From contig NC_090210.1 of the NCBI RefSeq assembly GCF_033026475.1, positions 19,995,894 through 20,059,893 on the forward strand: a DNA stretch of 64,000 nt, in the 5' to 3' direction. The translations under genes and the position numbers were made by a program. Below, one piece after another: positions 1 to 64,000 of this stretch. The stretch's first letter is position 1, and each line of letters begins with the position of its first letter. The notes under the pieces are model-generated. The model was not told where the DNA came from and ran no database searches. It saw nothing but the letters and a program-made list of their open reading frames with translations. Source of the DNA: Channa argus. Lineage: Eukaryota.

Positions 1-107
1 AGTTCTGAGGTCCGTCTGAATTAAATGAAAAGTAATAAGACTGGGAAGTTAAGACATGTCCTCATTGGCAGCTACGTGGCTGAGTAGTCATGGTAAAATC
101 CACTTAC

Positions 108-222
108 TTATGAGAGAAGTTCCACTCCCTAGGACGACGGAGAAGGTGGTGCTCTGAAAGAGGACGCTGAATGTACATTGGATCAAGCTGCCGTTCACCG
201 AGCCTTGGAATTCTGTAACTGT
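108..222 (-). CDS. DOMON-protein exon (TVTEFQGSVNGSLIQCTFSVLFQSTTFSVVLGSGTSLI)
   Basis: Acceptor ccttag|ACAG, donor CATAA|gtaagt. Open frame, beta-rich composition. Confidence 0.4.
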
Positions 223-725
223 CTAAGGAGGGACGGTGACATAAGGTACGATTGTGTTAAGGTTAAATTATGACTTTGTGTGTTAAGATGCTGGTGTCTG
301 ATGTGTGTTCACTGTGGAAAAGTCTGTGTGACTTTGGAGAATAGTGAGGAGAAGCCAAAGAATATTTCACATGCATTATTCTGAATAAACTAAAATGTTT
401 CTAAGCAGCAAGTATCTGGTTCTCATCAGCACTTAAACACACAAACCAGCTGACTTTTAAAACCTATTTACACTTGCAAAGGTCCATGAGAGCGTGATGT
501 AATAGTTTGACATTTAGTACACTACAGATGGTAATAAATGGAAAACAATGTGAAGTAAACCATGCAAATGTACAGCATGAAGGGTCATTTGATATATGAA
601 GGGAGTTGGTATCAGATTAGTAAGACATTCATTGAACTGAAAAGAGAAACAAGTTTTGCTGATGACTGGTAATGATGAGGAATGATTGTGAATGTCTTCA
701 TTGTTTCATTTAACAAAAGTCTCAC

Positions 726-833
726 CTTGTTTGTTGGCGTAAACTTATAATTGTTGTTGACCTCCATTTGGCTGAAAACGAACATCCCGTTGTTCGAGGA
801 GTTTTGACCACAGACGAAAGCCATGGAGGACAC
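726..833 (-). CDS. DOMON-protein exon (VSSMAFVCGQNSSNNGMFVFSQMEVNNNYKFTPTNK)
   Basis: Acceptor ttccccag|GTG, donor AACAAG|gtgagac. Matches ORF 612..833(-). M.gsd-VV-c DOMON motif. Confidence 0.6.
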
Positions 834-938
834 CTGGGGAATAGTAAGAGTATGAGATCACTTTTTTATAACGCCTGAAGCCTGAAGAAGCCTTTCGAAG
901 ATGGTGATGTTAAAAGTAACGCGTGCATTTTACTGCAC

Positions 939-1143
939 CTCTGATCCGTTCACAAGTCCCAGTGCGATGTATCCCTGTGACTGTCCACTGAGTTCAATGG
1001 TCATGTTGGTCATACTGGAAGATGCCTGGGTACTTTTGGCAGCAGACATAAACAGACAGGTCCCATTTCCAGCAGGATCGCAAGCAGTCGGTGTCGCCAC
1101 ACACAGTTTAGTCATTCCACAACCTTTTTGAGTGATATTCATC
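939..1143 (-). CDS. DOMON-protein exon (MNITQKGCGMTKLCVATPTACDPAGNGTCLFMSAAK...SQGYIALGLVNGSE)
   Basis: Acceptor ccaccag|ATG, donor CAGAG|gtgcag. Matches ORF 930..1166(-). GY[IV]A[LI]G motif typical of the DOMON fold. Confidence 0.6.
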
Positions 1144-1652
1144 TGGTGGACCACCAAACACATCATAATTTAATAAATGACCCTTTTCCAGCTAGAGTAT
1201 GAATAAACCTCTTTAGTAAAATGTTACAAGGAACAAATGTTTAATACTTCGGAGAATGTGTCCAATATGCCTATAAAACTCATTTTAATTATTTTCTGCC
1301 CTTTTTTGCCACATAAACAGCAAAGTCCAAACACTAAAAATGTGCTAAATGTTAATACTTCACTGGACATGTTGACGTGTTAACTCAGTATAAACTACAC
1401 CAACACAAGCTCTTGTACTGTTGTCGTTTTTTTTGTTTTGTTTTTTTTTATAATCCAAATTTGTAGCCCAGCTGAACTAGTGAAGTTGAAGTCCAGATTT
1501 TAACTTTGAACATTCAATGTAAAAGCTCAATTTGAAGGTATTTTAACATTTTATTTTAGTGTGTAAATCATTAAAGTCGTACACAAATATAAAAAATACA
1601 AACGTCAAGACACGAGTGTTACTGAGGATTATGTTCAATGTTGAAAACCAAC

Positions 1653-1727
1653 CTGTGCATCACTGGGAAAAACCGATGTTGCAAAAACCATCCACACAGT
1701 GAGCAACAGGAGGGATCTTCCTTCCAT
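1653..1727 (-). CDS. DOMON-protein exon 1 (ATG + signal peptide MEGRSLLLLTVWMVFATSVFPSDAQ)
   Basis: ATG at 1727-1725 (plus cat). Hydrophobic core followed by a small-residue cleavage motif. Donor GTTGGT immediately after GCACAG. Confidence 0.5.
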
Positions 1728-3834
1728 TCCTGACAGGACGACACAAAAATGAGCACAGAGTAAAGGCAAATTAAGATATTATCTGAATATCTATTATCTG
1801 AGAGTCCTTTAACATTAATAATAACTGGGTGCTTTCTACATTGTCTTTTACCGAAAGCCATACACAACACCTGTGTTTGTAGCACGTATGTGCTCGAGTT
1901 TTAGTATGTGTGTCCAGCTTTGTTCATGCTTACTTCTTGGTCATCTGTACCTTTGTGACCATTGTTATTGGTTTGTAAGCGCAGTGAGAAACTGGAATCA
2001 AATTCCTTTCTATGCACAAACATACAGTTCTTGACTATTAAAGCTAATTCTTTTTTTTTGTGTTACAATATCACCGAAAAGAAAAAGGAAAAAAGGAAAA
2101 AAAGTTAACCAAAAAGCAGAACGTTTATAGCCAGATTTTCAGGCCTTTGTTTACTTAACAAAATTAATAAAATTACTAATATATTATAGTTATTTTCTAT
2201 ACATTTGATGTAATAGTAGCTATATAAACTCAAATCTCAAAATTAAACAACCATTCCAATTAGCCTGCTGATAGTTTGTCATAGTTTGCACTGTATAAAA
2301 TAAAATAGGTTTCCAGTTCCTATTTTCCCAAAGAAAACAACAACCCAATAAATACTAAAATGCAATACTAAACAATTGAAAGTATATCATGAGGATAATG
2401 CAAATACAAAGATGGGATCTAATAATTGTTTCACACTTACTGGAGCTGTCAAAGGAAAATGTTGAATTGAAAAAATGTTTTTTTTTATCCTGTATCCGCT
2501 GCTCTGACTGTTTTGTCCTTGTACGAGTGATTTAAATCAACAAACGTCAGTTCTGATGCTCAGAGGTGGTGGTGGTGGCAGAAAAGAGCTTGTGGGAGCA
2601 TCCTGAAAAGGGAGTGACCAGAAATCACCTGACTGAACATTTGTCCTACAGGTGTGTGCTCTGTTTGTTGAGAACCTGTTATGTTCTCTGAGCAGGATTA
2701 GTTGAAATCAGACAGCACTTTAAAAAAAAAAGTCACTTAACTGAACACGATCTCGGTCAACTGGATCTTCAATTTATACATTAATAGATAACTAAATATC
2801 TACTTTAAAGATCTTTTATCCAAAGTCACAAACATAAACAGAATTTACATAAGAATGATTTTTTTAAAGTTCAAAACTCAAGAGAATTTTAAGTTCCTCG
2901 ATAAGCAGAGGTGTGATGTCATCTATGTCAACAGCAATAAACATATTTTCCATCAGAGCAAAATTGCAATATTATCAGTTGTTTTCTGTTATTTGTTATC
3001 AGCAGCATCCACATATCCATATTTTATAGCCTACTGCATATTAATGCAGACCAAGCACTGTAGAAATTGGTCAGGAAGGGCATCCGGCGTAAGAACTGTG
3101 CCAAATCAACCTGCCGACCAATGATCCGCTGTGGTGACCCTTAACCCACAGGATTAGCCGAAAGAATAAAAACTTTCCAGCAGTAACTTGACATCAGACC
3201 AGTCTCTTTTCCTAATGAGTAAATATTATTCTTTATCATTAATAACCTATGTTTTTAAATCATTTTGGTTAACAGTTTATATTAAAATGAGCTCAGTTTT
3301 AACTATGCGCTTCTCAGGTTACACTTCTTCGCACCTCTTACGTAAACCAGAAATTCATATTCATGGAAAAACCTCCCGCAACTTCTTGGGACTGCAGCAG
3401 CACCACAACAGCTTGTTGCTGCAGAAAACGTTTTACTGTACAAGTGTCTCTACCCAGAGAAAGCAGCAGCCTTACTGACGTTAAGGGCCAGTCCACCACA
3501 CTCAAATATCTCAGCAGTCATTACATGGCTGTAGTATTGTTCATGTTGTGTCAGTGAGTCCTGTGCTCCCTGAGAATGAGTGCAAAATCAATATTTGTAG
3601 AGTCACAGACTGTGAAAGTCATTGCTGCTAATAGCCTCCGAAGCTGTTTCTAGATAAACAACCACTCCCATATTCAACCCTATTTTTACAATGACACATT
3701 ATATCATAAGCCCAGTCAGATGGATATTTATAAATTGACAATTTGAACTTAGAAGCTCAGATCCTAAACAATAATCATCAACTCTGGTTATACATAAGTC
3801 ACAAACTACCTCAGTAAATGTACTGTCTGCATAT

Positions 3835-3995
3835 AATAATAATTATTATTGTTTTTGTTATTTATATATGATTATTAATTATATATAGTTACTGTATATA
3901 CACACAACAACAACAACAATAAGAAGAATTATTATATTATTATATTTTATTAAATATTTATTATATTATATATTTATTAGTCCTTCAAGTATATA
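3835..3995. repeat. AT-rich low-complexity / (AAC)n-containing region
   Basis: aataattattattg…acaacaacaacaacaataagaagaattattatattattatatttt…. Confidence 0.6.
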
Positions 3996-4799
3996 GATTG
4001 ATGCTAATTGTTTCAAGCTCACTTTTTAGCCTGACTTTGAAAATGCCATTTTTAATTACCAGCATTTTTAAACTGTGACATTTTCACTTTTAACTGAGGA
4101 ATCCTAATCCACAGGAAGTACGTTGCCTGTGGAATGTTTGACGTATTAAGTAGTATAAAATGAGAATGCCCACAGGGTTTAGGACAGTCCCGGTTCAGCT
4201 CTTAACTGCTCCCCGGTGGTGAGCAGCTGTAATCGTCCAAAACGCCAAAGAAAATCTGTGATCCTGACAATGTCCAGCCTGTTCTTGCTGTAGATTAACT
4301 GATATCCAACACGCCTCTAAGAAACTGAGGACGCAGACTAAATCACTCGTTTCTCTTCCTCCATAATTCGAAGCTTTGAAGTTTGCCTAACCAGTGTATA
4401 AGGAGGCGTTTCACCTATTTCAGCAGAAGACAGTTTAGCATTTTTCGGCTTTGCTTGGAAAATCCTTCCTCAGCGCCAAAGGCACAGTGTCACAGTGCAT
4501 CTTCTTTTTTGGGAAATGCCTTTTTCTAGTTTAAAGTGCAGTTTAATTTTCAGACCTAACAGCATCAATTTCTTTGGTCAGTAAATACCAGGAAGAAGAA
4601 ATCCCCCATTTAAAAACACTACAGCGAACATATGAAGTATCAGTAGGAAAATCAAAGTGCAACCATTGAACCAGAGGAAGTAGTTATGGCTGATGTTAAA
4701 CCTGAGAACTCAGACCTGGAAAAAAACCTGTTTGATTGTGTCCTGTTGAGAGACACATTGTTAAATAAATGAACTGCACAATAACTTTGTCCACTGACG

Positions 4800-6428
4800 C
4801 TAAATATACAGTCCGTCTCCCAGCAGGGCGTTGGCGCGGGGTCGATTTCCTCTGCGGCTATGTTCGTGTTGTCTGTCCCTCCTCCATCTGTCTCCGTCCT
4901 CCCTCCTTTTCCCCCTCTTCGTCTCCTCCTCCTCCTCCCCATCACCTCCTGCTCTCTCAGCCTGCCTCCCCACACTCAGTCTGCTCCCTCGTTTCTCATC
5001 TCCTCTCTCCCTCCAGTCTTCGCACCGGGCCGTCGCTCCCCCGCGGTGGCTCGTCTTTGAGTTGGACTCCTCCGTGCTGCTCCTCCACTCTCGCTTCCTT
5101 GATGCTGCTTCTTCACTTCGATGTGACTCGTTCCCCCCGTCACTTTTCCTGTGTTTGTCTCTTTTCATCGCTCTTTCTGACTCACTCTTAGATTTTGTTG
5201 CTTCTGTAATTTCCCTCTTCTCCTCTGTCCTGTTTGCGTTCTCAGCCCTCCACTCATTCACTGCTCTGTCCTCCTCTGTCCCCGTCCAGCTGTCCCTCCC
5301 CACGTCTCTGCTGCTGCTTCCTTTCTGCTCATCGGTTTCTGTCATTTCAGGTTTGCTCCCTCCTTCTCCATCTTCTCTGTTGCTCGTGCTGTTATGCCTC
5401 CTTGTGCCATGACTTTCTACTCCTTTGTCTATATTCACTGATCTCCATTCGGGCTTTATTCTTCTGAGATCCTCTCTGCTCCTCATGCCTCCTTGACTGT
5501 CTCTCTGTGTTTTCACCTGTCCACCCCTGTCCTCCCTCTCTGAATTACCTGATTTATTCTTATCTTCCACCTTTTTGTCTTTTTCAACCGTTTTTGTGTT
5601 TGTACCCGAATCTTCTGATTCTTTGTCTTTTTGATTTTCTTTCTGAGGCTGTTCTTCCACAACCCCTGTAGCTGCTTTGACACTTTTCTCTGTCTCATCA
5701 GGAACCTTCTCTAATGTGGATTCAATCTTGTTTTTAACCTCTCCTTGTTCCTTCTTCCCTTCTTTCTTTGCACTTGACTCGTCCTTCCTGTCCTTTTTCT
5801 CTCCATCTCCATGTTCCTTTGTTTTCTTTTCCTTTTTCCCCTTAAATTTCACATTGTCTTTCCCCATCTCCTCACTCTTCTTCTGCTCTTCTGCAACCTT
5901 CTTGTCCAGTTTCTCCTCCATGAGGTCCAGCTCCTCCTCCAGCTTAGCCAGCTTCTTTAAATCCCACTCCAGATCATATTCAACCTCCACCTCCACCTCC
6001 TCAATCTCCTCATACTCTTCCACCTCAATGCCGTCCATTGTTTTCTGCAGCTGCGTCTTCACCTTGTTCAGTTCCAGCACACCGTCTTGAAGGTCTTTAC
6101 ACACCTCCCTGATCTTGGCGGCAAATTTTGTTTTAGCACCTTTGCGGAGCTCGTGGGAGTCTTTGGCGAGGAAGAAAACATCCAGAGCCAGGAACAGAGC
6201 TGACATGATGCCTGTGGTGAGGCTGATGACCTGGGCAGCTTTGGCAGCGCCGCCAGCGGCGCCCAAAACATGCACGGTGCTAATGAGTTTGTCCGTGTTG
6301 ATTACCAGCTCTTTTCCAGCGCGACCACCCTCCCTCACCACATGCTTGACACTGTGGTTCAGAGCTTTTTTGGCAGCACTTTGAGAATATTGCTCAAAAT
6401 CCCACTCCTGCAGCGTGTCCATACCCTC
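4800..6428 (-). CDS. APOL-B terminal exon: ApoL C-terminal half (SALFLALDVFFLAKDSHELRKGAKTKFAAKIREV) plus ~400-aa E/K/R/D/S/G-rich low-complexity tail; stop at 4800-4802
   Basis: Acceptor cctctcgtag|GAGGGTATGGAC. Equals ORF 4800..6422(-). Conserved APOL C-terminal motifs ([VL]D..[FY]L...S..L..GAK[ST]..A..[LI]R). The tail is purine-rich on the coding strand. Confidence 0.6.
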   Translation of the reverse strand, partial: EGMDTLQEWDFEQYSQSAAKKALNHSVKHVVREGGRAGKELVINTDKLISTVHVLGAAGGAAKAAQVISLTTGIMSALFLALDVFFLAKDSHELRKGAKTKFAAKIREVCKDLQDGVLELNKVKTQLQKTMDGIEVEEYEEIEEVEVEVEYDLEWDLKKLAKLEEELDLMEEKLDKKVAEEQKKSEEMGKDNVKFKGKKEKKTKEHGDGEKKDRKDESSAKKEGKKEQGEVKNKIESTLEKVPDETEKSVKAATGVVEEQPQKENQKDKESEDSGTNTKTVEKDKKVEDKNKSGNSEREDRGGQVKTQRDSQGGMRSREDLRRIKPEWRSVNIDKGVESHGTRRHNSTSNREDGEGGSKPEMTETDEQKGSSSRDVGRDSWTGTEEDRAVNEWRAENANRTEEKREITEATKSKSESERAMKRDKHRKSDGGNESHRSEEAASRKREWRSSTEESNSKTSHRGGATARCEDWRERGDEKRGSRLSVGRQAERAGGDGEEEEETKRGKRREDGDRWRRDRQHEHSRRGNRPRANALLGDGLYI

Positions 6429-6838
6429 CTACGAGAGGCACAGAGACAAGGAGGAGAGTCAATATTGTCTCAGTGAGTTTACTATACTAACTTCAAGTAT
6501 TCCATTCCAACATTTTTGAAATGGATGCTGTTAATCACACTAAGGGAGTGATGAGTTTAAAAAGGTCAAAGGTTTCTGTTAGCTAGAGATCTGCAGTGCA
6601 ACGAAACCAGCAGCTGGTAAAGGTGAAGCAAATCCATAACAGCACATCATCATTTAGTAGGTGATTATAGTGAGTTTTACACTGCTGCTGAACAAAAACA
6701 AATCACTCCTATTTTCACATTTTAGTACCAAACGATTTCCAGTTAAAGCTAACAACCTCAGTTTTGTCAGATGTCAGAAAGATGGATAAGAGGCTGCGTG
6801 AAGGCACCAGCTGCAAATTAGCCCAAACATTATCTTAC

Positions 6839-7253
6839 CTGCACAAATTCCAAACACTCTCTGATGTCTTTGATCTCTTCCTGGTAGCCCTGGATCATCT
6901 TCTCCACTTTCTTTCTGTCCATGCTGGAGTGAACCGTGTCCGTGATGTTTGCAGTCGCCGAGGTGATGCTGCCTGCTGTCGCCACGCTGATCCCCACTGC
7001 CGTGACAATCACGGAGGCACCAAAAGTGAAAGGCGCCAGAATGAGCCCCGTGATTGTAGCCACACTGCCCGCCACACTGGCCACTCCTCCACCCACAGCG
7101 GCCCGCACCGTTTTCTTGTGGAACTGATCTGCAGCGTCAGCCAAAGCCAGAAGCTCCAGGATGCGATGCTGTAAAGATGCACCACGCTGGTTGAAGAGCT
7201 GCACAAACAGACGGGCTGCCAGGTAGACTCGATCAGCTGCCTGCTCCATGATA
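6839..7253 (-). CDS. APOL-B exon: ApoL domain N-terminal half (VASVAGSVATITGLILAPFTFGASVIVTAVGISVATAGSITSA...SMDRKKVEKMIQGYQEEIKDIRECLEFVQ)
   Basis: Acceptor ccacctctcgcctctcccctcag|TATCATG, donor GTGCAG|gtaaga. Matches ORF 6830..7249(-). Strong similarity to the human APOL1 membrane-addressing/pore region (ISSGILTLVGMGLAPFTEGGSLVL...). Confidence 0.75.
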
Positions 7254-7423
7254 CTGAGGGGAGAGGCGAGAGGTGGACGGTTTGAAACTCACAATTGTGT
7301 GTAAATAAACAAAAATAAATAAGTATCCGCTTTCAGGCCTTTGGGAGCTAAATAATCTAACACTTTAATGCAAAATAAATGAACGCTTTTTTAATGCAGA
7401 AACACAAGAAGGATCATTCTTAC

Positions 7424-7469
7424 ATTTCTTCGTCCTGGGAGTTGGACGTCTCATTCCATTCTGTCCAAC
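7424..7469 (-). CDS. APOL-B exon (G)WTEWNETSNSQDEEI
   Basis: Acceptor ttaag|GTTGG, donor AAAT|gtaaga. Frame joins the flanking exons exactly. Homologous to paralog A exon 23390-23339. Confidence 0.55.
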
Positions 7470-7577
7470 CTTAAAAACCACCAGCAGATATTAGTAGCTT
7501 GGGACTCATTTCCACACTTTTTCCATATAATATTTTGAAATACTTTCAAAATTAAAAGTGAGCATTGTCACACTAAC

Positions 7578-7614
7578 CTTTGACTGTGTTCCACCACTCC
7601 ATCAATTCACTTTC
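7578..7614 (-). CDS. APOL-B exon ESELMEWWNTVK(G)
   Basis: Acceptor gttttcag|GAAAG, donor AAAG|gttagt. Conserved in paralog A (DAENLMEWWNTVE). Confidence 0.6.
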
Positions 7615-7684
7615 CTGAAAACAAAGACATTTGAGATGACAATTTATCTGTTGTGTATGTGGAGTTAAAACTGTTTTTACACAC

Positions 7685-7759
7685 CTGCTCAGATTCCAGA
7701 GGGTTGTCTTCAGTTGGGTAAGGTGCCATCTCCACAGGCTGGACCTCCACTGTGTCCTC
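7685..7759 (-). CDS. APOL-B exon EDTVEVQPVEMAPYPTEDNPLESEQ
   Basis: Acceptor ttccag|GAGGAC, donor GAGCAG|gtgtgt. 75 nt, phase 0-0. Confidence 0.55.
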
Positions 7760-8015
7760 CTGGAAATACTTAACATAACTTATCACACAGGGTTAGAGTT
7801 TCTACAGTCTGTATATTTGTCATGCACCAAAGTGTGTCTATTTGTATTTCCCACTGTCACACAAAATCTCTTCTGACAGATTTTATGTCAAACAAAGAGT
7901 GAGAGACTTTTTAATGTGGCATAAAATGTTTTCAAAATGGTATATGTCCGTAAGTGGCGAATAAAGAAGCTTGACTGTAAAAATGTAAAGCTAATTTTCT
8001 GACTAATGTTCTGAC

Positions 8016-8078
8016 CTGCGATTGGTTCAGTTGACACAGCTCCACAGTCTCTTCAATAATAGGCATCTTGTCTGAAGG
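8016..8078 (-). CDS. APOL-B exon PSDKMPIIEETVELCQLNQSQ
   Basis: AG acceptor, donor CGCAG|gtcaga. 63 nt, phase 0-0. Confidence 0.45.
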
Positions 8079-8182
8079 CTGCGTTGATACATAACCATAT
8101 TGTCATAATTATAAACCAACCATTAGCCAAATAAAAGCTGATTCAATCGTGTAGTTTAAAGTATTAGAGCAGCAATAAATAC

Positions 8183-8245
8183 CTGTGACGATAAAGTAAC
8201 TGTGGGAATTTGGGGAAAAGTTTTCTTGATTCTGAATGACACAAC
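8183..8245 (-). CDS. APOL-B exon VVSFRIKKTFPQIPTVTLSSQ
   Basis: Acceptor ttctcag|GTTGTG, donor CACAG|gtattt. 63 nt. Confidence 0.4.
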
Positions 8246-8394
8246 CTGAGAAAAATGGAAAAAAAAAACTTTAGATCCCAAACAATGTAAAGATTAATTT
8301 GAATCCTTTGAATTACCTGCATTTATGTATGTGCGTATTGAGATCATTACTGAAACATTCAGTGTGGTTTGGAAAACGTAAGTGAACCTAAAGA

Positions 8395-8565
8395 CTGTGA
8401 ATATATCAGTAGAAGGATGCTGAGGTTGGAGCTGCCAGGCAGGAGGTCTAGAGGAAGACCAAAGAGGAGATTTATGGATGTAGTGACAGAGGACATGAAG
8501 TTAGTTGGTGTGAGAGAAGAGGATGCAGAGGACAGTTCTGTTTGTCTATACTTCTGACTTAGAGG
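8395..8565 (+). mobile_element. LINE (non-LTR retrotransposon) ORF2 C-terminal/3' fragment inside an APOL-B intron
   Basis: ORF 8369..8557(+) contains ELPGRRSRGRPKRRFMDVVTEDMKLVGVREEDAEDS, the stereotyped GRPK[RK]RWMD…EDARDR tail of many vertebrate LINE ORF2 proteins. Confidence 0.6.
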
Positions 8566-8710
8566 AAGATCAGATCATGTTTAATATCCAGCTAAAGTAG
8601 AACATTATAAATCCAAAGGGTTCACATACGTTTTCTTGGGTCTGCATTTAAGATATCGAATTAATCCAATTTTCACCACCTGTCACCATTGGGACGTTAC
8701 TGCAACTCAC

Positions 8711-8782
8711 GTGTCTCTTCTTCTTGATGGTTCTCCTGCGTCTCAACTTGTCTCCGTCCAAATCCTCCTTGTCCTCACTTTC
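8711..8782 (-). CDS. APOL-B exon ESEDKEDLDGDKLRRRRTIKKKRH (basic, NLS-like)
   Basis: Acceptor cttgtcttgcag|GAAAG, donor ACAC|gtgagt. 72 nt. Confidence 0.55.
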
Positions 8783-9044
8783 CTGCAAGACAAGAGAGAA
8801 AAAAATGAAACAGAAACATGCACGTTGCTAAAGGGTTTTAGGGATCGCTAACAGCATTATGAAAGTACGAGGGTGGAGATCATGCCTGGTGTTCAACAGC
8901 TTTGGGCGTCCTCCTGAACATCCCAGCAAACCCGCCTTTTTTCTCCTGTTCAAGAATGAAACGTGAAACATGAATCTGAATCGAAGTCTCAGAAATATTA
9001 AAACATCGGTCAAACTACAAAACAGAGCAACACAAGAGACTTAC

Positions 9045-9116
9045 CTTTGTCGTGGTTTTAGCATCAGAAAGATCACTGCTACTTGGCAGAAATTCCCCGT
9101 ACGCTGAAAGGTTCTC
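9045..9116 (-). CDS. APOL-B module exon (S-rich type) ENLSAYGEFLPSSSDLSDAKTTTK
   Basis: Acceptor ttaaag|GAGAAC, donor ACAAAG|gtaagt. 72 nt. Confidence 0.55.
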
Positions 9117-9844
9117 CTTTAAAATACAAGTACATTAATTCAGTTGCTTTTTAATTGATGTTTACCCACATCTCTATGGTTAAATTTTTTTTTTTTATGA
9201 ATTTATCCAACTACTAATGTAAAAAACTCTTTTAATACTTCAATACTTTTAGTACTTAAATTTCAAATGCAGGACTTTCATTTGCAATAGTGATAAACAG
9301 TTTTCCCACTGTGATGATGATACTTTTACTTATAGGATCAGAGTATTCGTTCTGTTACAGTAGCTGTTTACAAGTTTAAAGACATTTTTTTTAAAAAGTA
9401 CCTGTCACTTTAATGCTGTTGTTTCCACACCTAGTATCTACAGTAAGAGTTTGTTGGTCTTTAGCTTATGTTGAATAATAGAATTTGAAATAATCCCCAA
9501 TAAATAGTTTCTCAGATTGAAGAGTTCAGATTTCTGCAGAAACCTCATTAATAGGGCACATTTGGAACCAGTCTGGACTAGACGTGTACATTCATCTTAT
9601 CAACAGCATCAGGTTTTACAGTGTATAAAATAATGTGTTTTTTTTTTTTAAAGACTCTTTCAGAATGATGCCCAGAAAAATGACTTGCACTGTTGTACTT
9701 AAAAGTGTTAGAGCATGGACTCAATATAGACTTTTTGTAGCAAGTACTTGGACTTTAGTACTGAAATTGTGAAGAGTTCTTTCTCAACTTTCTATGCACC
9801 TAAATCTTAAAATTTTATTTATGTTCTCATGCATCTCATGAAAC

Positions 9845-9962
9845 GGGAACACTTCTCATAGCACTTTGCTTTGATGTTTTCTCCTGGACTTAGATTTTTG
9901 CCTTGCTTTGTACCTCAGCTGTAAGTTGCTTTGGATAAAAATCCAAATGTCTAGATGTAAAT
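9845..9962 (+). mobile_element. Teleost SINE copy (tail …tgtacctcagctgtaagttgctttggataaaaatc…)
   Basis: Near-identical core shared with copies at 20690-20790 and 39860-39960 (ttgccttgtacctcacttgtaagtcgctttggataaaagcgtctgctaaatgactaaatgtaaatg). Confidence 0.6.
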
Positions 9963-9977
9963 GTGTATTTGCGTCAC

Positions 9978-10040
9978 CTCTGAAGTGTCTGCGAGACTGT
10001 CCCAGCTGGCAGACAGTTCCTTTGAGCTGCTGAGAGGATC
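9978..10040 (-). CDS. APOL-B module exon (S-rich) DPLSSSKELSASWDSLADTSE
   Basis: Acceptor ttctgcag|GATCC, donor TCAGAG|gtgacg. 63 nt. Confidence 0.55.
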
Positions 10041-10182
10041 CTGCAGAATAATAAAAGCAATTATAAATCAGTCAGGTTTATTTCAGGTCATTTCTGGAGA
10101 ATTTAACCAATATGAATTCTATAGGATGATTTGCCTAAAAATAAAAGGGTTTTTAAACAACTGTTCAGTTTCGTTTGGTCAC

Positions 10183-10254
10183 CTCAGTAGCAATGGAGCG
10201 TGGCGCCGGTTTAGGAGACTTTTTAAAGATACCTGCCAGTCGTCTTGTTTTCTC
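10183..10254 (-). CDS. APOL-B module exon (FKK type) EKTRRLAGIFKKSPKPAPRSIATE
   Basis: Acceptor gtgtttcag|GAG, donor ACTGAG|gtgacc. 72 nt. Confidence 0.6.
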
Positions 10255-10339
10255 CTGAAACACATTAATAATAAATAACAATCAATGGCAGAAAAGAGAA
10301 AACCCGGCTGTTATTGTGATAATTTGATGACACCAGTAC

Positions 10340-32732: not shown

Positions 32733-33482
32733 CTGAACAGGGCCTGCACATACAAACATACCCACCTGAAAGAAGAGAGAGAAAAATCAAGCACAAAGCG
32801 CAGAGAGTAATTAAAATATTTGAACAATGATTTATTTAACAAATGCTTTTCTTTAAAAAAGTGTTTGAGAGCGTTAGATAAATTCGCCAATTTTCTTCAT
32901 AACAGGAGAGCAGAACATCTAGTATAATGTCTAAAAGTGGGCTTCATTAGTTTAAGGGATCTGGCTTTTTAAATAATCTGTTTTACTGTATGTCCAACAA
33001 ATCCCATGTCGGATTCTGGTTGTCGTCCCTAAGTCGATTTGTTCCCGCTGGAGAAAAAACACATTTTAAAAATGTCAGTAATGTATAATGTCTGTAATAT
33101 TCTACCTCCCCTGGAGTCAGTAGTTTTTAGTGAATGTTTACTCGAACAGTAAATGGGACATTTGTAAGGGACCATTTTCTGCTGTGAAACAAGTTACATA
33201 TTAGTCTGTTGATTATTTTATGGAGCAGGAAGGTGCACATCAGGTTAGTTAAAATAAATTAGAGTATATGTCCAAAGCAATTACTTCAGTAAGACACTGC
33301 AACTTTTTCTGTCTTTTTAGTAACTGGAGGGCAACAACGAAGCTCTGTGCTTTTGAAGCGACTGAATATCAGGCTTTACATGCGCGATCTTGGCTGCGCG
33401 AATTTGGCTTTGCTCCTTTCAATCAGGTCCATTAGCAAAACAAAAACAATCACCAGATGGATATTTTAATATTATACTGTAC

Positions 33483-33587
33483 CTGTTTCTTTGTGTTTCT
33501 GTCCCACAGCTTCACAGTCCTGTCGTAGGAGGCTGAGATTATGGTGCTGTCAGTGAGTTTGAGCACACTGATCCTGTCACTGTGAGC
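33483..33587 (-). CDS. tep1: tep1 WD40 exon AHSDRISVLKLTDSTIISASYDRTVKLWDRNTKKQ
   Basis: Acceptor tatgctcag|GCTCAC, donor AAACAG|gtacag. 105 nt. Confidence 0.6.
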
Positions 33588-33817
33588 CTGAGCATAAAAC
33601 GTTTAACGTTACACACTCATCATCCAAAGTAAAAACAAAAGTCCAAATTTAATATTTCAATAATGAAAATGCTTTAATGAATAGCCTATAGTTGAAGGTT
33701 CCTGGACACGGCTGTAAAAAACTATACAAACTACAATGACATTGCAGTAAATGCTGTGTTTGTGTAGCATGAGTAAAAATATGATCTGATCTTCTGTTTG
33801 AATTTCTTACAGGTTTT

Positions 33818-33895
33818 CTGATGCTCCATGATGAAAGATTGGGAGGCTGATTGAACCACATGTTGCCCTTTATGTCTCCACACACCACAAACTCT
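33818..33895 (-). CDS. tep1: tep1 WD40 exon (…FVVCGDIKGNMWFNQPPNLSSWSIRK)
   Basis: ttttag acceptor, donor AACCT|gtaaga. In ORF 33649..33921(-). Confidence 0.4.
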
Positions 33896-34374
33896 AAAAG
33901 GACATGCACACGCACACACACAAACTAGATAAGCACGCTAGACAACACTATAATTACAAAATAACCACGAAGTGCACTTCACAAAAGTAGCAGTAATTTT
34001 GGTAACTATGCCTGAATTACAACTAGTAATGGTAATGGCAGTTTTAACCTTTGTCCAAAGTTAAAGCTGTTATCGGGCTTCCCTCCTTGTCATCATTTTT
34101 CAGGTGCATTGCGCAGAAATCTATATTTAAACCAGTGTTGGGGCCTAAGGCAAACTAAGGAAAGAAAGGAAAAAGGAATCATTAACATCTGTGATACACA
34201 ACACATTTGTCAATGAGATGCAGCAACTTAAGATGGTGCTTATGTGGACAAACAGGTCGCAGGAAAGTAGCAGTAATACATTTTAAATAATCATCTTGAA
34301 GGACCTGAACTGTAGGAGTTTTCAAGACCCGGAGATTTGCTGCTTAAGGCCTGAGTTGCAGGTTGGGTAAAACT

Positions 34375-34466
34375 CACAATGAAGCCGATGACAACTTGTC
34401 CTTCTTCCTCACCCAGCAGCCACATGCTTCTCTCATCGTTACTAACCAACCCCAAAATGCGAATCC
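34375..34466 (-). CDS. tep1: tep1 WD40 exon WDHRIRILGLVSNDERSMWLLGEEEGQVVIGFI
   Basis: Acceptor gttctcag|TTGGGATC, donor TTCATT|gtgagt. Confidence 0.5.
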
Positions 34467-34834
34467 GATGATCCCAACTGAGAACATGACAAAGACATTA
34501 AGCACTTTTAAAGTTGACATAATTATTTGGGTCAACCTCTCTTTGTTTAACTAACAATAACCAGAAACATCTCACAGACAACAAAGAAGAACTAGGTTTT
34601 AGGAAAAGCTGCTTCATAAAAATGTATATTGATTTTAAAAACATTTGTAACAAGGTGTGGTTGTGGTAATATTCAGAATATCTATAAAAGATCTGTCAAA
34701 TTACTGAATAATTATTAAATAATATTTATCAGTTTCAGCTCTGTAGAGCATTGAGATCCTAGTGCTAATCAGAAAATTTACTTAAGAGTGACACTAACTA
34801 GAGTGGTGAGATTACTACAAAAAGCAAACAAAAA

Positions 34835-34930
34835 TCAAAACCACTCTGGTTCAAAAGGGGAGACATTTTGAAAAGGTCCCAGGAATGAGCCAGTTAGAGA
34901 CAGCAATCACTGATCATCAAAATAAAATCT
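34835..34930 (+). repeat. Dispersed repeat copy 1 (…ctggttcaaaaggggagacattttgaaaaggtcccaggaatgagccagttagagacagcaatcactgatcatc…)
   Basis: About 85% identical to 36285-36375. Confidence 0.5.
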
Positions 34931-35199
34931 GTGGTCTTAATTAACAATCATCTGTTTCTATTTAACAAAGAAAATTCAAAATTAAGATTCACATTATGAT
35001 GAAAGTAAAGACATCTCCATGTTCATTTAAATTCAAAACCTAACAAACCAGCCTTCGTCAGTTCAAACAATTACTTTTTAAATAAACCTCAAGACCCCTG
35101 AAATACCTCCCCACAGATTTTGGTACATGCCATAAAATGCAGTATTACTCTTTGTCATCCTCCTTGTTTGCGATATCCATTATTGCTCCAGATTCAGAA

Positions 35200-35271
35200 A
35201 CCCCAATCAGGACAGAGTAGTAGAAGAGGCGGACCACTGGATTTCCCATACTGTACGTGGTGACCTTTACC
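35200..35271 (-). CDS. tep1: tep1 candidate WD40 exon LVKVTTYSMGNPVVRLFYYSVLIG
   Basis: Acceptor gtgttacag|CCTGG. Weak donor, and read-through hits a stop within 25 codons. Tentative. Confidence 0.3.
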
Positions 35272-36284
35272 AGGCTGTAACACAGAATAAAGTGGGCCCG
35301 GTTAATGTGCACAATGACAATCATTTCATCTCACTTGATGTCCCTATTTTTATTAAATCTCACTACAATTCTTAGACCTTGTTATAAATACTAGCATGGA
35401 AGGGGTTTGATATTTACACTAGCTGATAGATTCACATCAAGGAGCAAATTCTGTACTGGATCCAGGTTGGATAATTAACTGTGTTCCTGCCAATTTGGTT
35501 CATGTTTGGGACATTAAATTTGGACCAGCATACACCACTGCAACGTAATATCTTATTATAGGGCTATGGTGAGTCGACGAGTTACTTGCTGCTTTGGTTA
35601 TTTCTGTTTCTACAGTATGATTCTAAAGAAGAAAGATTAAAATTGGGGGATTGTGTCTCTCTTTGGGAAGACTGTGATAATGAGAGGATGCAGGGCAGGA
35701 AAAGACAATGCAAGGTAACACCAATGTCCTGCAGCAATAAAAAAAAACCCTGTGCTTGACAAGTTAATCAAAAGCCACATCTGCTAATGCAACGTATAAA
35801 TGCTACTTGGGTCAGTTTAGCCAGGTTTCAGCTGACATCCCAAGACATGGCATTGGATTGAAACATGTTTTTTAATATAGTTTATTTACTGTGTACTGGA
35901 GAACATTACAGTCAGTAAGGGGCTAATCAGCTGGAAGCTTGATGACATGTTTGTAATGATAAATGGTAAATGGTCTGCACTTATAAAGAGCTTTTCTACC
36001 ATTTGCCACTCAGAGCACTTTACTCTGCTTCTCATTCTCCCATTCACAGTCATAAAAGTCAGCGGGCAAACGCTCATCGGGAGCAACTAAGTTGGGGTTC
36101 TGTGTCTTGCTCAAGGACACTTGACTAGCCGGGGATTGAATAACTGTGGGATTGGTGGACGATCGCTCCACCTCGTGACCATAATCACCCATCATTTCTT
36201 CTATCGTGTTGGTTGGTATTTCCAGTTATTTATACACAAACAAAACTTTGTTTTAGTTTTGTTTTTTTCAGCCCTAAATCAATC

Positions 36285-36380
36285 CGCTCTGGTTCATAAG
36301 GGGGGACATTTTGAAGACGTCCCAGGAATGAGACAATTAGAGACAGCAATGACACAGCAATGATGAACTGGGTTGTCATC
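36285..36380 (+). repeat. Dispersed repeat copy 2
   Basis: Matches 34835-34930. Confidence 0.5.
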
Positions 36381-37293
36381 AACCATGTTTTTCAGAGCTC
36401 GCACACATAGAACATTGATGAACTGCCAGCAGGTCAGAGCAGCAATTATTTAAAAAGTAACTATTTGCTCTTATTAAGTGGCTTTATTGTGGAGGCCCTA
36501 AAATGAGGAGGGTCTCAGTAACACTCTGAGGGAGCCACATGGTCAACAAATTGCCCCGCCTTAAGACCTAACCTCTTAAGGTGGGTGTGGATTATTTATG
36601 CATGCACCTGAAACAGCAGGTGCCAGTAATACCAGAATTACCTGAGTCATCTCTGAGTCTCTCTGAGTCATCTCTGCCAGGTAATATTTAGAGAGACACA
36701 TACATGGGCTTTCAAATAAAAAGGGTTTGGACGGAAAATCTGTCTAGGGGACACCACATTTCAGGATTCCCAGCACTTGGGCGTCCTTTATCAACGGACA
36801 ATCACTTTGTGTGCCAGTGTGTGTAACTGAGGGGATCTCACACAGCCCTATCTGTTCATCTGAACTACAAGGGGATGTTGTCTGTCCAAACTATGGATGT
36901 ATAATGAGAAGTGGATACCAGATCAGAACAAGACACTCATTTATTCCTCTGAAAGTTGCTCAGTGGCACACATATTGGGGATTAAAAAAATATTCCTGCT
37001 TTTATAAATTCACTGAATGATTCTCACTCCATGTTTCTGAACCTATGGCACATACGTACCAGCAAACTCATCCAGTCGCGCTTCTCTACTATCCACACAC
37101 ATGAATAGGGATAAAATAATCCTACGGCTCTTCTACATTAAGTTCTGTTCATCTCTTCTCTACAGCTCCTCTTACAAAGTGGTTCATGAAAACCAAAAAT
37201 TAGTAAAAGTTTATTTACTGTTGTTTTATTTGGTTGCTTTCTGGTGGGTTTTCCCCAGATCACCGATTAACAGCGTGGCTGCTTTGTTGTTGT

Positions 37294-37425
37294 TTACCTC
37301 GCACTGCACTGTTGTTGATTCCACACCAGCTTCCACACATCAACACAGCATTTCATGTAGCTGACAGCAAAGTGGCCATCAGGCATGGAGCAGATCGATG
37401 TGATGGTGCTGCCTAAAGCCTGACC
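37294..37425 (-). CDS. tep1: tep1 WD40 exon ALGSTITSICSMPDGHFAVSYMKCCVDVWKLVWNQQQCSAR
   Basis: Acceptor tctgggtcag|GCTTTAGG, donor GCGAG|gtaaac. In ORF 37294..37482(-). Confidence 0.6.
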   Translation of the reverse strand, partial: GQALGSTITSICSMPDGHFAVSYMKCCVDVWKLVWNQQQCSAR

Positions 37426-37512
37426 CAGACGCAAAAGATACATCATGTCACTACAAAAAAAAAAAAAAAAAAACACTTTCAATTCAAATAAATTTTCTTG
37501 TGCATGTCTTCA

Positions 37513-37650
37513 CCTGCTTGTGGTCAACCACCGTGTTGTTCCGCCACAATTCCAGTAAACCTGATTCGTAACCCGCAAGAAGCAAACCATTTTTCGGAGA
37601 AAAGCACAAAGCGGTGACAGGGTCTCTTACTGGACTCTCTGCACAGAAGA
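37513..37650 (-). CDS. tep1: tep1 WD40 exon SPVRDPVTALCFSPKNGLLLAGYESGLLELWRNNTVVDHKQ
   Basis: Acceptor ctgtgcag|AGAGTCC, donor CAAGCAG|gtgaag. Confidence 0.6.
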
Positions 37651-38235
37651 GACAGAATTTGGAGTTAACCTGAGCAACATATCACATCATATAGTAGAGC
37701 TGCACAGTTAATCTTATAATCATGATCATACGGATGCCCATCACATGAACACTAAGGAAGTATTGTGATCAGTAATACTGCAGATGCAGAAGACATTTCA
37801 AACTATGTTGGTGGCTTGTAGCATTTTATGACTAAATGACTTGATTTAAATTTGGCCAAACAATGTGTTGAGAAATCCACATGGTGTGTGTCACTATGGT
37901 TTGCAGAGTTGTCAGAGAGCGCAGCTGCTCCTCTCCCCTTCTCTTTTTTAAAATAATGTCCTTGATTTGTGCACCTTTAGAATTCTTACAATTAAATTTT
38001 CTTATTACGATTCTGATACATAATCCCTAATTGTGAAAGATTGTGATTTGGGAAACAATTCCCCCATCATATTATCCCACAAAGACATCAAACTACTGCA
38101 TATACTGTATGCAAAATTTTATGTTTACTGGTAGACAATGGAAACTTATGGAAATGGAAATGTTAATACCTTGCATTTCATGACTGGTAATTATAGTGAT
38201 AAATTGGTAGAGGCAGAATATGTAGTATTACTTGT

Positions 38236-38363
38236 TGCCCAGTTCCAGCATCGCAAAGAGCAGTCTTCTGAAACAGTGAGGAATTCTGGGACTCCTGCTT
38301 TGTGAACAACTCCAAGAACTGCACCACAGTGACCCTGGAGGTTGTTAAAGTGCTCCACCTATA
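38236..38363 (-). CDS. tep1: tep1 WD40 exon VEHFNNLQGHCGAVLGVVHKAGVPEFLTVSEDCSLRCWNWAT
   Basis: Acceptor gatatag|GTGGAGC, donor CAACAA|gtaata. Confidence 0.55.
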
Positions 38364-38865
38364 TCAAAGACACAGGAAGGAAAATGTGGTAAAATAAGAC
38401 AGTGTGGACTTTTATCGTGGCCCATAACACAGTGCATTACTAAAGATCACAGATAACACAGAATGTGTGAATAAAACCAAAAATGCACATGCAATTGCAG
38501 GGAACATTAAACTAGGACTGGGCCTGAATATTTGATTACTTGGATATTCATCCACTGGGTCGGTATTCGGATATTCTTTATTTTCTTAATGTAAAACAGC
38601 ATTTGCCATTTCTGAAAAATAGATTAGCTGCCCTCCATAACGTCCCTGTACGTACGGCCTCAAGGAGGCAGATACACTATGTGAAATTAGAGTCTTAATT
38701 TAAAATGTGCACAAAAAGCCTAATAGTAAAAGAATTTGTAACTAATTTGTAACTAATACCATGCCTCATGTAATTCAGCTGAACAATTTTTTTATGTCAA
38801 ACTGACAAAAATAGCCAAATTTGACTAAGGTGTAATGGCCCTTCAACGAATTAGAACAGACCTGT

Positions 38866-38930
38866 AGTGGTTTCCAAAGCTGCACTGTGCCGTCATCAGA
38901 TGCAGTAAAAACAGTCATTTCTTCTGGGTT
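38866..38930 (-). CDS. tep1: tep1 WD40 exon (…EEMTVFTASDDGTVQLWKPLQ)
   Basis: Donor CTACAG|gtctgt. Acceptor region is atypical (gttaag). Confidence 0.45.
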
Positions 38931-39061
38931 GACTTCTTTTTTCTTGTCTTAACATCAGAAAAAGAAAAATGTAATGTTGATATTAAAATAAGGCTTGGTG
39001 ACCCATTAGATTGTACAATATGTCAAACGAAAATGTGAGCACATGATTCCTTTTCTGTACC

Positions 39062-39193
39062 TGTGTTTGGGTGGAGACAGCAGTGGTGTATCCGCTGCTT
39101 GTGGGCGGTGATGTGACAGATTTCTATGGAGGTTTCCCAGTTCCACACATGTAGTGCTCCCTCTGCACAGCCAGCCACCACATACTGTCCCTG
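39062..39193 (-). CDS. tep1: tep1 WD40 exon GQYVVAGCAEGALHVWNWETSIEICHITAHKQRIHHCCLHPNT
   Basis: Acceptor ctgtgtgcag|GGACAG, donor ACACAG|gtacag. Confidence 0.6.
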
Positions 39194-39296
39194 CACACAG
39201 AAACACCAACAGAGAATTCCCCTTTAAGGCTGGGACTGGGGCTATGACTATGTCACAGAATAAAGACGTTGTGTATACTTTTGTGTAATTTTCTCA

Positions 39297-39412
39297 CCAA
39301 ACAGCAGACTGAGGTAAGAGGACTCCTCCAGGAGATTTCCCTGAGCTGCTGGCCTGACTGCAGGTCCCATAAACAAAGTTTCCCATCATTTGAGGAGCTA
39401 ACCTGTAACAAA
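39297..39412 (-). CDS. tep1: tep1 WD40 exon VSSSNDGKLCLWDLQSGQQLREISWRSPLTSVCCL
   Basis: Acceptor ttgttacag|GTTAGC, donor GTTTG|gtgaga. Confidence 0.55.
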
Positions 39413-39544
39413 AACGGTGGGTGATGAGGTTTCCAGAGACAATAAACAAAGTATGGAAATATGACTTACTAAAGTAATAACTTTTTGGGGGACCTGTAAC
39501 TCAGGTTATGTATGACACGTCTGTAAAATATAACAAAGGCTCAC

Positions 39545-39653
39545 AACACAGTCTGGAGTCCAAACACAGCCGGTGATCCAGTCTCTGTGTGAGTGAGGGA
39601 GCGACTTAGAAAGAACAGCAGGAGATGAACTCACATCCCACAGCATCAGGGCC
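39545..39653 (-). CDS. tep1: tep1 WD40 exon ALMLWDVSSSPAVLSKSLPHSHRDWITGCVWTPDCV
   Basis: Acceptor gtttcag|GCCCTG, donor TGTGTT|gtgagc. Confidence 0.55.
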
Positions 39654-39859
39654 TGAAACAAATGATCACAGCAACAAGCATGAAAGAGTGGTACAGTATT
39701 ATTATATCCTCAGAAGGATTTTACTACATGGAACACAATGGGTCTAATGCAAGAACCACTTGCACGAACTGCCACTTAAGAGCAATTTAAGATAATTTAT
39801 AGCCAGATGCACAGACCTGAAACATATAATGTTTACAATACTTATATTGAAGTTTGAAT

Positions 39860-39962
39860 CTGATATATTTGCTTGCCTTGTACCTCACTTGTAAGTCGCT
39901 TTGGATAAAAGCGTCTGCTAAATGACTAAATGTAAATGTAAATGTAAATATATCAGACTACT
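39860..39962 (+). mobile_element. Teleost SINE copy ending in (AAATGT)n
   Basis: Same family. A related partial copy lies at 26175-26235 (…gtgtctgctaaatgact). Confidence 0.6.
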
Positions 39963-40054
39963 CATGGCAAGTTGTAATTTGTTAGCGTCATAAAGTTTTA
40001 AATGGAAATGTCTAGTTTTTTGATAAGAAATATTTACGAAAAGAGGGCGGCACT

Positions 40055-40265
40055 GTGGTGTGCATACACAGACAGACCACTCACACTCTCATTTACACCT
40101 ACGGGCAAATTAGATTTAGGTTAGTGCTGCCGCCTCACGCCTAGAAGGTCCCGGGTTCGCATTCCTGGCCAGCTGTGAGGAGTTTGCATGTTCTCCCTGT
40201 GCTTGTTTAATTTATTACCGGCCAGTTACCAGGTTTCTCACTGGAGGCTTCCAGTGAGACATACA
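40055..40265 (+). mobile_element. Interspersed tRNA-derived SINE-like repeat (contains B-box-like ggtcccgggttcgcattcc and gagtttgcatgttctccctgtgc)
   Basis: Shares a block with 29905-30115. The Pol III B-box-like element is a SINE remnant, not a tRNA gene. Confidence 0.5.
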
Positions 40266-40482
40266 GGAGAAAATATTTGCGTGCAATAAATACATCTTAC
40301 GAAAACTAATCTTGTTTTACTTGACCTTTACATGGAATTTACCATCCCAAAGTGTTGCACAAGAAATTAATAACCAAAGGGTTTTGTGCGTGTGTGCAAA
40401 ACCACACATTTTTTAAAAGCAATAAAAGCAACCCATCATTCATGAGAAGGATTGTTGTTCATTCATGTGATTAATCCCACCT

Positions 40483-40628
40483 GATCTTTTCCACCAGACA
40501 GTAACTGTCCACCATTAGGGCTGAAAGCCAGACAGGTGACTCCTCCACTGTGGCCCCTCAGCAACGCATGTGGCTCAATTGGGGTGTCGAGGGCCAGATT
40601 GCTCAACAACCACAAAGCAATAGTGAAG
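40483..40628 (-). CDS. tep1: tep1 WD40 exon DDFTIALWLLSNLALDTPIEPHALLRGHSGGVTCLAFSPNGGQLLSGGKDQ
   Basis: Acceptor gtgattcag|ATGAC, donor GATCAG|gtggga. Confidence 0.6.
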
Positions 40629-40903
40629 TCATCTGAATCACAGTGAAATAGAAAGGTTTAAACTAACAAATGAAAAACATTATTACAGTACATATAAGAT
40701 AAAGTAAGCTGTTAAGGCTTCTTCTACCTAAAATATTGTATATTCCCTTGAAAATAATTTTGTAACATCTGATCATTTTTACTTCAAGAGGCAACATTCA
40801 CCTGAAGCTGTAGCCAAGTAAGTGGAGGTTTGTGCCAATGCCAGAATGGTGCATAGTTGTACACCAAATGTTCCCAGCATTTCCAGACCCACCATCTTTA
40901 CTT

Positions 40904-41046
40904 CCTGTCCTTTTCTCTTCCACACCCTCAGACAATTGTCACTTCCTCCAGACACCAAGAGATCAGATTGAGGCTGCTCTGCATCCAGAACGACCCACAG
41001 CAGACACATTATGGACGCGTCAAGGTCACTGGATTCCCAAAGCTTT
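40904..41046 (-). CDS. tep1: tep1 WD40 exon EKLWESSDLDASIMCLLWVVLDAEQPQSDLLVSGGSDNCLRVWKRKGQE
   Basis: Acceptor tttttttttag|GTGAAAAGC, donor CAGGAA|gtaaag. In ORF 40779..41009(-). Confidence 0.55.
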
Positions 41047-41578
41047 TCACCTAAAAAAAAAAGAAAAAAGAAAAGAACAATGATGGTTTCTTTTTTTTCT
41101 GTTACATTCTCCTCATTTTGTGCAAAATGAAAAAAAAAAAATTTGTGTTACTTCAGGGTGGAAAGAATTTAATTTAACACCAGATGGTTTCAAGATTTGA
41201 GAACAATGTACATGTATGCAGTCACTGCAATATTCAGTACACAGAAGGTTACTGATATTGATATTGTTACTAATATTTTCCATTTTTCTATGTCTTTGTT
41301 ATTCAATTTAATGGCCTTTAACACAATTTGCATGTGTTAATGGGCATTTTAGGCATCTTACTATGGATGGCTTTTTATATATTGATAGGTTTTCGTGGTG
41401 AATGTTGCGTCATAATTATGTGACTGCTGTTGCTGTGTATAGCTACGCAATTTAGAAATGTAATGTTGGAAGTTAAGAATCTGAAGTCATGTTTTCCTTA
41501 TTCTCCATTAGTTACAGTATCATCTGCACATCTGTACTCATTCTGCATGGTCTCTGTCAGGGATCTTTCCAGGCACAT

Positions 41579-41716
41579 ATACACACCTGTGTCATGACTG
41601 AAGAGTTTGACGCCTTTACCAACATATCCCACAGCAGCATAGTCTCTGATCACAGCCACACAAAGTGCAGCAGGCTTAGAGAAGCCAGACTTCCATTTCT
41701 TCTGAGAAGGATTCTG
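41579..41716 (-). CDS. tep1: tep1 exon NPSQKKWKSGFSKPAALCVAVIRDYAAVGYVGKGVKLFSHDTG
   Basis: Acceptor gtttgaacag|AATCC, donor ACACAG|gtgtgt. Confidence 0.55.
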
Positions 41717-42502
41717 TTCAAACTCAAACACAGAAATGACAACAAATATTTTTGATGTACACGTTGATTTGGGGAGAAAATAACTAAAGTGCATTATTCC
41801 CCGTGTTTAAAATACCCAGCTTGTAGTTTCAAGTTTCAACTTCTTCTGAGACAAAGCTATTCAGACTATGAAGAAAATACTACACTGCAGGATCCGCACA
41901 TAGTCCCACATTTCACAAGAAAGTGGCTGAAAAGAAACCCATGATGGTCAGGCTGGATGTTGCAGAGGAAAAAATAACCCATTATTCTAGGACCTGCATC
42001 GTGGACTGAAATGGACCGAGCACAAGAAAAATACTGAGTCATTATAGCAGTTAGTGGAGAGAAAGTAGCATCCTCCTTTTTATTTGTATTTATTTATTTT
42101 TTTAACCTAATTTACTTTTTACTTACTTTACTGTAATTTTTATTATAGTAGATGGAGGCACATGATTCGCTGTGGCGACCCCTGAAAGGGAATAGCCGAA
42201 AGGAAAAGAAGAGGAGGAGCCAGACTCGAACAGGGTCATTGCAACAAGTTACTGAAGTAAATTAACAAGGGCACCCGGAGAAAGGCCTGATGGCCAAAAA
42301 GGTTTAGTAAATAAAATGTGCATAAACTGGATAAGAGTAGTGCGAAGGCTACTAATTTTTGGTACTGTATATCTCAGTGCGGTGACGGATCTATCGTTTC
42401 ACTGTGTGTACAATGGTAAAAGCAAGAAAATGAATATTTTAAAAATAAGTTAGGTGATCTTAATGTAGAATGGAAAAAGTCATAGAAAAGATAAATAAGA
42501 AG

Positions 42503-42562
42503 CTTACTTCACCATTTCTTAATGCAATTACTGAACATCCAAGTCCTCCTGACCAGAGATGA
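42503..42562 (-). CDS. tep1: tep1 exon LHLWSGGLGCSVIALRNGE
   Basis: Acceptor tgtaaaacag|CTTCAT, donor GGTGAA|gtaagc. Confidence 0.45.
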
Positions 42563-43038
42563 AGCTGTTTTACAAAAAAACAACAACACGAGACGTAAGT
42601 AATTTCAACACAAGTGAGAAAGACTTCATATGATGAATTCTCAATTTCAGCACTATTGAAAAAAAGGTTTGCCATATGTGTTTTCTTTTAAGACAATTCA
42701 GTTAAAAACCATTATTCCACACGTAAAAAAATGCAAAACATTACAGGCTGTACTGACAAAGCAGCTCATTGAGCCCTTTAACATTACATCAACGCTCTGA
42801 TGAAGATTCATGCTAGACTCTTTACTGCTGAATGTATTTTGAGAAAACAAACATTACATATGTGTCACTGCAAAGCTTAGATATGTATGTAATATGTCAT
42901 TATTAGTAGTTTGGCCTATGCTAACATATTAAATATTAATACAAGGCAATGTAATATTACTATTAAAGTGCAGCCATCTTAGCCTGCAGAGTTCGGTTCT
43001 GTTTTGTGATCCAGTGGGTGCAGGCCATGATGTCTCAC

Positions 43039-43262
43039 CACGTGATCAGATCCAGCGCTGAGCAGCATGGCTCCGTCATCCAGGAAGGTGAGGGCTTCTA
43101 TAGCGCCACAGTGAGCCTGGAAACATCCCACACAGGTGGAGGTGGGCACTGACCACACCCTGACCTCTCCAGACACAGAGCCAGAGCAGAGCATGGAGGA
43201 GGAGGAGGAAGAAGAGAAGCAGAGACTGCGCACTGAGCACTGGTGACCACGCAGAGACTGAG
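43039..43262 (-). CDS. tep1: tep1 WD40 exon SLRGHQCSVRSLCFSSSSSSSMLCSGSVSGEVRVWSVPTSTCVGCFQAHCGAIEALTFLDDGAMLLSAGSDHV
   Basis: Acceptor gttccctcag|TCTCTG, donor CACGTG|gtgaga. In ORF 42979..43269(-). Confidence 0.6.
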
Positions 43263-43566
43263 GGAACACACAGAAGACAAATAATAGCTATATTAAAGAC
43301 AAGGTAATTATATTCTCACAACATCCATGTTAAATCTATATAATATCTTTACATCACATTAATACTTCTATTCTAAAAATATAGCTTTTTTTCTATGTAC
43401 AGTAACTGTTATGTAAAAAGACAAATTTCTGATATTTCCCTTTAAAGTATTATTAAATCAGATCTGTTTTATTTTCTTTACCTTCATTTTTACAACCAAT
43501 CCTTTAAATTTATAAGAGTAAACAAACTGATTTCTTCTTTTCTCAGTGACACTCACTGTTAAAGTT

Positions 43567-43722
43567 TTATTCTGGAGCCAGTTCCACACGATCACATTTC
43601 CATCCCAGCAGCCAGCAGCCAGCAGATGACCTTCAGGGTCAAAGCTCACACAGTTCAATGGGCTGGAGCTGGGCAATGCTGCTATCTCATGACCTTTGTT
43701 AGAGGACCAGACCTGAAGAGCA
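43567..43722 (-). CDS. tep1: tep1 WD40 exon VWSSNKGHEIAALPSSSPLNCVSFDPEGHLLAAGCWDGNVIVWNWLQNKTLT
   Basis: Acceptor tgctcttcag|GTCTGG, donor TAACAG|tgagtg. In ORF 43458..43793(-). Confidence 0.6.
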
Positions 43723-43959
43723 GTAAAACGTTCAGTAAGTATGATTAAGGATGGATAATGCCGACTGTTCTCTTTGTAGTGGTACAAATACAATTAGAAA
43801 TTAAAATGAGAAGTAAATAACTATTTAAGTAGTACCAAAAAAGTACCAAAAAACAACAGGAAAATGTAAAAGATTTGTAAATGAATAGAAAAATGATAGA
43901 ATTAAACAGATTAAAAACCAACTTTCAGCATGAGGTCAAGGGAAACAGTTGCAAAGTGC

Positions 43960-44025
43960 TTCTGGTCTGCAGCAATATCACTTGCTGTTATCACATGACT
44001 GTGGCCATCAATAAGAGCAGTCCTG
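43960..44025 (-). CDS. tep1: tep1 WD40 exon TALIDGHSHVITASDIAADQKHFATVSLDLMLK
   Basis: Acceptor cattgcag|GACTGC. Donor is poorly defined. Confidence 0.4.
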
Positions 44026-44150
44026 CAATGAAAGGAAGCACAAGTCAGCTACTTCATAAAACCTGTGCCATATCTGAGAACAGCCAACAGGATCCTGGGA
44101 TTGTTACAATCTCAGGCAATTTGAAAAGTCTCCTTCTAACACTTCTTTCA

Positions 44151-44275
44151 CCTGCAGCCATTGTCGATGTCCCAGATCTCTATCCGTCCATCAAAGGAGG
44201 TGGTAGCAAGACGTCCATTGTTCAGAAAGACACAGCTTGAGATTCCGTCACAACTACTTAATAGTGACTTCACTT
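44151..44275 (-). CDS. tep1: tep1 WD40 exon EVKSLLSSCDGISSCVFLNNGRLATTSFDGRIEIWDIDNGCR
   Basis: Acceptor gtgaacag|GAAGTG, donor CTGCAG|gtgaaa. Confidence 0.6.
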
Positions 44276-44908
44276 CCTGTTCACATCGAGGACAAAATTG
44301 ATGTTAGATATTTTTGTCGCTTCATTACATTACTTCTTCGTGTGACATCTAAACAGTAGCTCTATGACTTACATGACTTACTTACATTTACTGTGGCATA
44401 TTATTTGAATATATTTTGAGGATCAATATTGGTAAAAATCAGTCAATTCAAAATCCAATTCTTTCTTTATTAAACTCCTATGTGTTTTGTTCATCTGCAA
44501 GTGTTCTTTCGTTCAAATTTAAACCTATACAGTGAGATTAATATTTTTTTAACCAGGACCAGAACTTTGATTTTGATCAAATAGCCCCTACAAAATAAAG
44601 GGGCATTAAATATTAAACATGTTTAAAATAATCATGAAAAGCATGAATATGACTGGACCTTATGACTTTAGCACAGCACATCTTGCATTTGGCTTTACTT
44701 TTTTGCTGTCGTCATTTATCTCGAAAGAGCTCTAAACCACACACATTTTTTATCTGTAGTATCGGTATCTATGACTTATATTGCTATTAGCATTGGGGCA
44801 TCGCTAAAGAACATAGAGAAAAGGTGATAAAAAAAATTACATTTCCCTTTAAAAACGGTCCACGTAAACTCCCACTCCTGGAGTTAAAGTGTGTTCATAC
44901 CTGTCCCG

Positions 44909-45026
44909 TTTGTGGGTTGATGAAATGCAGTGTTCCCTGTCTAGTACCAGCCACCATGAGCTCTCCATCAGAGCTCAAAGCCAAACAGTTTGGTTCAGAA
45001 GAGAAAGTCGACATCACCTTGCTGTC
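44909..45026 (-). CDS. tep1: tep1 WD40 exon VMSTFSSEPNCLALSSDGELMVAGTRQGTLHFINPQTGQ
   Basis: AG acceptor, donor GGACAG|gtatga. Confidence 0.55.

Positions 45027-64000: not shown

Follow-up and report, generated by a model that had tools for sequence, protein, structure and literature searches.

The apold1a gene and its long last coding exon

The window, by which we mean the whole stretch of 64,000 nucleotides of Channa argus DNA that was analysed (contig NC_090210.1, positions 19,995,894 to 20,059,893), contains on its minus strand an apold1a gene whose coding part is split into numerous small exons followed by a long last coding exon. The gene was located by tblastn searches of the window with P0001, P0002 (Mastacembelus), and P0006. 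P0001 is the deposited Channa argus protein of 990 aa named 'APOLD1' (locus CM015725.1, gene span 9190 nt), which is 100% identical over the ApoL part and the tail, tail included; the deposited gene model skips two small upstream exons. The features needed for the gene and for its comparison are the following.

4800..13993, minus strand: coding part of the apold1a gene
6839..7252, minus strand: exon coding for a helix and a G/A/V/I-rich hydrophobic hairpin, the N-terminal half of the ApoL domain, donor CAG/GTAAGA, from tblastn and Pfam
6428..4800, minus strand: last coding exon, acceptor AG at 6430-6429
6039..6428, minus strand: opening 130 codons of that exon, which supply the C-terminal half of the ApoL domain and end in ...KFAAKIREVCKDLQDGVLELNKVKTQLQKT (LZ2-like helix; AF2 helix 549-579 of P0001)
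4802..4800, minus strand: stop codon TAG, where the purine-rich tract ends
3946..4799, minus strand: inferred 3'UTR; the predicted poly(A) signals in Channa are ATTAAA, at 4547..4542 and again at 4056..4051, and a cluster of AATAAA at 3978..3946
22274..23260, minus strand: paralog A, used for comparison, with the ApoL domain in one exon, 40-52% identical to apold1a

The Pfam ApoL profile (PF05461) matches with 106.8 bits against a cut-off of 25.9, over profile positions 49-296 of 298, and the match stops about 10 aa before the tail starts. Between the AF2 helices lies a G/A/V/I/T-rich stretch (AAVGGGVASVAGSVATITGLILAPFTFGASVIVTAVGISVATAG), a putative membrane hairpin that is itself modelled with low pLDDT. 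The original prediction had treated the gene as an APOL. This assignment does not hold, as the best protein matches are teleost apold1a proteins, many of them 84-90% identical in the ApoL part, and the deposited Channa protein carries the name APOLD1. Judged by its sequence, the gene is a member of the ApoL-domain family but not a canonical APOL, and it belongs to the teleost apold1a orthologue group; the tie of this group to tetrapod APOLD1 is one of source annotation names only.

An open frame that composition does not explain

The minus-strand open reading frame 6422..4800 encodes 540 aa. After ...ELNKVKTQLQKT, which ends at 6039, the same frame stays open for a further 412 codons (6038..4803), so the extension of about 1.2 kb that had been predicted past the ApoL domain is indeed there, with all of the peptides quoted from it; its coordinates, given before as 4800-6000, need only a small adjustment. 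Paralog A ends exactly 35 aa past the equivalent point (...ELNGIRVELQST), in line with the approximate figure proposed earlier. The predicted richness in E, K, D, R, S, and G was confirmed by the residue counts of the tail (E 75, K 53, R 44, G 37, S 35, D 32). The description of a strand with almost no T was slightly overstated: on the sense strand, the tail and its stop codon (1239 nt) contain A 491, G 451, C 164, and T 133, which is 76% purine with T low, at 11%. This purine richness is mainly the result of the codons for E, K, R, D, G, and S, and there is an extra purine bias at synonymous sites besides (73% purine at four-fold sites of the tail versus 47% in the ApoL exons). The sense 3'UTR has another composition (A.31, C.18, G.20, T.31), and the purine tract stops at the stop codon.

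Such a composition makes it reasonable to ask whether the stretch is a 3'UTR or other noncoding sequence whose frame is open for no other reason than the scarcity of stops in purine-rich DNA. With T at that level, dinucleotide-preserving shuffles of the tail do yield open runs of about 107 codons on average. However, the longest run in 2000 shuffles was 261 codons versus the 412 observed, and zero stops was reached in none of 5000 shuffles, which contained 15.9 +/- 3.6 stops with a minimum of 5. The tail DNA is not poor in stop triplets as such: it contains 42, every one out of frame (the frame of the ApoL domain has 0, the two remaining sense frames have 13 and 29; P of about 4e-8). The tails of Anabas, Cottoperca, and Pelmatolapia behave similarly, with 0 in-frame stops versus 10-42 off frame. 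These results show that the open frame is maintained by selection and not by composition. Moreover, a 3'UTR lies downstream of the stop codon, and the first in-frame stop past the ApoL domain is the one at 4802..4800, at the far end of the tail. With no stop before 4802 once the ApoL domain has been read, any ribosome that translates an mRNA with this stretch is bound to go on through the tail. Together with the conservation of the frame to one C-terminal motif in 22 species, the indel pattern, and the dN/dS values below 1 described below, this refutes the untranslated reading, the accidental open 3'UTR of the original prediction, to which we assign next to no probability.

Conservation and selection in fishes

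In the tail alignment of teleost apold1a proteins, the frame is kept through a series of ordered islands to a shared end, DGLxI followed by the stop, in at least 22 species. Tails of at least 250 aa were found in 44 of 119 related proteins; 27 of these 44 end in GLxI and 34 in I. Public gene models that simply read on until a stop is reached do not count as independent evidence for a coding tail. The tails of euteleost orthologues measure 345-485 aa, share the islands, and finish in DGLxI. On these sequences, the long tail is the rule for the teleost apold1a orthologue group and not an oddity. That it would be unusual for an APOL protein, as had been suggested, is correct relative to mammalian APOL and APOLD1, but within its own orthologue group it is usual. 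Some orthologue models have early or different ends (129 aa, 212 aa, Betta X2, goodeid X3).

An exhaustive profile search with the tail found 22 proteins at an E value of 0.001 or lower among 1.84e9. All matches with a named source are euteleost fish proteins, several of them named apold1a or si:rp71-1g18.13, and nearly every match sits at the C terminus of its protein. The Channa tail itself matches the profile with 207 bits (E value of 3e-56). The long charged tails of Albula, Aplochiton, and Hucho did not match the tail profile. A word-indexed protein search with tail alignment A1 gave zero matches, likely because its 8000 candidates were filled by unrelated charged low-complexity proteins.

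The search for frame-shifting indels in orthologues that the original prediction had put forward came out on the side of a coding tail, as did the dN/dS comparison. In nucleotide alignments made blind to the protein, gaps were mostly multiples of three (15/19, 8/12, 8/13, 12/14, 9/9, and 17/17), and in four genomes the tail is a single uninterrupted exon stretch. The dN/dS ratio was 0.18-0.56 for the tail versus 0.08-0.20 for the ApoL part, values obtained from alignable columns only and with dS near saturation (0.6-1.4). In these sequence comparisons, the tail is shown to be under purifying selection that is weaker than that on the ApoL domain.

The tail in transcripts

Two Logan contigs, L005 (SRR28473478) and L006 (SRR14563179), are intron-less cDNAs from two other fishes that contain the whole tail open reading frame up to DGLNI and the stop. 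Both run unbroken over junctions that hold introns in four genomes, and after the tail stop they continue with a 3'UTR of 1031 nt in L005 and at least 643 nt in L006. This shows that in other species the tail is contained in spliced mRNA.

It could be argued that in Channa the main mRNA ends or is spliced inside the tail and that the full 412-aa tail is a minor product. There are two AATAAA hexamers inside the tail, at 5558 and 5460, and the cryptic donor raised by the original prediction has candidates there, CAG/GTAATT at 5548 (score of 9.2) and another donor-like site at 5516; several of the shorter or different orthologue models mentioned above, such as those of 129 aa and 212 aa and Betta X2, would fit as well. 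However, the cDNA contigs of two species run through all of this, and the internal hexamers lie within codons (K-N-K and R-I-K). The distal islands and the last residues are, moreover, the best conserved parts of the distal tail, and such conservation requires regular translation. We therefore consider a predominantly short product in Channa improbable, although shorter isoforms may occur.

Anatomy of the tail

The tail can be divided into four regions, the last of which carries the C-terminal motif.

5961..6038, minus strand: acidic head MDGIEVEEYEEIEEVEVEVEYDLEWD, tail aa 1-26, directly after the LZ2-like last ApoL helix, AF2 confidence low
5868..5960, minus strand: heptad (coiled-coil-like) helix LKKLAKLEEELDLMEEKLDKKVAEEQKK, tail aa 27-57, about 31 aa, predicted as AF2 helix 605-635
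5682..5867, minus strand: K/E-rich low-complexity spacer, tail aa 58-119, aligning poorly and variable in length, predicted coil
4803..5681, minus strand: R/E/S/G-rich region with conserved islands, tail aa 120-412, about 290 aa, from alignments, profile, and AF2
4803..4832, minus strand: C-terminal motif NALLGDGLYI, family consensus ..LL(E/G)DGLxI-COOH, with L-x-I nearly invariant

The first 40 residues of the tail have a net charge of about -15, and the MDGIEVE.. sequence recurs in every orthologue; the paralogue group with short tails has it as well. By their patterns, EEYEEI in the acidic head (6020..6003) is a candidate LIR-like motif and LEWD (at about 5972..5961) a candidate kinesin W-acidic motif; LEW(D/N) is present in Channa, Anabas, and Monopterus, and (L/F)ESDP stands at the same place in other species. 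The heptad helix reaches a pLDDT of up to 88 as a block in the AF2 model, has the consensus DPKKLAELEQELDLLEEKLDKK over 22 species, and is found in zebrafish too. Within the island region, the two islands that stand out most clearly are EDRAVNEWRAEN (5273..5238), which may form a weak helix (AF2 834-845, pLDDT of about 50), and EKRGSR. In the latter the Ser is nearly invariant, and KRGS at 4994..4983 has the pattern of a basophilic-kinase site (KRxS), which makes it a candidate phosphorylation site. Further islands are the (E/D)W(R/K) motifs and one of the RRHSS type. The LYI-COOH end has the hydrophobic-x-hydrophobic pattern of a candidate PDZ ligand. The conservation of these short linear motif patterns (LIR, W-acidic, KRxS, and PDZ ligand) varies between species.

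Residues 640-835 and 846-990 of P0001 have AF2 pLDDT values below 50; in this prediction the tail is disordered except for two helices, one confident and one weak. Charged residues make up a fraction of 0.50 of the tail and are well mixed, and the net charge per residue is -0.02. The genuine disordered charged tail that had been proposed as one of two possibilities is supported by the frame-specific absence of stops, the frame and end kept in 22 species, the triplet indels, the dN/dS ratios below 1, the cDNAs, and the predicted disorder. Two more specific descriptions were tried and rejected. Blocky charge patterning was not found, as the charge distribution is the same as that of shuffled sequences (z of -1.1 to 0.2). 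An ER/K single alpha-helix (SAH) spacer does not fit either, since the AF2 helix is only 31 aa long (605-635) and the K/E-rich part, in which G, P, and S occur, is modelled as coil at pLDDT values under 50.

A translated tail may still be neutral low-complexity sequence, produced by slippage of purine codons and tolerated rather than used. Its length varies between species, and in poeciliids the K/E spacer is lengthened by repeats of about 25 aa. The purine excess at four-fold sites, a dN/dS above that of the ApoL domain, and the absence of most of the tail in Cypriniformes would also fit, and searches for known domains in the tail gave no Pfam match and no PDB sequence match. Nevertheless, the dN/dS ratio is not about 1; salmonids, smelts, cods, and percomorphs all have the islands in the same order and the C-terminal end; and in the Channa tail there are no tandem repeat arrays of any size, only tiny ones of 16-47 nt, so the tail is not a repeat array. 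For the tail as a whole we find neutrality unlikely, if slightly less so than a mostly truncated product; probably it holds for the spacer only.

A possible role for the tail

Taken together, the stretch 6038..4803 on the minus strand very probably encodes a C-terminal tail that is translated as part of Apold1a in Channa argus. Apold1a belongs to the APOLD1 group of ApoL-domain proteins and is a putative membrane protein. The best reading is that of a translated cytosolic polyampholyte arm with short conserved motifs, and what follows on its function is inferred by analogy. Apold1a has no signal peptide and has a long hydrophilic N terminus; the hydrophobic hairpin would therefore be expected in the membrane, with both the N and the C terminus in the cytosol. 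The tail could then act as a flexible polyampholyte arm. Its heptad helix might form a pair with a second copy of itself or bind the LZ2/helix-5 region of ApoL, while partners might dock at, or phosphorylate, the conserved islands and the C-terminal end. The proposals of a docking arm, a phosphosite, and a C-terminal ligand come from motif patterns and analogy. Partners from the cytoskeleton, junctions, or trafficking would fit the published work on mammalian APOLD1, in which the protein is assigned to endothelial junctions, to the cytoskeleton, and to Weibel-Palade bodies and the LZ2/helix-5 model is proposed (PMC9973481; PMC11726835). Cypriniform orthologues manage with tails of 46-80 aa, which counts against the functional proposals.

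One may go further and imagine an old euteleost-specific module that makes a large adaptor out of a small membrane-inserted APOLD1-type protein. Its points of recruitment for cytoskeletal, motor, or junctional partners would be the (E/D)W(R/K) islands, the EKRGS serine, and the L-x-I-COOH end, and LEWD and EEYEEI might serve likewise in Channa and its relatives. The synonymous purine bias would then reflect selection at the RNA level, e.g., exonic enhancers that define the 1.6-kb terminal coding exon. The module is probably very old, because it is common to the four fish groups named above. As a whole we regard this scenario as a long shot, somewhat less improbable than the neutral or the truncated tail.

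Comparison with known systems

The teleost apold1a of public annotations (si:rp71-1g18.13) is the same gene, with no difference in kind. The tail is already in public gene models and is an ordinary but unstudied feature; a literature search for the name 'apold1a' found no paper. The purine-rich stretch is coding, and it would be wrong to mark it as an anomaly or a misannotation. The teleost paralogue group si:cabz01007802.1 and the cypriniform apold1a proteins share with Channa the ApoL domain, MDGIEVE..., the acidic patch, and the start of the heptad helix. In contrast to Channa, the former stop 28-31 aa after ApoL and the latter after the short tails given above, and neither has the spacer or the R/E/S island region.

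In composition and predicted disorder, the tail resembles neurofilament-M/H side arms, MAP1B/futsch, and arginine-rich mixed-charge domains. Automatic names of orthologues, such as 'neurofilament medium polypeptide', 'titin homolog', 'myb-like protein X', and 'microtubule-associated futsch', reflect this composition. There is no sequence relationship between the tail and the neurofilament/MAP1B-type tails, so the likeness is one of composition and possibly of working mode, but not of family.

APOLD1, or VERGE, is an endothelial early-response ApoL-domain protein. In mammals it is about 280 aa long, ends shortly after LZ2, and is not known to have either the tail of about 410 aa or the long repeat region at the N terminus. 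The fish protein exceeds this length three- to fivefold, because of its repeat-rich N terminus and its conserved, predicted disordered tail. What the mammalian and the fish proteins have in common is an ApoL domain with a helix, a putative hydrophobic hairpin, and, at its C-terminal end, a pair of helices of the HC2-LZ2 kind (Pfam; PMC11726835, which describes the ApoL domain of APOLD1). The APOLD1 literature consulted covers amniote proteins only. For studies of APOLD1 biology in fish, such as the vascular response or the bleeding disorder, it is important that the fish protein has about 400 extra conserved C-terminal residues, and that zebrafish, the usual model, is without most of them.

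RESULTS

The reading frame that continues past the ApoL domain of Channa argus apold1a was predicted either to encode a genuine disordered, charged tail or to be a 3' UTR that stays open merely since purine-rich DNA lacks stop codons. We found the open charged frame to be present, with slightly corrected coordinates, and the gene has the following features in this part of the window.

7252..6839 (-), separate exon with the upstream half of the ApoL domain
6430-6429 (-), AG acceptor of the last coding exon, which starts at 6428
6422..4800 (-), open reading frame of 540 aa (ORF scan)
6039 (-), end (...KFAAKIREVCKDLQDGVLELNKVKTQLQKT) of the C-terminal half of the ApoL domain, which takes up the first 130 codons of the last exon
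6038..4803 (-), tail, 412 codons in frame with ApoL
4802..4800 (-), stop codon TAG
4547 and 4056 (both ATTAAA) and 3978-3946 (AATAAA cluster) (-), candidate poly(A) signals past the stop (motif scan of the window)

The Pfam ApoL match (106.8 bits; cut-off, 25.9) ends about 10 aa ahead of the tail. Purines make up 76% of the sense strand of the tail, and T makes up 11%. Charged residues account for half of the tail (E 75, K 53, R 44, D 32), with G and S abundant as well. The second ApoL-domain gene of the window, paralog A (22274..23260 [-]), stops 35 aa beyond the equivalent point, in agreement with the roughly 35 aa first noted. This gene (22274..23990 [-], corresponding to L001:1-1720 of the Channa locus) has its ApoL domain within one exon. 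The Channa assembly annotates it within an 860-aa product with a further match to the beta-propeller family Beta-prop_TEP1_C; either the domains are combined in an unusual way or the gene model is a merger.

Of the 42 stop triplets in the tail DNA, 13 and 29 lie in the two alternative sense frames and 0 in the coding frame (chance of all 42 missing that frame, P ~4e-8). Dinucleotide-preserving shuffles gave 15.9 +/- 3.6 in-frame stops (5,000 shuffles; minimum, 5), and the longest stretch without a stop, over all frames of 2,000 shuffles, was 261 codons. The stop codon marks the exact end of the purine-rich tract, and the 3' UTR has an ordinary sense-strand composition. The tails of Anabas, Cottoperca, Pelmatolapia, and Channa each have 0 in-frame stops, versus 10 to 42 off frame. 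We therefore rejected the open frame as a by-product of composition, and the 3' UTR alternative is wrong.

The tails of 22 species can be aligned and show a fixed order of elements, all of which are present in Channa, with the C terminus NALLGDGLYI.

Elements of the tail in order (22-species alignment)
Acidic head: MDGIEVEEYEEIEEVEVEVEDD..(L/F)ESDP
Heptad helix: KKLAELEQELDLLEEKLDKK
K/E-rich spacer: variable in length
First islands: ..EEVLKEQSQKG.KKDKETEN.., RRHSSRS.K, ESW.R.EEERGVKDWRAE
Next islands: RKESHRS, SKRSHHRR, ER..EKRGSR.ES.RR.FERAGGEE
End: RGSR.RS.ALL.DGLxI*

The genomes of Channa, Anabas, Cottoperca, and Pelmatolapia each have the tail as a single unbroken stretch adjoining the ApoL exon. 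Frame-shifting indels among orthologues, named in the original prediction as evidence against a coding tail, were looked for in protein-blind nucleotide alignments, where gap lengths were mostly multiples of three (15/19, 8/12, 8/13, 12/14, 9/9, and 17/17; chance, one third). Nei-Gojobori dN/dS, limited to alignable codons and with dS of 0.6 to 1.4 near saturation, was 0.18 to 0.56 in the tail versus 0.08 to 0.20 in the adjacent ApoL part. The tail is under purifying selection that is less strict than that on the ApoL domain, as is usual for disordered regions. With the frame kept to a common end in all 22 species, these gaps and a dN/dS below 1, the genuine-tail alternative proved right.

Two assembled transcript contigs from other fishes, L005 (SRR28473478; 3,056 nt; 95.6% identical to an Anarhichas minor protein) and L006 (SRR14563179; 2,758 nt; 71% identical to Fundulus), contain complete, intron-less ORFs of 668 and 651 aa. 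They span exon junctions that hold introns in the window and three other genomes and therefore represent spliced mRNA. Both include the entire tail to ...DGLNI*, followed by 3' UTRs of 1,031 and 643 nt, respectively, and L005 has AATAAA 16 nt from its end. The coding status of the tail is thus shown, with these transcripts from other fishes among the evidence, and its translation in Channa itself is probable. A search for a cryptic donor past the ApoL motifs had been suggested as a check, and a donor-like boundary (CAG/GTAATT) does lie within the Channa tail, at 5548, as do AATAAA motifs at 5558 and 5460; shorter isoforms are therefore possible in Channa. The AATAAA cluster lies at the presumed end of the 3' UTR, in a very AT-rich stretch (window ~3840..3990; GC, 0.17) with simple repeats of two kinds, TA/TTA runs and (CAA)n.

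A query with ApoL and tail was 100% identical to a deposited 990-aa Channa argus protein (P0001, "Apolipoprotein L domain-containing protein 1"; CM015725.1, assembly GCA_004786185.1), whose CDS already covers the tail in full. The next-best matches were teleost apold1a (alias si:rp71-1g18.13); automatic names on many matches, such as "titin homolog," "myb-like protein X," and "neurofilament medium polypeptide," mirror the charged low-complexity tail.

Tail length from the ApoL end motif in 119 related proteins
At least 250 aa: 44 proteins, mostly acanthomorph apold1a; 34 end in I, 27 in GLxI
100-249 aa: 10 proteins, mixed, truncated models among them
40-99 aa: 47 proteins, among them cypriniform orthologues, e.g., zebrafish (46-80 aa)
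<40 aa: 18 proteins, chiefly the second teleost paralogue group si:cabz01007802.1 (28-31 aa)

When 1.84 billion representative proteins were searched with a profile built from the distal 290 aa, 22 proteins matched at E<=0.001, nearly all at their C-terminal ends. Cluster look-up of 10 of the 14 matches not previously collected gave nine with a source name (Oncorhynchus, Osmerus, Lota, Solea, Oryzias, Pungitius, Pholidichthys, Dunckerocampus, and a second Anabas copy), several being apold1a or si:rp71-1g18.13; none of the named matches lay beyond euteleost fishes. The distal tail is thus a lineage-specific extension older than the salmonid/smelt/cod/percomorph split. Pfam and PDB sequences gave no match to the tail, and models from Albula, Aplochiton, and Hucho have long charged tails that do not match the profile.

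Anabas testudineus has two tandem apold1a copies, both long tailed (L002:1-1256 and L002:4001-10193); the upstream copy ends in ...ALLGDGLYI* and the downstream copy, P0005, in ...AVLGDR*, four codons short of the conserved DGLYI. In the poeciliids Xiphophorus and Gambusia (P0038 and P0050), the K/E-rich spacer holds several copies of a unit of ~25 aa (..KKSKESVLDIFKIKKEKKEEKSMKE..), and the spacer therefore grows by amplification of repeats in some lineages; no sizeable tandem repeats were found in the Channa tail. The N-terminal third of Apold1a (~13993..8900 [-]) consists of many small exons, each encoding a version of ...KEKGGFFSGIFKKSPKP..., in which a basic stretch comes after a Gly-aromatic one; many copies also occur in the orthologues P0002 and P0006, and AlphaFold2 predicts disorder there. 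Two further small exons (8248..8183 and 8090..8004 [-]; VVSFRIKKTFPQIPTVTLSSQ and PSDKMPIIEETVELCQLNQSQ; 45 to 73% identity to orthologues) are intact in the window and missing from P0001, which has ...KKKRHYFQEDTVEV instead, so the public Channa model looks incomplete upstream of the ApoL domain.

DISCUSSION

The tail is genuine, conserved, and already in public gene models, an ordinary annotated coding region. A literature search for apold1a found no paper, and the APOL-family papers found concerned APOLD1 of amniotes only. The disordered tail of apold1a is unstudied and of low to moderate interest.

Its purine bias exceeds what amino acid composition alone explains. Four-fold degenerate sites are 73% purine in the Channa tail versus 47% in the gene's ApoL exons (63 to 66% versus 30 to 38% in the three species of L002 to L004), and AGR codons outnumber CGN codons for Arg by 36 to 8. 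Either an origin by slippage of purine-rich codons or selection on RNA would fit this bias.

AlphaFold2, run with a 30-sequence alignment (mean pLDDT, 43.8), predicted one confident tail helix, at residues 605 to 635 (tail aa 27 to 57 only; block pLDDT up to 88), a weak one at residues 834 to 845 (EDRAVNEWRAEN), and coil with pLDDT of <50 in the remainder. The tail has a pI of 5.7, a GRAVY of -1.86, a charged fraction of 0.50, and a net charge per residue of -0.02. Its first 40 aa carry a net charge of -15, and charge mixing past this acidic head did not differ from random. K prevails proximally and R distally (per 40 aa, from K 13 and R 0 near the start to K 2 and R 11 near the end), and GC rises from ~0.41 to ~0.63 over the same stretch. 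Seven tryptophans, mostly as (E/D)W(R/T), stand amid hydrophobic-poor sequence.

The distal islands may be short docking or phosphorylation sites, with the nearly invariant Ser of EKRGSR, the RRHSS-type island, the (E/D)W(R/K) motifs, and the L-x-I-COOH end as candidates. The Channa tail also has a putative LIR-like pattern, EEYEEI, and a putative kinesin-light-chain W-acidic-like pattern, LEWD (5972..5961 [-]; tail aa 23 to 26). LEWD occurs only in Channa and Anabas; here Monopterus has LEWN, and the sequence in other fishes is (L/F)ESDP.

Reviews of mammalian APOLD1 (PMC11726835; PMC9973481) divide the protein into a helix 5, a hairpin that spans the membrane, and an HC2-LZ2 helix pair. They propose that LZ2 controls how accessible helix 5 is, and they have the protein act at the cytoskeleton, at Weibel-Palade bodies, and at the junctions of endothelial cells. 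The Apold1a tail starts immediately past an LZ2-like helix, and we therefore infer that it would serve as a flexible cytosolic polyampholyte arm. All teleost copies, including short-tailed ones, keep the acidic head and heptad helix, which might associate with the basic helix-5/LZ2 region or bring about oligomerization.
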